From positions 2,583,574 to 2,647,573 of the forward strand of contig CBDFJQ010000002.1 in assembly GCA_965248575.1 (NCBI GenBank): a stretch of DNA of 64,000 nt, given 5' to 3'. Below, piece by piece: positions 1 to 64,000 of the stretch. A model generated the notes under the pieces. The model searched no databases. It was not told where the DNA came from and worked only from the letters and a program-made list of their open reading frames with translations. Position numbers and translations under genes: made by a program. Each line of letters opens with the position of its first letter. Positions within the stretch are counted from its first letter, which is position 1. The stretch comes from Planctomycetota bacterium (GTDB lineage Bacteria > Planctomycetota > B15-G4).

Positions 1-460
1 CATCAAGCGCCTCATCTCCGTCGGTGGCAAGCGGACGCCAGACTCCTTCCACCGCGAACTGGGCCGCATCATGTGGAACGGCTGCGGCATGGCACGCACG
101 AAGGAGAGCCTGGAAGAGGTGCTCGCCAAGGTGCCCGCCCTGCGCGAGGAGTTCTGGAACGACGTCCGTGTGGTGGGCGGCCAGAGCGAGATGAACAACG
201 CTCTCGAACAGGCAGGTCGCGTGGCGGACTTCCTCGAGTTCGGCGAGACGATGGCCCTCGACGCCCTCACCCGCGATGAGTCCTGCGGCGGCCACTTCCG
301 CGAAGAACACCAGACGGAGGATGGCGAGGCCGTTCGCAACGACGAGGACTTCTGCCACGCCACCGTCTGGGAGTACACCGGCGAAGGGAAGAAGCCCAAC
401 GAGCATCGCGAACAGCTCGACTTCCCGAACGTCCCGCTCGCAACCCGTAGCTACAAGTAG
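1..460 (+). CDS. sdhA: Succinate dehydrogenase/fumarate reductase flavoprotein subunit, C-terminal fragment (5' end lies upstream of the window)
   Basis: Frame 2 is open from nt 2. The translation ...GGHFREEHQTEDGEAVRNDEDFCHATVWEY...ATRSYK matches the conserved C-terminal helical domain of SdhA/FrdA. It is followed 11 nt later by sdhB. Confidence 0.85.
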   Translation, partial: IKRLISVGGKRTPDSFHRELGRIMWNGCGMARTKESLEEVLAKVPALREEFWNDVRVVGGQSEMNNALEQAGRVADFLEFGETMALDALTRDESCGGHFREEHQTEDGEAVRNDEDFCHATVWEYTGEGKKPNEHREQLDFPNVPLATRSYK

Positions 461-471
461 GCTGACGAACC

Positions 472-1221
472 ATGAAGCTGACACTGCGTATCTGGCGACA
501 GAATGGCCCCGACGCCGCGGGCAAGATGGAAGAACACGCGCTCGCAGACGTGAGCCCGGACATGTCCTTCCTCGAGATGCTCGATGTCCTCAACGAGTCG
601 CTGCAGAACGAGGGCAAGCAGCCGGTCGCCTTTGACCACGACTGTCGCGAAGGCATCTGCGGCACCTGCTCGCTGGTCATCAATGGCGTGGCCCACGGCC
701 CCATGAAGGCCACGACCACCTGCCAGCTCCACATGCGGACGTTCAAGGACGGCGACACCATCGACATCGAGCCGTTTCGGGCCAAGGCCTTCCCAGTCTT
801 GCGCGACCTCTGCGTCGATCGCAACGCCTTCGACCGCATCCAGGCCCAGGGCGGCTTCGTGTCGGTCAACACCGGCGGCGCCCAGGACGCCAACGCCATC
901 CCCATCGGCAAGGTGGATGCCGACACCGCCATGGATGCCGCCGCCTGCATCGGCTGCGGAGCGTGCGTCGCAGCGTGCCCCAACGCGTCCGCCATGCTGT
1001 TCGTTTCGGCAAAGATCGGACATCTCGCCAACCTGCCACAGGGCCAGCCCGAACGGAGCCGCCGTGCGATCTCCATGGTGAGCGCCATGGACGCCGAAGG
1101 CTTCGGCAACTGCCGAAACATCTACGAGTGCGAAGCCGTCTGCCCCAAGGAAATCAGCCACCACTTCATCGCCGGCATGAACCGCGACTACGTGAAGGCG
1201 TCGATCTGCAGCAAGGAGTAG
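472..1221 (+). CDS. sdhB: Succinate dehydrogenase/fumarate reductase iron-sulfur subunit
   Basis: 249 aa. The 2Fe-2S cluster ligands sit in [22 protein letters not shown] and CEAVCP are the Cys clusters for the 4Fe-4S and 3Fe-4S centres. It lies directly downstream of sdhA. Confidence 0.9.
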
Positions 1222-1246
1222 GGCGGAGTCAGCCCAGTTCAGTGGC

Positions 1247-2383
1247 TCAGCTGGCGCCGAGCGGCACGATGTCGATCAATCCGGTGACGCCGCTGGCTGA
1301 GACGGCCCTGGCTGCGAGCAGGTGCATCCCCGAGTTCAAGGCTGGCATCGCTCCGTGCAGGGACCACCCGCTGTGCAGCCAATCCGGGCGGGCCTTCGCA
1401 TCCGCCACATCCGCGCGCGGCTGATCGACAGCAACTTCCGCCACCAGTCGACCGTCCAGCAGCAACTGCACGGCTCTCACGGGCGTCGCTCGTCGGGTGT
1501 CCGCGGCCCAGCCATCCAGATGGAATTCTCCATCCCGCACGATGACGCGGTCGATGACCCCCTGCACGCAGGACACGTTTCGCCAGGCCTGCAGGCCCGG
1601 CAGCGGCGACTTGCTGGCCACGAAGACGTCTTGCAGCATCCAGAGGTCCCGCTCCAGCGAGCAGATCTGCGCGACGCCCTGCTCGCGGGCGATGTCCTCC
1701 ACCACCCGCCGCTCCACGAAGGTGGAGCCATACTCGGCTTCATCCAAGCCCAGGCTCTCGCTCTGGGGAATGAAGGTGAATCCGGAGGGATCCTTGCTCA
1801 CCTCACGCACGACATCCGGACCATGGGTGGAGAAGACCAGGAGCCCTTCGTCCGAGAGGGCGTCGTAGAGCACCTGCAACCATTGAGCAAACCGAGCCCG
1901 TGGGAGGTGCGAGAAGAGCGAGCTGACGAAGATCAGGTCGAAGCCCTGACCCACATCGAAGCGGGCCGGGTCCGTGCGCGAGAGGCGCGCGTCCACCGCC
2001 AGCGCTTGCCCTACGAAATCCACTGCCGGCGCCAGGATCTCAGCCGTGGTGATGCGCTCGGGAGGCAACTCCCGCACCAGATGCCGGGTCACGCGGCCAT
2101 AGCCGCTGGCCATCTCCAGCACCTTGCGAGCCGTGCCCAGGCTGCGACCGGCTGCCTGCATGACGTTGTGCAACGACTGGATGACCTCCCGGCCGTCCCG
2201 GTAGTACTGCAACCGGGAACGGCCGGGATGGACAGCCTCTGCCAGACGCGCCGTGAGGAACATCTCGTCCGCAGGGTGAATCTGCTCGCAGAAGCCTGTC
2301 GCCAGCCCCTCCAACTCGAGGTAGGCCCGACCGATCCGGCGCGAGAGATCCGATTCCTGCAACGACTCCGAGACGTCCGACAT
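1247..2383 (-). CDS. Class I SAM-dependent methyltransferase with C-terminal extension domain
   Basis: 378 aa. VLEMASGYGRVTRHL is a glycine-rich SAM-binding motif I, and DLIFVSSLFSHL is a motif II/post-I acidic loop. The C-terminal ~150 aa are of unknown function. The antisense ORF 1322..2428 was rejected. Confidence 0.7.
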   Translation of the reverse strand: MSDVSESLQESDLSRRIGRAYLELEGLATGFCEQIHPADEMFLTARLAEAVHPGRSRLQYYRDGREVIQSLHNVMQAAGRSLGTARKVLEMASGYGRVTRHLVRELPPERITTAEILAPAVDFVGQALAVDARLSRTDPARFDVGQGFDLIFVSSLFSHLPRARFAQWLQVLYDALSDEGLLVFSTHGPDVVREVSKDPSGFTFIPQSESLGLDEAEYGSTFVERRVVEDIAREQGVAQICSLERDLWMLQDVFVASKSPLPGLQAWRNVSCVQGVIDRVIVRDGEFHLDGWAADTRRATPVRAVQLLLDGRLVAEVAVDQPRADVADAKARPDWLHSGWSLHGAMPALNSGMHLLAARAVSASGVTGLIDIVPLGAS

Positions 2384-2414
2384 GCGCGACTGCCCTTGGC
2401 CCGAGGGCCCGGGA

Positions 2415-3359
2415 CTAGCCCTCCTTGAAGAGGTGCAGATCCTGCTGCGGGTAAGGGATGGAGATCCCCGCGGCGTCGAAGCGCTCCTTCACCGTCTTGG
2501 TGACGTCAAACTTCACGGCCCAGTAGTCACCGGTCTTCGACCACGGCCGGCAGACGAAGTTCACCGAGGAATCGGCCAACTCGGCCACCTGAATCACCGG
2601 CGCCGGGTCCGCCAGCACGAGATCGTGACTCTTCACGATCTCCTCGATGATGGCACCCGCCTTGTCCATGTCGTCGCCGTAACCGATACCGAAGGTCATG
2701 TCGACGCGACGCGTGTCATTCGCCGTGACGTTGCGGATGACGCCGCCCCAGATGGCGCCGTTCGGGACGGTGAGCTTCTGGTTGTCTGGCGTCAGCAGAA
2801 TCGTGGACACAAGGCTCATGGCGTCCACCTTGCCCGTCTGTCCGGCGACCTCGACCACATCTCCGATGTCGTAGGGGCGGTAGAGCAGGATCATGATGCC
2901 GGCAGCAAAGTTGCCGAGCGTGTCTTGCAGGGCGAAGCCGATCACGAAACCGAGAACGCCCAGCCCAGCCAGGAGCGGGCCGATGTCGATGCCCAGCTGG
3001 CCGAGGCCCATGACGAAACCGAGCAACAAGACGATCTTCTTCGTCGAGGTGACGAAGAAGTCCTTGAGCAGGTCACTGGCGTTGAGCTTCTTGCCGCTCA
3101 TGGCCTTGTGGACCACCTTGCCCAGTACGTTGCCGACGATCTTCGCGACGAACAGGATCACCAAGAAGATGGCGAAGTTGATGGCGAACGCGATGCCGCC
3201 ATCCGGGTCCGTCAACCAGGCCTGGGCGTCCGCGATGAAGCCGGACGCCTGATCGGCCGCGCTCTTTGGTGCGACCTCTTCGGCACCTTCAGCGGCGGTC
3301 TCGGCGTCTTGGGGGAGGAAGGCGAAGACGGAGGAAAAAGCAGTCATCAATGCGTGCAT
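2415..3359 (-). CDS. Mechanosensitive ion channel, MscS family
   Basis: 314 aa with N-terminal TM helices. The conserved MscS pore and beta-domain signature is present (...LLTPDNQKLTVPNG...; GDVVEVAGQTGKV). Confidence 0.8.
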   Translation of the reverse strand: MHALMTAFSSVFAFLPQDAETAAEGAEEVAPKSAADQASGFIADAQAWLTDPDGGIAFAINFAIFLVILFVAKIVGNVLGKVVHKAMSGKKLNASDLLKDFFVTSTKKIVLLLGFVMGLGQLGIDIGPLLAGLGVLGFVIGFALQDTLGNFAAGIMILLYRPYDIGDVVEVAGQTGKVDAMSLVSTILLTPDNQKLTVPNGAIWGGVIRNVTANDTRRVDMTFGIGYGDDMDKAGAIIEEIVKSHDLVLADPAPVIQVAELADSSVNFVCRPWSKTGDYWAVKFDVTKTVKERFDAAGISIPYPQQDLHLFKEG

Positions 3360-3500
3360 GGAGAAACTCCGGAAACGGGGTAATCGTCGGATCCGCGCTG
3401 CTCAAGCGCTGGTACGCGTGCTCCAAACCCACCCGTGGAGCCCCGACGATGGGCAGGAGATTGCCGGATCGAGGGGTCCTGGCGCAAACCCTGGGGAGGC

Positions 3501-4244
3501 TCACCCCTTGGCTTGGTTCGCCACGGCCTCGGCAGCCTTCTTCGCAGCCTCGGGGTCGCCCAGATAACGGCTGCTGATGGGCGTCAGGTCATCATCCAAC
3601 TCGTACACGAGAGGAATGCCTGTAGGGATGTTCAGGCCCAGGATGTCCTCGTCGGAGATTCCATCGAGGTGCTTCACCAGTGCGCGCAGGCTGTTGCCGT
3701 GGGCCGCGATGATCACACGCTCTCCCCGCTTCACGGCCGGCGCAATGACATCGTTCCAAGCGGGAAGGAAACGATCGACCGTGTCCTTCAAACATTCCGA
3801 CAATGGGATCTCATCTGTCGCGAGCGAGGCGTAGCGTCGGTCGTGTCCTGGCCAGCGTTCATCACTCTTGTCGAGCGCGGGCGGCGGCACATCATAGGAG
3901 CGGCGCCAGATGAGCACCTGATCAGCTCCGTGCTTCTCCGCCGTCTCCGCCTTGTTGAGCCCCTGCAACGCCCCGTAGTGCCGCTCGTTCAACTGCCACA
4001 TGCGATGCACGGGCAGCCACATGCGGTCCATCTCGTCGAGGCTCAGCCACAGCGTCCGGATGGCGCGCTTGAGCAGCGACGTGTAGGCCACGTCGAACTC
4101 AAAGCCTCCCTCCTTCAACAGCTGACCGGCTGTCTTCGCCTCATGCACTCCCTGCTCACTGAGGTCGACGTCGTACCAACCCGTGAAGCGGTTCTCCTTG
4201 TTCCATTCGCTCTGACCGTGGCGCAGCAGGACGAGGGTCTTCAT
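3501..4244 (-). CDS. gpmA: 2,3-bisphosphoglycerate-dependent phosphoglycerate mutase
   Basis: 247 aa. It carries the catalytic His motif [10 protein letters not shown] and a highly conserved dPGM fold ([22 protein letters not shown]). Confidence 0.92.
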
Positions 4245-4403
4245 GACGAGGCATCTCAGGCAATGACGGGATGGTTGTGAACGGGGGCGGCTGTCGGCAG
4301 CCGACGTCGGGTGCGCGCAGCCACGGCTTCGCGCCTATCAAACCGTGCCGGCTCCGGGCGGGCAAGGCATGTTCGGCCCAATGCCCCGGGGCGCGGCCGA
4401 CGC

Positions 4404-5360
4404 TCAGACCAGGAGCTTGATGGCAGCCGGCACAACTCGCGCGTCAAAGGGAGCCTGCCCCACCAACTCTCCGTCGATGTTGAGCGAGCTCGCGCCCTCC
4501 GCCTCCAGGCGAAATTGCGACACCCGGCGAGCGATCACGAGCGGCGAACTCAGGTGCTCCGCTGTTCGTAGTTTGGCGAAGAGCCCGAGCAGCGCGGCCC
4601 GAGTGCCTCCGCGCACCACGATCAGGTCCAGCAGGCCATCGTCGATCCGCGCATCCGGGGTGATGCGCATCCCGGCCCCGGTGTGCCGCGTATTGCCCGC
4701 AAACACGAAGCGCAAGCTCCCCTCCAGGACCTCATCCTGCAGCACCACACGCCCCCGACGGGCCGGCTGCTTCAGGACTTCCAGCACGCTCGCCACGGTG
4801 TAGCGGCTCGACCCCATCCAACGCAGCTTCTCGGACCGGGCGCCGATATCCGAGACGAGACCCCAGCCGATGATGTTGAAGGCGTGCACGATCTGCTGGC
4901 CCATCTCGACCCGGACCAAATCCAGGGAGCGACGGCGCCCCGAGAGGATCCGGCGCGCCGCTTCACGAGGGTCCAAGGCAGCCAGGTCATGCATGAGGGC
5001 GTTGCCGGAGCCGCCCGGCAGAACAGCCAGCGGCGGCTGCCAGGCGTCCAGGCCGGCGGCAGCTCTCCGATCCATGAGCCCGTTGACCACCTCGTGGATC
5101 GTGCCATCACCGCCGAGCGCACAGAGCGCCATGCCCTCATGCAACTCGAGCTGGCCCGCCAGTTCGCGCGCGTGCCCCGGCGCCTCGGTCTCGTGAACCT
5201 GCAACTCCACACCCTGTGACCGCAGGTGGGCATCCACCTGCGAGAGCACATGCGCCGCACGTCCCCCGCCGCCGTGGGGGTTCATGACGACGGCGAGGGC
5301 CCTGGGCGCCGGTGCATGTACCGGTGCAGGCACCGGCTGAGCTGCTTGGGGCTTAGCCAC
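4404..5360 (-). CDS. Diacylglycerol/lipid kinase catalytic-domain protein (YegS/BmrU-like)
   Basis: 318 aa. The DAGK_cat signatures are VVMNPHGGGG, GGDGTIHEVVNGL and PGGSGN. The start codon is uncertain because an N-terminal Pro/Ala-rich stretch precedes the domain. It overlaps the upstream lipoprotein gene by 8 nt. Confidence 0.75.
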   Translation of the reverse strand: MAKPQAAQPVPAPVHAPAPRALAVVMNPHGGGGRAAHVLSQVDAHLRSQGVELQVHETEAPGHARELAGQLELHEGMALCALGGDGTIHEVVNGLMDRRAAAGLDAWQPPLAVLPGGSGNALMHDLAALDPREAARRILSGRRRSLDLVRVEMGQQIVHAFNIIGWGLVSDIGARSEKLRWMGSSRYTVASVLEVLKQPARRGRVVLQDEVLEGSLRFVFAGNTRHTGAGMRITPDARIDDGLLDLIVVRGGTRAALLGLFAKLRTAEHLSSPLVIARRVSQFRLEAEGASSLNIDGELVGQAPFDARVVPAAIKLLV

Positions 5361-6003
5361 CGCCCATCAGCGCGTCCACTTCGGCAGCGGACATGCCGTT
5401 GAGCTTGTCCAACTGCTTGTCGAGGTCCGCCTCGAACTCCGCTGCGTCCGCCTTGATGCGCTTGCGCGTCAACTCGCGACGGAACGCCGCGTTCATCTGA
5501 TCGCGATAGGTGAGGATCACATCGTCCAGGTCCATGCGGTAGAGCACGAAGTAGGTCTTGGCGATGGGGTCGTGGAAGTCGTCCCACTGCTTGGCGCCGG
5601 AGATCATCTGATCCGACACCTGTCGCGAGATGTCCTGGGTGTATTCCACCGACGAGGCCGTGTCCATGGACTCGTAGTAGTCGCGGTTCGAGGACATGTA
5701 GTCCGTCACCATGCTTTGCACGAGCACGTTCACCGTGCGGGCGATCTCAGTGCGCGCGCGGGTGCGCGCCTGTGTCAACTGCATGGCGCGGTTGGGGTTC
5801 GTCTCGGCAATCCCCACGCCGTAGACGGCACGAACCTCACCCTCCTCACCGATCCGGTTGGGGCGGGAAATCCACTCGGGCGAGTTGGACGCCGTCGAGA
5901 GACTCTGGGGTTCGGTGGACGCACACCCGGTGGCCAGCCCGCAAGCCATGAGGCCTGCCAGAAGGGTCGCCGGGGAAAGTCTGCTCAAGATGGGTCGTGC
6001 CAT
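5353..6003 (-). CDS. LPP20-family lipoprotein
   Basis: 216 aa. The signal peptide has lipobox LMAC|G. The LPP20-like core is RAVYGVGIAE...AMQLTQARTRARTEIARTVNV...YFVLYRMDLDD. Confidence 0.65.
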   Translation of the reverse strand: MARPILSRLSPATLLAGLMACGLATGCASTEPQSLSTASNSPEWISRPNRIGEEGEVRAVYGVGIAETNPNRAMQLTQARTRARTEIARTVNVLVQSMVTDYMSSNRDYYESMDTASSVEYTQDISRQVSDQMISGAKQWDDFHDPIAKTYFVLYRMDLDDVILTYRDQMNAAFRRELTRKRIKADAAEFEADLDKQLDKLNGMSAAEVDALMGGG

Positions 6004-6273
6004 GGTTTTGATCCTTTTTGAAGCCGCGACGTCCGTGAGACAAGCGGCAAGTCATGAGGGCTTCGAAGAGTGCATTTCGCAAGCCATCACTTGGGTCTGT
6101 GGCCAGCCTGCCAAACGCGGCGAGCGGCCTCTAGGGGGCAGACCCGGGGAAGCACACGGGAGCCTTGCGTCCAAGTCCTGCAAGCGCTGGAGGCCGGGTT
6201 TCCCCTGAAGCGGCTTGCGTGCAACCATTCAAGCGCCTGTTCCGCACCTCCCCCCCTGCCTCAGGGACTGCCC

Positions 6274-7791
6274 ATGACCTTTCGCTGTCTGCTCGCCATC
6301 GCGCTGCTCTTGCCTGGCTGCCTCAGCACCTCGGGGACCTCCTTGCCCAAATGGGTGGATGCGCCGGCAAGCCATCCTCGCTGCGACCGGCGAGAGGCAC
6401 TGTGCGCCGTGGGCATCGCCTCGGGCTCGGGCCAGGCCGCCCGGGAGCTCGCACAGCAGCGCGCCCTGGAGCAGATCGTGTCGTCGGTGCTCGTGTCCGT
6501 GCAGAGCACCATCGACCTGGACTCCACGAGCCGCCGTTCCAACGACGACATCTTCTGGACAGATGAGGTACGGGAGCGCATCCGGGTCAGTTCCCAGCAG
6601 GAGGACCTGCCCGGACTGGAAGTCGTGGAACGCTGGGTGCATCCCACGCGGCGCGAGGTGTACGTGCTGGTCAAGGTGCCCCGGGAACTCCTGCTCGACC
6701 GCTGGATGCCCCGTGTCGGTCAGGCCCTGGCTGAAGCCGAGACCTATCTGCTGACGGCCGACGAACTGAGCATGCACAGCCCCGGCCGGGCCATCCACAA
6801 CACGCTCGAGGCCTACCGGGTCGTGGCCGGCGCCTACGGAGACGCCATCAAATCCAAGGTCGTCGCGCGGGAATCCAGGCAGCGGGGCCAAGCCGATCAG
6901 AGCTTCGCGCGGACGTCCCAACTTATGGCAGAGACATCCGCTCGCCTGGCTCAGCTCATCGGCGGCGTGCGTCTGGTCAAGTTGGCCGGCGACGGGCAGG
7001 CGGGTGTCGTCCGCGGCAGCCTGCCCCAAGCCCTGCGCGTGCGCCTGGAGTACCAAGACCTCAAGGGCGAGGTGCAACCACTGCAGGACGTTCCACTCCG
7101 ATTCGCCTCGCGCATCGAGGGCGCCGCGGATGTGCTGACGGATTCCTCCACCACGGATGCCGCAGGGGAAGCCAGTTGCCGCGTCGTGAACCTGGGCCCC
7201 ACCGGCCTGGCGAACAACGAGATCCTGGTCCAGCCGGGCTTCAGCACGGTGGCTCCGGACCTGGCAGACAAGCACGTCCCCGCCGCGAGCTTCGTCTACC
7301 ACCTCCCCACCGCCGCCGGGACCACGGTGGTGCTCGCCGTCCGTGAAATCTACGAAGGCTCGCAGCTCTCTCCTTCTGTCCTGCAGGGCGAGCTGGCCTC
7401 GCACCTCTCGGGCTTTGGCTTCAGCGTCCGGGGCCAGGAGCCCAGTGCCTCCATGCCTTCCATCGATCTCGAAACCAGCACCGACCCACAGGCCCTGCGC
7501 CAGGCCCTGGGCCCGGACGCGGACGTCCTCTTGCGCGGCCGGGCTGAGGCCCGCCACAGCAGCCTCGAGAATCAACTGCACTGGTTCCGGGCCTACGCTC
7601 AGCTTGAGTTGGTCAACATCGACTCTGGCCGCGTCACGGCCCTCAGCACCGAAGAAGTCAAAGACGCCCACCGCGAGCACTCGCAGAGCGGCGCCATCCG
7701 GGCCCTCAAGCTGCTCAGAGGCCCGCTCTTCGCCGAGCTCGAACGGACTCTCGTCGCCGACTTCGTTCCCAGCTCTTCGCTTGAGCCGTAG
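6274..7791 (+). CDS. Lipoprotein with N-terminal LPP20-like domain and long C-terminal extension
   Basis: The start codon was re-placed at MTFRCLLAIALLLPGC (lipobox LLPGC), so the ORF-track start at 6070 is an upstream in-frame extension. The N-terminal domain CAVGIASGSG...ARELAQQRALEQIVSSV...VYVLVKVPRELL resembles LPP20. The gene is divergent from the 5353..6003 LPP20 gene. Confidence 0.6.
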   Translation: MTFRCLLAIALLLPGCLSTSGTSLPKWVDAPASHPRCDRREALCAVGIASGSGQAARELAQQRALEQIVSSVLVSVQSTIDLDSTSRRSNDDIFWTDEVRERIRVSSQQEDLPGLEVVERWVHPTRREVYVLVKVPRELLLDRWMPRVGQALAEAETYLLTADELSMHSPGRAIHNTLEAYRVVAGAYGDAIKSKVVARESRQRGQADQSFARTSQLMAETSARLAQLIGGVRLVKLAGDGQAGVVRGSLPQALRVRLEYQDLKGEVQPLQDVPLRFASRIEGAADVLTDSSTTDAAGEASCRVVNLGPTGLANNEILVQPGFSTVAPDLADKHVPAASFVYHLPTAAGTTVVLAVREIYEGSQLSPSVLQGELASHLSGFGFSVRGQEPSASMPSIDLETSTDPQALRQALGPDADVLLRGRAEARHSSLENQLHWFRAYAQLELVNIDSGRVTALSTEEVKDAHREHSQSGAIRALKLLRGPLFAELERTLVADFVPSSSLEP

Positions 7792-7824
7792 TCCGCTCCT
7801 CGCACGACGCACGGGGCCGGGGAT

Positions 7825-7915
7825 CGCTGAGCCTGGCCACTAGATCTGCTGCTCAGACAACGAGGCAAACAGACGCCTCGAGAACTCGCCTCAGATCTAG
7901 TGGCCAGGCTCAGCG
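7825..7915. repeat. Perfect palindromic element A: 24-bp stem (7825-7848 / 7892-7915) around a 43-nt centre that itself contains a 6-bp hairpin (cgaggc-aaacagac-gcctcg)
   Basis: Read directly from the sequence. gctgagcctggccactagatctg is at 7826-7848 and its exact reverse complement cagatctagtggccaggctcagc is at 7892-7914. The flanking C/G pair extends the stem to 24 bp. Confidence 0.9.
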
Positions 7916-7919
7916 CTCC

Positions 7920-8072
7920 CCTCCTCGGTGGAGGAGGTGGACACGATCGGGGCGTGGGGGGAGACGAGTCGACACCTCTTTACGAGTGTGGTGGCGAGTC
8001 GACAGCCGGATCGATTCACCCACTCCCCTGAAAGGAGCAGCACAGTGCCCTCGGAAAGATCCACCGAGGAGG
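7920..8072. repeat. Inner 13-bp inverted repeat (cctcctcggtgga at 7920-7932 / tccaccgaggagg at 8060-8072), nested between elements A and B
   Basis: An exact reverse-complement match seen in the sequence. The intervening segment also holds a 10-bp direct repeat cgagtcgaca, present twice. Confidence 0.8.
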
Positions 8073-8077
8073 CGGGG

Positions 8078-8168
8078 CCTGATTTTCGGGCAGGCGATCT
8101 GAGGCGAGTTCTCGAGGCGTCTGTTTGCCTCGTTGTCTGAGCAGCAGATCGCCTGCCCGAAAATCAGG
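8078..8168. repeat. Perfect palindromic element B: 24-bp stem (8078-8101 / 8145-8168) whose 43-nt centre is the exact reverse complement of the centre of element A
   Basis: cctgattttcgggcaggcgatctg is at 8078-8101 and its exact reverse complement is at 8145-8168. The centre 8102-8144 equals RC(7849-7891). The 55-bp core gatctg...cagatc (7843-7897) is therefore repeated, inverted, at 8096-8150. Confidence 0.9.
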
Positions 8169-8243
8169 TCCCGCCGGCACACCGCCTGCACCTCAACCAG
8201 AGGCACTGCTGCGAGACGCCCGCTGACTGCGTATCCTGCGGGC

Positions 8244-8912
8244 ATGACTGAGAGCACTGACAGCCGTTTTGTTCCGCTCACCGAGCGCTTTGCCCCTGAC
8301 GCCCCACCGGAAGCGGCCGCCCGCGACTTCTATGAGGTCATGCGGCTGCGTCGCACCATCCGGGAATACTCCGACCGACCCGTGTCACGCGAGACCATCG
8401 AATGGGTCGTGCGGGCCGCGGGTTCGGCACCTAGTGGAGCGAACAAGCAGCCCTGGCGTTTCGTGTGTGTCCAGGACCCCGAGACCAAACGGCGCATTCG
8501 CGAAGCCGCCGAGGAGGAAGAGCGCGCGTTCTACGCGGGGCGTGCCAATGAGACCTGGCTTGCCGACCTCGAACCCCTGGGCACGGACACGGACAAGAGC
8601 TTCCTGGAAGTGGCGCCGTGGTTGATCGTCGTCTTCAAGCTCATCCGCGATGACGATGGTGGGCAGGTCTACTACCCCGCAGAATCCGTGGGCCTGGCAG
8701 CGGGCATGCTGTTGGCGGCGGCCCACCACGCGGGCCTGGCGACGCTCACGCACACCCCCAGCCCCATGGCCTTCCTGAGCAAGGTGCTCGAGCGGCCCGA
8801 CAACGAGCGCCCCTTCTTGCTGATCCCCATCGGCTACCCGGCCGAGGAATGCCTGGTGCCCAAGCTGGCCCTGACGCGCAAACCCCTGGACGAGATCATG
8901 CTCGTCCGCTGA
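8244..8912 (+). CDS. Nitroreductase-family flavoprotein (iodotyrosine-deiodinase-like subgroup)
   Basis: The start was placed at MTESTDSRF; the ORF-track start at 8133 lies inside palindromic element B. YSDRPVSRETIEWVVRAAGSAPSGANKQPWRFVCV... is the typical nitroreductase FMN-binding N-terminal region. Confidence 0.75.
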   Translation: MTESTDSRFVPLTERFAPDAPPEAAARDFYEVMRLRRTIREYSDRPVSRETIEWVVRAAGSAPSGANKQPWRFVCVQDPETKRRIREAAEEEERAFYAGRANETWLADLEPLGTDTDKSFLEVAPWLIVVFKLIRDDDGGQVYYPAESVGLAAGMLLAAAHHAGLATLTHTPSPMAFLSKVLERPDNERPFLLIPIGYPAEECLVPKLALTRKPLDEIMLVR

Positions 8913-8917
8913 GGCCT

Positions 8918-10384
8918 TCAGGCACCGGCGCCCTGCTCCTCTTCGGGCCCCGCGTCCTTCTCAGGGCCCTGCTCGGTGTCCAGGTCCGCTTCACTGCTCT
9001 CGGCCGTCAGCTGGAACACGGTCGGCGTGGGTTCGCGCACACCCGATTCGATCACCGGCGGCGAGGACACGCGCTTGACCGCCTCCGGCAGCCCGAGTTC
9101 CTCCAACTTGCGGCCCTCCACCAGCACGCGACTCTCGAAGCTGCCCATGGCCTTGTTGTAGGCCGAGACCGCCCCGTCCAACCCCCTGCCGACGCGGATC
9201 AGATGGTCCGTGAAGACCGTCACGCGCTTGTAGAACTCCTGGGCGACATTCATGGCCTCTTGGGCGTTGAGCGCGATCTTCTCCTGGCTCCAGTAAATCC
9301 CCACCGTGCGCAACAGGGCGACCAGCGTGACCGGCGTCGCGATCAACACCCGATCGCGCAGGGCCTCCACCTGCAGATCCGGGTTCTTCTGGAAGGCCGC
9401 CGCGAGCACCGGCTCGGCAGGCACGAACATGACCACGTAGTCGATCTTCGCGTCCAGGCTCTTGGCGTAGTCCTTCTTGGCCAACTCGCGCACCCGAGTC
9501 CGCAAGGCGACCGCGTGCTGGGCCAGGAAGCGCTCCCGTTCGGCGGGGTCACTCGTCTCGGAGGCCTTCTGATAGTCCGTGAACGGCGCCTTGGCATCGA
9601 CCGGGATGGCCCCACCCCCTGGTAGCTTCACCACCATGTCGGGGCGCTGCCCGTCTGCATCCGTGACTTGAAGGCTGAAGTCGCAGTGCTCCGTCATGCC
9701 TGCCAGCTCGGCCACGTTGCGCAGGGCCATCTCGCCCCAACGACCTCGGGCCTGGCTACTGCCGCGCAAGGCCTCCGTCAGGGCATGGCTACTCTTGTGC
9801 AGCTCTGCCGTCGTGCTGGCCAGCTGGGTGAACTGTGCCTGGATCTCACCGTAGGCCTTCTCGCGTTTGGCCTCCAGCTGCTGCGTGCTCTCACCCACCG
9901 CCTTGAGCTTCTCGGTCAGCGGCTTGACCAACGCCTCGATCGCCTGCTTGCGCTGCTCCAACTCCGCAGCGCCATGCTTCTCGCTGATCTCCAGCTTCGA
10001 CTTGGCCAGCTCCAGGAATTGCGTCGTGCTCTCCTGCAGCACCTTGGCCGCGGTGGAGCGGAAGGTCTCGACGGTGCGTTTCTCGGCTTCGAGATGGGCG
10101 TTCTCCTGTTCCTCCCGGCGCGCCTCGGCCGCAGCCAACTCGGCGCGCGCCAGGGCTGACTCCTCTTGTACCCGCTTCAATTCCGTTTGCAGGGCCTCCA
10201 ACTCGACACGGGCTTGGCCGCGTGTCTCTTCCCGCTCCCGGCGCAGCTCGTCCCGCTCCCGGGCGGCGGCTTCCAACTCCCGCTGGCCTGCCGCCTTGGC
10301 ATCCGCGGCACCCTTGCGCCCCAACCAGAGCCCGAGGGCGAGGCCGGCAACCAAGGCGAGAAGAGGAATCAGGGCATCGGGCAT
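8918..10384 (-). CDS. rmuC: DNA recombination protein RmuC
   Basis: It has an N-terminal TM helix ([22 protein letters not shown]) and a long coiled coil. The conserved RmuC C-terminal domain is present (...[15 protein letters not shown]...[19 protein letters not shown]...[10 protein letters not shown]...). The start was trimmed from the 545-aa ORF to the Met preceding the TM helix. Confidence 0.85.
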
Positions 10385-10490
10385 GGCGAACACTCGGACC
10401 GCGGGTGCGGGTGGGTCGGGGCAGGCGGCCGAGGATACCCTGGCGGGCACCTCGCAGCCCCCTCCAGCCTCCTCACCCACGAGCGCCCCC

Positions 10491-10910
10491 ATGAAGTCCC
10501 ATCGCCAGGAACTCTGGTTCGAAGTCCCCCAACGCCGAGGCTTCCTCAACATCACGCAGCACGTTCAGCAAGCGCTGAGCGACTCAGGTATCCGCGAGGG
10601 GCTGTGCTTGGTGAATGCCATGCACATCACCGCCAGCGTCTTCATCAACGATGACGAAGCCGGGCTCCACCAGGACTACGAGCGCTGGCTCGAGCAACTG
10701 GCGCCTCACGAACCCCTCTCCCTCTACAAGCACAACAACACCGGTGAGGACAACGGAGATGCCCACTGCAAGCGCCAGATCATGGGTCGCGAAGTGGTCG
10801 TGGCCGTCACGGACGGGCAGTTGGACTTCGGCACCTGGGAGCAGATCTTCTACGGCGAGTTCGACGGACGGCGCCGCAAGCGCGTGCTCGTGAAGATCAT
10901 CGGGGAGTAG
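10491..10910 (+). CDS. yjbQ: YjbQ/UPF0047 family protein (secondary thiamine-phosphate synthase-like)
   Basis: 139 aa. The YjbQ family core is [12 protein letters not shown]...[31 protein letters not shown]...[19 protein letters not shown]. It is the 3' part of the 347-aa ORF 9867..10910 and starts at the ATG at 10491. Confidence 0.8.
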
Positions 10911-12186
10911 GCTTTGGCGATCCGGGGGGAGCGCCCGGCCCTGATCCAGAGGGGACGTCGGCCGAAGATCGCAGGGCAGCCAGGGCGGTCAGGAACATCA
11001 GGACCGCCGCCAGGACGAAGAGCGGGCCGAGGCCGAACTTGGCTCCCAGCATGCCGCCGCCCAAGGGCGCCGTGGCCCGGGCCAGGACGACCACCGAGAA
11101 GGTCACGCCCTGGGCTGCGCCGCGCTTCTCCACCGGGCTGTTGCGTGCGGCAGCACTGAAAGCCGCCGGCACCACACCCGCAACGAACGCGCCGCTCGCA
11201 AAGCGCAAGAGGGCCAGCAGGGTGACGTCGTCCACGAAGCGCTGGCCCAGATAGGCCGCCCCTGCACCTGCGGCGCACACCGCCAGCAGACGGCGGTTCC
11301 CCAGGCGATCCCCGATGCGCCCCCAGACGGGCGTGAACATCAGGGTCGCCAGGGCCTGAGCGCCGAACACCAGTCCTGTCACCGTCTCCAACCGCTCCGG
11401 TTCGAAGCCGGTGCGGGTCTCGACCCAGAGCGCCAGCAAGGGGTCGAGCAGGGACGCCCCGAAGCGCACGGCGAAGGCCCCCGCCAGCACGATGCGCAGC
11501 ACAGGGTGGCCAAGGAAGGCGCCCACGTCGCGCATGACGGCTCGCCACATCGCCAACGCCTCGGGCTTGGAGGCCGCGGCCGACGGATCGTCCTCGGGCT
11601 CCTTCACGAACAGCGCCACGAGCAACAGGGCCACGACGCTCAGGGCTGAGCACACCACGAAGACCGCCCGATGCCCGAACTGGTCGGCGATGGTCCCACC
11701 CATGAGCGGTCCCACGATGCCTCCCGCCATGAGCGCAGTCTGCAGGTTCGCGGACACGCGCCCCTGCCGTGCGGCGGGCGTGCTGACCGAGACGAGCGTC
11801 ATGGCTGGGGCGATGAAGCCCGAGAACACTCCCTGCCCCAACCGCAAGGCCAGCATGGGCCACGGCCCGCTCACAAAACCCATGGCACCCACGAAGATGA
11901 CGATGGCCATGTTCGCGCGCAGGATCATCAACTTGCGCCCGTAGCGATCGCCCAGGGCACCCCAGAAGGGCCCCATCAAGGCCGCCGGCAAGGGCGCCGC
12001 CGCGACGATGATGCCCGACCAGATGCGCACCGCCTCGTCCCCCACCACCCCGATCTCTTCCATGTAGAGCGGGATCAGCGGCAGGAAGCCCATCATCCCC
12101 ACGGAGGTGATGAAGTTGCTGAACCAGATGAGGATGAAGTTGCGCCGCGCGTAGGGCGGCACATCGTCGCGGGGACTCTCGGTCAC
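10897..12186 (-). CDS. MFS transporter
   Basis: 429 aa with 12 predicted TM segments. The MFS motif A-like loop is [12 protein letters not shown], and a second loop is [11 protein letters not shown]. Confidence 0.85.
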
Positions 12187-12188
12187 GC

Positions 12189-14501
12189 CTACCTCACCGA
12201 CAGCGTCATGACATTGGAGAGCCCACCCACCGTCAGTCCAGGGTTCAACTCCACGGCGACCAGGTCCACCGTGGTACCGGACAGGGACGCCGGCAAGTTG
12301 ACGCCGATGGACGCCTCCCCGCCCGCGTAGATGAGCGGCAACTTGGTGATGAGCAACGGGCTGGCCAGCGGCACGCCATTCACGGACAGCGCGGCCACCA
12401 CAGCGCCCAGGCCACTTCCCTGCACGCGCAACTCCAGCGCGCCGCCTGCCACGGGTGAGGCGGAATCCGCCGTCAATGCCAGCACGTCGGGCCCGAAGGT
12501 CTCCACCAGCAGCAGGTCACCGCCGGCGCCTGCCTCATGGATGCCGAGCACGGCGTTGCGCACTGCGGGCGGCTTGTCGCTCGTGAACCCGAAGTTGTAG
12601 AGGGTCCCGAACTCCAACGGCCCCGCGACCTTGTGCCCTGCCAGGAACACGCCTGGAAAAGCCCAGGCCAGGTTGCCCTGGGCTTTGCTCACCACCCAGT
12701 CGTTGGCCGCTTGGTCGTCGATGTCGTGAAAGCTCGCGCCCATGGCCAAGCCCGTGGAGATGGGCAGCGAGAAGGAGTCGACCTTGCGATCGAGGGTCCA
12801 GTTGAACAACGCGTACTCGTAGCGCCAGAGCCCGCCCGCAACGGGTGTCACCTGCACGGCGAGGATCACGTTGCCATCGTCGGGAGCCAGGCCCGCCAAG
12901 CTGCGCTTCTGTCCCCAACGCTGGATCGCCGGGCCCTGGACGAGCGGGTTTCCGTCCGACACGAGCGGTGTCGTGGCGAAGAAGCCCTCCCCATCCACCA
13001 CGAACTCAGCCCGGCGCGAACCGATGTTGTTCTGCGGATTCACGTCGTCCCGCACCATGTAGAAGGCCTCGTACCAATAGCTGGCACCGGGCGTGGCAAG
13101 ATCGGCGTCGAAGGCCTCGAGCCGATGGTCGACGGGGCTCAGGGTGCTGCCGTCCTCGTCTCGCAGGCAGTCCACCGGCACACCATCGAAGAAGGAGCCG
13201 GAGCACTCCCACTCCGCCGTGTAGGGGTTCCACTCGTCGCGTGGCCCCAGCCAGAAGCGGTCGGCGTTGTTGCCCGAGCCGTAGGTGTCCGAGCAGCCCA
13301 GTCCCAGCGCCGTCCCGCCCCCGGGGCTGAGGCAAGGCGTGCACGAGCTGTTGCTCTGGGCAAAGAAGCCGTGCTTGATCCAGGAAAGACCTACCTGTTC
13401 AAAGCGGCCGTTCCACTCGCGGTAGAGCGCCATCCCGATCCCCGGGTGCTCCGGGTCCATGGCCTTCAGCCACGGAATGTCGACGTCCCCGGCGTTGCAC
13501 GAAATGGTCGTGAGGGACAGCCCCGAACGACCCTCGGGGAAGTCCCCCTCATGGCCCAGAACCACGAGCGACTGCAAGCCGCCCAGCTCCATGTCGATGC
13601 CGCTGACTCCCACAGCTGCAGCCTGCTGGGCAGCCTCGCTGGGCGCCTCCGGGGTGGGGGCAAACCGGGTGGGCGCAAACGGGGTGAGCACGTTCTGGCC
13701 CGGCGGCAAACTCCACTCACCCTCCCACTCATCCAGCGTGGCCTTGATGCGCCCGTAGCCCAGCACGAGTCCAGCCAGCTCAGGCCGCCCGAAGTGCTGC
13801 GCCAGTTGCTCCGTGAGCACGAGGTCCCAAGCGCGGATGCGTAGCTCGAGGGCAGCATGCCCGACGCCTGCGCCCGGTGCAGGCCAGCCATCGGGCCCGG
13901 TCCCATACGGATCGGGGGCCGCGAAGTAGACCTTCGCGTAGCAGAGCCGGAAAGCGTCTCGCGGGCCGATGCCGCCGCTGGGAGCCCCCGCTTCCGTCAG
14001 GTAGAGCACGTCCGGGTCCGGTTCGCCGCCCGGTCCGTCGCTGCGGGCCCAACGGGCGTGGATCTCGAAGTCGTGAAAGTCCACCACCCGTCCGCTGGCG
14101 GGCGCCACCAGGCTGAAGCCCCCGTCCAGGCGCACGGCACCACCGAGCACCCCGTAGGGTTGGGCAACCCCCAGGTCGTTGCGCAGTACCAACAGGTCCG
14201 AGTCCTCACGGATCTGGAAGCCATAGGCCGTTCCGCCAGCCTCCTCCACCAAGGGCTCGGGCACCTCTGCCGTCTGCACCAAAGCACGGAGCTCGAGCCC
14301 AGCCTGGGCCATGGCATCGGGATAGAGGTGCAGGGCGAGTCGACCACCGTTCGTGCGCCAAGGCGTGAGCTGGCCCAGGTCCGGAGGCAGGGCGGGGCCC
14401 TGCTGCGGAGACGCCGACGCGTCTCCGACGCAGATCAGGAAGGACAAGCCCAGCAGAGCGGCCACCTGGCCAGCTCGTTGACAGCGCACGTGAAAGGACA
14501 T
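12189..14501 (-). CDS. Secreted hypothetical protein (770 aa) of unknown fold
   Basis: It has an N-terminal signal peptide (MSFHVRCQRAGQVAALLGLSFLICVGDASA). It is Cys-containing and Gly/Pro-rich, and I recognised no family. Its stop abuts the downstream MFS gene start by 3 nt. The antisense 435-aa ORF was rejected. Confidence 0.55.
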   Translation of the reverse strand: MSFHVRCQRAGQVAALLGLSFLICVGDASASPQQGPALPPDLGQLTPWRTNGGRLALHLYPDAMAQAGLELRALVQTAEVPEPLVEEAGGTAYGFQIREDSDLLVLRNDLGVAQPYGVLGGAVRLDGGFSLVAPASGRVVDFHDFEIHARWARSDGPGGEPDPDVLYLTEAGAPSGGIGPRDAFRLCYAKVYFAAPDPYGTGPDGWPAPGAGVGHAALELRIRAWDLVLTEQLAQHFGRPELAGLVLGYGRIKATLDEWEGEWSLPPGQNVLTPFAPTRFAPTPEAPSEAAQQAAAVGVSGIDMELGGLQSLVVLGHEGDFPEGRSGLSLTTISCNAGDVDIPWLKAMDPEHPGIGMALYREWNGRFEQVGLSWIKHGFFAQSNSSCTPCLSPGGGTALGLGCSDTYGSGNNADRFWLGPRDEWNPYTAEWECSGSFFDGVPVDCLRDEDGSTLSPVDHRLEAFDADLATPGASYWYEAFYMVRDDVNPQNNIGSRRAEFVVDGEGFFATTPLVSDGNPLVQGPAIQRWGQKRSLAGLAPDDGNVILAVQVTPVAGGLWRYEYALFNWTLDRKVDSFSLPISTGLAMGASFHDIDDQAANDWVVSKAQGNLAWAFPGVFLAGHKVAGPLEFGTLYNFGFTSDKPPAVRNAVLGIHEAGAGGDLLLVETFGPDVLALTADSASPVAGGALELRVQGSGLGAVVAALSVNGVPLASPLLITKLPLIYAGGEASIGVNLPASLSGTTVDLVAVELNPGLTVGGLSNVMTLSVR

Positions 14502-14673
14502 CGAGGTCGCCTCTGAGAACAGCGCTCGGCGCGAGAAAGGAAGTGAGCGCCAGTGTACGGCCCGGGGCCACCCCCACGCTGCCCTTCATCGCTCCCTGCA
14601 GCCCATCTTGCCCCGGCGTCGGATATGCTTTCCCCGCACGACTGTCCCGCGGCCTACGGACCTCTCCGTCCCG

Positions 14674-16119
14674 ATGAAGATCTCCATTGTCAATCCGGTC
14701 ATTCCCGTCTTCCAGCGGAACTACGCCTACCGGAAAACCCGCCTCTGGCAGCCCCTCTCCACGGCCATCGTGGCGGCCTGGTTGGAAGAACAAGGGGGCT
14801 GGGAGATCCAGTTCTTGGATGCCCACGTCATGGGCTGGAGCGACGAAGAGACCGCGCGCCGCATCCGGGAGTTCGCACCCGACGTCCTCTACTACAGCTC
14901 CGAGCGCACCGATGCGTGGGAGCTGCCGATTCCCGACCTCGCCTACATCACCGACTTCTTCGAGGCGCTCGAAAAGACGGGCGACAAGCCGACGTGGGTC
15001 TTGGTGGAAGGGCCACACGGTTCCATCTACCCCGACGACATCATGCAGCGACTGCCCATGGCGGACGCCTGCCTGCGGGGCGAGACGGAGCCCGTCTCCT
15101 TTGCGGCGCTCGGCGCCTTGGCCCAGGGCGACGATCTCAGCAAAGTGAACTCCGTGAGCTGGCGCGACGAGCAAGGCGCGGTCCACCACAACCCGGACGA
15201 ACCCAACCCGGTGCCCTACGCGGACTTCCCGTCTGCGGCCTGGCACCACCTGGACATGGGCCGCTACCGCGACGCCGCGGCGCCGGACACGCCCTTTGCC
15301 ATGCTCGAGACCTCCCGCGGCTGCCCCATGCCCTGCGGCTACTGCTACAAGCAGATGTTCGGCGACCGCCAGAGCAAGCGCGACCCCGAGCAGGTGCTGG
15401 ACGAAGTGCAGCACGTGGTCGAGAATTACGGCGTGCGCCGCATCATGTTCCAGGACCAGATCTTCACCCTGGACCGCAAGCACACCCGCGCCATCTGCGA
15501 AGGCCTCATCGACCGGCGCCTGGCGCCCAAGATCGAATGGCGCTGCCAGACGCGCCTGAACGGCATGACCAAGGAGCTGCTCAAGCTCATGAAGGATGCG
15601 GGCTGCGCCGAGATCTACACCGGCCTCGAGACGGGCAGCGACGACATGCAGGGCGAGATCAGCAAGCTGACCCTGGACGAGTACCTGGAGTACCGCGACT
15701 ACGGCGAATCCATCGGCTTGCCCATCAGCCCCAACTTCATCTTCGGGCTGCCGGGCGAGACTTATGAAACCGCCATGGAGTCGGCGCGCTTCTATCACGA
15801 GCTGGGCTTCGCCATCGTGCCCAACGTGAACATCACCTACCCCCAGACCCGCTATCACGCCGAAGCCATCGAGCGTGAGGAGATCAGCGGCAGCACTTGG
15901 GACGAGGTCGTCATGGGTGCCGGCCTCGTGGGCACCGACATGGACAAGGCCACCATCGACAAGCTGCGCGCCAACGCGTTGCAGATGAACCGCGTGCTGC
16001 GCTGGAAGAAGCGGCTCTGGGGCCTGGCGGGCAAGCAGTACGGCAAGGGTGCCGCCGCGCGCATCCTGTCCAAGCGCCGCAAGCGGAACCCGGCTCTCAA
16101 GGTGCCGTCCATTCGCTGA
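14674..16119 (+). CDS. B12-binding-domain radical SAM protein (class B radical SAM, probable methyltransferase-type)
   Basis: The start was placed at MKISIVNPVIP, which fits the Rossmann-like B12-binding N-terminal domain. The radical SAM CxxxCxxC motif is in SRGCPMPCGYCYK. The antisense 766-aa ORF 14206..16506 was rejected. Confidence 0.8.
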   Translation: MKISIVNPVIPVFQRNYAYRKTRLWQPLSTAIVAAWLEEQGGWEIQFLDAHVMGWSDEETARRIREFAPDVLYYSSERTDAWELPIPDLAYITDFFEALEKTGDKPTWVLVEGPHGSIYPDDIMQRLPMADACLRGETEPVSFAALGALAQGDDLSKVNSVSWRDEQGAVHHNPDEPNPVPYADFPSAAWHHLDMGRYRDAAAPDTPFAMLETSRGCPMPCGYCYKQMFGDRQSKRDPEQVLDEVQHVVENYGVRRIMFQDQIFTLDRKHTRAICEGLIDRRLAPKIEWRCQTRLNGMTKELLKLMKDAGCAEIYTGLETGSDDMQGEISKLTLDEYLEYRDYGESIGLPISPNFIFGLPGETYETAMESARFYHELGFAIVPNVNITYPQTRYHAEAIEREEISGSTWDEVVMGAGLVGTDMDKATIDKLRANALQMNRVLRWKKRLWGLAGKQYGKGAAARILSKRRKRNPALKVPSIR

Positions 16120-16173
16120 CCGCGCCCTACGTGTGACGCCTGGGCGGCCGCGCTTGCATCGCCTCTGGGGGCG

Positions 16174-18033
16174 GTGAAGACTGGCAGCATCCCCAGGGAA
16201 GAGCACGTCTTGAGCGAGTCCGAACACGAGCCCATCGTGGACGACACGGCCGATGTCGATGTCGAGGCCGAAGTAGCGACCGAGGGTGCGGCCGGGATCG
16301 ACACTGCGGCTCCGACCGATGTCCATCTGGCAGCCGGACGCCCGCGACTCATCACCCTGCTCGGCATCCTCGCCCTGGCTCTCGGGCTGCGCGGCCTCGC
16401 CTGGCAGCGCGCGCTCATGATGATGAACGATGGGCCGGACTTCCTTTGGCAGGCCCTGCGCTTCCTGGACGGTGAGTGGTCGGCCGCCCTCAGCCATCCC
16501 TACCACCCCCTGTTCGCTGGACTCACGGCGCTCGTCGCCGGTTTGCGCGGAGTCACCGAGCTGGGCAGCGACCCAGGCGCCGCTATCGGCCTGGGAGGGG
16601 GCACCAGCCTGGAGACGTCGGCACTCGCGGTGTCCGTGGCAGGCGGACTGCTGGTGGTCGTGGCCACCTGGGGGCTCGCCAAGTTGGCGTTCCCGAACAG
16701 CCCGCGCGTGCCCGCCTGTGCCGCTCTGGTCGCCGCTGTCGCCGCCCGCTTCGTGGCGTTCAGCTCGGATGTGCAGTCCGACGGCCTCTTCGCTGGCCTG
16801 AGTCTCGCGGCCGTCTGGGCCCTGGTCTCAGCCGCGCAGCGAGGAGCCTGCGGACGACGGCTGGCGGCGGCCGGGCTGCTCACGGGCCTCGCGTATCTCA
16901 CACGCCCTGAAGGCCTGTTTGTCTGCTTCGCCCTGGTTCTGTGGCTCGTCGCACAACCGGGCGCGCTCAGATCCCGCGTGCGCGGCGTCCTGCTCTTCAC
17001 GGGCGGCGCGCTGCTCTTGGTGCTGCCCTACGTCGTCGCGCTGCATCAGGTCACAGGCGTCTGGGGCCTCTCGCTCAAGCCTTCGCTGCAGTTCGCCGGC
17101 CTGAGCGACTCCACGCAGATCCAACCGGCGCCGGCGGGCTCGCCCATGTCCTGGGCCTATGTGCCCACGGTCCTCGGCGAACGTCGCGCGCGGAAGGCCG
17201 CCGAAGAGCTGCCTCCTCGCCAGGGCTCGCTGCAGGGCACCCTTAACAACGGCACCACGTGGCTTCCCATGCCGGGGCTCTCGCTACTCGCACTCCCGCC
17301 CCTCGCGGCGAAGGCCGATTGGGGCCGCGCCCTCAACGTGACCCTCAAGGGCTACGTGTCGGCCTTGCGCGGCGAACTTGTTCTGCTGGCGCTGCTCGGC
17401 ATCGTCCCTCTGTTGCGACAGCGTCGATCCCTGGCCATGGGCCTGCTCGCCATGCAGCTGGGCTGGTTGGCCGTCAGCTGCTGGCACGTACGTACGAGCG
17501 ACTACATCACCAACCGGCACTTCCTCATGGCGCACGCGCTGCTCTTGCCCATCGCGGGCGCGGGGCTTCTGAGCCTCTGGACCGCCGGGAAGAGCGCAGC
17601 GGCTCGCCCCTGGCTGCGCAACACCCTGCGCACCCTGGCCGTCCTGTGTCTCGTCGTCAGCGCACTAGCGGGGACGGCGCCGCGGCGCGACGAGAATGGC
17701 CCGCGCTTGGAAGCCCTGGCCTGGGTCAGCAAGCACACCTCCGTCGAGCAGTCCTTCGCCACCCATCGGCATCGGGATGGTTGGTACGCGCACCGCGTGG
17801 CCATCACCACGCGCATGCCCGTCAAGGACCGACTCTTCGCCCGACGCGTCCAGGAGCAGAACGTCCGCTATCTCGTCTTCGACGAGGACAAGCTGCTGGA
17901 GCACCAACCGCACTGGATCGAGCAGGGCCTGGTGAGCCTGGTGCAGAGTTTCGAGGGTGAGGGCGACACGGTCCTGGTCCTGGAGCCTCACTTTGGCGAC
18001 CTCGTGCCGCCCGCCGCCCAGACCGACAGGTAG
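16174..18033 (+). CDS. ArnT/PMT-like (GT39/GT83-type) membrane glycosyltransferase
   Basis: 619 aa and polytopic. YLTRPEGL is the conserved periplasmic loop of undecaprenyl/dolichyl-phosphate-sugar-dependent glycosyltransferases. The acidic N-terminal tail makes the exact start uncertain. Confidence 0.65.
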   Translation: MKTGSIPREEHVLSESEHEPIVDDTADVDVEAEVATEGAAGIDTAAPTDVHLAAGRPRLITLLGILALALGLRGLAWQRALMMMNDGPDFLWQALRFLDGEWSAALSHPYHPLFAGLTALVAGLRGVTELGSDPGAAIGLGGGTSLETSALAVSVAGGLLVVVATWGLAKLAFPNSPRVPACAALVAAVAARFVAFSSDVQSDGLFAGLSLAAVWALVSAAQRGACGRRLAAAGLLTGLAYLTRPEGLFVCFALVLWLVAQPGALRSRVRGVLLFTGGALLLVLPYVVALHQVTGVWGLSLKPSLQFAGLSDSTQIQPAPAGSPMSWAYVPTVLGERRARKAAEELPPRQGSLQGTLNNGTTWLPMPGLSLLALPPLAAKADWGRALNVTLKGYVSALRGELVLLALLGIVPLLRQRRSLAMGLLAMQLGWLAVSCWHVRTSDYITNRHFLMAHALLLPIAGAGLLSLWTAGKSAAARPWLRNTLRTLAVLCLVVSALAGTAPRRDENGPRLEALAWVSKHTSVEQSFATHRHRDGWYAHRVAITTRMPVKDRLFARRVQEQNVRYLVFDEDKLLEHQPHWIEQGLVSLVQSFEGEGDTVLVLEPHFGDLVPPAAQTDR

Positions 18034-18052
18034 CGAAGCCCTCGAGTCCTGG

Positions 18053-20269
18053 CTAGAACTCGGCGTAACCGAGTTGGCGCAACAGTTCCGCCTGGCGCGG
18101 CGAAATCTCCCGGCTGGCAGGCTCGTGCAGGGGTTGCAGCAACTGCAGCGCGAGAGGGCGCAGCCGCTCATCCAGCGCCTGGATCCAGGGCGCATCGCTG
18201 CCCAGCAGATTCGTGGCTTCATCCGGGTCGAGGCTGAGGTCGTAGGCCTCCCGGATCTCACCTACCCCCAGCGGATCCCCGGCGGGTGAAACGGTGATGA
18301 GCTTCCGATCCCCATGGATGATCGCCAGGCTCGGCTCCTGCCCGTGACGCACGGTGGCGAGATGAGAGAACACGGGCCGGTCCTTGTCCAGGGAGAGCAA
18401 GGCAGAGCCCAACCACTGGGGGTGCGGCGTCACACCCGCCATCTCGGCGAGAGTCCGGGGCAAGTCCACCAGCGAGGCCGCGTGTTCAACATCACCGGCC
18501 AAGACTCCCGGCCCCCGCACGAGCAAGGGCACGCGCACGATCTCGTCCCAGACGCCTGTGCCGTGACCCAGCACACGGTGTTCGAAGAAGGCCTCGCCAT
18601 GGTCGCTGGTAAACACCAGATAGCCATCCTCCCCGAAGCCCGTGCGGTCCAGGATCTCCAGGAAGCCCGCGAACGCCCGGTCGAGGTCCACAACACCACC
18701 GCGGTAAAGGTCCAGATACTGGGCGACGGCCCGCTGCACCTCAACCGGCAAGGCCTGCTCTGGTGGCAGGTCCAATGTGCTCGCCCGGATGCGATGCAGC
18801 AGATCGTCTTCGTCGCCGCTCAGGTCGAGGCGACCGCGCTGCTGCTTACGTGTTTCGGGCGTGACCCGGTAGGGCGTGTGCGTCGCGTAGGTCTGCACGA
18901 ACAAGAACGTCGGGCGCCCGTCGTCTGCCTCCAGGAAGGCCTCCGCGCGTTTCAGGGTCTCCTCTACGCCGGCACCGCGCTGGTCCCACCACGAGAAGCC
19001 CTGATCGAGGCCTGCGTCGTGCGTCACGATGACACCGTCGGTGATGGCCCCCGTGCGGTATCCGGCTTCTGTCAGCAACTCCGCGATGGTCAAGGCCTCG
19101 TCCGCCAACCCGAAGCTGGTGTCCACAGCGTAGTGCTGCAGGGGGAACATGCCCGAGAACAGTGAAGCGTGGGCGGGCAGCGTCCACGAAGCAGGGGACC
19201 AGGTGTCCAGGAATCGACGGCAGCCCTGCGCGAAGCGGTCGATGTTCGGGGTGAGGCCCAGCGTGCTGCCATAGGCCGCGAGATTGTCCGCGCGAAAGGT
19301 ATCCGCCAGGAAGACGATGATGTCCGGAGGCTCAGCTGAAGCAGTGTCGCTAGGCGCCCCTGTCGGCAGAGGCACCAGCACAGGCGAAAGGAAGGCCGTG
19401 AGCGCAGGCGGCCCCGTCACGGAGAACACGAGCGAACCTTGGGTACCTGCTGGCAAGTCCAGCGCCTGCCAGTCCGCCGCTCCCATCTCCCCCGCTGGCT
19501 GGGCGTGCGTAAAAAGCTCCGCCCCGTCCAGCTCCACCTTGAACACGACTTCGCTTCCCGCCTCAGCCAACAGCACTCCAGCTTGCGAAACAGTGCAGAA
19601 GCGGAGGCTGGTGGCCTGTTGGATGTCGACAGGCACCCCCACCCGGGAACCCGGCACCACGGGCAGGCCATCCCCCGCAAACCGGCGCTGCTCCACGCGC
19701 CAGATGTCGCCTTGCTTCCGAGCCACACGGACAAAGACCCGGTGCCGCAGGACCGGCAGCTCCTGATCGGGTTCCAGCACGACGAAGAGTTTTCTCTGGG
19801 TCTGGAAGAACGAGCCGGCGACCGCTCGACCAGGTCGCAACTCGCGCCCACGGAACACCAGCTCCAGCTCATCGGCTTCGAGCCGCATCGGTTTGCCGCC
19901 ATCCGCCGGGACGCCGATGCTCGTCAACAAGGACGGGGCTTCCCACACACCGGGCGTCCCTGTCAGTGTCCACTGCGCGGGATTCAGCGTGCGTTGGACC
20001 CAGAGAGCCTCACCTCCCTCGACAGCCTCCACACGGAGCTCGGGTGCCCCAGGTTGCGTGAGGTGCAGGTTGCGCAAGCTCTGCGCGAAGGCGCCGTCCA
20101 AGCGGCCGGCCTCCTCAGGCGCGATGAGTCGAACGGTCTGCGCTGCTTGCTCGGGCTCGGCGGCTGCTGTGCAAGCCGTCAACAGCCTGAAGAACGCCAG
20201 GAGGCCCAAGGCCCATCCGGCGGTTGGGAAGACGCGGCGTCGGACGAACGACGAACTGGGCATGGTCAC
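18053..20269 (-). CDS. Sulfatase-fold (alkaline-phosphatase superfamily) protein with Thr at the nucleophile position, plus ~300-aa N-terminal domain (paralog 1)
   Basis: The metal-site motif is IIVFLADTFRADNLAAYG. SWTLPAHASLFSG aligns to the sulfatase C-T-P-S-R signature with Thr replacing Cys. The later DHGE motif is also present (VFTSDHGEAF). It carries a signal peptide. Confidence 0.7.
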   Translation of the reverse strand: MTMPSSSFVRRRVFPTAGWALGLLAFFRLLTACTAAAEPEQAAQTVRLIAPEEAGRLDGAFAQSLRNLHLTQPGAPELRVEAVEGGEALWVQRTLNPAQWTLTGTPGVWEAPSLLTSIGVPADGGKPMRLEADELELVFRGRELRPGRAVAGSFFQTQRKLFVVLEPDQELPVLRHRVFVRVARKQGDIWRVEQRRFAGDGLPVVPGSRVGVPVDIQQATSLRFCTVSQAGVLLAEAGSEVVFKVELDGAELFTHAQPAGEMGAADWQALDLPAGTQGSLVFSVTGPPALTAFLSPVLVPLPTGAPSDTASAEPPDIIVFLADTFRADNLAAYGSTLGLTPNIDRFAQGCRRFLDTWSPASWTLPAHASLFSGMFPLQHYAVDTSFGLADEALTIAELLTEAGYRTGAITDGVIVTHDAGLDQGFSWWDQRGAGVEETLKRAEAFLEADDGRPTFLFVQTYATHTPYRVTPETRKQQRGRLDLSGDEDDLLHRIRASTLDLPPEQALPVEVQRAVAQYLDLYRGGVVDLDRAFAGFLEILDRTGFGEDGYLVFTSDHGEAFFEHRVLGHGTGVWDEIVRVPLLVRGPGVLAGDVEHAASLVDLPRTLAEMAGVTPHPQWLGSALLSLDKDRPVFSHLATVRHGQEPSLAIIHGDRKLITVSPAGDPLGVGEIREAYDLSLDPDEATNLLGSDAPWIQALDERLRPLALQLLQPLHEPASREISPRQAELLRQLGYAEF

Positions 20270-20322
20270 AAGGCACCGAAGCCTGGAAGCGGGGGCGCAG
20301 TCTAGCAGCCCGCAGAGGGTCC

Positions 20323-22275
20323 TCAGGAGGCGCTCACCAGACGGACCGGCTGTTCATAGAAGGCCGCGCCACCTCCATCGTCCGTTGGCACGGCGCGGAT
20401 CAGGACATTGGCGCAACGCCCGTCCCTCAACATACCGCCCTTGGCAGCCAGCACGAGGCCCGGGCGGACCTTGTCGTCGTGCAACACCCGCACGTCCAGG
20501 CACCCGACCTCACTCTCCACACGCGCTAGGCTCTCGTGGGCCGGAAGCCCCTCCACCGAAGGGTGCACGCGCACTTCCGGCGGCCCCTCGGTCGGCACCG
20601 ACCACTGCGACGATTGTGCCGCGGGCACGGACATCGCCATGAGCAGGAGCGGAAATTCTGCTGTGCCCTGCGGGGCGGGCGCTGCTGGTTCATGAATGAG
20701 ATTCACACGCCCGCTCGGCGTGGGCACGCGCCGGTCGGCATAGAGCACGTCCGCAGCGAAGGGGTTGCGCACCGGCCCCGCGCGCAGGGCATCCAAACCA
20801 CTGCCAGCCGAGTCGAGTCGTCGGGTCACGCGCCGCTTCCAGGACTCGAGGTCACCCGCGAGGACGTCCTGCAAGCCCAAGCGTTCCGCTAGGGGCTGGA
20901 GGATCTCCAGCTCATGACGACATGTGCCCGGAGGAACCAAGGCCGCTTTCGACTCCCGCAACCAGTGGTTTCCGTAGGCCCCGAGCAGGTCGGAGTCCTC
21001 CAGCAGCGTCAGGGTCGGGAGCACGAGGTCTGCGCAATCGGTGGTGTCGGTGGGATGGGTGTCCACCACCACCGTGAACGGCACCTCCCGAAAGGCTTGG
21101 TGAGTCAGGGTCGCTTCAGGGAGCATCGACACGGGGTTGCCCGCTGTCACCCAGGCCACCTGGACCGGGGGACCCTTTGCGCCCTGTGCTTCCTGGGCCT
21201 CAAGGATCTCGCGGCCCAGGCGGTACTCGGGAAACACGCGCGGCGCCGCGGACTCCCCCTGCACCAGCTCGGAGTCATCGAAGGCCGACCGGCGCCCGAA
21301 GTAGTAGGAAACGCCCCCGCCGGGTACGCCGAGGTTTCCCGAGAGGGCCCCCAAGGCGTCCAGGGACCGCACCGCGGCGGAGCCGTTGCTGCGACGGGTC
21401 AAACCCCACCCCACCAGCAGCGCGCTGGGGGATTTGTTGCCATAGAGATCGGCGAGCTGGCGTAGCTCGCTCTCCGGGACACCCGCATCCTGCGCCCAGA
21501 CCTCGACGGGCCGGGAGTGCACCAGCTCGCGGTACCCATCCCAGTGATCACACCAGTCCGACGCGGACTGATCCTCGAGCCCCTCGTTGAAGAGGTGCCG
21601 TGCCACGCCCATGGCGAGGGCGAAGTCCCCGCCGGGCCGAGGTTGGAGGAAGTGCGTGCAGAGGGCCGCCAATTTCGTGCGCACAGGGTCGACCCCGAGG
21701 ATCAGTGCCCCCTGCTTGCGCGCCTCGTTGAGAACGGGCAAGAGGTGCACGCCGCTGGTGTGGGGGTTCTTGCCCCAGACCAGGATCAGCCGACTGTTCA
21801 GGAGGTCCTGGATGTCATGGCTCTCCGCCTGCCCGAAGTCCTTCTCCTGCGCGTTCTCGCCCGCAGCCGAACACACGTCGCCGCCTTTGACCGTGACCGG
21901 ACCGAACTGCTCGAACAACCGACTGGCCAGGGCCTTGAGGATGCCCAGGGAGCCCCCGCCGCGGTAGTGGAGGATGGACGCCGGGCCAAAGTCCGCTCGC
22001 GCCTCCAGGAGTTTCGCTGCCGCCAGGTCCAGGGCCTCGTCCCAGCCGATGGGCTCCAGCACCCCGTCCCGACGCAGCATGGGCTGGGTGAAGCGCGCGG
22101 GGTCGTTCTGCCGGCTCAGGAAGCGCGAGGTGCGCTCGCACAGGAATCCCCGGGTGATGGGGTCCTCGGGATCGCCTCCCAGGTGAGTCGCCCGGCCCTG
22201 CTCATCGACGGTGACGACGAGAGAGCACGCATCGGGGCAGTCACGATTGCACGCGGTGTGACGAACGTCAGGCAT
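20323..22275 (-). CDS. Molybdopterin (bis-MGD) oxidoreductase, catalytic subunit-like
   Basis: The start was placed at MPDVRHTACNRDCPDACSL, which is the N-terminal 4Fe-4S Cx2Cx3C motif of MopB enzymes. The MopB core and a C-terminal molybdopterin dinucleotide-binding region follow. The 67-aa Gly/Arg-rich N-terminal extension in the ORF track was judged to be upstream read-through. Confidence 0.75.
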   Translation of the reverse strand: MPDVRHTACNRDCPDACSLVVTVDEQGRATHLGGDPEDPITRGFLCERTSRFLSRQNDPARFTQPMLRRDGVLEPIGWDEALDLAAAKLLEARADFGPASILHYRGGGSLGILKALASRLFEQFGPVTVKGGDVCSAAGENAQEKDFGQAESHDIQDLLNSRLILVWGKNPHTSGVHLLPVLNEARKQGALILGVDPVRTKLAALCTHFLQPRPGGDFALAMGVARHLFNEGLEDQSASDWCDHWDGYRELVHSRPVEVWAQDAGVPESELRQLADLYGNKSPSALLVGWGLTRRSNGSAAVRSLDALGALSGNLGVPGGGVSYYFGRRSAFDDSELVQGESAAPRVFPEYRLGREILEAQEAQGAKGPPVQVAWVTAGNPVSMLPEATLTHQAFREVPFTVVVDTHPTDTTDCADLVLPTLTLLEDSDLLGAYGNHWLRESKAALVPPGTCRHELEILQPLAERLGLQDVLAGDLESWKRRVTRRLDSAGSGLDALRAGPVRNPFAADVLYADRRVPTPSGRVNLIHEPAAPAPQGTAEFPLLLMAMSVPAAQSSQWSVPTEGPPEVRVHPSVEGLPAHESLARVESEVGCLDVRVLHDDKVRPGLVLAAKGGMLRDGRCANVLIRAVPTDDGGGAAFYEQPVRLVSAS

Positions 22276-22369
22276 CGGCGCAGCATAGCGTGGACGCTCG
22301 GCCCAGGCACCGGTCCCAGCACCCGCATCCCTTGACCCCCTCCCGGCGGCGCGGGACAGTGCTTCACCT

Positions 22370-23821
22370 GTGACCACTTCGCCCCCCCCACCCCCTCCAG
22401 CCGACCTCGACGCCCTGCTGCTAAGCCTGTCTCGCCGACTGGGTTCGGAGCGTGTGGTGCGCGACCCCTCCGAACTCATCGTCTATGAAGCCGATGGGTC
22501 CACCATGCACAACACGCTGCCCAGCGCTGTGGTCTTCCCCCAGGGCGCCGAGGAGGTGTCCGCCGTGGTGCAGGCTTGCCGAGCCAACGGCGTGCCCTTC
22601 GTCGCTCGCGGCGCGGGCACGGGCCTGTCCGGGGCAGGCATGGCCCTGGACGGCGGCATCGTCGTGGCCCTCAACCGCATGAACCGCATCCTCTCCCTGG
22701 ATGTAGAAGACCGACGTGCCACCGTGGAACCTGGCGTGCGCAACCTGGCAGTGAGCGAGGCGGCGGCGACGCACGGACTGTTCTACGCCCCGGACCCCAG
22801 CAGCCAGGCCGTCTGCACACTGGGCGGCAACGTGGCCCACAACTCCGGCGGCCCTCACACCCTCAAGCACGGGGTGACGGTGAACCACGTGGTCGGCCTC
22901 GAGCTGGTGACCCCGCTCGGTGAGATCGTGCGCATCGGTGGCCCGGACCGCCCGGGCCTCGACCTGCTGGCCCTGCTCACGGGCGCTGAAGGAACCCTGG
23001 GCATCGTGACCGAGGTCGAGCTGCGTCTGTGCCAAACCCCTGAGGGTGTGCGCACGCTGCTGGCCGCCTTCCCTGACATCGAGAGCGCCAGCGAAGCGGT
23101 GTCCGCCCTGATCGCCGGCGGCGTCGTGCCCGCCGCCCTGGAGATGCTCGACGATGTGGTGGTCGGTGCCCTGCAGGCGGCCTTCGGCTTCGAGTTCCCA
23201 AAGGATGCGGGCGCTCTCTTGCTGGTGGAATCGGACGGTCCCGAGCCGGGCCTCGACGAGGAAGCGCTCACCGTAGAGACGCTGTGCAAACGCCACGGAG
23301 CGCTCTCCGTGCGCCGCGCCCAGTCAGCGGACGAACGGGAAGATATCTGGACCGCTCGCAAGAAGGCCTTCGGTGCCCTGGGCCGCGTTGCCCGCCACTA
23401 CTACACCCAGGATGGCGTGATTCCCCGTACCAAGCTGCCCGAGATGCTGCGGCATGTGCGCGAGGTCGCCAGCCGGCACTCGCTGCGCATCGCCAACGTC
23501 TTCCATGCGGGCGACGGCAACCTGCACCCGTGCATCCTGTTCGACGACGATGGTCCCGAGATGAAGAGCACCGTCCTGCAGGCGGGCGCCGAGATCCTGA
23601 AGCACTGCATCGAGCTGGGCGGATCCCTGACGGGCGAACACGGTGTGGGCATGGAGAAGCGCGAGTGGATGCCGCTCATGTTCGAGAAGAGCGATCTCGA
23701 ACTCATGGCGCGCTTGCGCGAGGCCTGGAGCCCCGAGGGCCTGTGCAATCCTGGCAAGGTGCTCCCCACCGGGAGCTCCTGTGGCGAGCTCTCACCTCGC
23801 GCGCGGCAGGCGGCGTTATGA
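22370..23821 (+). CDS. glcD: Glycolate oxidase FAD-linked subunit
   Basis: 483 aa. It has the FAD_binding_4 domain (GAGTGLSGAGMALDGGIVVALNRMNRIL) and the C-terminal FAD-oxidase_C region ending HGVGMEKREWM... It is first in the glcDEF order. Confidence 0.85.
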   Translation: MTTSPPPPPPADLDALLLSLSRRLGSERVVRDPSELIVYEADGSTMHNTLPSAVVFPQGAEEVSAVVQACRANGVPFVARGAGTGLSGAGMALDGGIVVALNRMNRILSLDVEDRRATVEPGVRNLAVSEAAATHGLFYAPDPSSQAVCTLGGNVAHNSGGPHTLKHGVTVNHVVGLELVTPLGEIVRIGGPDRPGLDLLALLTGAEGTLGIVTEVELRLCQTPEGVRTLLAAFPDIESASEAVSALIAGGVVPAALEMLDDVVVGALQAAFGFEFPKDAGALLLVESDGPEPGLDEEALTVETLCKRHGALSVRRAQSADEREDIWTARKKAFGALGRVARHYYTQDGVIPRTKLPEMLRHVREVASRHSLRIANVFHAGDGNLHPCILFDDDGPEMKSTVLQAGAEILKHCIELGGSLTGEHGVGMEKREWMPLMFEKSDLELMARLREAWSPEGLCNPGKVLPTGSSCGELSPRARQAAL

Positions 23822-25131
23822 GCGACGCCAGGGAATCCACGAGCTCGGAACCTGCGAGCCTGCAACCCGTGAGCTTGCAACCGGGCAGCGCAGAGCAGGC
23901 CGCTGACATGTTGCGTGGCGCGGCCGGCAGCGGCCTCAAGCTCATGCCTCAGGGGCGCGGGACGCGCAGCAGCTTGGGCGCCCTTCCGCGAGGTCTGGAC
24001 GCCGTGCTGTCCACGGCACACCTCGACCAGCTGCTGGCCTACGAGCCCGGCGACATGACCTTCACGGCCCAGAGCGGTCTGGGGCTCGCTGAACTCGACG
24101 ACGCCCTGGCCGAGCACGGCCAGTGGTTGCCCCTGCAGTGCTATCGCCGTGCGGGCAGCTTGGGCGGGCTGCTGGCGAGCGCCGCCGACGGCGTGCTGGA
24201 TCTCGGCTTTGGCCGGCCCAGGGACGTCATGCTCGGGGCCCGGGTGGCGCTGGCCGATGGGCTCTTGGCCCGCTCTCGGGGTCGGGTGGTCAAAAACGTC
24301 GCGGGCTACGACATCCCACGGCTGATGACCGGTTCGCACGGCACCCTCGGCGTGCTGCTGGAAGCCTCGCTCAAGGTGCTCCCGCGCCCGGCCCGACACT
24401 CCGCGACGCTGCTGGGCTTTGACAGCCTGGGCGACGCGCTGCTCGCCGCTCGACGCGTGCACGACGGCCCGGACGAACCCAGCTTCCTCAACGTGTTGGG
24501 GGGAGCCTGCGCTCCGCAACTGGCCCTCGGCTTCGATGGCAGCGAGCTGCGCGTGGAAACCTGCCAGCAACGCGCCATCGCTCGTGCCGAGCAGGAGGGG
24601 GCGACCGGTAGACTCCTGCTCGACGAGCAGGCCTGCCTCCGTCTGCGCCGGCGTTTGGACGACCCCATCCACTCCCTGCGCCCGGACGCCGACGCCGACA
24701 GCAATACCGACGCCGAGCCCGATGCCGACCCTGACGCCGACAACGGGCACGCGACCCAGAGCGGTCACGTCCTGGTGCGTTGGAGCGGGCGACCCTCCCA
24801 ACTGGCCCCTTGGCTGGACGCGAGCTGGAGCACCGCTGAAGAGGCGGGGCTGGCCGTGCGCATCGACGCGCGCCCGGCCCTGGGCCTGGCCTTCGTCGGG
24901 CTCTCGAACAAGGGCGATCACGAGACCCTCATGGCCACGACGCGCGCCGTGCTCGCTCAGGCCCGGAGCCAGGCCTCCGCGGTGTTGCTCGACGCTCCCG
25001 ACGCGCTGCGCCAAGAGGCGGACGACGTATGGGGTCCGCCCGGCGACGACCTGCCGCTCATGCAGCGCACACGAGATGCCGTCGACCCCAGCGGCGTCTT
25101 CTCCTGCGGCCGCTTCGTGGGAGGGATGTGA
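23818..25131 (+). CDS. glcE: Glycolate oxidase FAD-binding subunit
   Basis: The ATG overlaps the glcD stop (ATGA). It has an FAD_binding_4-like domain with the GlcE-type motifs VVKNVAGYDIPRLMTGSHGTLGVL. A low-complexity DADADSNTDAEPDADPDAD insert is present. The 615-aa ORF-track version is an in-frame upstream extension. Confidence 0.8.
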   Translation: MSDARESTSSEPASLQPVSLQPGSAEQAADMLRGAAGSGLKLMPQGRGTRSSLGALPRGLDAVLSTAHLDQLLAYEPGDMTFTAQSGLGLAELDDALAEHGQWLPLQCYRRAGSLGGLLASAADGVLDLGFGRPRDVMLGARVALADGLLARSRGRVVKNVAGYDIPRLMTGSHGTLGVLLEASLKVLPRPARHSATLLGFDSLGDALLAARRVHDGPDEPSFLNVLGGACAPQLALGFDGSELRVETCQQRAIARAEQEGATGRLLLDEQACLRLRRRLDDPIHSLRPDADADSNTDAEPDADPDADNGHATQSGHVLVRWSGRPSQLAPWLDASWSTAEEAGLAVRIDARPALGLAFVGLSNKGDHETLMATTRAVLAQARSQASAVLLDAPDALRQEADDVWGPPGDDLPLMQRTRDAVDPSGVFSCGRFVGGM

Positions 25132-26447
25132 TGCAGAGCGAGAGCTCGCCACCCGGTTCACAGGCCACTGCACAGGCCACAGCAGCGGCCCTGCTCAGCG
25201 AACCGGAATGCGTGCACTGTGGCTTCTGCCTCCCGGCCTGTCCCACCTATGACTTGCTGGGCACGGAGATGGACTCGCCCCGCGGCCGGTTGCACACCAT
25301 GCGCGCCCTCGAAACGGGTCGCGTCGCGCCGACGGAATCGCTGGTGAAGCACCTGGACCTGTGCCTGCTGTGCCACTCCTGCGAAACAGCCTGCCCCAGC
25401 GGCGTGCCCTTCGCGCAGCTGATGCAGGAGACGCGCGAGACCTTGGTAGGCAAGTCCGTGCGCCCCCGCTCCCAACGGCTGCTCGATCGCTTGATCACCT
25501 GGGCAGTGGCCCTTCCTCCGGGAGTTCAGCGCGTGGGAATCGTCCTGCTTCAGCTCGCGGAACGGCTCGGGCTTGGGCGGCGCCTGGCCGAAGCCGCCCA
25601 GGGCAGCGGACCCCGTGCCGCCGCCGCAGGGCTGTTGCTGAGCAGCCCGCCCGACGGCGTGTCCCTACCCGATATCACGCCTGCAGTGGGCATCCGAAAA
25701 CAACGAGTCGCCTTGCTCCCGGGATGCGTTGCGCGCTGGACCTTCGGGCGCGTGAACCAACAGACAGCCAGCCTGCTTGCGGCGGCCGGTTGCGAAGTGG
25801 TCGTGCCCCCAGCCAGCCGCTGCTGCGGTGCGCTACACGCCCACGGCGGCCGCACGGGTGAAGCCCTGGCTCTTGCACGACGCAACATCGCCGCCTTTGA
25901 AGAGGTGGGCGAGTTGGACGCCATCCTCGTCAACGCCGCCGGCTGCGGCACGGCCCTCAAGGACTACGGCCGCTTGTTGGCGGACGACCCTCAGTGGGCG
26001 GCGCGGGCCAAGGCCTTCGCAGCCCGCACCTTTGATGCCCTGGAATACCTCGGCCAGCAGGGTGCGGAGGGTGGGCCACGCCTGCCGACACCGCTTCGGG
26101 AAGTGAAGCAGCGGGTGGCCTACCACGACGCCTGTCACCTGGCCCACGGGCAGGGCGTGCGCAACGCACCCCGCGAACTCCTGGAACGCATTCCAGGCCT
26201 GGAGTTGGTTCCCCTGGCCGATGCCGACCGCTGTTGCGGTAGCGCTGGCATCTACAATCTGCTGCACCCCACCGAGGCCAGCGGCATTCTCGATCCGAAA
26301 CTCATGCGCCTGGCTGCCAGCGGGGCGACCATCGTTGCAGCGGCGAACCCGGGCTGCCTCATGCAGCTGGCCGCCGGCGCCCGCCGAGCGGGGCTCGCCA
26401 TCGAGACCCGCCATCCCATCGAGCTCCTGGCCGAGGCCCACCTCTGA
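25131..26447 (+). CDS. glcF: Glycolate oxidase iron-sulfur subunit
   Basis: The start at MQSESSPP overlaps the glcE stop by 1 nt. Two 4Fe-4S ferredoxin motifs are present (CVHCGFCLPACP, CLLCHSCETACP), followed by two CCG (cysteine-rich) domains. Confidence 0.85.
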   Translation: MQSESSPPGSQATAQATAAALLSEPECVHCGFCLPACPTYDLLGTEMDSPRGRLHTMRALETGRVAPTESLVKHLDLCLLCHSCETACPSGVPFAQLMQETRETLVGKSVRPRSQRLLDRLITWAVALPPGVQRVGIVLLQLAERLGLGRRLAEAAQGSGPRAAAAGLLLSSPPDGVSLPDITPAVGIRKQRVALLPGCVARWTFGRVNQQTASLLAAAGCEVVVPPASRCCGALHAHGGRTGEALALARRNIAAFEEVGELDAILVNAAGCGTALKDYGRLLADDPQWAARAKAFAARTFDALEYLGQQGAEGGPRLPTPLREVKQRVAYHDACHLAHGQGVRNAPRELLERIPGLELVPLADADRCCGSAGIYNLLHPTEASGILDPKLMRLAASGATIVAAANPGCLMQLAAGARRAGLAIETRHPIELLAEAHL

Positions 26448-28939
26448 TGCTGAACCGGGTCCTTGTCGCCTCCGCAGTCGGGCTGATCGCCATGGCCTGC
26501 AGCGATGCTCCTGAGCCAGCGCCTGCCTGGAGAGCTCCTGTGCGCTTGGCGAAGGACATCGTGGCAGAGCGCTCACCGGTCGTGCTGCGCCTGGCTGGGC
26601 CAGGGCTGGCGGAGCTCGAGTGGTTGGACGCCGAGACAGGCGCGTTGCAGCGTGCCGGGTCGCCCAGCGCCACCAGTCAGCAGCACCTGCTGCATCTCTT
26701 CGAGCTGGGGGCCGGCGATTCGGTGTCCGTTCGCGCCCGCTTGGCCATGGCTGAAGAGCTGCGCAGCGCGGAGGCATGCAAGGGCTTGCAGCTGGTGCGC
26801 CTGGCCGTGCTCGCGGAGGGCGGCGACGAACAGCACAGCCTCGACGCCTATCGCCTGGCTGGCGGGCTGCCACACCCCTCCGGCCGACGGGAACCCCTGG
26901 GCAAGGCGGCCTTGCGTGTCTCATCAGCAGGGCAACCCACCTCCTTCGCACGCTGGGCCTCGCCGCCCGCCGCCGATGGCTTCGCCGGCGCCCGCATCGT
27001 GTTGCCGGTCCATGAACAGCGCACCCTGTGGGCGGCCCTGCTTGCGGCCCCATCGGGCGCGGGTGAGCTCGAGCTGAATCAGTTGGAGGTGGTGCGCAAG
27101 CCGCTCTTCGAACGACTCGAGGACGGGCTGCAAGTCCCGGAGGGCTGGGCCACCACGGCCACGGCCGTGTGGTCCGAGTTGAAAGTAGGCAGCGAGGTTC
27201 GGGTGAGCCTCGTGGTCCCGCCGGGGGTGCCCGTGGCCTTGCCCGTGCCTCGCCCCGCGCCCGCCAGCCTGGAAGCTGCCGAACGCCTCAGCATGGGTGT
27301 GTGCGTCGCTCCCGGACAGACGCTCGGGGCCGTGGCTCGCTGGCGCGTCAGCCTCCGACGGGGTGCACCCCCCGAAGCCGTGCTGCTGGCCTCGGGCGAG
27401 CTGGTCGTCAGCGAGCGCGAACCCCTGCGCATCCATTTCCAGGACGTGGATCTGCCGCTGCCCGCCGCAGCCGGGTCAGCGGCCAGCCCGTGGACGGCGG
27501 GGGCGCCCCAGGACCAGCTGCTGTTCGAAGTACAGGGTGAGGCAAGGGTCGCCTTCGGAGCACCAGTCTTGCTGACCCCGGCACCGGCTCAGCGCCCACC
27601 GAACCTCTTGCTCGTCTCGCTCGACACCCTGCGTGCCGACCGCCTCTCGTGCTACGGCTACGAGCGACCGACGAGCCCCCGGCTGGATGCCTTCGCGTCC
27701 CAGGCCATTCGCTTTGAAGACGCCCAGAGCGTCGCGCCCTACACCCTGCCGTCCCAGGTGTCCCTGCTCACGGGCCTGTTGCCGCTCAGCCACGGCGTCA
27801 ACGATTCGGGGACGGACCGCCTCGATGCCGTGGCCGTTCCCTACCTGCCCAAGCTGCTGGCGGATTCGGGCTGGCTCACCGCCGCATTCACGGGCGGTGG
27901 CTATGTGTCTGCCGACTACGGCTTCGCGTCTGGCTTTGATCGCTTCTCGAGCATCGACCCCTTTCTTGCCGTGCCAGCGGTCCAGGCGCACTCGGGCACT
28001 GGAGCCGTCGGAAGTTGGATCGGACGACACGCCGACGTGCCCTGGTTCCTCTTCCTGCACACCTTCGCCACCCACGATTACCGCCCCGAGGCCGAGGACT
28101 TCGAGCTCTTCGACACGCGCACGACCGACCGACCGCTGACCTTCTTCCCGGGGCCGGACGGCCGCAAGGACCTGGCCCCCAGCCCCGAACAGCTGGAGGA
28201 CATGAACAACCTCTATGACGCCTCCATCCGTTCCGCCGACCGCACCATGGGTCGCTTGCTGGGGGGGCTCGAGCAGCAGGGCCTGCTGGACAACACGATC
28301 GTTGTGATCACCAGCGACCACGGTGAGGAGTTCGGCGAGCACGGCGGCATGCGTCACGCCCGCAACCTGCACCGGGAGATGCTGCACGTGCCGCTGATCG
28401 TGCGCCTGCCGAAGCCCGCAGGCTCGGAGAAGCGCACACCAGGGCGGGTGATCCGCGAGGTGGTCAGCACGACGGACCTCTACCCGACCCTCTTGGAGTT
28501 GCTGGGGGTGCCGCAACCCATCCAGGTCGATGGGCGCTCCCTCGCGTCGCTGCTGGCTCCGGAGGGTCTGCCGGGAGTCCCTCGCGATGCGAACGACGAC
28601 ACACCGGCTGAGCGCCCAGCGCCGATCCTGCTGGGCCATATCGACACGCACACCTCCCGTCGCTCCTCGCTGCAGGTGGGCGCACTCAAGGTCATTCGCG
28701 GTGACACTTCCAGTGCTGTCGAGTTTCCGGCGGCGTCGCCCTGGCAACTGTTCAATGTGCGCGACGACCCCGCTGAGCAACACGACCTGGCTCAACGGCA
28801 GAAAGAGGACCTGGACACGCTTCGCCAGCACCTGGAAACCCTCGAGGCTGGCCTGCGATCCCGGGCAGCGCCCGCATCCCTGGGGGCGTTGGACGAAGCC
28901 GTGCTCGAGCAGTTGCGTGCCCTGGGTTACGTCCGCTGA
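26447..28939 (+). CDS. Lipoprotein, sulfatase-fold protein with Thr nucleophile position (paralog 2) with ~380-aa N-terminal domain
   Basis: Its ATG overlaps the glcF stop. The lipobox is LIAMAC|S. It has LLVSLDTLRADRLSCYGY and APYTLPSQVSLLTG (T-x-P-S-Q instead of C-x-P-x-R), plus ITSDHGEEFGEHG. Confidence 0.75.
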   Translation: MLNRVLVASAVGLIAMACSDAPEPAPAWRAPVRLAKDIVAERSPVVLRLAGPGLAELEWLDAETGALQRAGSPSATSQQHLLHLFELGAGDSVSVRARLAMAEELRSAEACKGLQLVRLAVLAEGGDEQHSLDAYRLAGGLPHPSGRREPLGKAALRVSSAGQPTSFARWASPPAADGFAGARIVLPVHEQRTLWAALLAAPSGAGELELNQLEVVRKPLFERLEDGLQVPEGWATTATAVWSELKVGSEVRVSLVVPPGVPVALPVPRPAPASLEAAERLSMGVCVAPGQTLGAVARWRVSLRRGAPPEAVLLASGELVVSEREPLRIHFQDVDLPLPAAAGSAASPWTAGAPQDQLLFEVQGEARVAFGAPVLLTPAPAQRPPNLLLVSLDTLRADRLSCYGYERPTSPRLDAFASQAIRFEDAQSVAPYTLPSQVSLLTGLLPLSHGVNDSGTDRLDAVAVPYLPKLLADSGWLTAAFTGGGYVSADYGFASGFDRFSSIDPFLAVPAVQAHSGTGAVGSWIGRHADVPWFLFLHTFATHDYRPEAEDFELFDTRTTDRPLTFFPGPDGRKDLAPSPEQLEDMNNLYDASIRSADRTMGRLLGGLEQQGLLDNTIVVITSDHGEEFGEHGGMRHARNLHREMLHVPLIVRLPKPAGSEKRTPGRVIREVVSTTDLYPTLLELLGVPQPIQVDGRSLASLLAPEGLPGVPRDANDDTPAERPAPILLGHIDTHTSRRSSLQVGALKVIRGDTSSAVEFPAASPWQLFNVRDDPAEQHDLAQRQKEDLDTLRQHLETLEAGLRSRAAPASLGALDEAVLEQLRALGYVR

Positions 28940-28978
28940 GGTGCCGCACGCGCGGCGCTGCAGCGAGCCGCGCTCAGC

Positions 28979-30346
28979 TCAACCATCCTGCGGAAGGACA
29001 TCCGAGGCGGGGGCCGATTCGGCGAGCAGCTCCTCGATGATGGCCTCGAAGGAGGCGCGCAAGACGGCATGGGCTTCGCCGGTCGCCGGGCCCGAGAAGC
29101 CCTGATAGACAGCACGGATGCCGCCATCGGCATGCAGGAAGATGGTCGTGGGGTAGGAGCGCACCTGATCCAGCAACGGAAAGCGCTTGGACGCCTCGGC
29201 CTTGTCCGAGAGCCCCGCCACCAGCAGCGGGTAGCTCACACCGTGCCGCTCGGCGTAAGCCAAGACGTGTTCGGCGTCTCGCCGAAAGTCGCCCGTCACC
29301 TCGAAGGCGAGGCCCAGCACGGAGAGCCCCTGGGGGCCGTAGCGTTCGTTCAACTCCACCATGTACTCGCTGGCGTCATGGCAGTTGGGGCACCAGCTCC
29401 CAAAGACCTGAAGGATGCGCGCTCGACCGGCAAAGGCCGGGTCGTCGAGAGTCCGCACGACACCCGTGACATCCGGGTAGTGCAAATCCGCCAAGGGAGC
29501 CGCCCCCGTCCACTGGGTCAGCTGGAAGCCATCCGGCAGTCGGATGCCCTCGTCGCGCGTAGCCGTCCAGCTCTCGTGCCAGACATCCCGGGACCAGAAA
29601 TCTCCGAGCAGGCTGCCGTCGTCCTGAAGGCGGGCCTCGAACAGGAAGGCGTGCGCACCGTCGAAGCACGACAGGCGGTAGACACCCTCGTCCAGCCCCC
29701 CTGCCAGGTAGCGGTAGTCACCCGTGGTGGTCAGGAAGGTGCCGCGCAAGCTGAGGCCGGTCTGCTCGAAGAGCCCCACGGCAGGCTGGGAGTCGCTTTC
29801 GAACGCTACTCGCCAACGGCCGGAGACATCGGCTGGCGGCACCTCCTCAGGATCTTCCAGCACGTCGACGGGCGCTGCCGGAGGGTGTGCTCGAAACACG
29901 AGCCGCGCAAAATCGTCTCGGCCCGTGCGCTTGGTCCACATGCCATCCAGGCGTAGGGCACCATCCACCTCGTGCAGGCTGGCCCCGATCCGGGAGTCGT
30001 AATGGGTGATCTCCAGGGTCAGACGGCGCCCTTCCCAGCGCACCACCGGGACGGCGATGCGCTCCTCGCCGTTGACGAACCAGGCACTCCAGCCATCCGC
30101 TCCCTGTTCCAGGGCCAGGCCGAAGGGCAGCGGGCCGCCAGGGCTCTGCAACTCCGCTGACCACAGACCGGGGGGCAGTTCAGGCGACGACATCGGAGTC
30201 TGCTCCTGGGTCTGTACTTGGGGCTGTCGTGGGGAAGGCTCCCGCGAGTGCGCCAAGGCGGGCGTCCGGGCCTGGATCGGTGCCATGACAGCGACCAAGG
30301 CGAGGCTCGCCAGGGTCAGAACACTGCGCGGCAGGCGTCGGCTCAA
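28979..30346 (-). CDS. TlpA-like thiol:disulfide oxidoreductase (redoxin) with large N-terminal domain
   Basis: It has a thioredoxin-fold CxxC in VFGSWCPNCHD. The proposed TTG start gives MSRRLPRSVLTLASLALVAVMAPIQA, a clean signal peptide. This TTG overlaps the TGA of the upstream anti-sigma gene (cTTGAg). The annotated ATG at 30436 would overlap the anti-sigma gene by 94 nt. Confidence 0.6.
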   Translation of the reverse strand: MSRRLPRSVLTLASLALVAVMAPIQARTPALAHSREPSPRQPQVQTQEQTPMSSPELPPGLWSAELQSPGGPLPFGLALEQGADGWSAWFVNGEERIAVPVVRWEGRRLTLEITHYDSRIGASLHEVDGALRLDGMWTKRTGRDDFARLVFRAHPPAAPVDVLEDPEEVPPADVSGRWRVAFESDSQPAVGLFEQTGLSLRGTFLTTTGDYRYLAGGLDEGVYRLSCFDGAHAFLFEARLQDDGSLLGDFWSRDVWHESWTATRDEGIRLPDGFQLTQWTGAAPLADLHYPDVTGVVRTLDDPAFAGRARILQVFGSWCPNCHDASEYMVELNERYGPQGLSVLGLAFEVTGDFRRDAEHVLAYAERHGVSYPLLVAGLSDKAEASKRFPLLDQVRSYPTTIFLHADGGIRAVYQGFSGPATGEAHAVLRASFEAIIEELLAESAPASDVLPQDG

Positions 30347-30600
30347 GAGAGCTTCTTCCGAGCCTCGAGAATCGCCTTCAGGAGAGCTTGTGGCACCTCC
30401 TCGGGAACGTCTTGGTCGTCTCCGCCACTGCGGCACGCCCGCTGCGCCAGCTCCACCGTCTGCTTGTAGGAATCCAGATAGCCCTCGCAGGGCGGGCAGA
30501 GGGCCATGTGCTGCTCGAAGACGTCGACGACGTCCTGGGCCAGCTCCCCATCGAGGTAGGCCATCAGGAAGTCGATGAACTCCTTGCAGGTCATGTTCAC
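30343..30600 (-). CDS. Zinc-finger (zf-HC2) anti-sigma factor, RsrA/ChrR-like
   Basis: 85 aa. The HxxxCxxC motif is in HMALCPPCEGY, with an upstream Cys at CKEFIDFL. Its ATG overlaps the stop of the ECF sigma gene (ATGA). Confidence 0.8.
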   Translation of the reverse strand: MNMTCKEFIDFLMAYLDGELAQDVVDVFEQHMALCPPCEGYLDSYKQTVELAQRACRSGGDDQDVPEEVPQALLKAILEARKKLS

Positions 30601-31214
30601 GACCCGGCCCCCTGCATGTGCGGATCGAGGATTTCCCGCAGCGCCAGGCGCGCGCGGTGCAATCGGGTCTTGGTGGCGTTCACGCTGATGTCCAGGAGTT
30701 CTGCCGTCTGTGCCGTGTCGAGCTGTTCGATGTCACGTAGGAGCAACACGTTTCGGTAGTTCTCGGGAAGGCGCTCGATCCCGTCGCGCACGGCCTGCCG
30801 CAACTCCTCCCGCATGACCACATCCTCGCCCCGCTCGGTCCAGGGCTCCCCCACGTCCACGCGGTGGCCATCCTCGATGTAGCGAGGCATGAGGTCTTCG
30901 ATGGCCACCTCTTTCTGCCGGCTCTTCTTGCGCAGCCGCATGAGCGCCGCGTTGACGGTGATGCGATGCAACCAGGTGGAGAGCTTGGAGCCCCCTTCGA
31001 AGCGTTCGATGTTCTTGAAAGCCTGGATGAAGGCTTCCTGGACTACATCTTCGGACTCGTCTTCGGTGCGCATGAAGCGCCGGGCGACCGCCAGCATGCG
31101 GCCGCCCAGCTCCTGGATCATGCGGACGTACGCGCTCTCCTCACCTCGCTGGAGGGCCGCCACCAGGGCGCGTTCTTCTGATGCACTGTTGGGGGCGCTC
31201 TCGGAGGCCGCCAT
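30597..31214 (-). CDS. RNA polymerase ECF (sigma-70 group 4) sigma factor
   Basis: 205 aa. Region 2 is EDVVQEAFIQAFKNIERF and region 4 is ...LLLRDIEQLDTAQTAELLDISVNATKTRLHRAR. Confidence 0.88.
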   Translation of the reverse strand: MAASESAPNSASEERALVAALQRGEESAYVRMIQELGGRMLAVARRFMRTEDESEDVVQEAFIQAFKNIERFEGGSKLSTWLHRITVNAALMRLRKKSRQKEVAIEDLMPRYIEDGHRVDVGEPWTERGEDVVMREELRQAVRDGIERLPENYRNVLLLRDIEQLDTAQTAELLDISVNATKTRLHRARLALREILDPHMQGAGS

Positions 31215-31256
31215 CAGGAATCCAGCCGTGAAGGCATCGCCGTTGGCAGGAGATCC

Positions 31257-33332
31257 TCAGGCATCCGGCGTCTCACCATCCAACCAACTCTGAAAGGACT
31301 CGAAGCCGTAATCCCGGCCCAGAAAGTCCTTCACGAGTTCTGCGGCGGGCAGGCTTCCACCCGGCTCGAGCACCTTCTGGCGGTACTCACGGGCCGTCTT
31401 GACGTTCGACACGCCTTCCTGCTGGAAGCGGCTGAACATGTCCTTGGCGATCACCTCGGACCACTTGTAGGTGTAGTAGATGGCCGAGTAGCCGTTGAGG
31501 TGGCCGAAGTTGCACTGGAAGTGCGCGCCGTCCACGTAGGCGAAGGGGCTGTACTTGGCCTGCAGCTCCTGAACCAGAGCGGTCGTGTCGAGGCCGTCGA
31601 CATCGCGGCTGTAGCAGTTGAACGAGAGCGCCGCGTAGAACGCTTGCTGCGCCGTCCCGACACCCTTGCCGAAGTCTTCAGCGGCACGGATCTTCGCGAT
31701 CAGCGCTTCGGGAATGGGCTCGCCCGTCTCGTAGTGCTTGGCGAAGGACTGCAAGGTCTTGGCGTCATAGAGCCACTCCTCCAGCATCTGCGACGGGGCT
31801 TCGACGAAGTCCCACTCGGTGCTGATGCCGGTGTTCATGGTCCAGCGACGATGGCCAGCAAAGATGGTGTGCAGCAGGTGACCGAACTCGTGGAAGAAGG
31901 TCGACACCTGGCCGAACTCCATCAGGGCCACACCGTCGGCGCTGTCCTTGGGGTTGGGGAAGTTGCAGACCAGGCTCGCCATGGGCAGGCGCTGACCCTT
32001 GACACCAGAGCGGTAGTCAAACTGCGCCGCGTGGCCGTACTTGTTGGGCCGCGGGTGCATGTCCAGGAAGAAGCGGCCCAGCTGCTCGTCCCCGTCGAAG
32101 ACGTCCCAGGCGCTCACGTCCTCATGCCACAGCTCCAGCCCTTCCACGGCTTCGTAGCGGATGCCGAAAAGATGCCCGGTCACATCGAAGATGCCCGCGC
32201 GCACGTTCTCGTACTCGAAGTAGGGACGGGCCGCCTGGCTGTCGAAGTCGTACTTCTGCGAGCGCACCTTCTCGGAGTAATAACCCTTCTCCCAGTCGGC
32301 GACGTCCTTCGCGGCGGGGAAATCCTGGCGCTTGGCTGCCACCAGCAGCGCGTAGTCGCTCTCGGCAGCCTTGCGGCTCACCTTGGCGATGCGGTTGATG
32401 AAGGCTTCGGCCTTCTCGGGCGAGCCCACCATCTTGTCCTCGGTGACATAGGCGGCCCAGTTGGCGTAACCCAGCAGCTTGGCCTTCTCGTCGCGCTTGG
32501 CGATGAGGGTCTCCAGGACCTCGACGTTGTCGGGGTAACCGCGGTTGGTGTACTCCAGGTAGAACGCCTTCCGGCGCTCCGGCGACTTGGAGTACGTCAT
32601 GAAGGGGATGTAGTCGGGGTAGGTCGTGTTGATGTGGATCTTGCCGTCATCCTGCACGGGGTGCGCGGCGATGTAGTCCGCCGGTAGGCCCTCCAGCTCG
32701 TCCGCGCTGTCCAGCAGGATCTCGCGCACGTCCTCGTTGATGTTGCGGGAGAACTTCTGCCCCAGCTCCACGAGCTCGTTGTTGAGCGCTGAGATACGAC
32801 CCTGGACTGCGTCCGACTTGTCCACGCCCGCGCGACGGTAGTCGTCGAGCTCTTTCTCCACGGCGAAGCGCGTGGCGGCGTCCTCGCCCGAGGCGTCGAT
32901 GGCCGCGATGGCCTCGTACAGATCCCGGTCCAGACTCAGCTCCGTGTAGAAGGCGGAGATGGACTGACTGCCAGCAGCTGCCACCTCACGCACTTCGGCA
33001 TCGGGATGCACCTCCTCGAACAGGTTGTTCTCGCTGGAGGCCGCATCGGTGTGCATATAGAGTTGGTTCAACAGCTCGAGGGTGTTCGCCACCGTACGCG
33101 GCCCCTCGACGGCGAGAATGGCTTCGCGCACGACGCGCGCGGCGGCCAGATGCTCGGTCGTGTCCGCCTTCAGCTGCTCGGCGGTGCGGTTGATCGGCAC
33201 GTTCCCCAGCGCCCAGGTGTCTGGGTCGGAGGCTGCATCACCGCAACCACACAGGGAAGAGCAGGCTGCTGTCAGCGAGCCAAGGCAGACGGCCGCAGCC
33301 AGGGCGACAGTGGACAGGGAGACGCGGAACAT
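31257..33332 (-). CDS. M3-family zinc metallo-oligopeptidase (thimet oligopeptidase / Dcp-like), lipoprotein
   Basis: 691 aa. The HEFGH zinc motif is in FFHEFGHLLH, and the downstream Glu ligand lies in the FVEAPSQMLEEW context. The signal peptide has the LTAAC lipobox. Confidence 0.85.
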   Translation of the reverse strand: MFRVSLSTVALAAAVCLGSLTAACSSLCGCGDAASDPDTWALGNVPINRTAEQLKADTTEHLAAARVVREAILAVEGPRTVANTLELLNQLYMHTDAASSENNLFEEVHPDAEVREVAAAGSQSISAFYTELSLDRDLYEAIAAIDASGEDAATRFAVEKELDDYRRAGVDKSDAVQGRISALNNELVELGQKFSRNINEDVREILLDSADELEGLPADYIAAHPVQDDGKIHINTTYPDYIPFMTYSKSPERRKAFYLEYTNRGYPDNVEVLETLIAKRDEKAKLLGYANWAAYVTEDKMVGSPEKAEAFINRIAKVSRKAAESDYALLVAAKRQDFPAAKDVADWEKGYYSEKVRSQKYDFDSQAARPYFEYENVRAGIFDVTGHLFGIRYEAVEGLELWHEDVSAWDVFDGDEQLGRFFLDMHPRPNKYGHAAQFDYRSGVKGQRLPMASLVCNFPNPKDSADGVALMEFGQVSTFFHEFGHLLHTIFAGHRRWTMNTGISTEWDFVEAPSQMLEEWLYDAKTLQSFAKHYETGEPIPEALIAKIRAAEDFGKGVGTAQQAFYAALSFNCYSRDVDGLDTTALVQELQAKYSPFAYVDGAHFQCNFGHLNGYSAIYYTYKWSEVIAKDMFSRFQQEGVSNVKTAREYRQKVLEPGGSLPAAELVKDFLGRDYGFESFQSWLDGETPDA

Positions 33333-33400
33333 GGGTCGAACCTCTCTCGGGCTGGGAAGCGAGAGAGGTTAGCCGAAGCCCCTGGGCCCAGGAAAGCGGC

Positions 33401-34219
33401 CTATTCCCGACGCAGGCTGAGACCGCCCGAGGAGCGCAGCTCGATCAGATAGCTGCTTCCTGGACGCAGCTCGACGAAGGGTGCCTCGCCGTGGATGGCG
33501 CGCACACCGATGGCAGCCGCCTGCTCCGGGTCATTGGCATAATCCCAGAATCGTAACCAGAGGCGGCTGACGAGCTCCGGTGCCTGGTCGTCGGAGTAGG
33601 GCTGCGGCCGTTCCCCCACGCGATCGAGGGGGAAACCCTGCTCGGGGCTTTGCGTCTCGGAGAACAAACGCCGGAAGAAACAGATGGAGGAACCGCGCCA
33701 GACGTCCCCGCGCTCCACATAGTCATCGCTGAACTTGATGACCAGGGATTCGATGTAGGCCACCTTGCCCGGAAGCGTGTATTCCACGCTTTCGCCCAAC
33801 AGATTGCCTTCGGGGTCCAGCTCCTCAAAGCGCACGCGTGTTTCATATTGACCTCCGGGCAACTGTCGCTGCTCCAGGACCGTCAAGCGTGCAATGCGAT
33901 GGTCGATCTTGAGCAGATGCAGAGCGGTGTCGAGTTCCTCGATCTGGGCGTCACGCTCCTCCACATCGACCACCAGCTTCACGATGCGCCGATCCCTTTG
34001 CGCGACATCTTGCTTGAGGCCGCCGATGTGCTCGTCCTGTTCTTGCACCTTTCCGTTGAGATCCTTGATGAGCGAATCGCGCTCAGCAACTTCCGCGCGG
34101 TGCCCATCCAGGAGATTGCCGGCCGTGTTGTAGCCCACCCAACCCAGGCCCACCAAAGCGGCCAGGACCACGGTCCTCAGGAGATAGTTCACTCGTCCGA
34201 CTCCCTTGGCTTGTGTGCT
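33401..34219 (-). CDS. Membrane-anchored coiled-coil protein, hypothetical
   Basis: The start was placed at MSTQAKGVGRVNYLLRTVVLAALVGLGWVGY (a TM anchor). A heptad-like region follows (IKDLNGKVQEQDEHIGGLKQDVAQRDRRIVKLVVDVEERDAQIEELD). The Arg/Lys-rich N-terminal extension in the 325-aa ORF overlaps the upstream gene and was judged non-coding. Confidence 0.5.
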   Translation of the reverse strand, partial: STQAKGVGRVNYLLRTVVLAALVGLGWVGYNTAGNLLDGHRAEVAERDSLIKDLNGKVQEQDEHIGGLKQDVAQRDRRIVKLVVDVEERDAQIEELDTALHLLKIDHRIARLTVLEQRQLPGGQYETRVRFEELDPEGNLLGESVEYTLPGKVAYIESLVIKFSDDYVERGDVWRGSSICFFRRLFSETQSPEQGFPLDRVGERPQPYSDDQAPELVSRLWLRFWDYANDPEQAAAIGVRAIHGEAPFVELRPGSSYLIELRSSGGLSLRRE

Positions 34220-34244
34220 CATCTCGATGTTCCCGGGGCCGCGC

Positions 34245-36167
34245 TCAGCCGTCATCCTCGGTGCCGTCCTCGGCAGCCGCTTCGGCTTCCGCTGCAGCCT
34301 TGGCGGCCTTCTTCTTGGCTTTTTTCTTCTTCTTTTCCTCGTCGTCCTTGTCGTCGCCGAAAAGGCCTCCCAAGGCATCGCCGATCTTGTCGTCCAGCTC
34401 GTCCTTCACCTCGTCGAGCTTCTCGTCCTTCTTGGCCTCCAACTCGGCCTTCTTCTTGTCGACCTCGGCGGTCAGCTCTGCCTTGACTCCAGCCAACAGG
34501 GCGTCGGCCATGGCGTCGTCATCGAAGCTGATGCGCGGGTTGTCCAGAGGGCCTCGCAGGCCAAAGGGCAGGGTCAGCCCGTCCAGCTTCCGGGCACCGG
34601 AAGGCAGGGCGACGGTGACACCGTGCAGGGTGACGTCCAGGGGCAGATCCAGCTCACCGACACGGCCGCCGATCCACGTCCCGTTCAACGAGAAGTCCAA
34701 GGTCCCCTTCGAGAGCGCTGGTTTGCCGTCCACCTGCAGCGAACCAGCCACCGTCTCGGAGGCCACACCCTTCAGGATGAACTTCAGCGTGTTGTCGGCG
34801 GGCTCTGCAGAAGCCCCGCCGAGGCCCACATCCACATCCAGACGCCCGCTCTGGGCCACGATGCTCATGCGAGCCGGTTGGTCCACCAGGGAGGGTTGCG
34901 TGGACACATTCGCAAGGCGGATGTCGAGCAACTCGCCCGGCATCTGCTCACTTCGCACGCCCCCCGCGATGATCTCACGGATCAACAAGGTGGGCGCATC
35001 CGTGAGCAGGTGGCGCGCACTGACGGCGGCATAGCCCTTGGCGGCCACCTCACGAGCCAGCCGCTCTTCGAAACTCTCTTCCGTTTCTTGCTCAACGCCC
35101 TCACCCGAGCTCAGGGTGTCGAGCCACTCCCGCACCTGCGCCAGACGATTCTTCCAGAGCTCGGCGTCGGCCAGGTAGTCCTCGAGGCTCTTGGAGTCAC
35201 CCTGAGCGACCTCCTCGGCCGTCGGACCCAGGTCGGGCTCCGGGGCCGGGCCCACGAGGCTTCCCGGCGAGGTACGGCGGGCGCCTGTGGCTCCGTCCAC
35301 GATCACGAGACGGTCGATGCTCAGCTTGCGACGCAGCAGGTCTTCCGTCCCCAGGTCCGCCTCCAGGCTGAGCGCGCGAAACAGATCCGTGCCGAGGGCA
35401 TTGGGGTCGGCCATGGCCAGGCCGGAAACGCTCAGTGTTCCGGCCGCGAGGTCCAGGTCCACCGCGTCCACATCCACGGTAGCGCCATTCCACGTCTCGA
35501 GACCGCTCTTGGCCGCGCCACCCAGGAAGGGACCACTCATCAGGGTCGGCGCAAGGAAGAGGACGCCGAGCAAGACCACCACGACCACCACACCGGCCAG
35601 GCGAATGGGCGAACTGTGTTTCTGGGACGCAACATCCGAGTAGGTCTTCTTGCCGTGGCCGCTGCCCACCAGGACCCAGAGCAAGGAACGCGACCACCAG
35701 GTGGTCGAGACCTTGGTGAACTTCTCGCTCTTCTCTTCCACCTTCGCCATGCGAGTTCGGAAGGCCGACAAGGTCTTGCTCAGGAAGCCGCCCACCACAA
35801 GGCCGGTCACGAGGCCGAGCACGAGGCCGCCCGTCGTGGCGTAGTACTCCAGACCGAACCACGCCAGGACCGGAGCGTTGACGGCACTCCTGAACAGCCC
35901 CTCCGAGGGACCTTCGAGCAGCACACGCCCGATGGAGAAGGACACGGGCATGGCCAGCAAGGCCAACAGCTTGGCGAAGCCCGCCACCAGCAGGCACAAA
36001 CCGATGTTCGCGTTCAGCACCAGCAGCAAGAGGACGTAGGCCACCAAGAGGCCGCCGGAGGTCGAGAAGCTGGGGACGAAGCCAATCAGCGCCCCCAACA
36101 AACACGCCAGGAAGACCTGCAGTGGGGTGGCCTTGCCTCGCAGCAGGCCGACGATGTCGCGAATCAT
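34245..36167 (-). CDS. Membrane protein: DUF2062/TIGR03546-like N-terminal domain fused to a large extracytoplasmic domain; C-terminal poly-Lys/Glu tail
   Basis: The start was placed at MIRDIVGLLRGKATPLQVFLACLLGALIGFVP, which is DUF2062-like (my recollection of the family, not verified). The ~450-aa body is of unknown function. The C-terminus is ...DDKDDEEKKKKKAKKKAAKAAAEAEAAAEDGTEDDG. The antisense 764-aa ORF was rejected. Confidence 0.5.
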   Translation of the reverse strand: MIRDIVGLLRGKATPLQVFLACLLGALIGFVPSFSTSGGLLVAYVLLLLVLNANIGLCLLVAGFAKLLALLAMPVSFSIGRVLLEGPSEGLFRSAVNAPVLAWFGLEYYATTGGLVLGLVTGLVVGGFLSKTLSAFRTRMAKVEEKSEKFTKVSTTWWSRSLLWVLVGSGHGKKTYSDVASQKHSSPIRLAGVVVVVVLLGVLFLAPTLMSGPFLGGAAKSGLETWNGATVDVDAVDLDLAAGTLSVSGLAMADPNALGTDLFRALSLEADLGTEDLLRRKLSIDRLVIVDGATGARRTSPGSLVGPAPEPDLGPTAEEVAQGDSKSLEDYLADAELWKNRLAQVREWLDTLSSGEGVEQETEESFEERLAREVAAKGYAAVSARHLLTDAPTLLIREIIAGGVRSEQMPGELLDIRLANVSTQPSLVDQPARMSIVAQSGRLDVDVGLGGASAEPADNTLKFILKGVASETVAGSLQVDGKPALSKGTLDFSLNGTWIGGRVGELDLPLDVTLHGVTVALPSGARKLDGLTLPFGLRGPLDNPRISFDDDAMADALLAGVKAELTAEVDKKKAELEAKKDEKLDEVKDELDDKIGDALGGLFGDDKDDEEKKKKKAKKKAAKAAAEAEAAAEDGTEDDG

Positions 36168-36222
36168 CCGAAGAGTCCTCGTGGATGGGGATGCAAGGAA
36201 CAGACCGGCGCCATGGGATCGC

Positions 36223-37053
36223 TCACGGATCCAGCCTCGCCCAGAATAGGATGCGCTGGAACGGAAAGAAGAACGGCTTGGAATCGGCCAACACCTGGGC
36301 GAGTTCCCGGCGATAGACCCCCAGGTACTCCTGATAGAGCTCTGCCGGCATGCGGCGCTCATAATCGGTCAGGGTGGTGCCTTTCAGCCACTCCAGCACG
36401 GCCTCGCGATCGGGTAGCTCGTGGGCATAGACACGGGCCATCACGTGCTGATCGGCGAATCCCAGCTCATGCAGGGCATGGGCATAGTCCGTGGCGCTGA
36501 GGACGGGGGTGCGGCGCACGTAGCCCCCCAGGGCCTGCGCGAAGGTCGCCTTTCGCGCCACCTCCGCAGCCACCGTCTGGGAAGGGTGCTCATGGTTCGC
36601 CGGCACCTGCACCGCCAACTGCCCACCGGGCGCAAGACAGCCTTTGAGCTGCCGGAGCAAGGCCGGGTGGTCCTCCACCCAGTGCAGGGCTGCGTTTGAG
36701 AAGACGAGGTCCCAGCTGCCGTCTGGCTTGAGCGCAGCCAGGTCGCCTTGCTGGAAACTCAGCGAGGCTGATCCGGCCCGTTGCTCGGCGCAGCGCTCCA
36801 ACATCGCGGGCGATCGATCCACACCCAAGGTCTCCCGAGCGCGCAACTGCTCGGCTAGGCGACGCGTCAGCGCCCCCGTGCCGCACCCGAGGTCCAGCAC
36901 ACGCATCTGCGGTTCGGGCACCACGAGCGCCATCAGGTCGAAGAAGGGCTGGCTGCGCTCCCGCTGGAAGCGGTCGTACTGCGCGGGATTCCACGGGTCG
37001 CGCCCAGGATCGTGCCCAGGATCGCACGGGGAAGGACTCGTCGATTCGCTCAT
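36223..37053 (-). CDS. tam: Trans-aconitate 2-methyltransferase-like SAM methyltransferase
   Basis: 276 aa. RVLDLGCGTGALTRRLAEQ is motif I. DLVFSNAALHWVEDHPALLRQL...GGQLAVQVP is the typical Tam arrangement. Confidence 0.8.
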   Translation of the reverse strand: MSESTSPSPCDPGHDPGRDPWNPAQYDRFQRERSQPFFDLMALVVPEPQMRVLDLGCGTGALTRRLAEQLRARETLGVDRSPAMLERCAEQRAGSASLSFQQGDLAALKPDGSWDLVFSNAALHWVEDHPALLRQLKGCLAPGGQLAVQVPANHEHPSQTVAAEVARKATFAQALGGYVRRTPVLSATDYAHALHELGFADQHVMARVYAHELPDREAVLEWLKGTTLTDYERRMPAELYQEYLGVYRRELAQVLADSKPFFFPFQRILFWARLDP

Positions 37054-37198
37054 GGGCTCGTTCCAACTTGTGCCACGGTCTCCATTCCCCGCCTTCGACG
37101 TTCCTCACCGTATACTGCACGGCTCGCCCGCCCGAGCATCCAGCGGCCCATCCTGGACGAAACCGCCATGGGGCCAGGGCCAGTCATCGAGTCCGGAC

Positions 37199-37933
37199 AT
37201 GCGCATCCTGCCCTCCTCAACCCAACTCATGCGAGCGCTCGGAGTTCTCCTGTGCAGCCTCGCCTTTCTTTCCGTCCTGGGCGGCAGCACCTGTATCTGG
37301 AGCGCAGACGATGACGACAGCCAATGCTATGACGACGACGATGACAACGATGCGTTCTGCGATGATGACGACGACTTCAACGCCACGGCAGGGGGAGCCT
37401 CGCTCTCGCCCGACTTCCTGAGCCTTCAAGAAGGCTTGCTCGACCTGGGTCCCGGCGTTCCCTTGGACTCCCGAGCCACGTCCATCCGCCGCTCCAGCAG
37501 CGAGCCCGCCGGAAGTACGGCACGTCTCACCAACTATGTGCTCGAGCTGGAGAGCCGCCCGGGCCGACACCCTGTGGCGCGGGTGCGCGACATCGTCGGT
37601 TTGGCCGTGGGCGCCGAGACGTCATCGCTCGCCAAGCACCCGCTCACCCTGATGGGCGCCGAGGACTTTCGTTTGTTCAGCGCTGACGTGCTGGCCGCCA
37701 ACGACGACCTGCTCGGACTGCCTGAGGGGGCCGGTGAGCTTCGCCCCCGCAGCGTGCACTTTCTCGATCAGCTGGTGGCCGTGGTGTTCGAACAGCTTCC
37801 CGGCGACGCAGCCTCCGAAGCCCAGGTCATCTTCGCCTTCGATCTCCTCGGCCGGCTGCTCCTGATCGAGAACCGGACGATCCTGCCCCCTGGAATCGAG
37901 GCGACGGTGCCTGACGAGCTGCTGCGCCCGTAG
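37199..37933 (+). CDS. Secreted protein with Cys-punctuated poly-Asp tracts (possible Ca2+/metal-binding), hypothetical
   Basis: The start was placed at MRILPSSTQLMRALGVLLCSLAFLSVLGGS (signal peptide). The motif is STCIWSADDDDSQCYDDDDDNDAFCDDDDDFN, followed by a ~170-aa uncharacterised domain. Its stop TAG overlaps the GTG start of the HTTM gene. Confidence 0.55.
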   Translation: MRILPSSTQLMRALGVLLCSLAFLSVLGGSTCIWSADDDDSQCYDDDDDNDAFCDDDDDFNATAGGASLSPDFLSLQEGLLDLGPGVPLDSRATSIRRSSSEPAGSTARLTNYVLELESRPGRHPVARVRDIVGLAVGAETSSLAKHPLTLMGAEDFRLFSADVLAANDDLLGLPEGAGELRPRSVHFLDQLVAVVFEQLPGDAASEAQVIFAFDLLGRLLLIENRTILPPGIEATVPDELLRP

Positions 37934-39321
37934 TGAGCACCACGCGGCGGCTCTTCGCGCCGACCCCTGCCAGCTCCCTGGCGTGCTTCCGTATCGCCTT
38001 CGGCCTGATCTTGTGTTGGGAAGTCGGGCGCTACTTCCAACACGGCTGGATCTCCGAGTACTTCGTCGAGCCCCGCTTCCACTTCCACTACGCCGGCTTC
38101 GGCTGGGTGGCGCCCCTGCCAGCGGCGGGTCTGCGAGGTCTCTTCGTGGGGCTCGGTGTGTGCGCGGCAGGGATCGCCACCGGCTATCGCCTGCGCCTAG
38201 CAGCCAGCCTCTTCTGCCTCGGCTTCAGCTACGTGTTCCTGCTGGAGAAGGCGCGCTACCTCAACCACTTCTACCTGGTGATCCTGCTGTGCGGCTTGCT
38301 GGCAGTCGCTCCGGCGGATCGCGTCTGGTCCATGTCGGCCTGGCGACGGCGCAAGGGACGCCAACGGGCGGGCTCGGCGGTTGAGGGCAGCGTGCCGGCC
38401 TGGAGCCTGGCCCTGCTACGAACGCAGTTCGGCCTCGTCTACCTCTTTGCGGGCCTCGCCAAGCTCAACGAAGATTGGCTTCGCGCCCGGCCCCTCACCG
38501 ACTGGCTCGGAAGCCGCCAGGAGCACGCCGTCCTGGGCCCTCTGCTGCAGCAGGACTGGTCCCCCTGGCTCTTCAGCTACGGCGGCTTGGCCCTCGATCT
38601 AGCGGCCTGGCCCTTGCTCATCTGGAAGCGCACGCGCGGGTTCGCCTTCCTGCTCACGTGCGCCTTCCACCTCACCAATGCGTCCCTGTTCGGCATCGGC
38701 ATCTTTCCCTGGACGATGATCGCCGGGACAGCGCTCTTCCTGGACCCGGACGGGCCACGACGCCTGCTCCGACGCTGGACGCAGCCCTCGTCGCCCCCCC
38801 GCTCGAAGCCGCTGTCGAATGCGCTGTCCGAAGCCCCGTCCGAAGCTCCCCCCGGGGCTCGCCAGCGGCTTGTTCTGTGGGCCCTGGGCATCTACCTGGG
38901 ACTCCAGGTCCTGATCCCGTTGCGGCACTTTGCCTATCCAGGCCCCGTGAGTTGGACCGAAGAAGGCCACAGCTTCTCGTGGCACATGAAGCTCCGCAGC
39001 AAGCGCAGCGAGACGAGCTTCCGGCTGCGCAATGGGAACACCGGTGAGGAGTGGCTCGTGAATCCGGCGGCCGAGCTCACCGACTGGCAGACGCGCAAGA
39101 TGAGCGGTCGCCCCGACATGATCCTCCAGTATGGCCAGCATCTGGGGCGGCGCCTGGCTGCAGAGTCGGGCGACCCCATCGAGGTGCGCGTGGCATCTTC
39201 CGTCTCCCTCAACTCGCGACCGCCGCAAGCCCTCATCGACCCCGCGCGGGACATCATGGACCTTCACTGGGGATGGTCCGCCGCTCCCTGGATCGTCCCG
39301 CTGAGAGAGACGTCGCCCTAG
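37933..39321 (+). CDS. HTTM-domain membrane protein (vitamin K-dependent gamma-carboxylase-like)
   Basis: 462 aa. The N-terminus FRIAFGLILCWEVGRYFQHGW...YLNHFYLVILL... follows the characteristic HTTM pattern, and the protein is polytopic. It has a GTG start overlapping the upstream stop. Confidence 0.65.
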   Translation: MSTTRRLFAPTPASSLACFRIAFGLILCWEVGRYFQHGWISEYFVEPRFHFHYAGFGWVAPLPAAGLRGLFVGLGVCAAGIATGYRLRLAASLFCLGFSYVFLLEKARYLNHFYLVILLCGLLAVAPADRVWSMSAWRRRKGRQRAGSAVEGSVPAWSLALLRTQFGLVYLFAGLAKLNEDWLRARPLTDWLGSRQEHAVLGPLLQQDWSPWLFSYGGLALDLAAWPLLIWKRTRGFAFLLTCAFHLTNASLFGIGIFPWTMIAGTALFLDPDGPRRLLRRWTQPSSPPRSKPLSNALSEAPSEAPPGARQRLVLWALGIYLGLQVLIPLRHFAYPGPVSWTEEGHSFSWHMKLRSKRSETSFRLRNGNTGEEWLVNPAAELTDWQTRKMSGRPDMILQYGQHLGRRLAAESGDPIEVRVASSVSLNSRPPQALIDPARDIMDLHWGWSAAPWIVPLRETSP

Positions 39322-39427
39322 CTTCGAGGTTTCAGCCTTGAGATAGCGTGGGCGATGCGGTCCTTTATGAAGCTCGTTCCGGCGCGCTGGGGAAGTCACG
39401 CGTTGCAACTGTCGCCGTCCTGCTTGC

Positions 39428-41875
39428 ATGCCTCCTGATCCGCTGTTTCATCGCGTCCTCCTCTCCATGGTCCTCTTGGCCACGGGCCCCCTCGCCAGTG
39501 GCCCCGCCGGGCTCGAGGTGCGCCCTGCAAACGAGACCGGGGCCTCCCCGCTCAACTCCGTGCTCATCAACGAGCTGGACGCGGATCAGAGCGGCGTCGA
39601 CATGCTGGAGTTCATCGAGCTGCTCGCCCCAGCCCAGGGATGGGACCTCTCCGCTTGGGTGGTGGTGCTCTACAACGGGGCTGCCCCAGACGACGAGGCC
39701 TACGACGCCATCGCGCTGACAGGCCAGTTGGCAGGGGAAGACGGGCTGTTCGTGTTGGGTTCGACGGGCGTCGAGAGCGTCGATCTGGTGGCCTTCAGCA
39801 GCAACGGCATCCAGAACGGACCTGATGCCGTGGCTCTCTGGCACGCTCCGGGGCTGAAGGCGTCTGACTTCCTGGGCACCAACCCGTCCACGCCCCCCGC
39901 GGGGGCGCGCCTCGCCGACGCCCTGGTGCACTCCACGGGCGACGCTCCGGACCAGGCCCTGCTCGACGCCCTGACCCCCGGCGCCCTGATGCGCGACGAA
40001 AGCGCGGGGCTCGGGCCCAGCGAGCGCTCCCTGCAACGGCGCCCAGATGGCGGAGCGCCCTTCGACACGGCGAGCTTCATCCCCTCGGCTCCAAGCCCCG
40101 GGCGTCGAAACGGAACCCTGCATCATGTGGCCATTCATGCCATCCAGGGCCCCGGCCATCGTTCCCCCTACGAAGGTTCGTTCGTGGCTGACGTCGAAGG
40201 GGTCGTCACCGCCGTGCGCGACGACCGCTTCCACCTACAGGCCTTGCCCGGCTCAGAGGACGAAGACCCTCACACCTCCGAGGCGCTGCTCGTCTTGCCG
40301 GGCACGGCAGATCAACCTGAGGTAGGTGACCACATCCTGCTGAGCGGTTGGGTCGAGGAGCATTCACCGGGGGGAAGTCCGGGCAACCTGAGCACCACGC
40401 GCCTCATCTTGCTGGGAGAGTGGGTGCTCGTGGACTCGGGGCTCGTCCTGCCGGCGCCCGTGGTGCTGGGCGAGGGAGGCCACTCGCTGCCGCGGCAGAT
40501 CATCGACAACGACACACGGGGCGGCCAGGTGTCCAACACCGCCACCCTCTTCGACCCTGAACAGGACGGCCTCGACAGCTTCGAGTCCTTGGAAGGCATG
40601 CGCGTCCAAGTCCGGGAGGCCTATGCCATCGGGGCGACAACGTCCTTCGGAGAGCTGCCTGTGCTGGCCGATGGCGGCCGCCTGGCGACGGGTCTTTCCG
40701 TGCGTGGAGCCCTCTTGCGCAGCGCAGAGGACGCCAACCCTGAACGCATCCTGGTGGACGATGAGTTGACGCCGACACCCCAGGCCGAGCTCGGAGACCG
40801 CTTCTCTAGCCCTCTTGTCGGTGTCCTGGATTACAGCTTCGGGAACCCCAAGCTGCTGCTCACCGAGACGGCCCAAGTCGTTCCAGGCAGTCGGCCGGCA
40901 GAACATCTCAGCAACACGGCCGGCCTGCGGGTCGCCAGCCTGAACGTGCAGAACCTCTCGCCTCAGAGCAGCGGCGAGCGCATCGCCGAGCTGGCCAAGA
41001 CCCTGGTGTTCGGGCTGAACGCCCCCGACCTGGTGGCCTTGCAGGAAGTGCAGGACGGCAGCGGCCCCCTCAATGATGGGGTCGTGTCTGGCCTTCCCAG
41101 CTTGATGCTGCTGCAGGGTGCGATTCGTTCCCTGGGGGGCCCACGTTACATCGCCGTGGAGATTGCTCCGCTCGACGGCATGGATGGCGGCCAGCCCGGC
41201 GGGAACATCCGCGTGGCTTTCCTTTATCGCGCCGACAGCGACCTGCGTCTCGTGGCACGAGCTGGCGGCGATGCCACGACCCCCACCTTGGTGCAGGTCG
41301 GGGCGGATGGGTCGCCGCAGCTCGCTCCCAGCCCTGGGCGGATCGCCCCCGAGGACCCGGCTTGGTTGAACAGTCGCAAGCCGCTGACGGCGGAGTTCGA
41401 GTGGCGTGGGCAAGCGCTGTTCATCGTGAACGTGCACCTGTCTTCCAAGCTGGGTGACACGCCACTTTTCGGTGCCTGGCAGCCGCCCGTCCTGGCCTCG
41501 GAAGCCAAGCGACTGCCGCAAGCGCGGGTCGTGCGTGACTTCGTCGCGAAGATCCTGGCGGCCGATCCTCAAGCGGCAGTGCTCGTCCTGGGCGACTGCA
41601 ACGACTTCGAGTGGTCCCCGGCCCTTGCGGAATTCCAGGCGGGGGGGCTGCTGCACAACCTCACGGACGGCGTGCCCCAGGGCGAGCGGGGCAGCTACAT
41701 CTACCAGGGCAATACGCAGACGCTCGACCACGCCTTGGCCAGCTCCGCCCTCCTGCCGGCCCTGCTGGATTACCGCATCGTGCACCGGCACGCGGGGCGG
41801 CTCGAGGCACCCTCGGACCACGACCCCCTGCTGCTCGACCTCTCCCCAACCGACCTGCCCAACGGCTTGCGCTGA
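39428..41875 (+). CDS. ExeM/NucH-family extracellular nuclease (lamin-tail domain + endonuclease/exonuclease/phosphatase domain)
   Basis: 815 aa with a signal peptide. The LTD motif is SVLINELDADQSGVDMLEFIELL. The C-terminal EEP fold includes LRVASLNVQNL...DLVALQEVQD... and ...SDHDPLLLDL. Confidence 0.75.
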   Translation: MPPDPLFHRVLLSMVLLATGPLASGPAGLEVRPANETGASPLNSVLINELDADQSGVDMLEFIELLAPAQGWDLSAWVVVLYNGAAPDDEAYDAIALTGQLAGEDGLFVLGSTGVESVDLVAFSSNGIQNGPDAVALWHAPGLKASDFLGTNPSTPPAGARLADALVHSTGDAPDQALLDALTPGALMRDESAGLGPSERSLQRRPDGGAPFDTASFIPSAPSPGRRNGTLHHVAIHAIQGPGHRSPYEGSFVADVEGVVTAVRDDRFHLQALPGSEDEDPHTSEALLVLPGTADQPEVGDHILLSGWVEEHSPGGSPGNLSTTRLILLGEWVLVDSGLVLPAPVVLGEGGHSLPRQIIDNDTRGGQVSNTATLFDPEQDGLDSFESLEGMRVQVREAYAIGATTSFGELPVLADGGRLATGLSVRGALLRSAEDANPERILVDDELTPTPQAELGDRFSSPLVGVLDYSFGNPKLLLTETAQVVPGSRPAEHLSNTAGLRVASLNVQNLSPQSSGERIAELAKTLVFGLNAPDLVALQEVQDGSGPLNDGVVSGLPSLMLLQGAIRSLGGPRYIAVEIAPLDGMDGGQPGGNIRVAFLYRADSDLRLVARAGGDATTPTLVQVGADGSPQLAPSPGRIAPEDPAWLNSRKPLTAEFEWRGQALFIVNVHLSSKLGDTPLFGAWQPPVLASEAKRLPQARVVRDFVAKILAADPQAAVLVLGDCNDFEWSPALAEFQAGGLLHNLTDGVPQGERGSYIYQGNTQTLDHALASSALLPALLDYRIVHRHAGRLEAPSDHDPLLLDLSPTDLPNGLR

Positions 41876-42036
41876 CGGCAGGAGCCGGCCCGCGGCCTGA
41901 CCGGAGCGGCCATCCAGAAGCTGGCGGCCTCCGAACGGGCTTCCCACGCCAGCCCCCACGACATCCCTGGGGTGATCCGCAAAGCACTCATGGGCTAGAC
42001 TCCCGGATTCGACCTTCCACCATCCGGAGTGACCCC

Positions 42037-43200
42037 ATGGTCCCCGCCCGACGCTTTGCCCTCGGCCTGTTCTCCCTGCTGGCCCTCACCCTCCCCACCC
42101 TGGCGCAGGACGGCCTCGCCGACGAGGCCCAGGCTGCTGCCGACAAGGTCACGAAAGCGACCGAGTGGACTGAAGGCCGCTACGCCTATGTCGTCGTGTC
42201 CACCTCCGCTGGCGACATGACCCTCGAGCTTGACCATGACAAGGCTCCCAAGACCGTCGAGAACTTCCTCAAGTACGTCGACGAGGACTTCTACAGCGGC
42301 ACGATCTTCCACCGCGTCATCGCTGGCTTCATGTGCCAGGGCGGAGGCTTCACCACGGACTACCAACGCAAGGGCACCAACCCTCCCGTGGAAAACGAGG
42401 CCGACAACGGCCTGAACAACACCTCCGGCACCATCGCCATGGCTCGCGTCGGGCCCCACACCGCGACGAGCCAGTTCTTCCTCAACACCGCCGACAACAA
42501 GATGCTCGACCACACGGCGCCCACCCCCACCGGCTGGGGCTACGCCGTGTTCGGGCAAGTCATCGAGGGTCTCGAGACCCTGGAGGCCATCCGCACCACG
42601 CCCGTGGAAGTGGACCCCCGAGTCGGCCGCGAGCAAGCAGCCCCCGTCACGCAGGTCGTCATCAACAAGGTGACCCGCGCGGACCCCCAGATGTGTGCGG
42701 GCGCCATCGTCGCAGTGCGCAAGCGGGAAGCGGTCGCCCAGGCCCAGGTCGCCGAGCTGGAGGCCGCCAAGGTCGTGCGCGAGGCAGCTCTCGCGAAGCT
42801 CGTGGAGAAGTACGGCAGCGAAGGCATCGCCCTGGTCGCCCAGAAGGGCCACGACGTCTCCAAGGGTTCCACGTCAAGCACCGGGCTCTGGTCTCTCGAC
42901 ACCGTGCCTGGCACCGGCGCCCAGCCCACGGCCTCTGACACGGTCACCGTGCACTACACGGGCTGGTTCACCGACGGTGGCGTCTTTGACTCCTCCGTTG
43001 AGCGGGGTGAGCCCACCAGCTTCCCTCTCAGTGGTGTCATCAAGGGCTGGACCGAGGGTGTGGCCGGCATGAAGGTCGGCGGCAAGCGCTTCCTGGTCAT
43101 CCCCCACGAGCTGGCCTACGGCGAGCGCGGCTACCCCGGCGTGATCCCGGAGCGGGCGACCCTGGTGTTCGAGATCGAGCTGCTGAAGATCGGCGGCTGA
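42037..43200 (+). CDS. Dual-family peptidyl-prolyl cis-trans isomerase: cyclophilin-type domain fused to FKBP-type domain, secreted
   Basis: The start was placed at MVPARRFALGLFSLLALTLPTLA (signal peptide). The cyclophilin core is FHRVIAGFMCQGGGF...GTIAMAR...SQFFL. The C-terminal FKBP domain is WTEGVAGMKVGGKRFLVIPHELAYGERGYPGVIPERATLVFEIELLKI. Confidence 0.8.
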   Translation: MVPARRFALGLFSLLALTLPTLAQDGLADEAQAAADKVTKATEWTEGRYAYVVVSTSAGDMTLELDHDKAPKTVENFLKYVDEDFYSGTIFHRVIAGFMCQGGGFTTDYQRKGTNPPVENEADNGLNNTSGTIAMARVGPHTATSQFFLNTADNKMLDHTAPTPTGWGYAVFGQVIEGLETLEAIRTTPVEVDPRVGREQAAPVTQVVINKVTRADPQMCAGAIVAVRKREAVAQAQVAELEAAKVVREAALAKLVEKYGSEGIALVAQKGHDVSKGSTSSTGLWSLDTVPGTGAQPTASDTVTVHYTGWFTDGGVFDSSVERGEPTSFPLSGVIKGWTEGVAGMKVGGKRFLVIPHELAYGERGYPGVIPERATLVFEIELLKIGG

Positions 43201-43319
43201 TTTCAACGGGGAAGCGGGCCTCCCGCTGGGAGATTCCGCCTCCGTTCCCTCAATCAACGCCCCCCGACGTGGGCAGGTCGTGCCTACAATGCACGTCCAC
43301 CACGCGGGGGGCGTTGACG

Positions 43320-44603
43320 ATGCATCGCAGGACATTCTTGGGCGGCCTGGGGCTGCCCCTCGTCGCGGCAGGAGTCCTGCTGGACCCCAAGCGCGCGGTG
43401 TCGGCCCTGGCCTCAGTGGCCAGGTCACCCCGCAGCAGCACGGCTGCTGACGAAGATTACTGGGCCACCATCGGCCAAGCCTTCACCGTCGACCGCAGCC
43501 TGGTCAACTTGAACAACGGCGGCGTGAGCCCGTCCCCCGCCATCGTCCAAGAAGCCATGGGCCGCCACCTGGCGTTCAGCAACCAGGCCCCCGCCTACAG
43601 CATGTGGCGCGTGCTCGAGCCCCAGCGCGAACAGGTGCGCGCGCGCCTCGCCCGGGCCTGGAAGGTCGACCCGGAAGAGATCGCCCTGACCCGCAACGCG
43701 AGCGAGGGCCTGCAGATCTGCCAGTTCGGCTTCGACTTGCAGCCAGGCGACGAGGTGCTCACCAGCACCCAGGACTACCCGCGCATGTTGAGCACCTTCG
43801 AGCAACGGGTGCGGCGCGAAGGCATCGTGCTGAACAAGATCTCGCTGCCCACTCCCTGCGAAGACGACGACGAGGTGGTGCGCCGCTTCGAGCAAGCCAT
43901 CACGCCGCGCACGCGACTGATGCTGGTGAGCCACGTCATCAATCTCACGGGGCAGATCCTGCCGGTCGCCAAGGTGGTCGCCATGGCTCGCAGCCATGGC
44001 ATCCCCTGCATCGTCGATGGCGCCCACGCCTTCGCCCACTTCGAGTTCGACCTCGCGGAACTCGACTGCGACTACTACGCGACGAGCCTGCACAAGTGGC
44101 TGTGCGCCCCCCACGGAACGGGGCTGCTCTACGTGCGCCGGGAGAAGATCCCGGACCTCTGGCCGCTCATGGCGGCCGACGAGACCTTGGACGGCGACAT
44201 CCGCAAGTTCGAGCAGATCGGCACCCACCCCGCCGCCAACACCCTAGCCATCGCCGAGGCCCTCAGCTTCCACCAGGGCATCGGTGCCGCGCGCAAGCAG
44301 GCGCGGCTCGTCGAGTTGCGGGATCGCTGGGCCCTGCCCCTGCTCGAAGACGAGCGGGTGCATCTGCACACCAGCCTGAAGCCCGGCTTCGCCTGCGGCA
44401 TTGCCACCGTGCAGATCGAGGGCATCGACAGCGCCGAACTCAACCGCCACCTGTGGCGCACCCATCGCATCCTCACGACGAGTATTCAGCACGAGGAGTT
44501 CGAAGGGGTGCGGGTCTCCCCCAACGTCTACATCAGCCTGGAAGAGATTGACCGCTTCGTGGATGTCATGCGAGATGTGCTGGCGAACGGCCTCCCCGCC
44601 TGA
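43320..44603 (+). CDS. Class V aminotransferase-fold PLP-dependent enzyme with twin-arginine (Tat) signal
   Basis: The start was placed at MHRRTFLGGLGLPLVAAG, which gives an RR-x-FLG Tat motif. The fold matches cysteine desulfurase / isopenicillin-N-epimerase-like enzymes, and YATSLHKWLCAPHGTG is the PLP-Lys region. Confidence 0.7.
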   Translation: MHRRTFLGGLGLPLVAAGVLLDPKRAVSALASVARSPRSSTAADEDYWATIGQAFTVDRSLVNLNNGGVSPSPAIVQEAMGRHLAFSNQAPAYSMWRVLEPQREQVRARLARAWKVDPEEIALTRNASEGLQICQFGFDLQPGDEVLTSTQDYPRMLSTFEQRVRREGIVLNKISLPTPCEDDDEVVRRFEQAITPRTRLMLVSHVINLTGQILPVAKVVAMARSHGIPCIVDGAHAFAHFEFDLAELDCDYYATSLHKWLCAPHGTGLLYVRREKIPDLWPLMAADETLDGDIRKFEQIGTHPAANTLAIAEALSFHQGIGAARKQARLVELRDRWALPLLEDERVHLHTSLKPGFACGIATVQIEGIDSAELNRHLWRTHRILTTSIQHEEFEGVRVSPNVYISLEEIDRFVDVMRDVLANGLPA

Positions 44604-44659
44604 GCCAGGACGCAGGGCCCCGTGCCGGAACCGGTGCGGGGATCGGTGCCTGAATGGGC

Positions 44660-46951
44660 TCAGCTGTCGTTCAGGACCCCGAGCCGTCGCAGCTGCTCAA
44701 CGACCAGCGGGTCGAAGACCCTCTCCACGGGTGCCGGACCGAGCGGGCGGTGCGCCTGGTTGTATTCGTCAAGCATGCCCTGCAGCCGGCGGACCCACTC
44801 CGGCACCGCCTGCGCGATGTCTTCATGTTCATTCGGGTCTGCGTGGAGGTCGTAGAGCTGCACGGCGTCGGGCCGGTCGGCAGAGCCTGCCACTCGACCG
44901 ACGATGAGTTTCCAACCGTCGTACTGCACGGAATGAGCTTCGCGCCCGTGCTGGGAAACACGCGGAAGAGGCTCATCATTCACTTCGCGTAGGGAGCGCC
45001 CAGGCAGTCCGACGGCCAGCGGGAACTTCAGGGTCTCCAAGATCGTCGGCACCACATCCAGGGTGCTGGCCGGAGCCAGTTGCACCGAGCCGTAGGGTCG
45101 GTCGGGGTATTGAACGATGAGCGGCACGGCGAGCAGTTCGCGATAGAGCGAAGTGCCGTGCTCTACTCGCCCATGCCCGAACAACTCCTCGCCGTGGTCG
45201 GAGGTGATGATCACCACACGATCCCCCGGGGGAACGACGTCGTCCAAGCGTTCCAGAAAGTCCACGAGGTAGTCGTCCAGGCGCGCGACGGCCGCGTCGT
45301 ACAGCCGGTTGACATAAGTCTGGTCGGCGTCGGTTAGCTCCAGCCGACCCGCCTCGTAGGGTTCTATCACCCGTTCACGTGTGACGTCGCGCCCCATGAG
45401 CGGCCCGGCGTAGGGCTGCAGGGGATCTTCGAAGCGTGCGTCCGCCTGCCAGGGGGCGTGCACCAGATACGTCTGCATGAACAGGAACGCAGGGCGGTCG
45501 TCATCACGCTGCTCCAACCAGTCCAGGGACTCGTGCCAACGAGGGCTCTGGAAACCCCTCTCGTCGTAGACATCGAAGCCCTGGTCGAAGCCGAAGGCCG
45601 CGCTGACTGCGCCACCTTCCACCGTCGCGTAGGTGCGGTAGCCCTGCGCGCGAAGCCGGGTGCTCAACAAGGGCGTCGTGGTGCCCAGCACCTGGGGATA
45701 CGCGCGCATGCCGTGCTGCGCCACGCTCTGTCCGCTGAGCAAGGACACTGTGGACGGCAAGGTCTTGTTGGAGGCCGACACGGTGTCCTTGTAGACGGTG
45801 GCGTGGGATGCCGCCCAGTCGTCCAGGCGCGGCGTCGTCCCGCGCCACGAGCCATAGGCCCCCAGGCGATCCGAGCGCAGTCCGTCCACGTTGATGACGA
45901 TGACGTGCGGCTTGCCCGAGGACGGCAACGGGGTCTGCTGGCCGCTCAAGGCGAGATCACTCCAGAAGCCGAAGGGCCAGCTGCCGTCCGTGCTCTCCCC
46001 ACGCTCTGTTTTCAGACGCAGGCTCACACGGCCTGCGGGCAAGGACGACAAGTCCACCACGTCGGACACGAAGCCCTCTTCCGCGCTGACCGTGCGCGTC
46101 CACAGCTCGTAGCGCGAGCCCCCTGACCGGGCGATGACCGAGAAGCGCACGGGCAACTGGTTCCACATCTTCTGCATGACGCGACCACCGTCGTCGCGCT
46201 GATAGACGCGCTCTGCCACGGCCACCACGACGTGCAGGCGCGAGCCGTCCAGGTGCGCGACATCCAGCGCCAGACTCGACGGTGCTGGAACGAGCAACCC
46301 CGAACGGGTCTGCGTCCCCACGGTCATCTTGTGCGCGAGATCCGAGGCGGTCAGCGTGCCTTCATCCAGATGAGCGCTTGCCCCCACCAGCTCGGAGCCC
46401 TGGGTCAGCAGTGCGTGGCCGGGAGCCCAACGACCGATGGCCATGAGCATCGAGTTGACCGTGTCCCACCAGAAGATCAACTCGCCGTCGTCGTCGCGCC
46501 AAAGGTACTCCGCCCCCTCCAGGACCCACGGCTGCAAGCTGCGGCCGGCGTGCCGCAGGGACGGCGCCTCGATGCCCGGTCGGAAGCCCACCGTCGGCAC
46601 GGCACGGAACACCCTGGCATCGGCGGGTAGTTCGAGGCTGTGCCGGAAGGGAGCGGGCAGCGAATCACCGCGGTCCCACTCGTCGGGCCGGACGCGCAGG
46701 ACACCAGGTGCTGAGACGTCGCTGTGCGAAATGGCAATGTCCGCTGGCAGGCCCGTCTCGGGGTAGTTGGTGAGTTCCCAATCCGCCGCCCGATCCAGCA
46801 AGGTCTCCGCCGGGCGCAGCACGACCCCCAACTGCTCAGCGGCCTCGACCTGCTCCGACGGCCCGCAGCCCCACACGCTTCCGAGCACCAGGCCCCAGAG
46901 CAACAACGCCCTGGCCTGGATTGGCACTCGGAGAAGCGGTCGCGTGAACAT
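44660..46951 (-). CDS. Sulfatase-fold protein with Thr nucleophile position (paralog 3) with ~330-aa N-terminal domain
   Basis: The start was placed at MFTRPLLRVPIQARALLLWGLVLGSVWGCG. It has VIVINVDGLRSDRLGAYGS and KTLPSTVSLLSGQ, plus ITSDHGEELFGHG. Confidence 0.7.
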   Translation of the reverse strand: MFTRPLLRVPIQARALLLWGLVLGSVWGCGPSEQVEAAEQLGVVLRPAETLLDRAADWELTNYPETGLPADIAISHSDVSAPGVLRVRPDEWDRGDSLPAPFRHSLELPADARVFRAVPTVGFRPGIEAPSLRHAGRSLQPWVLEGAEYLWRDDDGELIFWWDTVNSMLMAIGRWAPGHALLTQGSELVGASAHLDEGTLTASDLAHKMTVGTQTRSGLLVPAPSSLALDVAHLDGSRLHVVVAVAERVYQRDDGGRVMQKMWNQLPVRFSVIARSGGSRYELWTRTVSAEEGFVSDVVDLSSLPAGRVSLRLKTERGESTDGSWPFGFWSDLALSGQQTPLPSSGKPHVIVINVDGLRSDRLGAYGSWRGTTPRLDDWAASHATVYKDTVSASNKTLPSTVSLLSGQSVAQHGMRAYPQVLGTTTPLLSTRLRAQGYRTYATVEGGAVSAAFGFDQGFDVYDERGFQSPRWHESLDWLEQRDDDRPAFLFMQTYLVHAPWQADARFEDPLQPYAGPLMGRDVTRERVIEPYEAGRLELTDADQTYVNRLYDAAVARLDDYLVDFLERLDDVVPPGDRVVIITSDHGEELFGHGRVEHGTSLYRELLAVPLIVQYPDRPYGSVQLAPASTLDVVPTILETLKFPLAVGLPGRSLREVNDEPLPRVSQHGREAHSVQYDGWKLIVGRVAGSADRPDAVQLYDLHADPNEHEDIAQAVPEWVRRLQGMLDEYNQAHRPLGPAPVERVFDPLVVEQLRRLGVLNDS

Positions 46952-47232
46952 GCGCTCGGGGCCGTCCTGGAGACACGTCGCCCCCGTGGACGGCACCACG
47001 CCGCCCGGGGAACGATCGTCGGAAGAGAGATCTGCCCCATCCGTATCGGCGCTTTGGGCATCCCGACTCATTGCCCGAAACGGCAGAGAAACCCATCAAT
47101 GCGCGCCGTTCAGACGAACAGAGGGTTCTGAGAACGCTTTCGCGACAAGCCGCCCAACGCCGGTCTCAGATCCTCAGCGCCCGCCCCCGGGCTCTCGCCG
47201 GTCTCTCTCGCAGCAAATGCCGGCGACCGACC

Positions 47233-47841
47233 TTAGGCGGGGATCGAGGTCCCACGTAGGCCGTAGGTCACGAATTCGAGCTCGCCAGTCTCACCGGGGC
47301 GGCTCTCGAGCGGCTCGTAGTGGCGCAAGATCCAGGCCTCATCGAACGGGAAGAGAACGTCGTCAGCCTGGACGGGAACGGAAGGGACCCATGTGACGAC
47401 CAGCTTCTCGGGAAGTGGAAGACCGCGGCTTGCATGAGCCGAGCGGGCACCCGCGGGCTGCGAGCCGTCCTCATCGAGGGGCTCCAGCATCTCCCGGAAC
47501 AGCGAGCTGCCCCCCAGGATCCAGAGGTGATCACTGCCGTCGGGCTGCTCCCGAGCCACCCACTGGCAGGCCTCTGGCAGGGAGCCGAAGAGGCGCACGC
47601 CACCATCGTCTCGGCCTTTGGGCCCTGCGTCCGCTGCCTTGCTGCGCGAGATCACGAGGTTCGTCCGCTTGGGCAAGGGCTTGGCGCCGATGGAATCGTA
47701 AGACCCGCGCCCCATGACGACGGTCTGACCCCGGGTGCTGGCCTTGAAGTGCTTGAGGTCTTCGGACCAATGCCAGGGGAGGTCGTTGTTGCGGCCGATG
47801 AGCCGCTCCCTCGTCATGGCGACGATCAGGCTGGCGCTCAC
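47233..47841 (-). CDS. folA: Dihydrofolate reductase
   Basis: 202 aa. The DHFR N-terminal motif is IVAMTRERLIGRNNDLPWH, with GRGSYDS nearby. Its start overlaps the thyA stop. Confidence 0.85.
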   Translation of the reverse strand: MSASLIVAMTRERLIGRNNDLPWHWSEDLKHFKASTRGQTVVMGRGSYDSIGAKPLPKRTNLVISRSKAADAGPKGRDDGGVRLFGSLPEACQWVAREQPDGSDHLWILGGSSLFREMLEPLDEDGSQPAGARSAHASRGLPLPEKLVVTWVPSVPVQADDVLFPFDEAWILRHYEPLESRPGETGELEFVTYGLRGTSIPA

Positions 47842-48677
47842 ACGGCCACCTTGAAGGGGATCGCCGAGTGACTCGCGTAGCCCGTCAGTTCGAAGTCTTC
47901 GAAGGTCAACTGCTCGAAGGGCTTCTTGGCGATGTGCAGGGTGGGCAGGTCCATGGGCTTGCGCGTGAGTTGCTCACGCATGCCTTCGATGTGGCCGTAC
48001 TCAGCCATGCTGCCGTCTGGCTTCGCGCAGTAGATGTGCGCGTCCACGATGGAGTGGGCGAAGCGCCCCACACCCAGCCCCACCTCTTGCGCCAGCATCT
48101 GGGTCAGCGTGGCGTAGGCCGCGAGGTTGAACGGGATGCCCAGCGCCACATCGCCCGAGCGCTGGCTGAGGTGACAGTTCAGCTTGCCGCCCAAGACCTG
48201 AAAGGCGTAGGTGTAGTGGCACGGCGGCAGGCGGCTGCCCCAGGCGTTGCCGGGCTCCCAAGCCGTCACCACCATGCGCCGGCTTTCGGGGTTCTCGCGC
48301 AAGCAGTTGAGCACGTTGGCAATCTGGTCGATCTCCCGCACGTGCCACGCGCCGGACGCGTCCTTGGTGGCGCTGGGGAACTTCCGCCAGTAGTTGCCAT
48401 AGGCCGTCTCGAGCACGCCGTTCTCATCCGCCCAGGCGTCCCAGATCTTGGTGTGCTGCCGAAGGTTGCGGATGTGGTCATCGCCCGAGAGGTACCAGAG
48501 CAACTCACGCAGCACGGACTTCCAGCGCATCTTCTTGGTGGTCAGGAGCGGGAATCCCTGGGCCAGATCCACGCTGTAGTGCGCCGCGAAGGTGGCGATG
48601 GTGTCCACGCCGGTCCGGCTGGACTTGCGCACACCGTGCTCAAGGACGTCTCGGACCAGTTCCAGGTATTCCTTCAT
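47838..48677 (-). CDS. thyA: Thymidylate synthase
   Basis: The start was placed at MKEYLELVRDVLEHG. The active-site Cys is in PPCHYTYAFQV; the full ThyA fold extends to the C-terminal ...IPFKVAV. Confidence 0.9.
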   Translation of the reverse strand: MKEYLELVRDVLEHGVRKSSRTGVDTIATFAAHYSVDLAQGFPLLTTKKMRWKSVLRELLWYLSGDDHIRNLRQHTKIWDAWADENGVLETAYGNYWRKFPSATKDASGAWHVREIDQIANVLNCLRENPESRRMVVTAWEPGNAWGSRLPPCHYTYAFQVLGGKLNCHLSQRSGDVALGIPFNLAAYATLTQMLAQEVGLGVGRFAHSIVDAHIYCAKPDGSMAEYGHIEGMREQLTRKPMDLPTLHIAKKPFEQLTFEDFELTGYASHSAIPFKVAV

Positions 48678-48776
48678 GGTGCAGCCTGTAGTCGGGAGGT
48701 GCTCGGGAGGGGCGCGCGATTCTAGAGGTCCCCGGCCCCGGGGCAAGGCGGCGGCGAGAGTTCCTCGCGAGGTAGC

Positions 48777-50048
48777 ATGGCCGCCCCCATGCAGACGCCT
48801 CCTCCCTCCCCTCCGGCCTCCTCCCCACCCCCGCCGTCCTCAGCCTCGTCAAGCCGCAACGTTCGAAGGCCTGGGCGGGCGGAAGCCGACCAGGTGGCTC
48901 CAGAGCCCCCGGGCGCCGTGGATGACTGGCGCTGGCAACACGCCCATGCGGCCACCTCGCTGGAAGACATCGAGGCTCTCTTTCCAGGGCGTTTCGACCT
49001 CGCGAGCGGGTCCAGCGGACAGATCCAAGGTCTTCAGGGTATCCGGGACGCCATCGCCCTCTACGGCATGCGGGCGACGCCCTACTACCTCTCCCTCGCC
49101 CAGAGCGCCTCGGAACAAGACCCGATCTGGACCCTGGCGGTGCCCTCACCGAGGGAGACGCTGCGGACCCCCGACGAACTCGACGACCCCATCGGAGACG
49201 AGGCCGACGGCCTCCACCCCCACAAGGCCCTGACCCGCCGCTACAAGGACCGGGTGCTGCTGTACCCGACGCCGATCTGTTCGGTCCACTGCCGCCACTG
49301 CTTCCGCAAGCGGTTGGTGGGCAAGGCGGCCCACGCCGTGACGGGCGATGAGCTGAACGTCGCACTCGACTGGATCGCCAACGAACCCGAGCTGCACGAG
49401 GTCATCCTCACGGGCGGCGACCCGCTCACCCTCGGTGACGATCGGCTGCTCGACATCCTCACCCGCCTGGACGCCATGCCCCAAGTGTGGTCCCTGCGAG
49501 TGCACACGCGCATGCCCGTCGTGAACCCGTCCCGAATCACGGAGGACCTCTGCGCGGCGCTCTCTCGACTCAAGACGCCCGTGCTCGTGGTCACCCACGC
49601 GAACCATGCTGTCGAGGTGACGCCGATGCTGACCCGCGCCGTGCGTCGCCTGCGTGCAGCGGGAGTCGATGTGCTGAACCAGGCCGTCCTGCTGCGCGGC
49701 CTCAATGATTCGGCGGACGTGCATCGCGAGCTGCTCTGGGCCCTGCTGCGAGCTGGCGTGCGGCCCTACGCGCTGCATCACGCCGACCTCGTGCCCGGCA
49801 CGAGCCACCTGCGCACAAGCATCGAAACAGGAACGACCCTCATGCGCGCCTTGCGGGGCACCGTGCCCGGCCACGCACTGCCTCGCTACGTACTGGACGT
49901 TCCGGGCGGCCATGGCAAGGTGCCCCTGGACCATCCATGGGTCTCGTCGGAAGGGCCTGACCGTCTGCGCATCGAGGCCCCCGACGGCTCGATCCAGTTC
50001 TACCGTGGCCCGGCTTTGCCCGCGCCCCCCAGCTCGGGCGTGTCCTAA
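48777..50048 (+). CDS. KamA-family radical SAM lysine 2,3-aminomutase-like protein
   Basis: The CxxxCxxC is in CSVHCRHCFRKR, and KamA-type PLP regions follow. The N-terminal Pro/Ser-rich ~50 aa suggests the true start may lie further downstream. Confidence 0.7.
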   Translation: MAAPMQTPPPSPPASSPPPPSSASSSRNVRRPGRAEADQVAPEPPGAVDDWRWQHAHAATSLEDIEALFPGRFDLASGSSGQIQGLQGIRDAIALYGMRATPYYLSLAQSASEQDPIWTLAVPSPRETLRTPDELDDPIGDEADGLHPHKALTRRYKDRVLLYPTPICSVHCRHCFRKRLVGKAAHAVTGDELNVALDWIANEPELHEVILTGGDPLTLGDDRLLDILTRLDAMPQVWSLRVHTRMPVVNPSRITEDLCAALSRLKTPVLVVTHANHAVEVTPMLTRAVRRLRAAGVDVLNQAVLLRGLNDSADVHRELLWALLRAGVRPYALHHADLVPGTSHLRTSIETGTTLMRALRGTVPGHALPRYVLDVPGGHGKVPLDHPWVSSEGPDRLRIEAPDGSIQFYRGPALPAPPSSGVS

Positions 50049-50227
50049 GCGGGCGACGGCCCACACGGCGGCGGATATCCGTTCTATCATGGGCCCCGAA
50101 GTTGGGGATCGCCCGTGACACAGCTCTCGCCTGAAAGACGCGTCGTCTCCGAGGCTACGAGGTGCCCCCTCCCCGTCAGGCTTGGAAGCAGGCACACGAA
50201 CGACCGCGCATCTTGTCGAGCATCACC

Positions 50228-52504
50228 ATGAATCCCCGTCCCATCCGTTTGCTGCTCGCCGTCTTGCTCATGGCGCTCGGCGGCTCTGCCATCGATGCAG
50301 TCCTGAATCTCGGAGACAGCTTCGAAGGTGAGATCTGCAAGGCCAACGAAGTGGACGTGCTGCGCTTCGATGCGCTCCAAACCACCAAGCTGAATCTCGT
50401 GCTCGACGCCCAGCCGCTCTTCACGCCCTTGGTGCAGGTGTTCGACCTGAGCACGGGCCTGACAGTCGGCGAACTCAGCACGACGGGCCCGAGCATCGAG
50501 ATGCTCACCCAGAACCTGCCCAGCACGGGGGCCTACGAGATCCGCATCTCCAGTGCCGATGGCAGCACGGGGACCTACTCCCTCTCCACCGACAAGCGGC
50601 TGCCGGACAGGCTGGTCAAGATCAGCAAGCTCAAGCCGGTGGAAGCAGGTTCGGTCTGGAGCCTGCGCTTCGACGCTCTCGCGGGCTTCATCTTGAACGC
50701 AGAGATCCGCCCGGGCAGCGGCTCCGACGCCATCCCCGCAAACGCGCGCATGTTCGGGCCAGGCGGCCCCGTGTCGCTGACGGGCTTCGTGTTGCCGCAG
50801 GTGAACGCCATCGTCATCCGGGACTTGCCGTTGGGGCTCACCACCCTTGGAGCCTTCACCCTGGTCGCCGACAACATCGGCGGCCCTGGCAGCTTCAAGT
50901 CCTTCCTGAACCTGAAGGAGACCACAAAACCCAAGAGCGTCTCGGAACTGGACAGTTGCAGCACCTTCGGGCCCGAGCAGATCGTCGGCTCGCAGATCTC
51001 CGGAGCTTCCGACGTGGACTCCGGGGACCTCGATGGCGACGGCGACACGGATCTGGTCGTGGCCTCTCCTGTGTTGCGGCGAGTCTTTTGGCATCGCAAC
51101 AAGGATGGCCTGGGAGATTTCTCGAGCGGCATCACCATCCACTCAGGGTTCTCGTTCGACCAACCCTCCGGAGTGCACGTGTCCGACCTGGATGGAGATG
51201 GTGACCGGGACGTCCTGGTGTCCTGGAGGTCCCTGACCGTCACGGCTGGCGCGGTTGGCTGGTTCCAGAACGGAGGAGCCGGCAACTTCGGCTCCAAGCA
51301 GGGCCTGAACTTCCTGGCCAACAAGTGCTACAGCGCCACCTCTGCAGACCTGGACGGCGATGGAGACCGGGACGTCCTGGCGGGAACCCAGGCCTCGTTC
51401 CTTGGTTTCCATCGCGTCGCCTACAACAAGAACGACGGCTTCGGCAACTTCGGCAGCGAGCAGATCGTGACGTCTGACGTGCTCGCCGTGCGTTCGGTGC
51501 ATGCTGCGGACCTGGACGGCGACGGGGATCCTGATGTGCTCTCGGCATCGCTCAACAACGACACCGTCGCCTGGAATCGAAACATCGATGGCTCCGATGC
51601 TTTCGGGCCAAACATCGCCATTGCCACCGATGCCCTCGCGGCGCGTCAAGTCAGCACCGCGGACATCGACCATGACGGAGACCTGGACGTCTTGTCCGCC
51701 TCGTCCATGGACGACACCATCGCCTGGTACGAGAACACGGACGGGCTCGGCAGCTTCGGTCCCAAGCAAGCCATCGACGTGACCGCCAACGGAGCGCGTT
51801 CCGTCGCCACGGCGGACATCGACTCCGACGGGTTCACGGATGTGCTCTCCGCCTCATTCGTCGACGACAGCGTGTCGTGGTACCGGAACACTGATGGCCT
51901 GGGTGGTTTCGCCTCCCGGCAGATCATCACGGCGAACTCGAATGGGGCGCAGGTCGTGCATCCCACCGACATCGACGGGGACCAGGACCCGGACATCGCA
52001 GTGGCCTCGGCCAACGACAACACCCTGTCCTGGTTCGAGAACATCGAGCTGGCCAACAACTTCCTGCTGCTCGTGGGCAGCGGGCCCGGCACGGCGTGGG
52101 CTCAGCAAGATGACCAGCTGCTGGCGACCCAGCTCGACACCGTCCTCGACGTGCTGCCGGTGAAAGAAGGTTTGACCCCGTCCTTCCGGCTGCTGGAGGC
52201 GGTCGGCACGCCGCAAGGTCGGCAAGACAGCGCCTCCACGACCCTCAGCGCGGCCGCCCGCCCCTGGAAGTGGGGCCCGACGTTCACGCTTCAGCTCGTG
52301 AGCATGCCCGACGAGCACGGCACCCGTCCGGCGCTTCATTCTGCGGGCCTCGCCGTGCATCTCCTGCCCGATGGCACCCTCTTCAGCCAGACGTATGGAG
52401 CAGCGCAGGGGCTTCGCCTGCGGGCCGAGATCGAGGTCGACAGCTCGGGGGCACCCTCGTTGAGCTTCCCCTTTGAGCGGCTGGAGCCACCAGCCTCGCC
52501 CTAG
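50228..52504 (+). CDS. Secreted FG-GAP/VCBS-repeat beta-propeller protein
   Basis: The start was placed at MNPRPIRLLLAVLLMALGGSA. At least seven repeats of the type DLDGDGDxDV...W(F/Y)xNxDGxGxFG are present. Confidence 0.75.
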   Translation: MNPRPIRLLLAVLLMALGGSAIDAVLNLGDSFEGEICKANEVDVLRFDALQTTKLNLVLDAQPLFTPLVQVFDLSTGLTVGELSTTGPSIEMLTQNLPSTGAYEIRISSADGSTGTYSLSTDKRLPDRLVKISKLKPVEAGSVWSLRFDALAGFILNAEIRPGSGSDAIPANARMFGPGGPVSLTGFVLPQVNAIVIRDLPLGLTTLGAFTLVADNIGGPGSFKSFLNLKETTKPKSVSELDSCSTFGPEQIVGSQISGASDVDSGDLDGDGDTDLVVASPVLRRVFWHRNKDGLGDFSSGITIHSGFSFDQPSGVHVSDLDGDGDRDVLVSWRSLTVTAGAVGWFQNGGAGNFGSKQGLNFLANKCYSATSADLDGDGDRDVLAGTQASFLGFHRVAYNKNDGFGNFGSEQIVTSDVLAVRSVHAADLDGDGDPDVLSASLNNDTVAWNRNIDGSDAFGPNIAIATDALAARQVSTADIDHDGDLDVLSASSMDDTIAWYENTDGLGSFGPKQAIDVTANGARSVATADIDSDGFTDVLSASFVDDSVSWYRNTDGLGGFASRQIITANSNGAQVVHPTDIDGDQDPDIAVASANDNTLSWFENIELANNFLLLVGSGPGTAWAQQDDQLLATQLDTVLDVLPVKEGLTPSFRLLEAVGTPQGRQDSASTTLSAAARPWKWGPTFTLQLVSMPDEHGTRPALHSAGLAVHLLPDGTLFSQTYGAAQGLRLRAEIEVDSSGAPSLSFPFERLEPPASP

Positions 52505-52675
52505 GCCTGCGCAACTCTTCCGAAAGCGCGGTTCGATCCCCGGCTTGTTCCCGCCGACCCCCACCGGCTAGACTCCTCGCGTCTCTGTTCTGAGGCACGG
52601 AATACGTGCCGCTGTGGCAGATCGGACCCCCCGAGGATCGGCTTTCTTGCCAACCTCAGCGACCGTGAGAGGACG

Positions 52676-53881
52676 ATGAACACGCTCACCCTCCTGCTGG
52701 CCGGAGCGGCTGTCACTACGGGCATCGTTTGGCCCGTGAGCACCCCCGCCAAGGCAATCCACCCTGCTCCCGCAGCGTTCTTCGACGACGAAGAGGGCGA
52801 AAACGGAGAACAAGGGCACGACAAGGCCGCCATCACCCCTGCCGGCCCTCACGTGAAGGCACCGCTCAACGTGAACCTCGAGATCCTCGAGGGCACCTGG
52901 CTGCGGGCTCCCAATGAGGAGTGGTTCGAGGCCCAGGCCGAAACAGACCCCGGCCGATTCGAATATGTCGACGAACTCATCGACATCGAAGGCGACTTCG
53001 AGGGCGGATACCGCGACAACGAGGGCGAGTACGAGCTCCGCTACGACGAAGAAGAGGACGAACTCGCTTACTGGCAACACCTTACGGCTGATCGACTGAC
53101 CTTGGGCCGCCAGGACTATGTCCAGTTCTGTGCCAGTTGCCACGGCTTTGACGGTGCTGGTTACGGCCGCTCCGCCCAGCACCTGCGGCCCCCACCGCGC
53201 AACTTCACGAAGCCCAGCTTCAAGTTCAGCAAGGTGCCCGGCAGCCTGCTTCCAAGCGATGACGCTCTGATCAGCCTTGTGAAGAAGGGCCTCGACGGCA
53301 CGCCGATGCTGCCCTGGGACCTCTCGGATGAGCAGCTCGACGACATCATCCAGTACGTGAAGTCGCTCTCCCCCGAAGACAGCGGCTGGCGCGACATCTA
53401 CTCCGAAGTGGGTGGCGTCGTGACCTCCGACGAGCCGAACCCGTTCGTGGGCCGGGAAGCTGAAGCCATCCGCATGGGTGAGGACATCTACCACGGCAAG
53501 GCCAAGTGCCACAGCTGCCACCCCGGCTACGTGACCAACGAGCGCTTCGCCGAGATCGGCGGTGCCAACGCCGTCCCGCGCGAAGGCCTGACCTACCCCA
53601 TCGCGAAGGTCACCGAGAACTACGACGTGCAGGGCCACCCCATGAAGCTCCTGCCGCCGGACTTCACCTGGCATGACGTGCGTGCTGGCATCAGCGTCGA
53701 GGAGCTGTTCGAGACCATCGGCTCCGGCATCGGCGGCACCGCCATGCCGCAGTGGAAGGGCAGCCTGGACGACGAGGAGATCTGGGCCATGTCCTACTAC
53801 GTCCGGGACCTGATCGAGACCTACAAAGGCAAGACCGCTGATCGCGCCCGGTTCATGGCCGGCCTGCGCCAGGGCAACTAA
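52676..53881 (+). CDS. Diheme c-type cytochrome
   Basis: It has a signal peptide and two CxxCH motifs (CASCH, CHSCH). It lies immediately upstream of coxB. Confidence 0.8.
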   Translation: MNTLTLLLAGAAVTTGIVWPVSTPAKAIHPAPAAFFDDEEGENGEQGHDKAAITPAGPHVKAPLNVNLEILEGTWLRAPNEEWFEAQAETDPGRFEYVDELIDIEGDFEGGYRDNEGEYELRYDEEEDELAYWQHLTADRLTLGRQDYVQFCASCHGFDGAGYGRSAQHLRPPPRNFTKPSFKFSKVPGSLLPSDDALISLVKKGLDGTPMLPWDLSDEQLDDIIQYVKSLSPEDSGWRDIYSEVGGVVTSDEPNPFVGREAEAIRMGEDIYHGKAKCHSCHPGYVTNERFAEIGGANAVPREGLTYPIAKVTENYDVQGHPMKLLPPDFTWHDVRAGISVEELFETIGSGIGGTAMPQWKGSLDDEEIWAMSYYVRDLIETYKGKTADRARFMAGLRQGN

Positions 53882-53899
53882 TAGGGGCACCTGACAGGA

Positions 53900-54757
53900 A
53901 TGAATGCCTTGAGAATCTCTTCCCTGTGGACGAAGGCCAGCGCGCGCTTGCTCGCGGTGCCTGCCGTCCTCTCCCTGTTCTCCGCGGCTGTCAGTGCCCA
54001 GGAGACCGTCATCAATCGCTGGGGGCCGACCGAAGTCGCGTCCACCTTCGGCGAGCAGTTCGACGATCTCTTCTGGATGATCACCACTTTGGTGAGCGTC
54101 AGCTTCGGCCTGGTCTGCATCCTGCTCGCCATCCCGGTCATCAGGGACCGTGCGAAGCCGGGCAAGAAGGCGCACTACGATCACGGCAAAAGCCTGCACG
54201 ACAAGCGCTTCACGGCCATCGTGTCGATCATCGTCTTCGTGGTGCTCGACGCCTGGGTGATGTACATCGCCATGAAGGACCTGCGCGAGGGCTACTGGAA
54301 CATCCCCGCACCAACAGATGCCGACACCTACCGCGTGGAGGTCCTGGGGCAGCAGTGGGCCTGGAACTTCCGGACGCCCGGCGTGGACGGTGAGTTCGGT
54401 ACGGCCGACGACATCCTCACCACCAACTCCCTCACGGTGCCGGTGGACCGTCCCGTCTCCCTCAACTTCACCAGCAAGGACGTCATCCACTCGTTCTTCC
54501 TGCCGGACATGCGCGTGAAGCGCGATGCGAACCCGGGCGCCGTCAACGCTGCCTGGTTCGAGCCGGTCATCGAGGGCGAGTACGACATCCTGTGCGCCGA
54601 GCTGTGTGGCTACGCCCACTACCAGATGCACGGCAAGCTGCAGGTGCTCGGCAAGGATGTGTTCAACGCGTGGGAGCAGGAAGCGAGTTTGCTGGCGCAG
54701 ACTGCTTACGACGAAAACGACTCCGAGGCCCATTGGGCCTGGGAATGGCAGGAGTAA
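53900..54757 (+). CDS. coxB: Cytochrome c oxidase subunit II
   Basis: It has two TM helices. The CuA centre is in HSFFLP...CAELCGYAHYQMHG. Confidence 0.9.
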   Translation: MNALRISSLWTKASARLLAVPAVLSLFSAAVSAQETVINRWGPTEVASTFGEQFDDLFWMITTLVSVSFGLVCILLAIPVIRDRAKPGKKAHYDHGKSLHDKRFTAIVSIIVFVVLDAWVMYIAMKDLREGYWNIPAPTDADTYRVEVLGQQWAWNFRTPGVDGEFGTADDILTTNSLTVPVDRPVSLNFTSKDVIHSFFLPDMRVKRDANPGAVNAAWFEPVIEGEYDILCAELCGYAHYQMHGKLQVLGKDVFNAWEQEASLLAQTAYDENDSEAHWAWEWQE

Positions 54758-54764
54758 CTGATCC

Positions 54765-56486
54765 ATGAGTGGCGACCACATCCACCCGGTGCCGACGAGC
54801 TTCTGGAAGAGGCACGTCTTCTCCGTTGATCACAAGGTCATCGCGAAACAGTTCCTCTGGTTTGGACTGATCTGGCTGCTGATCGGCGGCCTGATGGCGA
54901 TGATGATCCGCTGGCAGCTCGCGAACCCTGGTTCGCCAGTGCCGGTCATCGGCGGCCTGTTGTTCCCGCGTACGGGCGGCGTCATCGACCCGTCCACGTA
55001 CAACATGCTGTTCACCATGCACGGCACGATCATGATCTTCCTCGGGCTGACGCCCGTGTTGATCGGTTGCTTCGGCAACTGGTGCATCCCGCTCATGATC
55101 GGCGCCCGGGACATGATCTTCCCGCTGCTGAACATGCTGTCCTTCTGGACGGTGGCCCTGGGCGGCCTGGTGGGTCTCTACTCGCTCTTCGTGCCGCTCG
55201 GCGCGACGGAGGCGGGCTGGACCGGTTACCCCACCTTGTCCACCACTGTCGGCACCCAAGGCTCAGGTGAAACCCTGTGGGCCGTGGCCGTCTTCTTGAT
55301 CGGCCTCAGCTCGATCATGGGTGGCATCAACTACATCACCACCATCATCCGGCTGCGCGCGCCGGGCATGAAGTGGATGGACATGCCGCTCACCGTCTGG
55401 GGCCTGTTCTTCACCGCCATCCTGAACGTGCTCTTCCTGCCGGTCATCGGCTCGGCCATGTTGCTGCTGATCATGGACCGCGTCTTCGGCACGGCCTTCT
55501 ACGTGCCGGCCAGCATCATGAGCGGTGCGTCGGGCGGCGACCCGATCCTCTACCAGCACCTGTTCTGGATCTTCGGCCACCCCGAGGTCTACATCCTGAT
55601 CCTGCCCGCCTGGGGCATCGTGGGCGACCTGCTGTCCTTCTTCGCCCGCAAGCCCGCCTTCGGCTACCGGGTGACGGTCGGCGCCATGTTCGCCGTGACG
55701 ATCATGTCGGCGGTTGTCTACGGCCACCACATGTTCACCACGGGCATGTCCGCGATGCTCGGTGAGAGCTTCATGCTACTCACGATGATCATCTCAGTGC
55801 CGGGTGAGATCCTGTTCTTCAACTGGCTGCACACCATCTGGCGAGGCAGCCTGCGCATGACGCCGCCCATGTTGTTTGCGTTGGGCGTCATCTTCGTTTT
55901 TGGTCTGGGTGGCCTCACTGGCCTCTACCTGGCCACGATCAGCACGGACATCTTCCTGCACGACACCTACTTCGTCGTGGGTCACTTCCACCTGACCATG
56001 GCGGCCTCCTCGCTGTTCGGTGCGTTCGGTGCCATCTACTTCTTCTTCCCGAAGATGTTCGGCCGGCTGATGAACGACCGCCTGGGCAAGATTCACTTCT
56101 GGACCACCGTGATCCCCCTGACCGTGGTGTTCTGCACCATGTTCATCAGCGGTTACGGCGGCATGCCGCGGCGTTACTACGACCACACATCGGCCAGCTA
56201 CCTGCTGCCCTTGCAGCACCTGAACGTCATCACCACCACGGCCGCATTCCTGCTGGGTGCCGCGCAGCTGATCTTCGCGTGGAACTTCATCAGGAGCCGC
56301 TGGTGGGGCGAGAAGGCGCCGGCCAACCCGTGGGAAGTGGGCACGCTGGACTGGTCCATACCCACGCCCGTGCCGCACTACAACTTCAAGGAGATCCCGG
56401 AGGTCCACACGGGCCCCCACGAGTTCAGCCACCCCAAGCTGGTGGACACGGACTGGATCTCCCAGACCGAGAAGTTGCCGACCTGA
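54765..56486 (+). CDS. coxA: Cytochrome c oxidase subunit I
   Basis: 573 aa. The canonical haem-copper oxidase subunit I sequence is present (WFGHPEVYILILPAWG..., HHMFTTG). Confidence 0.95.
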   Translation: MSGDHIHPVPTSFWKRHVFSVDHKVIAKQFLWFGLIWLLIGGLMAMMIRWQLANPGSPVPVIGGLLFPRTGGVIDPSTYNMLFTMHGTIMIFLGLTPVLIGCFGNWCIPLMIGARDMIFPLLNMLSFWTVALGGLVGLYSLFVPLGATEAGWTGYPTLSTTVGTQGSGETLWAVAVFLIGLSSIMGGINYITTIIRLRAPGMKWMDMPLTVWGLFFTAILNVLFLPVIGSAMLLLIMDRVFGTAFYVPASIMSGASGGDPILYQHLFWIFGHPEVYILILPAWGIVGDLLSFFARKPAFGYRVTVGAMFAVTIMSAVVYGHHMFTTGMSAMLGESFMLLTMIISVPGEILFFNWLHTIWRGSLRMTPPMLFALGVIFVFGLGGLTGLYLATISTDIFLHDTYFVVGHFHLTMAASSLFGAFGAIYFFFPKMFGRLMNDRLGKIHFWTTVIPLTVVFCTMFISGYGGMPRRYYDHTSASYLLPLQHLNVITTTAAFLLGAAQLIFAWNFIRSRWWGEKAPANPWEVGTLDWSIPTPVPHYNFKEIPEVHTGPHEFSHPKLVDTDWISQTEKLPT

Positions 56487-56491
56487 CCATC

Positions 56492-57079
56492 ATGACCACC
56501 CTGGCTGCGAACCCCGTTCGAGAAGACCCCCGGTCGCGCGTCAACGCGACGCTCGGGATGGTGTTCTTCATCGGCTCATGGTCCATGGCGTTCGGGACGC
56601 TCTTCCTCTCCTTCTTGATCCTGAGGGAGCGCGTCGGCACCTGGCCCCCGCCGGGCATCGTGCTGCCCAGCCTCCCCGTGGCCACAGCCGCGACCCTGGT
56701 GCTCCTGGCCAGCAGCGTCGCGGTGCACGCCGCGGTGCGGCGCGGGCGCAAGGGGGCGAGTGGTTTTGCTGGTCTGTGGGCCCTGGGCACGCTGCTCGGC
56801 CTCGGCTTCGCCGCCGCACAGTCCTGGCTCTGGTTCGACCTGCTGGCTGCAGGCAGCGGGCCCCAGTCGGGTGCCTACGAGTCCTTGTTCTTCGGCTTGA
56901 CCTGGGTACACGCCGCACACGTGGCGCTCGCCCTGATCTCGCTTTTGTGGATCCAGTTCGGGATCCAAACTGGTCGCTACGGCGCACACCGCATCTCCAC
57001 GGTTCAGAACACCGCGGTGTTCTGGCACTTCATGGATGTGGTCTGGGTCGGCATGTATCTGAGTTTCTTCGTCTTCTAG
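56492..57079 (+). CDS. Cytochrome c oxidase subunit III-like protein (short, N-terminal-type)
   Basis: The start was placed at MTTLAANP. It has 5 TM helices and COX3-family endings (FWHFMDVVWVGMYLSFFVF). The upstream in-frame extension in the ORF track overlaps the coxA 3' end. Confidence 0.75.
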   Translation: MTTLAANPVREDPRSRVNATLGMVFFIGSWSMAFGTLFLSFLILRERVGTWPPPGIVLPSLPVATAATLVLLASSVAVHAAVRRGRKGASGFAGLWALGTLLGLGFAAAQSWLWFDLLAAGSGPQSGAYESLFFGLTWVHAAHVALALISLLWIQFGIQTGRYGAHRISTVQNTAVFWHFMDVVWVGMYLSFFVF

Positions 57080-57092
57080 AGGTTTCTGCCCG

Positions 57093-57746
57093 ATGAGCAC
57101 GGCTCATAGCGCGACTGCCGATTCGGTGATGGCCGACGACGGTGCCACCGACGATCCGCACTTCGGAAACGCCACCGGCGGCAAGATCGCCATGTGGATG
57201 TTCATCGCCCAGGACGGCATGTCCTTCGGCGGTCTGCTCCTGGCCTACGGCCTGCTGCGGATCTTCTCGGCCGAGTGGCCCGTGCCCGCCGACATCCTCG
57301 GCATCGGGCTCACCGCCACGGCGACCTTCATCCTCATCTGCTCGTCGCTCTCGATGGTCTTCGCCGTCGAGGCCGCCAAGGAGTGCAACCAGGCCAGCCT
57401 GGTGCGCTGGTTGATGGTGACCATCCTGGGAGGCTTGAGCTTCCTCGGTATCCAGTACTACGAGTACAGCCACCTGCTGCACGAAGGCATCCGCTTCGCC
57501 ACGAGCAGCTGGCAGGGCCAGGACGTGAATGATCTGTTCGGCTCGACCTTCTACGCGGTGACCGGCTTCCACGGCATGCACGTCACGGCGGGCGTCATCT
57601 ACCTCTGCTGCGTCCTCAAGAACGCCATGGCCGGGAAGTACACCCAGGGCGGCATCAGCCACAGCGCCGTCGAGCTTGTGGGCTTGTTCTGGCACTTCGT
57701 GGATCTGGTCTGGATCCTCGTCTTCACCTTCATCTACTTGCTCTGA
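57093..57746 (+). CDS. coxC: Cytochrome c oxidase subunit III
   Basis: 217 aa. The COX3 motifs are FYAVTGFHGMHVTAGV and FWHFVDLVWILVF. Confidence 0.85.
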   Translation: MSTAHSATADSVMADDGATDDPHFGNATGGKIAMWMFIAQDGMSFGGLLLAYGLLRIFSAEWPVPADILGIGLTATATFILICSSLSMVFAVEAAKECNQASLVRWLMVTILGGLSFLGIQYYEYSHLLHEGIRFATSSWQGQDVNDLFGSTFYAVTGFHGMHVTAGVIYLCCVLKNAMAGKYTQGGISHSAVELVGLFWHFVDLVWILVFTFIYLL

Positions 57747-57760
57747 TCGGGCCGCGAACC

Positions 57761-58060
57761 ATGACCGCAAACAACGACAGCGCCCATGGCAGCAACAAGG
57801 GCCTCTACGTCACGATCTTCCTGATCCTGGGCTTCCTGACCGCCATCGAGGTCTTCATCCCCGACGTCTATGCGGGCAAGGATCGCCAGACGTCCAAGAT
57901 GTTGCTGCTCGTGATCCTGGCTGTCGGCAAGGCCATGCTCGTGGGCCTCTACTTCATGCACTTGAAGTGGGAGAAGCCGTGGCTCAAGTGGATCGCCCTG
58001 ATGCCGGTCTACATGGGTCTCTTCACCATCTTCCTGATGCTCGAGACGGTCTACCGCTGA
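57761..58060 (+). CDS. coxD: Cytochrome c oxidase subunit IV (prokaryotic caa3-type CoxD family)
   Basis: 99 aa with 3 TM helices. Its position directly after coxC and its composition are typical of the bacterial subunit IV family. Confidence 0.7.
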   Translation: MTANNDSAHGSNKGLYVTIFLILGFLTAIEVFIPDVYAGKDRQTSKMLLLVILAVGKAMLVGLYFMHLKWEKPWLKWIALMPVYMGLFTIFLMLETVYR

Positions 58061-58299
58061 TGCTCGCTGGCCTCGCACGTCGACTCCCCGCCGTGCGCAC
58101 GGCCGCGACCGCCCTGGGCGGCGTGGTGGCCTTCTCGGCCGACGCCTGGGCCTGCCCCTACTGCGCCCTGAGCCAGGGCACCGAGACCCTCGTCTTCATA
58201 GGCGCTTTCCTCGCCATCCCCTACATCGTGGTCACCGCCGTGATGTTCTGGATGAAGCGGGTGCTCGCCAGCGAACACGCCAACGAACTCGAAGGCTGA
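58060..58299 (+). CDS. Small membrane protein with periplasmic-side CPYC motif, hypothetical (oxidase-cluster accessory)
   Basis: 79 aa. Its ATG overlaps the coxD stop (TGATG). The sequence is ...AFSADAWACPYCALSQGTETLVFIGAFLAIPYIVVTAVMFW, a CxxC followed by one TM helix. Confidence 0.5.
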   Translation: MLAGLARRLPAVRTAATALGGVVAFSADAWACPYCALSQGTETLVFIGAFLAIPYIVVTAVMFWMKRVLASEHANELEG

Positions 58300-58309
58300 C
58301 GTCGACCCC

Positions 58310-58996
58310 GTGGGTGACGGTGACAGCCTCACGGGACGCGCACCCCCCGGCCCGGCCTTCCTTGCGAAGCCGTGGTTCTGGGCGCTGTTCGTGGGCACGC
58401 TTTTCTGCGTCCCCCTGATCAAGGGCTTGGGGGCCGAGCTGCCCAAGGCCCTGCCCGGCATGGAGCGCACCCCCTCCGAATTCGAGCTGGCCGACGAGAA
58501 CGGTGCGCTCGTCAGCCTCGCCGATCTGCAGGGCTATCTGGTGGTCGTCACCGAGCTGCCCCTCGCCAGCGGCAGTGGACGCGAGCACACCATGCGCACG
58601 CTGCGTTCGCTGCGGCGTCGGCTGCGGGGGCTGGGAAGCGCCGTGGTCTTCGTGTCGCTCTGCCATGGCGGCGCTGCGAACGACCTCACGGCCCTGCTCG
58701 ACAAGTGGACGGCCCGCAAACCCGTCAACGTCTTCCTGATCGATCCGAAGCGCCAGACCACCGCCGACCTGCGCCACGAAGCTGGTAGCGAGAGCGCCGA
58801 CTGGTTCCTGCTGGACAGGCACGGCCGCCTGCGGGGTGCCTACGGTGTCCCCCCGGTGAACCAGCCTCAAAACATGGATGCGCAAGTGGAGGCCCAGCGC
58901 CTCGTGGCCGTGGAAGACGAGATGGACCGCCTCGTGTGGCAGGCAGGCCAGCTGGCCAACTGGGCGGGCTCCGATACGGCGCCGGGCAGCCCGTGA
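58310..58996 (+). CDS. SCO1/SenC-like thioredoxin-fold protein lacking the CxxxC copper-binding motif
   Basis: The fold matches the SCO pattern (FELADENGALVSLADLQGYLVVVTEL; DWFLLDRHGRLRGAY). The position of CPDVCP is occupied by PLASGSG. It has an N-terminal TM anchor. The start codon is uncertain. Confidence 0.5.
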   Translation: MGDGDSLTGRAPPGPAFLAKPWFWALFVGTLFCVPLIKGLGAELPKALPGMERTPSEFELADENGALVSLADLQGYLVVVTELPLASGSGREHTMRTLRSLRRRLRGLGSAVVFVSLCHGGAANDLTALLDKWTARKPVNVFLIDPKRQTTADLRHEAGSESADWFLLDRHGRLRGAYGVPPVNQPQNMDAQVEAQRLVAVEDEMDRLVWQAGQLANWAGSDTAPGSP

Positions 58997-60480
58997 AGCT
59001 GCGCAGGGATGCTTGGCTCGTCGTCATCGCTGGCTCGCTGCTGACGCTCAGTGGCTGCAGCAGCCCCTCGTCCTCATCGGTGAGCAGCTCGCCAGCACCG
59101 CGCGTGATTGAAGAGGCCGACCCCGAGCTGGGCCGCTTGATCGTGTTCGTCCAGCCTGGCTCCGACCTGGCCCGCTCCTTCGAGCAGGACGACCTGCCGC
59201 AGATCGTCGCCCTCACCCAAGAACTGGGTATCACGGCGACGGTGGTCGACGCCACCTCCGCCGCGCCCACCGAGGTGAGCCTGACGCCCCAGCTGGTGTT
59301 CCAGAACCACCGAGGCCGCTCGGTCTTCGAAGGGCGTTACGCCAGCCTCGACCGCCTGCGCAACTTCCTGCGCACCGCGCGCCGAGCTCCGCTGGGCCCG
59401 GCCACACATGCCGCGAAGGACACGCTCGTCTGGCAGGCCGGTCGGGTCACGCTGACCGCGCCTATCAAGGTGGGCAAAGTCACCGGACATCCGCCCCGAG
59501 GCTACGAGCACGACGCCTTCCAACAGGAAGCCATCGCAGCCATCGACGACGCCCAAGAGTTGTTCCGGCGAGAGTCCGAAGTCCAGCTCAGCCGCGGGGA
59601 CCGGGCCTTCTACATGGACTTCTATCCGTACCTGGCCGAGGACGGAACGCTGTATGTGTCGACCGCGCTGTTCTCCCAGTTCCACTGCAAGCAGGCGGTG
59701 TACATCAGCCCGCCGGATGCGCCCCATGTCGGGCCGTGGTCCGAGCGCGCCAGCGTCTTTGCACGCGCTGCCCGCAGTCTCGAAGCGGAGCTGCGACGGC
59801 AACTGGCGAGCAGCGAGCATGGCGACGGCTTCGCTGCCCTCGGCGACGACACGCCGCTGGCGAGCTGGGCCGCCTTGGGCTTGGACTTGCCGGACGCACC
59901 GCCCGAAGCCCCCGCGTCGGCGGCCCGCGGGCCGCTGCCCCAGTCATGGGCGCTCGACACCTCGGACGCAAACAGCGACGCGACACCCAGCCTGCTCTTC
60001 CATCTCGCAGCGCCGCTCGACTCCTACCGCGGCGAGGTCAGCGACCTGCAGGGCCGCCTCGACAGCTCGACCCCCACCGCCGGCGGCGAGCTGGTGGCGC
60101 GCGGCGCGTCCGTCAGCATGGGCGACCCGGACCTCGACAAGTGGATCCACAGCGCAGCCGTCTTGGACGTGAAGCAGTTTCCCGAGGCACGCTTCAGCTT
60201 GGACACCATGACCCTCGACCAGGCGCTCGCTTGGGGGCGCCTCAGCCCCATGACGGGCCAGGGCCACTTCAGCATGCGCGGCCAGACAATCCCGATGCAG
60301 GTGCGCGCCGAGCTGGAACCACTCGTGGACGAGGCCGGGAAGACCGTCTTGGCGGTGAGCGGGAGTTTCGACCTCAGCCTGGGAGCGCCGTGGTCCGTCG
60401 ACGTCCCGGTGGGCGACGCCCCCGAGAACCGTCAGCTGGTCTTCGACTTCGAGTTCGAACTGAGCTCTGCGGACGGCTGA
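58993..60480 (+). CDS. Lipoprotein with C-terminal YceI-like domain
   Basis: It has a GTG start overlapping the previous stop. The lipobox is LLTLSGC|S. The C-terminal ~170 aa follow the YceI-like pattern (LVARGASVSMGDPDLDKWIHS...FPEARFSL...GQTIPMQVRAEL...FDFEFEL). Confidence 0.55.
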   Translation: MKLRRDAWLVVIAGSLLTLSGCSSPSSSSVSSSPAPRVIEEADPELGRLIVFVQPGSDLARSFEQDDLPQIVALTQELGITATVVDATSAAPTEVSLTPQLVFQNHRGRSVFEGRYASLDRLRNFLRTARRAPLGPATHAAKDTLVWQAGRVTLTAPIKVGKVTGHPPRGYEHDAFQQEAIAAIDDAQELFRRESEVQLSRGDRAFYMDFYPYLAEDGTLYVSTALFSQFHCKQAVYISPPDAPHVGPWSERASVFARAARSLEAELRRQLASSEHGDGFAALGDDTPLASWAALGLDLPDAPPEAPASAARGPLPQSWALDTSDANSDATPSLLFHLAAPLDSYRGEVSDLQGRLDSSTPTAGGELVARGASVSMGDPDLDKWIHSAAVLDVKQFPEARFSLDTMTLDQALAWGRLSPMTGQGHFSMRGQTIPMQVRAELEPLVDEAGKTVLAVSGSFDLSLGAPWSVDVPVGDAPENRQLVFDFEFELSSADG

Positions 60481-60554
60481 CGGCGGTCCGTGACCCACGG
60501 AGACCCACTCTCTGTGGTCTGCGGGCGAAGGAAACGAAACGCCGAACAGCGCCC

Positions 60555-61937
60555 CTAGCGCTGTTCGTTCCCGTTCAAGTGGACCTCACCGCTGCTGGGC
60601 TCCACCACGATGCCGTCGGCCGGGTAGTTGCGCAGGCTGTTGCCGTGGATCACGTGCTGGGCCCCTCCCAGAACGAGGATCGCGGGGTAGTCGTGACGCT
60701 CATCACCATCGTGCCGGAAGCGATTGGAGAGGATGCTGACCCCCTCCGTGACGGTGCGGTCGCCGGCCAGCAAGGAAACGAGGCTCACGTCCGCGAACTC
60801 GTTGTCTACCACCACGTGCCCGCTGCCGCCGTTGATGCGCAGGGCCGGCCCACCCGCGGTGGCATGGAACACATTGCCACTCAGCAGCGAGCCGCTCGCC
60901 ACGCTGGTGTGACGCCACGCCCCGGCCTGTATCGGTGCTTCGACGTCGACCATGGCCACCGTCTGGGCGCCCTCGAAGCTCCCGAAGGCGTTGCGCTTCA
61001 CGGACTGCTGCCGCTCGCCTGCGAGATGCAGGGCGCGCTCCGCCGCCAGCGAATGAAAGACGTTGTCCTCGATGGACAGCCAGTGCCCGGCCTCTCCGCC
61101 CGTGGCTTCGATGGCCGTGCGGACCGGGTCCCGCAGGTCGCCCAACTCCAGGAAGACGTTGCCGGAGATGCGCGCCAGGGCGACGTCCTCCAGGCGCATG
61201 CCGTAGGCCAGGAAGCCCCGCTCCTGTCGTTCGCCGATGGCCTGCCCCATCACCGTGTTCTGGGTGATGTGCAACTGCTCGAGGCCGTCGGCACGCAGCA
61301 CGGTCCAACCGCGATGGGGATGGAATTCGTTCTCGTGGATCCAGGCGCTGGTGTGCTTCAGCAGCGTGTGCGAACCCAGCTCGACGAAGGTCGGCAGCGC
61401 GCCCTGGGCATCCCGCCCCCGGAAGGTGCAGCCCTGCAATTGGAAACCCTGGGAACGGACGCGCACCAGCGAGTGCCCGGTGACGGGCAGATGGTCCACC
61501 AGCTCGAGTCCTTCGAGCACCACGCTCTCGCCCGTGACGTCGAACAGGCCGACGCCCCACAGGGCGCTGGAGAGCAGCGTCGCACCCTCCCCATGGATGC
61601 GCACATCGTCCGCGGTGATGGAGACCGGTTGGCGGAAGCTGTAGGTGCCTGGGGCCACGACGATCTCGCCGCCCTCCGGCAGCGAGGCCAGGGCGGCCAG
61701 GAACGGCCGCTCGTCGTCGCCCGTGAACAAGTGTTCGGGGATCTCAGCGGGAGCCAGGGGGACGGCGCGACCGGACCAGCCGATGTGGACCACGCTCCCG
61801 GCCGCGAGGGTCTGCACGGGGACTTCGGGTGCGCTGGCTGGCGTCCAGCGCCTTGCCAGCTCCGGGGCCGGGAGCAGGATGGCTGCCATGAGACCCAGGA
61901 CGGCGGGCACTCCCAACATGCTTGTCTGCAGCCTCAT
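60555..61937 (-). CDS. Secreted right-handed parallel beta-helix repeat protein (pectate-lyase-fold / NosD-like)
   Basis: The start was placed at MRLQTSMLGVPAVLGLMAAILLPA. There are multiple PbH1-type repeats (GNVFHATAGGPALRINGGSGHVVVDNEF; GNVFLELG...; ISGNVF...). The antisense 779-aa ORF was rejected. Confidence 0.65.
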   Translation of the reverse strand: MRLQTSMLGVPAVLGLMAAILLPAPELARRWTPASAPEVPVQTLAAGSVVHIGWSGRAVPLAPAEIPEHLFTGDDERPFLAALASLPEGGEIVVAPGTYSFRQPVSITADDVRIHGEGATLLSSALWGVGLFDVTGESVVLEGLELVDHLPVTGHSLVRVRSQGFQLQGCTFRGRDAQGALPTFVELGSHTLLKHTSAWIHENEFHPHRGWTVLRADGLEQLHITQNTVMGQAIGERQERGFLAYGMRLEDVALARISGNVFLELGDLRDPVRTAIEATGGEAGHWLSIEDNVFHSLAAERALHLAGERQQSVKRNAFGSFEGAQTVAMVDVEAPIQAGAWRHTSVASGSLLSGNVFHATAGGPALRINGGSGHVVVDNEFADVSLVSLLAGDRTVTEGVSILSNRFRHDGDERHDYPAILVLGGAQHVIHGNSLRNYPADGIVVEPSSGEVHLNGNEQR

Positions 61938-62051
61938 GCACACCTCGACGGACGGATCGATTCCAACGAGGGGAAGACTACCCCCGATTTGGCGTCTGTC
62001 AGGCGGCCTGCCCGCGATGGGACGGGGCAAGCGCGAAGGCCTCTCAGGCCC

Positions 62052-64000
62052 TCACTCGTAGCGCATGACCTCTGAGAGCCGCAGCCGGTTTGCCCGGAAG
62101 GCGGGCAACAGCACGGCCAGCAGGGCGATCAGGACGGCGCCCCCCAGCACGGCGCCCAACGAGCGCGGCGAGAGGTGGAAGACCAGGTCAAGGTGACTCA
62201 CGGCAGTGAGGGCGCGCGCCGTGAGGATCGCCAGGGGCACACCCAGGACCAGGCCGAGCACGCCGCCCAGCGCCCCCAAGGCACCCGACTCCAGGAGCAA
62301 CATGCCGGCCACCTGCTGCCCCGTGAGCCCCACGGCCCGCAGCAGGCCGATCTCTCGACGCCGCTCCATGACGGCGATGACCATGGCATTGAGGATGCCC
62401 ACGGCCGCGAGCAGAACCGTCAGCAGCAGGATGGCGTAGAAGATGGCGAAGTTGCGGTCGAGATCGGCGACGTAGGCGTCAGTGATCTCCTCACCGCGCC
62501 GGAACTCGAGCAGGTTGCCCTCACCCAGGATCCCCGCCGCCACGACCCGCAGCTCTTCGACACGTGCCTCGTCGAGCCCCGGCGACCAGGCCACGAAGTG
62601 ATCCCCCAGGCCGGCGCTGTCCACGCACCAGTAGTTGAGCATGTTCTCGGAGGAGACCACGCCGAACACCCGGTTGTCCGGCGCGAAGCCGTACTCGTCC
62701 GTCACCGCGAGGATCTCGAACTCCACCAGCCCGCTGGAGGCCGTGGCCAGACGCACGAAGTCCCGGGCCTGCTTGCCCAGGTCGTCCGCGCAACGGGTGC
62801 TCAGGATGATCGTCCGTTCTTCCTGGAAGGCCGCCCGCTCCCGGTGCTGGCGCGCCATGGAACCCACGCTGAGCTGGCGCGATTCGAGACCTCGGATCAG
62901 GAACGAGCTGGTCACCTGCGCGTTGAGCGCCAGCAACGTCTGGAACTCCGGCTCGGCGTCCCGCAGCTCCGGCAGCTTCCGCGCACCCGCCGGGCTCGTC
63001 TTGATGAACAGCCGGTCAGCTAGTGCCCGCGCACCGAAGTCACGTGTCTCCGACTTCAGGCTCTCCAGCACGGAGGCGATCAAGAAGACCGCGGTGAACA
63101 CCAACATCAGGCCCGACACGGTGCCGAAGACGCGGTGCCTGGAGGCCGAGAGGGTGGCCCGGGTCAAACGTGCCGCAACTCCCCGGAAGGGCAAGGTGAA
63201 GAAGGTGGCCAGGGCCGAGAGCAAGCCGGGCGCGAGCAGCAGCAGCGCGAAGGTGCCACCCACCAGGCCGAAGGCCATGAGCAGCGCTTCGTAGAGCGGC
63301 GTGGGCACGTACTCACCCGCGGGTGCACCCACGATCCAGGCCACGGGCACCAGGGCCAGCAGGCCGGCGAGCACCGAACGTCGCACGCCGGTGAAGGGGT
63401 CCCGGGAGAGTTCGATGACACCGCGCCGCAAGGCGTCGATGACCGAGAGACGGGAGGCGCGCAGGAACGGGTAGAGCACGCCAGCCAAGCAGAAGACCAC
63501 GCCCGCGGTGAGTACGGCCAGCACGGGAATGATGGGCCACTCGCTGATCACCAAAGGCTTGCCGAAGCCCAGCGTGGTGATCTGCATGTCCACCATGAAG
63601 TCGATGATGACGCGCGCCAGCAGGAGTGCGAGCGCCGCCCCCATGAGGGCCAGCACCAGACCTTCCAGGATGAACACAGCGCCGAGCCGGGTACGTGTCA
63701 GGCCCAGGGCCCGCAGCAGGCCGATGGACCGCACCCGTTCCACGAGCGACATCGACATGGTGTTGAAGATGATGTACAGCCCGAGGAAGAGCGCCAGGAA
63801 TCCGCAAAAGCGCACCCCGCTGCGGAAGGCCTTTTCCTCGGGGGCGAGCCCCGCCAACGACTGTTTCGGGGCTGTGACCACGAAGCGATTGCTGAGGGAG
63901 CGCTGGATGGTTGGCAGGTCGGTGGACCCAGAGTCGAAGTCCGCCCAGAAGCGGACATTGGCCCGGTTGCCCAGGGCCTCAAACCCACGCTCGAAAGTCG
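62052..64000 (-). CDS. ABC transporter permease, MacB/FtsX-like with two FtsX domains (5' end beyond window)
   Basis: The reading frame stays open upstream of the annotated GTG through nt 64000. I translated it by hand, ...TFERGFEALGNRANVRFWADFDSGSTDLPTIQRSLSNRFVVTAPK..., and found no stop. Two FtsX 4-TM modules are present (LLRALGLTRTRL; LLRAVGLTGQQV). Confidence 0.75.
   Translation of the reverse strand, partial: TFERGFEALGNRANVRFWADFDSGSTDLPTIQRSLSNRFVVTAPKQSLAGLAPEEKAFRSGVRFCGFLALFLGLYIIFNTMSMSLVERVRSIGLLRALGLTRTRLGAVFILEGLVLALMGAALALLLARVIIDFMVDMQITTLGFGKPLVISEWPIIPVLAVLTAGVVFCLAGVLYPFLRASRLSVIDALRRGVIELSRDPFTGVRRSVLAGLLALVPVAWIVGAPAGEYVPTPLYEALLMAFGLVGGTFALLLLAPGLLSALATFFTLPFRGVAARLTRATLSASRHRVFGTVSGLMLVFTAVFLIASVLESLKSETRDFGARALADRLFIKTSPAGARKLPELRDAEPEFQTLLALNAQVTSSFLIRGLESRQLSVGSMARQHRERAAFQEERTIILSTRCADDLGKQARDFVRLATASSGLVEFEILAVTDEYGFAPDNRVFGVVSSENMLNYWCVDSAGLGDHFVAWSPGLDEARVEELRVVAAGILGEGNLLEFRRGEEITDAYVADLDRNFAIFYAILLLTVLLAAVGILNAMVIAVMERRREIGLLRAVGLTGQQVAGMLLLESGALGALGGVLGLVLGVPLAILTARALTAVSHLDLVFHLSPRSLGAVLGGAVLIALLAVLLPAFRANRLRLSEVMRYE

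Follow-up and report, generated by a model that had tools for sequence, protein, structure and literature searches.

What is the nested complex of perfect inverted repeats that lies between a lipoprotein gene and a nitroreductase gene in a Planctomycetota bacterium? The complex falls within a window of 64,000 nt, which is the whole stretch of DNA analysed here. A first-pass annotation, made from the letters alone, had proposed a ~200-bp invertible promoter segment, a mobile element that targets palindrome centres, or a switch in RNA or single-stranded DNA. A script reproduced every coordinate and every reverse-complement relation in that annotation, and the flanking genes were as it had placed them, with the lipoprotein ORF ending at 7791, the nitroreductase ATG at 8244 and 452 nt between them. 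We conclude that the complex is not a new kind of genetic switch but an IS-derived palindromic repeat, and that it is probably a degenerate, transposase-less remnant of an ISKpn6-like element of the IS1182 family with two inward-facing ends. The locus contains the following features:

6070-7791, plus strand: upstream gene, encoding an LPP20-type lipoprotein; its TAG stop codon (7789-7791) abuts the insertion
7792-8216, no strand: inserted element of ~425 nt, in which two IS-end modules face inward across a 119-nt interior; on the right, the boundary can be placed only approximately, at 8186-8216
7809-7936, plus strand: palindromic module copy A, canonically oriented, outer side on the left; covariance model R1 133.5 bits, E 9e-28; alignment A1
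7825-7848, no strand: left arm of the copy A stem, which pairs with 7892-7915
7849-7891, plus strand: copy A apex, asymmetric, 43 nt, with an inner hairpin at 7861-7880
7892-7915, no strand: right arm of the copy A stem, a perfect 24-bp stem
7920-7932, plus strand: copy A inner-flank motif CCTCCTCGGTGGA, which aligns with CCCTCCTCGGTGGAGG of L087R and related copies
7937-8055, no strand: remnant interior, non-coding, 119 nt
8056-8185, minus strand: palindromic module copy B, in inverted orientation, outer side on the right; R1 145.1 bits, E 2e-30; alignment A1
8060-8072, minus strand: copy B inner-flank motif, the same as that of copy A
8078-8101, no strand: arm of the copy B stem, which pairs with 8145-8168
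8102-8144, minus strand: copy B apex, 43 nt, the exact reverse complement of 7849-7891
8145-8168, no strand: partner arm of the copy B stem, a perfect 24-bp stem
8244-8912, plus strand: downstream gene, encoding a nitroreductase; 452 nt from the lipoprotein gene, compared with 26 nt in the relative L001

Scripted checks showed that the paired 24-nt arms of each copy, the two 43-nt apexes, the two 55-nt cores (7843-7897 and 8096-8150, 198 bp apart) and the nested 13-bp repeat (7920-7932 and 8060-8072) are all exact reverse complements. These repeats lie far beyond chance: perfect 24-bp inverted repeats with a spacer of up to 100 nt are expected ~3e-7 times per 64 kb of the same composition, and the 43-mer apex occurred 0 times in shuffled sequence. 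A repeat search found imperfect extensions of both hairpins, to 7810-7848/7892-7930 for copy A (87%) and to 8071-8101/8145-8175 for copy B (97%). What looks like a 43-nt loop is an imperfectly paired, asymmetric continuation of the hairpin, which includes the inner 6-bp hairpin at 7861-7880 (CGAGGC-AAACAGAC-GCCTCG, confirmed by script) and is capped by the 8-nt loop AAACAGAC. The cores are two copies of one ~130-nt palindromic module, made of a ~31-40-bp stem and a conserved 43-nt apex. The arms of the two copies had been taken for unrelated sequences, which was an error: aligned in register they are identical at 18 of 30 positions, and they belong to one homologous stem family that is also found elsewhere. 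Folded as single-stranded DNA with DNA parameters, copy A reached -46.8 kcal/mol (z -8.4) and copy B -47.5 to -50.8 kcal/mol (z about -11). Neither the repeat search nor covariance model R1 found a third copy within the window, and the pair is the single one in 64 kb of the host genome.

The interior between the modules contains a 22-nt imperfect direct repeat (77%; 7953-7974 and 7983-8004, 30 nt apart) with the core GAGTCGACA, also written (A/G)CGAGTCGACA. At 8045-8140, an SD-like AAAGGAG precedes a GTG-started ORF of 31 codons that enters copy B; we judged this ORF to be probably spurious as a gene, and the equivalent frame in copy A meets a stop.

The module is present in ~9 other places in public metagenome contigs, and ~10 copies are known. 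One exact-word metagenome scan with the apex 20-mer matched six JGI metagenome contigs (L081-L086). Four of the six begin or end within the repeat, which is the typical sign of a dispersed repeat that breaks assemblies. These copies form the kind of dispersed family of similar palindromes that, by the first-pass annotation's own account, lowers the standing of its finding. In alignment A1, the copies in L081-L086 share apex, stems and flanks with the window copies, in the order outer flank (..GGCGnnGTGCCGGG), long stem, 43-nt apex, return stem and inner flank (CCCTCnTCGGnGGAG). All full copies have IS-type flanks, GGCG.. on the outside and CC(C)TCnTCGGnGGA on the inside, which are also found in an IS end that has no module. 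The genes that the copies adjoin are unrelated (methyltransferase, MscS channel, SDR, fatty-acid hydroxylase, aldehyde dehydrogenase and Fe-S protein), and the module occurs in both orientations relative to its neighbours.

A second inward-facing module pair was found in L082, where the modules lie 477 nt apart without a clear terminal repeat. Pairs are always convergent, as IS ends are (window, L082 and L087), and their interiors are unrelated in sequence and in length (127, ~350 and 426 nt). The remnant interior of the window matches no protein and is not homologous to the interior of L081 or of L082. We rejected the idea that the interiors hold a conserved passenger, the window, L082 and L081 interiors being unrelated.

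Other searches for copies were negative. The exact 43-mer had no match in 185,579 species-representative genomes, the apex 20-mer had none in viral contigs, and a blastn search for distant matches found no counterpart of the intergenic region among plasmids and phages. Covariance model R1 detected no diverged extra copies in the window and 49 fetched loci, and a search for copies in protein space, with the spurious ORFs that run through the hairpin, returned only the ORF of L087 itself. In L086 (1-125; JGI Ga0055584_100282990), the apex is flipped relative to the flank on the terminal-repeat side, compared with all seven complete copies. This contig starts within a 57-nt stretch that is common to four contig ends from the same assembly (L082, L083, L085 and L086). 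The flipped apex could be a real flip of the loop between the palindrome arms or an artefact of the assembly graph.

The element in L081 (1668-2364) has inverted termini in which CTAG is followed directly by GAGTCTGCGCCACAGATC, and its interior is a deleted transposase gene with fused N- and C-terminal remains. The module sits in the transposase-upstream end (2175-2364; module 2229-2329). The other end (1668-1748) is homologous on both sides of the module position and lacks ~101-109 nt, and we saw no duplication or direct repeat at the L081 module junction. The module may have come into the IS ends by insertion, or palindrome deletion may have removed it from some of them. A protein search with transposase fragments reached the loci L087-L092, L094 and L095. 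L087 is an internally deleted IS of 1,235 bp (164-1398) with a module in both ends, facing inward. The ~1.57-kb IS in L088 and L089 has the same termini, is flanked by CTAG at either end and lacks the module. The termini recur in L090, L091, L092 and L095, again in elements that lack the module, and L094 has neither a recognisable terminus upstream of the gene nor a module. The module-free ends (L081 1668-1748 and the right end of L088) contain no palindrome.

The transposase fragments best matched the IS1182 family NF033551 (102 + 159 bits for L088 and 153 bits for L087), with Pfam matches to PF05598, PF01609 and PF13751 in the related loci, and over the N-terminal 162 residues the transposase pieces share 55.6% identity with ISKpn6. 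ISKpn6-like elements are relatives of the IS that flank blaKPC. The terminal repeat of ISKpn6 is essentially the same as that of the related loci (TAGGAGYCTGCGCGGCAGA), and TAGGAGTCTGCGC, which is identical to the ISKpn6 ends, stands CTAG-flanked at both ends in L081, L087 and L088. The likeness of the module-bearing relatives to ISKpn6 and the IS1182 family therefore lies in the terminal repeat (C)TAGGAGYCTGCGC..., in CTAG at both borders and in the transposase domains DUF772, DDE_Tnp_1 and DDE_Tnp_1_6. By contrast, ISKpn6 and most relatives have ~35-60 nt from the terminal repeat to the transposase start and no palindromic module. Because it is absent from ISKpn6, L088-L092, L094, L095 and one end of L081, the module is optional in this IS family, and, judged from these alignments, it is a sub-terminal component of an ISKpn6-like sub-lineage. 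The two local palindromes, the long-range repeat and the nested 13-bp repeat then follow together, because IS ends are inverted copies of each other and the module is in both.

In the nearest relative, the MAG L001, the orthologous locus has 26 nt from the lipoprotein stop to the nitroreductase ATG, and the two genes are probably co-transcribed there. The L001 orthologues are 56% (lipoprotein) and 82% (nitroreductase) identical to the window proteins. The C-terminus of the lipoprotein can be aligned to L001 through its last residue, and window positions 8217-8243, the ~27 nt before the nitroreductase ATG, are homologous to the L001 spacer. Because that spacer is only 26 nt, ~425 nt (7792 to ~8216) are extra in the window: the element is present at this site and absent from the orthologous site in L001. 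The protein encoded by the neighbouring RmuC gene has one moderately close relative, in L001 at 72%, and all others are at ~54% or below; relatives of RmuC being so few and distant, the lineage of the window is poorly sampled. At the left border of the element, TAG (7789-7791) adjoins as CTAG does in L081, L087 and L088, and no matching copy was seen at the right border. Borders at or abutting stop codons were seen in the window (7789-7791, TAG), L081 (2361-2364, CTAG), L087 (159-167, TGAG followed by CTAG) and L084 (2286-2290, TGA). These borders suggest that a target preference for CTAG may land on TAG stop codons in GC-rich genomes (the window genome has 66% GC).

The window copy is decayed. 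No transposase remnant was found in the element, whose ORFs have no Pfam or transposase match. The similarity of its outermost ~20-45 nt to the TAGGAGTCTGCGC terminal repeat is not significant on either side, with z values of -1.5 to 0.9 against L081, L084 and the left end of L087 and of 3.0-4.6 against L087R only. Homology to IS ends stops 5-13 nt beyond each side of the ~130-nt module. We saw no target duplication at the borders of the element; a 4-bp duplication has been reported for the IS1182 member ISPse1 (PMC3281130). The window copy differs from ISKpn6 and the IS1182 family in having no transposase and neither a terminal repeat nor a duplication that can be recognised. At ~425 nt and without a transposase, the element is as small as a MITE. 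It is a MITE-like relic and not a bona fide MITE, because its flanks are degenerate, it shows no visible duplication and no transposase remnant, and its interior is unrelated to those of other copies. The element is now an immobile fossil.

We computed covariation and identity over seven full copies. In the 31-bp main stem, 17 of the 31 pairs have changed on both sides and none on one side only. Stem cells were paired in 92% of cases, compared with 82% in column shuffles and 34-47% in slid controls. The non-Watson-Crick cells were strand-symmetric (A·C/C·A, 11; G·T/T·G, 9). An RNA under selection is expected to show many G·U intermediates on one strand. The mismatches have no such strand bias, which argues for a palindrome of DNA and against a selected RNA, and the pattern points to maintenance of the palindrome at the DNA level. 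Template switching during replication is known to turn imperfect inverted repeats into perfect ones (PMC7202029). Such quasi-palindrome correction fits stems that stay perfect as they drift, and it fits strand-symmetric mismatches. It is, however, a mutational process and not a family of elements, and it leaves the conservation of the apex unaccounted for.

That conservation is pronounced. Identity among copies was 0.98 in the apex (minimum 0.95), 0.71-0.73 in the stems and 0.65-0.72 in the flanks. The apex of the window differs from those of the metagenome copies by one or two substitutions, although their terminal repeats can no longer be aligned. A near-identical apex beside unalignable terminal repeats implies that purifying selection would have acted on the apex sequence, and the status of the element as a fossil does not account for it. 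No consensus promoter or intrinsic terminator was found in the module in the window, L087 or L081. A coding role was rejected as the reason for the conserved apex: both of its substitutions are non-synonymous in the open frame, a start codon is missing from the window copies and the L087 insertion breaks the frame. This insertion, in the left-end module of L087 (245-264), is a 20-nt imperfect duplication (ATGGGCCGCTGTTGGACAGG) within the otherwise invariant apex.

These observations bear on whether the module belongs to the IS at all. In one alternative, the ~105-130-nt module would be a palindromic element in its own right, mobilised in trans in the manner of a nested MITE or REP-like unit, that colonised IS ends and, independently of them and twice over, this region. 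A module that is optional in the IS family could be such a passenger, and the ~101-109-nt presence or absence within homologous IS ends (absent from L081 1668-1748 and from L088, present at L081 2229-2329) speaks for this account, as do the module-free state of most relatives with the same terminal repeat, the want of recognisable IS terminal repeats around the window and L082 pairs, and an apex far more conserved than its surroundings. We nevertheless consider it unlikely. Every full copy has the IS-type flanks that also occur where the module is missing from an IS end, which means that IS sequence came along with the window copies; there is no target duplication or direct repeat at the module junctions; the pairs in the window, L082 and L087 always converge in the manner of IS ends; and the stems differ strongly among copies, unlike those of a unit that spread recently. 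Insertion into palindrome centres, which the first-pass annotation had suggested for its mobile element, was also rejected, the arms being homologous between copies and the module-free ends having no palindrome. That annotation is thus partly supported: of its proposals, only a mobile-element origin holds, in general terms and not in the version it put forward.

The two switch-like readings fare worse. A selected structured RNA, whether a UTR element, a small RNA or an RNase III-controlled switch between the local hairpins and the 55-bp long-range duplex, draws on the very stable predicted folds (z -11 on both strands, with a minimum-energy structure that uses the long-range duplex) and on the strong stem covariation and conserved apex. 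It is highly improbable all the same. Across the whole 64 kb, no Rfam family scored as high as its gathering threshold, tRNAs, rRNAs and riboswitches included, and the sub-threshold matches were generic long hairpins of the miRNA-precursor type (for example, 35 bits against a gathering score of 137). The main stem has no one-sided G·U intermediates, with mismatches that are symmetric between strands; the neighbouring genes are functionally unrelated and differ from copy to copy, with the module in either orientation; and the module is absent from the orthologous locus of L001. A phase-variable segment (7898-8095), flanked by the 55-bp inverted repeats and switching a promoter for the nitroreductase gene, is barely credible. 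A perfect 55-bp inverted repeat with its copies 198 bp apart could in principle allow RecA-dependent inversion, and the flipped apex of L086 hints that small flips between palindrome arms may occur, but the L086 orientation may itself be an assembly artefact, as that contig starts in the repeat common to four contig ends. The eight main ORFs scanned at 3435-12186 (~3.4-12.2 kb) encode a DAG kinase, LPP20 lipoproteins, the nitroreductase, RmuC, an MFS transporter and two proteins without a Pfam match; they include no recombinase. A scan for consensus promoters on both strands of 7600-8400 found 0 sigma-70-like sites, and so none inside the segment. Finally, the repeats are fully explained as IS ends, and homologous pairs enclose interiors unrelated in sequence and length.

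We therefore return to a remnant of an ISKpn6-like element as the preferred explanation. A derivative of such an IS would have inserted directly after the lipoprotein stop codon. It would have come from a sub-lineage with the ~130-nt palindromic module just inside each terminal inverted repeat; with the IS ends inverted, the modules would face each other and produce the 55-bp, local and 13-bp repeats all at once. Template-switch correction may have kept the stems perfect at the DNA level, or selection may have favoured the extrusion of hairpins or cruciforms. The apex would be a site that the transposase or a host protein recognises by its sequence, or else an insulator against read-through that served the transposon. 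At present, the likely effect of the element is passive: two very stable stem-loops would separate two genes whose counterparts in L001 are 26 nt apart and probably co-transcribed. Predicted RNA folds also allow an alternative form, in which one long-range duplex of ~55-90 bp would lie between the genes. In a read-through transcript, the stem-loops may act as a barrier or as a site of double-stranded RNA processing. A bolder proposal is that the module acts in cis, has its own function and is new to description. It would be a DNA hairpin or cruciform with a strongly selected, asymmetric 43-nt apex that some protein or nucleic acid recognises; it would ride on ISKpn6-like ends or be mobilised through them, and selection would keep it after the terminal repeats have decayed, as they have in the window. 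We hold this to be rather unlikely.

Two known groups of elements resemble the complex in part. The Correia elements (CREE) of Neisseria are described as binding IHF and RNase III and as altering the expression of adjacent genes (PMC2649163). Like the window element, CREE are small, transposase-less and intergenic, with inverted repeats that form long RNA or DNA hairpins, and by analogy with them the present effect of the window element on its neighbours is probably passive. However, the two are not similar in sequence. Each end of the window element is itself a long palindrome whose apex is conserved; the element has an identified parent IS and degenerate terminal repeats, and no promoter or IHF-like site was found in it. 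REP and BIME sequences share with the module that they are dispersed extragenic palindromes with compensated stems, located after stop codons. REPs are units of 20-40 nt that occur in very large numbers in a genome and are associated with RAYT (Y1) transposases. The module, by contrast, is ~130 nt long, is present twice in the 64 kb and belongs with a DDE element of the IS1182 type, and so shows neither the 20-40-nt unit, nor the high copy number, nor the Y1 transposase of the REP/RAYT class.

A nested-repeat complex that looks like a switch is thus transposon debris and should be annotated as an IS1182-family remnant. An ISKpn6-like sub-lineage with an optional long palindromic end module may be of interest to specialists in mobile elements. 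Its sole surprising feature is that the stems drift with full compensation and the 43-nt tip stays near-invariant across different environments. Having split a gene pair that is 26 nt apart in L001, the insertion may also have changed the expression of the nitroreductase. Neither the palindromic end module nor the split of the gene pair opens a long-standing question.

The surrounding genes have a history of their own. RmuC and the nitroreductase gene lie tail-to-tail and 5 nt apart in the window (8912-8918), compared with ~2.8 kb between them in L001 (1123-3962), and this difference in spacing indicates that the neighbourhood has been rearranged more than once. Upstream of the element, two genes for LPP20-domain lipoproteins stand side by side in divergent orientation (5353-6003 on the minus strand and 6070-7791 on the plus strand), an arrangement that is kept in L001.

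What the first reader, a model, noticed from the sequence alone, without database searches (positions are those of the whole stretch)
37199..39321. Translationally coupled pair: secreted Cys-punctuated poly-Asp protein + HTTM (vitamin-K-dependent gamma-carboxylase-like) membrane protein
The TAG stop of the upstream gene overlaps the GTG start of the HTTM gene (tAGtg at 37931-37935), which implies co-expression. The upstream product has a signal peptide and the unusual tract C-IWSA-DDDD-SQ-C-Y-DDDDDND-AF-C-DDDDD-F, followed by a 170-aa domain I cannot place. Bacterial HTTM proteins have no established substrate; this is my understanding of the literature, not something the sequence shows. The eukaryotic homolog modifies acidic residues (Glu to Gla) in secreted calcium-binding proteins. 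A co-translated secreted, extremely acidic, Cys-framed partner is an obvious candidate substrate or cofactor. An extracellular ExeM/NucH nuclease gene follows immediately downstream.
Basis: partly seen in the sequence, partly recalled or inferred. Interest (0 to 1): 0.65.

Follow-up and report, generated by a model that had tools for sequence, protein, structure and literature searches.

The report
Poly-aspartate protein paired with carboxylase homologue
A bacterial relative of the human vitamin-K-dependent carboxylase is encoded next to an exported protein carrying an almost pure aspartate tract, and the pairing is conserved, which makes that tract the first concrete candidate protein target for these long-unexplained bacterial enzymes.

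Summary
ORF A (37199-37933) encodes a signal peptide, an invariant Cys and the tract C-IWSA-DDDD-SQ-C-Y-DDDDDND-AF-C-DDDDD-F. Its TAG stop overlaps the GTG start of ORF B (37933-39321).

ORF B is a clear vitamin-K-dependent gamma-carboxylase (VKGC) homologue:
- HTTM 1e-82 and VKGC lumenal domain 2e-42.
- Model TM-score 0.8 to human GGCX.
- The catalytic Lys, His, Asp, Trp and CO2-pocket Phe are kept.
- Clamp B and the C-terminal domain (CTD) are absent.

ORF A belongs to an unannotated family (138 cluster representatives) with a variable N-terminal tract that is poly-Asp, His-rich or Cys-rich.

- All 11 poly-Asp members with readable context sit beside a VKGC-like gene. One lineage has the gene convergent rather than co-directional.
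- All 4 members without poly-Asp lack it.
- Tracts are 49% Asp and 1% Glu.
- Unrelated secreted poly-Asp proteins flank other VKGC-like genes.
- The one characterised bacterial orthologue, MloH, carboxylates an aspartyl residue.

Best reading (0.5): an enzyme-target pair in which periplasmic Asp is carboxylated to make a metal-chelating tract. No biochemistry was done. About 85% of VKGC-like loci show no poly-Asp neighbour, and the downstream nuclease is not part of the module. I rate this a new variant of a known kind, interest 0.75.

The parts
37199..37933 (+). ORF A: exported poly-Asp/Cys protein, 244 aa. Member of an unannotated family.
   Evidence: Translation. No Pfam or NCBIfam hit. 13 homologues in the 5.8-billion-protein database. 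138 cluster representatives by profile search.
37199..37291 (+). Signal peptide (aa 1-31): basic N-region, hydrophobic core, then small residues (LGGST) before Cys32.
   Evidence: Read from the sequence. Modelled as a helix at residues 7-28. In the family, positions -3/-2/-1 are G/S/A, G/S/A and S/T/G.
37292..37294 (+). Cys32 codon (TGT). Invariant Cys at or near the mature N-terminus. Possibly the lipidated Cys of a non-canonical lipobox.
   Evidence: Invariant column C32. Nearly invariant in 40 diverse members. It is kept when the other two Cys are lost in P0005, P0007 and P0008.
37292..37378 (+). Poly-Asp tract framed by three Cys (aa 32-60): CIWSADDDDSQCYDDDDDNDAFCDDDDDF.
   Evidence: Predicted disordered, pLDDT below 50. 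Family tract composition is D 49.1%, C 8.2%, E 1.1%. Three Cys is the modal count, 65 of 111 members. Codons are mixed GAC/GAT, so this is not a DNA repeat.
37379..37516 (+). Poorly conserved linker (aa 61-106).
   Evidence: Variable and gapped in alignment A1. Low to medium pLDDT.
37517..37888 (+). Folded alpha/beta domain (aa ~107-230), topology beta-beta-alpha-beta-beta-beta-beta. Resembles a protease-propeptide domain.
   Evidence: pLDDT 80-92. Conserved motif N-x-x-L-L-G-L-P-x-x-A-G. Homologous domains sit at the N-terminus of M36-like metalloproteases. Only sub-threshold BamE hits in PDB sequences. No significant Foldseek hit in the PDB.
37931..37935 (+). Stop/start overlap tAGtg (TAG of ORF A, GTG of ORF B).
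   Evidence: Read directly. Homologous junctions overlap by 4 nt in L001, L002, L004 and L021.
37933..39321 (+). ORF B: vitamin-K-dependent gamma-carboxylase homologue, 462 aa. Nine predicted TM helices plus a periplasmic lumenal domain.
   Evidence: Pfam. PDB sequence match to human GGCX residues 55-505, E 3e-46. Model pLDDT 89.6, pTM 0.90. Foldseek hits only GGCX, TM-score 0.80-0.83.
37954..38751 (+). HTTM domain (aa 8-273).
   Evidence: PF05090, 1.2e-82, profile positions 1-258 of 259.
38266..38268 (+). His112 codon, equivalent to human GGCX His160.
   Evidence: Alignment. Invariant in A2 and A6. Role of His160 taken from PMC12647623.
38461..38463 (+). Lys177 codon, equivalent to human GGCX Lys218, the general base that deprotonates vitamin K hydroquinone.
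   Evidence: Alignment. Invariant in A2 and A6. Role taken from PMC12647623.
38863..39309 (+). VKGC lumenal domain (aa 311-459), corresponding to clamp A. Carries the WTEEGHSFSWHMK loop in place of the human Glu-binding loop WTNGLYGYSWDMM.
   Evidence: PF22777, 1.8e-42. Alignments. Domain definitions from PMC12647623. The loop at residues 348-352 is the only structured-region segment with pLDDT below 50.

Best explanation
ORF A and ORF B form a conserved two-gene module encoding an enzyme and its protein target.

[quoted passage not shown] ORF A is exported by its signal peptide. It probably stays tethered to the membrane through its invariant N-terminal Cys. That would place the Asp-only tract, which begins directly after that Cys, at the membrane surface next to the enzyme's active site.

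The proposed reaction follows the human enzyme. ORF B oxygenates reduced menaquinone using Lys177. The strong base this generates removes a proton from Asp side chains, and CO2 held in the Phe258 pocket is added. The product would be carboxy-aspartate, a malonate-like side chain analogous to Gla. The modified tract would be a far stronger chelator of Ca2+ or other metal ions.

Relatives of ORF A carry His-rich or Cys-rich tracts instead. Those bind metal without modification, which would explain why they are not paired with the enzyme.

Shown: gene pair and overlap; family identity and conserved catalytic residues of ORF B; conserved adjacency; co-variation of poly-Asp with the enzyme gene; exclusion of Glu from the tract.

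Inferred: physical contact, the chemistry (carboxylation, and at which carbon), lipid anchoring, the Cys2-Cys3 disulfide, and metal binding.
For: 1. ORF B is a bona fide VKGC homologue. It matches HTTM and the lumenal domain. It aligns to human GGCX residues 55-505 at 3e-46. Its model superposes on GGCX structures with TM-score 0.80-0.83, and GGCX accounts for all 16 significant PDB hits.

2. The residues that PMC12647623 assigns to quinol deprotonation and CO2 handling are kept. The equivalents are Lys218=K177, Trp223=W182, Asp263=D222, His160=H112, Phe299=F258 and Met401=M352. The first five are invariant in both alignments, of 15 and of 43 homologues; M352 is invariant among the 43 only.

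3. Adjacency is conserved across 29-60% identity and otherwise unrelated flanks: window, L001, L002, L004, L021, L023, L024, L107, L059 and L106. In L025/L026 the gene is still adjacent although inverted to a convergent orientation.

4. The enzyme gene tracks the tract type.
- 11 of 11 poly-Asp members have the enzyme gene next door.
- 0 of 4 members without poly-Asp do: P0008, which lacks the tract, His-rich P0074 and P0083, and Cys-rich P0131.
- My Fisher exact calculation gives p about 7e-4, not corrected for phylogeny.
- A profile scan of all loci found no non-poly-Asp member beside an HTTM gene.

5. The tract is Asp-specific rather than merely acidic. It is 49.1% D and 1.1% E, against 7.9% E in the rest of the same proteins. 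Runs are bracketed by Cys, Phe, His or Tyr.

6. Unrelated secreted proteins with poly-Asp runs flank other VKGC-like genes.
- A DDDD-(SGK)n-DDDD-Cys family lies convergent and 126-169 nt away in L006-L009 and L016. It is unrelated to ORF A, hhalign probability 0.5%.
- A 955-aa secreted protein in L011 ends in GDDDDDD.
- A prepilin-like protein in L093 ends in D6-H-D7-E.
- A small secreted Asp-rich protein lies in L068.

7. Precedent. MloH, the only bacterial VKGC orthologue with a reported reaction, carboxylates an aspartyl residue.

8. The substrate loop is more basic than in human GGCX: Tyr395->His346, Asp400->His351, Met402->Lys353, His440->Arg393. Arg406->Lys357 and Arg436->Lys389 keep their positive charge.
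Against: - No biochemical or structural evidence of contact exists.
- Among 95 VKGC-like loci found independently of ORF A, only 10 have a strong poly-Asp ORF within 2 kb. The density near the gene (0.043 per kb) is not clearly above that further away (0.028 per kb). Poly-Asp neighbours are therefore a minority pattern, and their enrichment over a true genomic background was not established.
- The 11-versus-4 contrast involves related lineages and some short contigs.
- Tyr395, which positions the substrate in human GGCX, is not conserved.
- ORF B lacks clamp B and the CTD, so half of the human propeptide exosite is missing.
- From my own knowledge (Rishavy et al. 2005, not retrieved here), the Leptospira orthologue showed epoxidase but no carboxylase activity.
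- Interchange of Asp with His or Cys across the family shows the tract's role is probably metal binding. Metal binding does not in itself require modification.
Confidence: 0.5

Rival explanations
1. ORF A is an accessory subunit or docking partner of ORF B rather than its substrate. Its folded C-terminal domain binds the lumenal domain and stands in for the missing clamp B/CTD. The real substrate is encoded elsewhere. The poly-Asp tract serves as a cation reservoir, a pseudo-substrate or a regulator.
For: - ORF B ends at the equivalent of human residue 505, so it lacks clamp B and the CTD.
- ORF A has a confidently folded domain.
- Start/stop overlap suits stoichiometric co-production.
- Precedent: an AlphaFold 3 model of DUF5819 in complex with an HTTM protein resembles the whole GGCX structure.
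- Precedent: SdpA is needed together with SdpB.
Against: - Family members with the same folded domain but no poly-Asp tract are not next to HTTM genes.
- Unrelated neighbours of other VKGC-like genes share only the poly-Asp feature.
- ORF A shows no sequence or fold similarity to GGCX.
Confidence: 0.2
2. ORF B acts on the tract but does not carboxylate it. It would use quinone-linked base or redox chemistry for another change, such as Asp epimerisation or oxidative formation of the Cys2-Cys3 disulfide. Alternatively it works only as a quinol epoxidase.
For: - Cys residues frame the tract, and three is the modal count.
- Cys2 and Cys3 are lost together in P0005, P0007 and P0008, which suggests they form a pair.
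- The substrate loop differs from human GGCX (Tyr395->His).
- The Leptospira orthologue is reported to have epoxidase activity but no carboxylase activity (my own knowledge, not retrieved).
Against: - P0007 lacks Cys2 and Cys3, keeps its Asp runs, and is still followed by the HTTM gene.
- The CO2-pocket Phe and the Met401 equivalent are conserved.
- The reaction reported for MloH is carboxylation of an aspartyl residue.
Confidence: 0.15
3. The two genes are only co-regulated. Both would serve an envelope or metal-ion function: ORF A as a Ca2+/metal-binding lipoprotein and ORF B as a quinone-dependent membrane enzyme. Neither acts on the other.
For: - The D/H/C interchange in the tract points to metal binding as ORF A's own function.
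- Another branch of the VKGC-like family sits with imelysin and DUF4856 lipoproteins, which are themselves periplasmic proteins.
- Most VKGC-like loci have no poly-Asp neighbour.
Against: - Adjacency persists across unrelated flanks and through an inversion.
- The gene is lost exactly where poly-Asp is lost.
- Glu is excluded from the tract. A generic acidic metal binder would not need that.
Confidence: 0.1
4. The adjacency and the acidic tract are coincidental: a low-complexity region in a hypothetical gene that happens to lie next to an HTTM gene.
For: - Single DDDD runs do turn up in spurious reading frames of GC-rich DNA.
Against: - ORF A is a conserved family with a folded domain.
- The tract is conserved in composition and Cys framework.
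- Adjacency is found in 11 of 11 poly-Asp contexts.
Confidence: 0.02

Closest known systems
[quoted passage not shown]
   Same: - ORF B shares the fold: TM-score 0.80-0.83, 28% identity.
- It keeps the quinol-deprotonating Lys, its Trp and Asp partners, His160, the CO2-pocket Phe, and positively charged residues at the positions that hold the acidic substrate or product.
- As in the human system, the candidate target is a secreted protein with a dense acidic tract and a nearby disulfide-type Cys pair, located a short distance from an anchoring element.
   Different: - The acidic residue is Asp, and Glu is excluded.
- ORF A has no propeptide and no Gla-domain match.
- ORF B lacks clamp B and the CTD, which in human GGCX form half of the propeptide cleft and the EBD2 site.
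- Tyr395 is replaced by His.
MloH, the VKDC orthologue of the Streptomyces malonomycin pathway (Law et al. 2018, cited)
   Same: A bacterial member of the same enzyme family whose reported substrate residue is aspartyl, not glutamyl.
   Different: - MloH acts on a hybrid polyketide/non-ribosomal-peptide intermediate inside a biosynthetic gene cluster.
- Its HTTM region is fused to a DUF5819-like region.
- In this window there is no such cluster, and the candidate target is a ribosomal, Sec-exported protein.
- MloH was not compared directly with ORF B here.
HTTM proteins with small partner proteins: SdpB with SdpA/SdpC in Bacillus, DUF5819 with HTTM-DCC proteins, and HTTM genes in linaridin clusters
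   Same: A polytopic HTTM membrane protein is encoded beside a secreted or membrane-tethered partner or precursor whose maturation depends on it.
   Different: - ORF B gives no NCBIfam hit, so it does not match the SdpB-family model, which I recall as TIGR04033 (the accession is from my own memory).
- It carries the VKGC lumenal domain.
- ORF A is unrelated to SdpA, SdpC and DUF5819, with no Pfam hit.
- No toxin or peptide-natural-product (RiPP) context is present.
Protease propeptide-type domains (FTP / PepSY) and the lipoprotein BamE
   Same: - The C-terminal domain of ORF A is homologous to the N-terminal domain of M36-like secreted metalloproteases, where it occupies the propeptide position.
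- It has an alpha-plus-beta-sheet topology.
- Its only PDB sequence hits are sub-threshold matches to BamE.
   Different: - No Pfam FTP or PepSY match in ORF A or in 40 relatives.
- No significant structural match in the PDB.
- Equating the domain with FTP rests on my recollection of the FTP consensus.

Membership tests
HTTM / vitamin-K-dependent carboxylase family (ORF B) | Matches Pfam PF05090 (HTTM) above the gathering score | tested here: met
   277.8 bits against a cut-off of 27.7, E 1.2e-82, covering profile positions 1-258 of 259.
HTTM / vitamin-K-dependent carboxylase family (ORF B) | VKGC lumenal domain (PF22777) following the membrane domain | tested here: met
   145.3 bits against a cut-off of 27.7, E 1.8e-42, residues 311-459.
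HTTM / vitamin-K-dependent carboxylase family (ORF B) | Same fold as solved GGCX structures | tested here: met
   Model pLDDT 89.6. Foldseek TM-score 0.80-0.83 to 9wfc, 9bvq, 9l24 and others. All 16 hits with E <= 0.001 are GGCX.
HTTM / vitamin-K-dependent carboxylase family (ORF B) | Catalytic residues: Lys218 (base), Trp223, Asp263, His160, Phe299 (CO2 pocket), Met401 | tested here: met
   K177, W182, D222, H112, F258 and M352 align to these positions. The first five are invariant in both A2 and A6; M352 is invariant in A6 only. Roles are taken from PMC12647623.
HTTM / vitamin-K-dependent carboxylase family (ORF B) | Tyr395, which stacks on the residue preceding the substrate Glu | tested here: not met
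   Replaced by His346. The loop reads WTEEGHSFSWHMK, against the human WTNGLYGYSWDMM.
HTTM / vitamin-K-dependent carboxylase family (ORF B) | Bipartite propeptide exosite (clamp A plus clamp B) and the C-terminal domain | tested here: not met
   The alignment to human GGCX ends at residue 505 of 758. Clamp B (including Arg513) and the CTD (603-758) have no counterpart. The target-normalised TM-score is only 0.54-0.60.
HTTM / vitamin-K-dependent carboxylase family (ORF B) | Quinol- and O2-dependent epoxidase / carboxylase activity | not testable with these tools
   Requires an enzyme assay.
Vitamin-K-dependent (Gla) substrate proteins (ORF A) | Propeptide carrying the carboxylase recognition site, plus a Glu-rich Gla domain (I recall PF00594; accession from my own memory) | tested here: not met
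   No Pfam hit. The tract follows the signal peptide directly with no intervening propeptide. The acidic residues are Asp, and Glu is 1.1% of family tracts.
Bacterial lipoproteins (ORF A) | Lipobox [LVI][ASTVI][GAS]-C at the end of the signal peptide | tested here: inconclusive
   The Cys is invariant and preceded by small residues. However, -3 is Gly rather than Leu, and -1 is Thr in the window protein. Family-wide, -1 is S 46, T 25, G 19 and other residues 21. No dedicated predictor was available.
FTP / PepSY propeptide-like domains (ORF A C-terminal domain) | Match to the Pfam FTP model (I recall PF07504; accession from my own memory) or the PepSY model (PF03413) | tested here: not met
   No hit in ORF A at E <= 0.01 or in 40 relatives at E <= 1. 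Homology to the N-terminal domains of M36-like proteases is nevertheless significant: P0092 at 3e-17 and P0102 at 6.5e-15.
SdpB-type HTTM proteins | Match to the NCBIfam SdpB-family model, with SdpA/SdpC-type neighbours | tested here: not met
   ORF B has no NCBIfam hit at E <= 0.01. The neighbours are unrelated.
MloH-type aspartyl carboxylases | Location in a PKS/NRPS cluster and a fused DUF5819-like region | tested here: not met
   The neighbours are a methyltransferase, a nuclease, a prolyl isomerase and a peptidase. ORF B has the VKGC lumenal domain.
ExeM/NucH extracellular nucleases (downstream gene 39428-41875) | NCBIfam NF033681 above its cut-off | tested here: not met
   91.6 bits against a cut-off of 300. 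PF03372 (Exo_endo_phos) is above its cut-off at 45.6 against 24.5. The gene is an EEP-family enzyme, related to ExeM/NucH only distantly.

The most novel reading that the evidence does not exclude
Bacteria have a menaquinone-dependent protein carboxylase that converts runs of aspartate in exported proteins into runs of carboxy-aspartate. This would be a new post-translational modification system and the first protein substrates for bacterial VKGC homologues. The enzyme would recognise poly-Asp tracts in several unrelated secreted proteins: the ORF A lipoprotein family, the DDDD-(SGK)n family, pilin-like proteins and others. The products would be mineral- or metal-binding surfaces.
Probability: 0.3. 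Interest if true: 0.9.

Novelty: new variant of a known kind. Interest (0 to 1): 0.75.

Why it matters
[quoted passage not shown] At least 2977 protein clusters match at E <= 1e-20. Yet the only reaction I found reported for one is on a small-molecule antibiotic intermediate. What the rest do is an open question.

This locus, and the family-wide pattern behind it, turn that question into a direct experiment: one enzyme, one co-encoded protein, one predicted mass shift on a defined 29-residue tract.

If the prediction holds, three things follow:
- Vitamin-K-type carboxylation would be extended from Glu to Asp, and from animals to bacterial envelope proteins.
- There would be a natural route to polycarboxylate metal-binding peptides.
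- There would be a minimal carboxylase lacking the propeptide clamp, useful for mechanistic work.

If the prediction fails, the strict coupling of poly-Asp to this enzyme still needs an explanation.

Tried and rejected

2. ORF A as a trans-supplied copy of the GGCX clamp B or CTD. Rejected at the level of homology, since there is no sequence or fold match to GGCX. A functional stand-in role is kept as a rival explanation.

3. Complex prediction with a linker-fused A+B paired alignment.

4. The nuclease as part of the system. Rejected. It is present only in L001, separated by another gene, and absent from L002, L004, L021, L024 and L025.

5. The divergent trans-aconitate-methyltransferase-like gene as part of the system. 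Rejected. It is found only in close relatives, and it is still present in L022, where the HTTM gene is gone.

6. General enrichment of poly-Asp ORFs near VKGC-like genes. The near-versus-far comparison was not decisive: 11 hits in 254 kb against 6 in 213 kb. No independent genomic background was available.

7. A relationship between the DDDD-(SGK)n neighbour family and ORF A. Rejected, hhalign probability 0.5%.

8. Promoter and terminator scan of 36900-39600. Uninformative: no sigma-70-like site, and one terminator-like hit, which is within chance expectation.

9. Literature. I found no paper in the library linking HTTM/VKGC homologues to poly-Asp proteins or to carboxy-aspartate in proteins.


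Full report
**1. What is in the window**

ORF A (37199-37933, +) encodes 244 residues.
- It begins with a signal peptide.
- Cys32 follows, preceded by small residues.
- The tract is CIWSADDDDSQCYDDDDDNDAFCDDDDDF.
- A linker and a C-terminal region complete the protein.

The TAG stop of ORF A (37931-37933) shares one base with the GTG start of ORF B (37933-39321, +, 462 aa). The N-terminus of ORF B aligns with those of its homologues, which supports that start.

No sigma-70-like promoter lies between the genes, and no convincing terminator follows them. That scan is weak evidence either way.

The surrounding genes are:
- a divergent trans-aconitate-methyltransferase-like gene (36223-37053, -);
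- a TIGR03545/TIGR03546-like membrane protein;
- an M3 peptidase upstream;
- an endonuclease/exonuclease/phosphatase-family gene downstream (39428-41875), with only a weak ExeM/NucH match;
- a cyclophilin-FKBP fusion, an aminotransferase and a sulfatase further downstream.

Labelled homologues of both genes come mainly from Planctomycetota metagenome-assembled genomes. That is the likely source phylum, by inference only.

**2. ORF B is a genuine carboxylase homologue, but a truncated one**

- It matches HTTM at 1.2e-82 and the VKGC lumenal domain at 1.8e-42.
- It aligns to human GGCX residues 55-505 at 3e-46.
- A model built from 43 homologues has pLDDT 89.6 and pTM 0.90.
- Foldseek finds only GGCX structures, with query TM-score 0.80-0.83 and 28% identity.

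A 2025 structural paper assigns the catalytic roles of the human residues (PMC12647623). Using it, ORF B keeps:
- the general base Lys218 (K177) and its stacking Trp223 (W182);
- Asp263 (D222) and His160 (H112);
- the CO2-stacking Phe299 (F258) and Met401 (M352).

K177, W182, D222, H112 and F258 are invariant in both alignments, of 15 and of 43 homologues. M352 is invariant among the 43 only.

Two things differ from the human enzyme.
- The substrate loop is WTEEGHSFSWHMK instead of WTNGLYGYSWDMM. This gives Tyr395->His346, Asp400->His351 and Met402->Lys353. His440 becomes Arg393. Arg406 and Arg436 remain basic as Lys357 and Lys389. The pocket is therefore more positively charged.
- The protein stops at the equivalent of human residue 505. 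It has the membrane domain, the cap and clamp A. It lacks clamp B (the jelly-roll that forms the other wall of the propeptide cleft) and the C-terminal domain.

Propeptide docking as seen in the human enzyme therefore cannot occur in ORF B alone.

**3. ORF A belongs to a sizeable unannotated family with a modular N-terminus**

A word-indexed search found 13 relatives. A full profile search found 138 cluster representatives at E <= 1e-3 and 96 at E <= 1e-10. None has a Pfam or NCBIfam assignment.

The model of ORF A shows a disordered tract and a confident alpha/beta domain at residues ~107-230. Its topology is beta-beta-alpha-beta-beta-beta-beta.

That domain also occurs at the N-terminus of large secreted M36-like metalloproteases, in the position of a propeptide domain. 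Its conserved motif resembles the fungalysin/thermolysin propeptide consensus as I recall it. Pfam does not confirm this, and the only PDB sequence hits are sub-threshold matches to BamE.

After the invariant Cys, the N-terminal tract comes in three flavours:
- poly-Asp, usually with three Cys (67 of 111 scorable members);
- His/Asp-rich (21 members);
- a seven-Cys motif (11 members).

Asp, His and Cys are the classical metal ligands, so metal binding is the likely common function of the tract. This is inference.

One protein, P0143, carries the same N-terminal module on a different domain, DUF4382.

In P0005, P0007 and P0008 the second and third Cys are lost together while the first is kept. 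This suggests that Cys1 has a separate role, as a lipid anchor or N-terminal residue, and that Cys2-Cys3 form a pair (inference).

**4. The coupling between poly-Asp and the enzyme gene**

Every poly-Asp member whose surroundings could be read is next to an HTTM + VKGC-lumenal gene.
- These are the window, L001, L002, L004, L021, L023, L024 and L107.
- L059 and L106 are two more divergent pairs, found by searching with the enzyme rather than with ORF A.
- Flanking genes differ completely between lineages.
- In L025/L026 the enzyme gene is adjacent but on the opposite strand. Adjacency therefore survives rearrangement.

All four members without a poly-Asp tract lack the enzyme gene.
- P0008 has lost the tract. 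Its locus, L022, is otherwise syntenic with the window but lacks ORF B.
- P0074 is His-rich.
- P0083 is His-rich, and no HTTM gene lies within 4 kb on either side. It is instead overlapped by a glycerophosphodiester phosphodiesterase gene.
- P0131 is Cys-rich.

P0007 keeps its Asp runs but has no Cys2/Cys3, and it still has the enzyme gene. The correlate is therefore Asp, not Cys.

A profile scan of all 114 loci found no non-poly-Asp family member beside an HTTM gene.

The 11:0 against 0:4 split gives a Fisher exact p of about 7e-4 by my own calculation. The lineages are related, so this overstates independence.

**5. The tract is Asp-specific**

In 66 poly-Asp members the tract is 49.1% Asp, 8.2% Cys, 5.5% Phe and only 1.1% Glu. 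The remainder of the same proteins is 6.2% Asp and 7.9% Glu.

Asp runs are most often preceded by Cys, Phe, His or Tyr, and followed by Phe, Gly, Cys or His.

A tract selected merely for negative charge would mix Asp and Glu. Exclusion of Glu points to a constraint on side-chain length, as expected for an enzyme site or a precise coordination geometry.

The codons are mixed GAC and GAT, so the tract is not a slippage repeat.

**6. Other poly-Asp neighbours of VKGC-like genes**

Searches seeded with ORF B returned 15 genome loci and 80 metagenome loci. Several unrelated secreted proteins with Asp runs lie next to the enzyme gene.
- In one Planctomycetota clade (L006-L009, L016) a family lies convergent and 126-169 nt downstream. 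It has a signal peptide, one to four DDDD runs (two or more in four of the five loci) separated by SGK- or Gly/Ser-rich spacers, and a Cys-rich segment. It is unrelated to ORF A.
- In L011 a 955-residue secreted protein ends in GDDDDDD.
- In L093 a prepilin-like protein ends in D6-H-D7-E.
- In L068 a small secreted Asp-rich protein lies 260 nt downstream.
- Further Asp-rich secreted proteins lie 2.5-3.9 kb away in L018, L019, L045, L047 and L065.

This recurrence of the tract without the ORF A domain is the main argument that the tract, not the folded domain, is what matters to the enzyme.

It must not be over-read. Only 10 of 95 loci have a strong poly-Asp ORF within 2 kb. The near and far densities (0.043 and 0.028 per kb) do not differ convincingly, and I had no independent genomic background.

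A different branch of the enzyme family has a loop closer to the human one (G-[YFM]-R-[FW]-[SA]-W-R-V-M). It sits with imelysin and DUF4856 lipoproteins instead.

**7. Mechanism proposed, and what is inferred**

I propose that ORF B modifies the Asp tract of ORF A in the periplasm by the vitamin-K carboxylase mechanism.
- Lys177 deprotonates reduced menaquinone.
- Oxygenation produces a strong base.
- An Asp side-chain carbon is deprotonated.
- CO2 from the Phe258 pocket is added.

The membrane tether at Cys32 and the position of the tract directly after it would place the substrate at the membrane-embedded active site. This would substitute for the propeptide-clamp docking that ORF B cannot perform. 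The folded domain or the linker may add docking.

The product would be a strong chelator. His-rich and Cys-rich relatives would reach the same end without an enzyme.

Every step beyond gene content, residue conservation and co-occurrence is inference. The only chemical precedent is MloH, reported to carboxylate an aspartyl residue.

**8. Rivals**

- ORF A could be a subunit that completes the truncated enzyme (0.2).
- ORF B could do different chemistry on the tract, or act only as an epoxidase (0.15).
- The genes could be co-regulated without direct interaction (0.1).
- Chance is effectively excluded (0.02).

The evidence for and against each rival is listed in its own entry.

**9. Comparison with what is known, and novelty**

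ORF B is a member of the HTTM/VKGC family by sequence, fold and catalytic residues. It fails two features of the animal enzyme: Tyr395, and clamp B plus the CTD.

ORF A is not a Gla protein. It has no propeptide and no Gla domain, and its acidic residues are Asp rather than Glu.

The pair is not an Sdp-type, linaridin-type or MloH-type system.

I found no publication in the searchable library that links these enzymes to poly-Asp proteins. The library is incomplete, so prior description elsewhere cannot be excluded.

I class the finding as a new variant of a known kind. It combines a known enzyme family with a previously unrecognised, genetically coupled protein partner and a predicted change of target residue.

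**10. Verdict**

- Interest: 0.75.
- The enzyme-target reading: probability 0.5.
- The specific claim of protein Asp carboxylation as a new bacterial modification: probability about 0.3, and of high interest if true.

Noticed in passing
L006:5617-6501 (-); also L007:5593-6450, L008:5618-6214, L009:5603-6562 and 7336-7956, L016:5633-6694 and 6994-7833: A second, unrelated family of secreted proteins lies convergent to VKGC-like genes in a Planctomycetota clade. Each has a signal peptide, one to four DDDD runs (two or more in four of the five loci) separated by (SGK)n or Gly/Ser-rich spacers, a Cys-rich segment (CGGHCDPTTPFCFADENDCPCGN...) and a domain of about 150 residues. The (SGK)n repeat scores as a collagen repeat in Pfam.
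   Followed up: partly
L093:1442-2083 (-); L047:1010-2077 (-): Prepilin-type proteins (N-terminal methylation motif) with long Asp runs lie near VKGC-like genes. The L093 protein ends in GGGGGGDDDDDDHDDDDDDDE and overlaps the end of the enzyme gene. The L047 protein has a 12-Asp run and lies 2.5 kb away.
   Followed up: partly
L011:1663-4527 (-): A 955-residue secreted protein with a metalloprotease-like HEFGH motif and a NIDO domain. It ends in GHGHGHHWGDDDDDD and lies convergent, 70 nt from a VKGC-like gene in a Thermoanaerobaculia genome.
   Followed up: partly
L010:1577-3963 (+); L012:1244-3987; L079, L101, L104 upstream of the match: A different branch of the VKGC-like family sits in an apparent operon with DUF4856 and imelysin (Peptidase_M75) lipoproteins. 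In three of these loci (L010, L101, L104) a further gene, homologous among the three and encoding a protein of 475-810 residues, lies immediately downstream. Its substrate loop is closer to the human sequence (G-[YFM]-R-[FW]-[SA]-W-R-V-M).
   Followed up: partly
L111:4001-5376 (+): The His-rich member of the ORF A family (P0083) overlaps by 4 nt with a glycerophosphodiester phosphodiesterase gene instead of an HTTM gene. Different tract flavours of the family may be coupled to different enzymes.
   Followed up: no
proteins P0092, P0102, P0116, P0118, P0146, P0148, P0149 (not in the window): The folded domain of ORF A recurs at the N-terminus of 730-1320-residue secreted proteins. These carry HExxH motifs, a weak Peptidase_M36 match and PKD domains, and the ORF A-like domain sits in the position of a protease propeptide.
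   Followed up: partly
protein P0143 (not in the window): The same N-terminal module (signal peptide, then C-HYHSDDDHH-C-RDDDHFDDDD-C) is attached to a DUF4382/DUF5666 protein instead of the ORF A domain. The tract therefore behaves as a portable module. Its genomic context could not be checked.
   Followed up: no
window 36223-37053 (-): A trans-aconitate-2-methyltransferase-like gene (NF010703, 2.7e-54, below its cut-off) lies divergent from ORF A. It is conserved there in close relatives (L001, L022, L023, L024, L107). It remains in L022, where the carboxylase gene is absent, and is missing from distant pairs. This looks like inherited synteny rather than a functional link.
   Followed up: yes
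window 34245-36362 (-): A 705-residue membrane protein combines TIGR03546-like and TIGR03545-like regions. Its C-terminal tail is strongly charged (DDKDDEEKKKKKAKKKAAKAAAEAEAAAEDGTEDDG). Homologues in L001 and L021 have similar tails.
   Followed up: no
window 33401-34378 (-): A 325-residue ORF with an extremely basic N-terminus (RKRRRKKPRRRPPRLQRKPKRLPR), followed by a membrane segment and a coiled-coil region. It has no family assignment, and the true start codon is uncertain.
   Followed up: no
window 41998-43197 (+): A secreted fusion of a cyclophilin-type and an FKBP-type prolyl isomerase. The same gene follows the ORF A homologue directly in L022.
   Followed up: no
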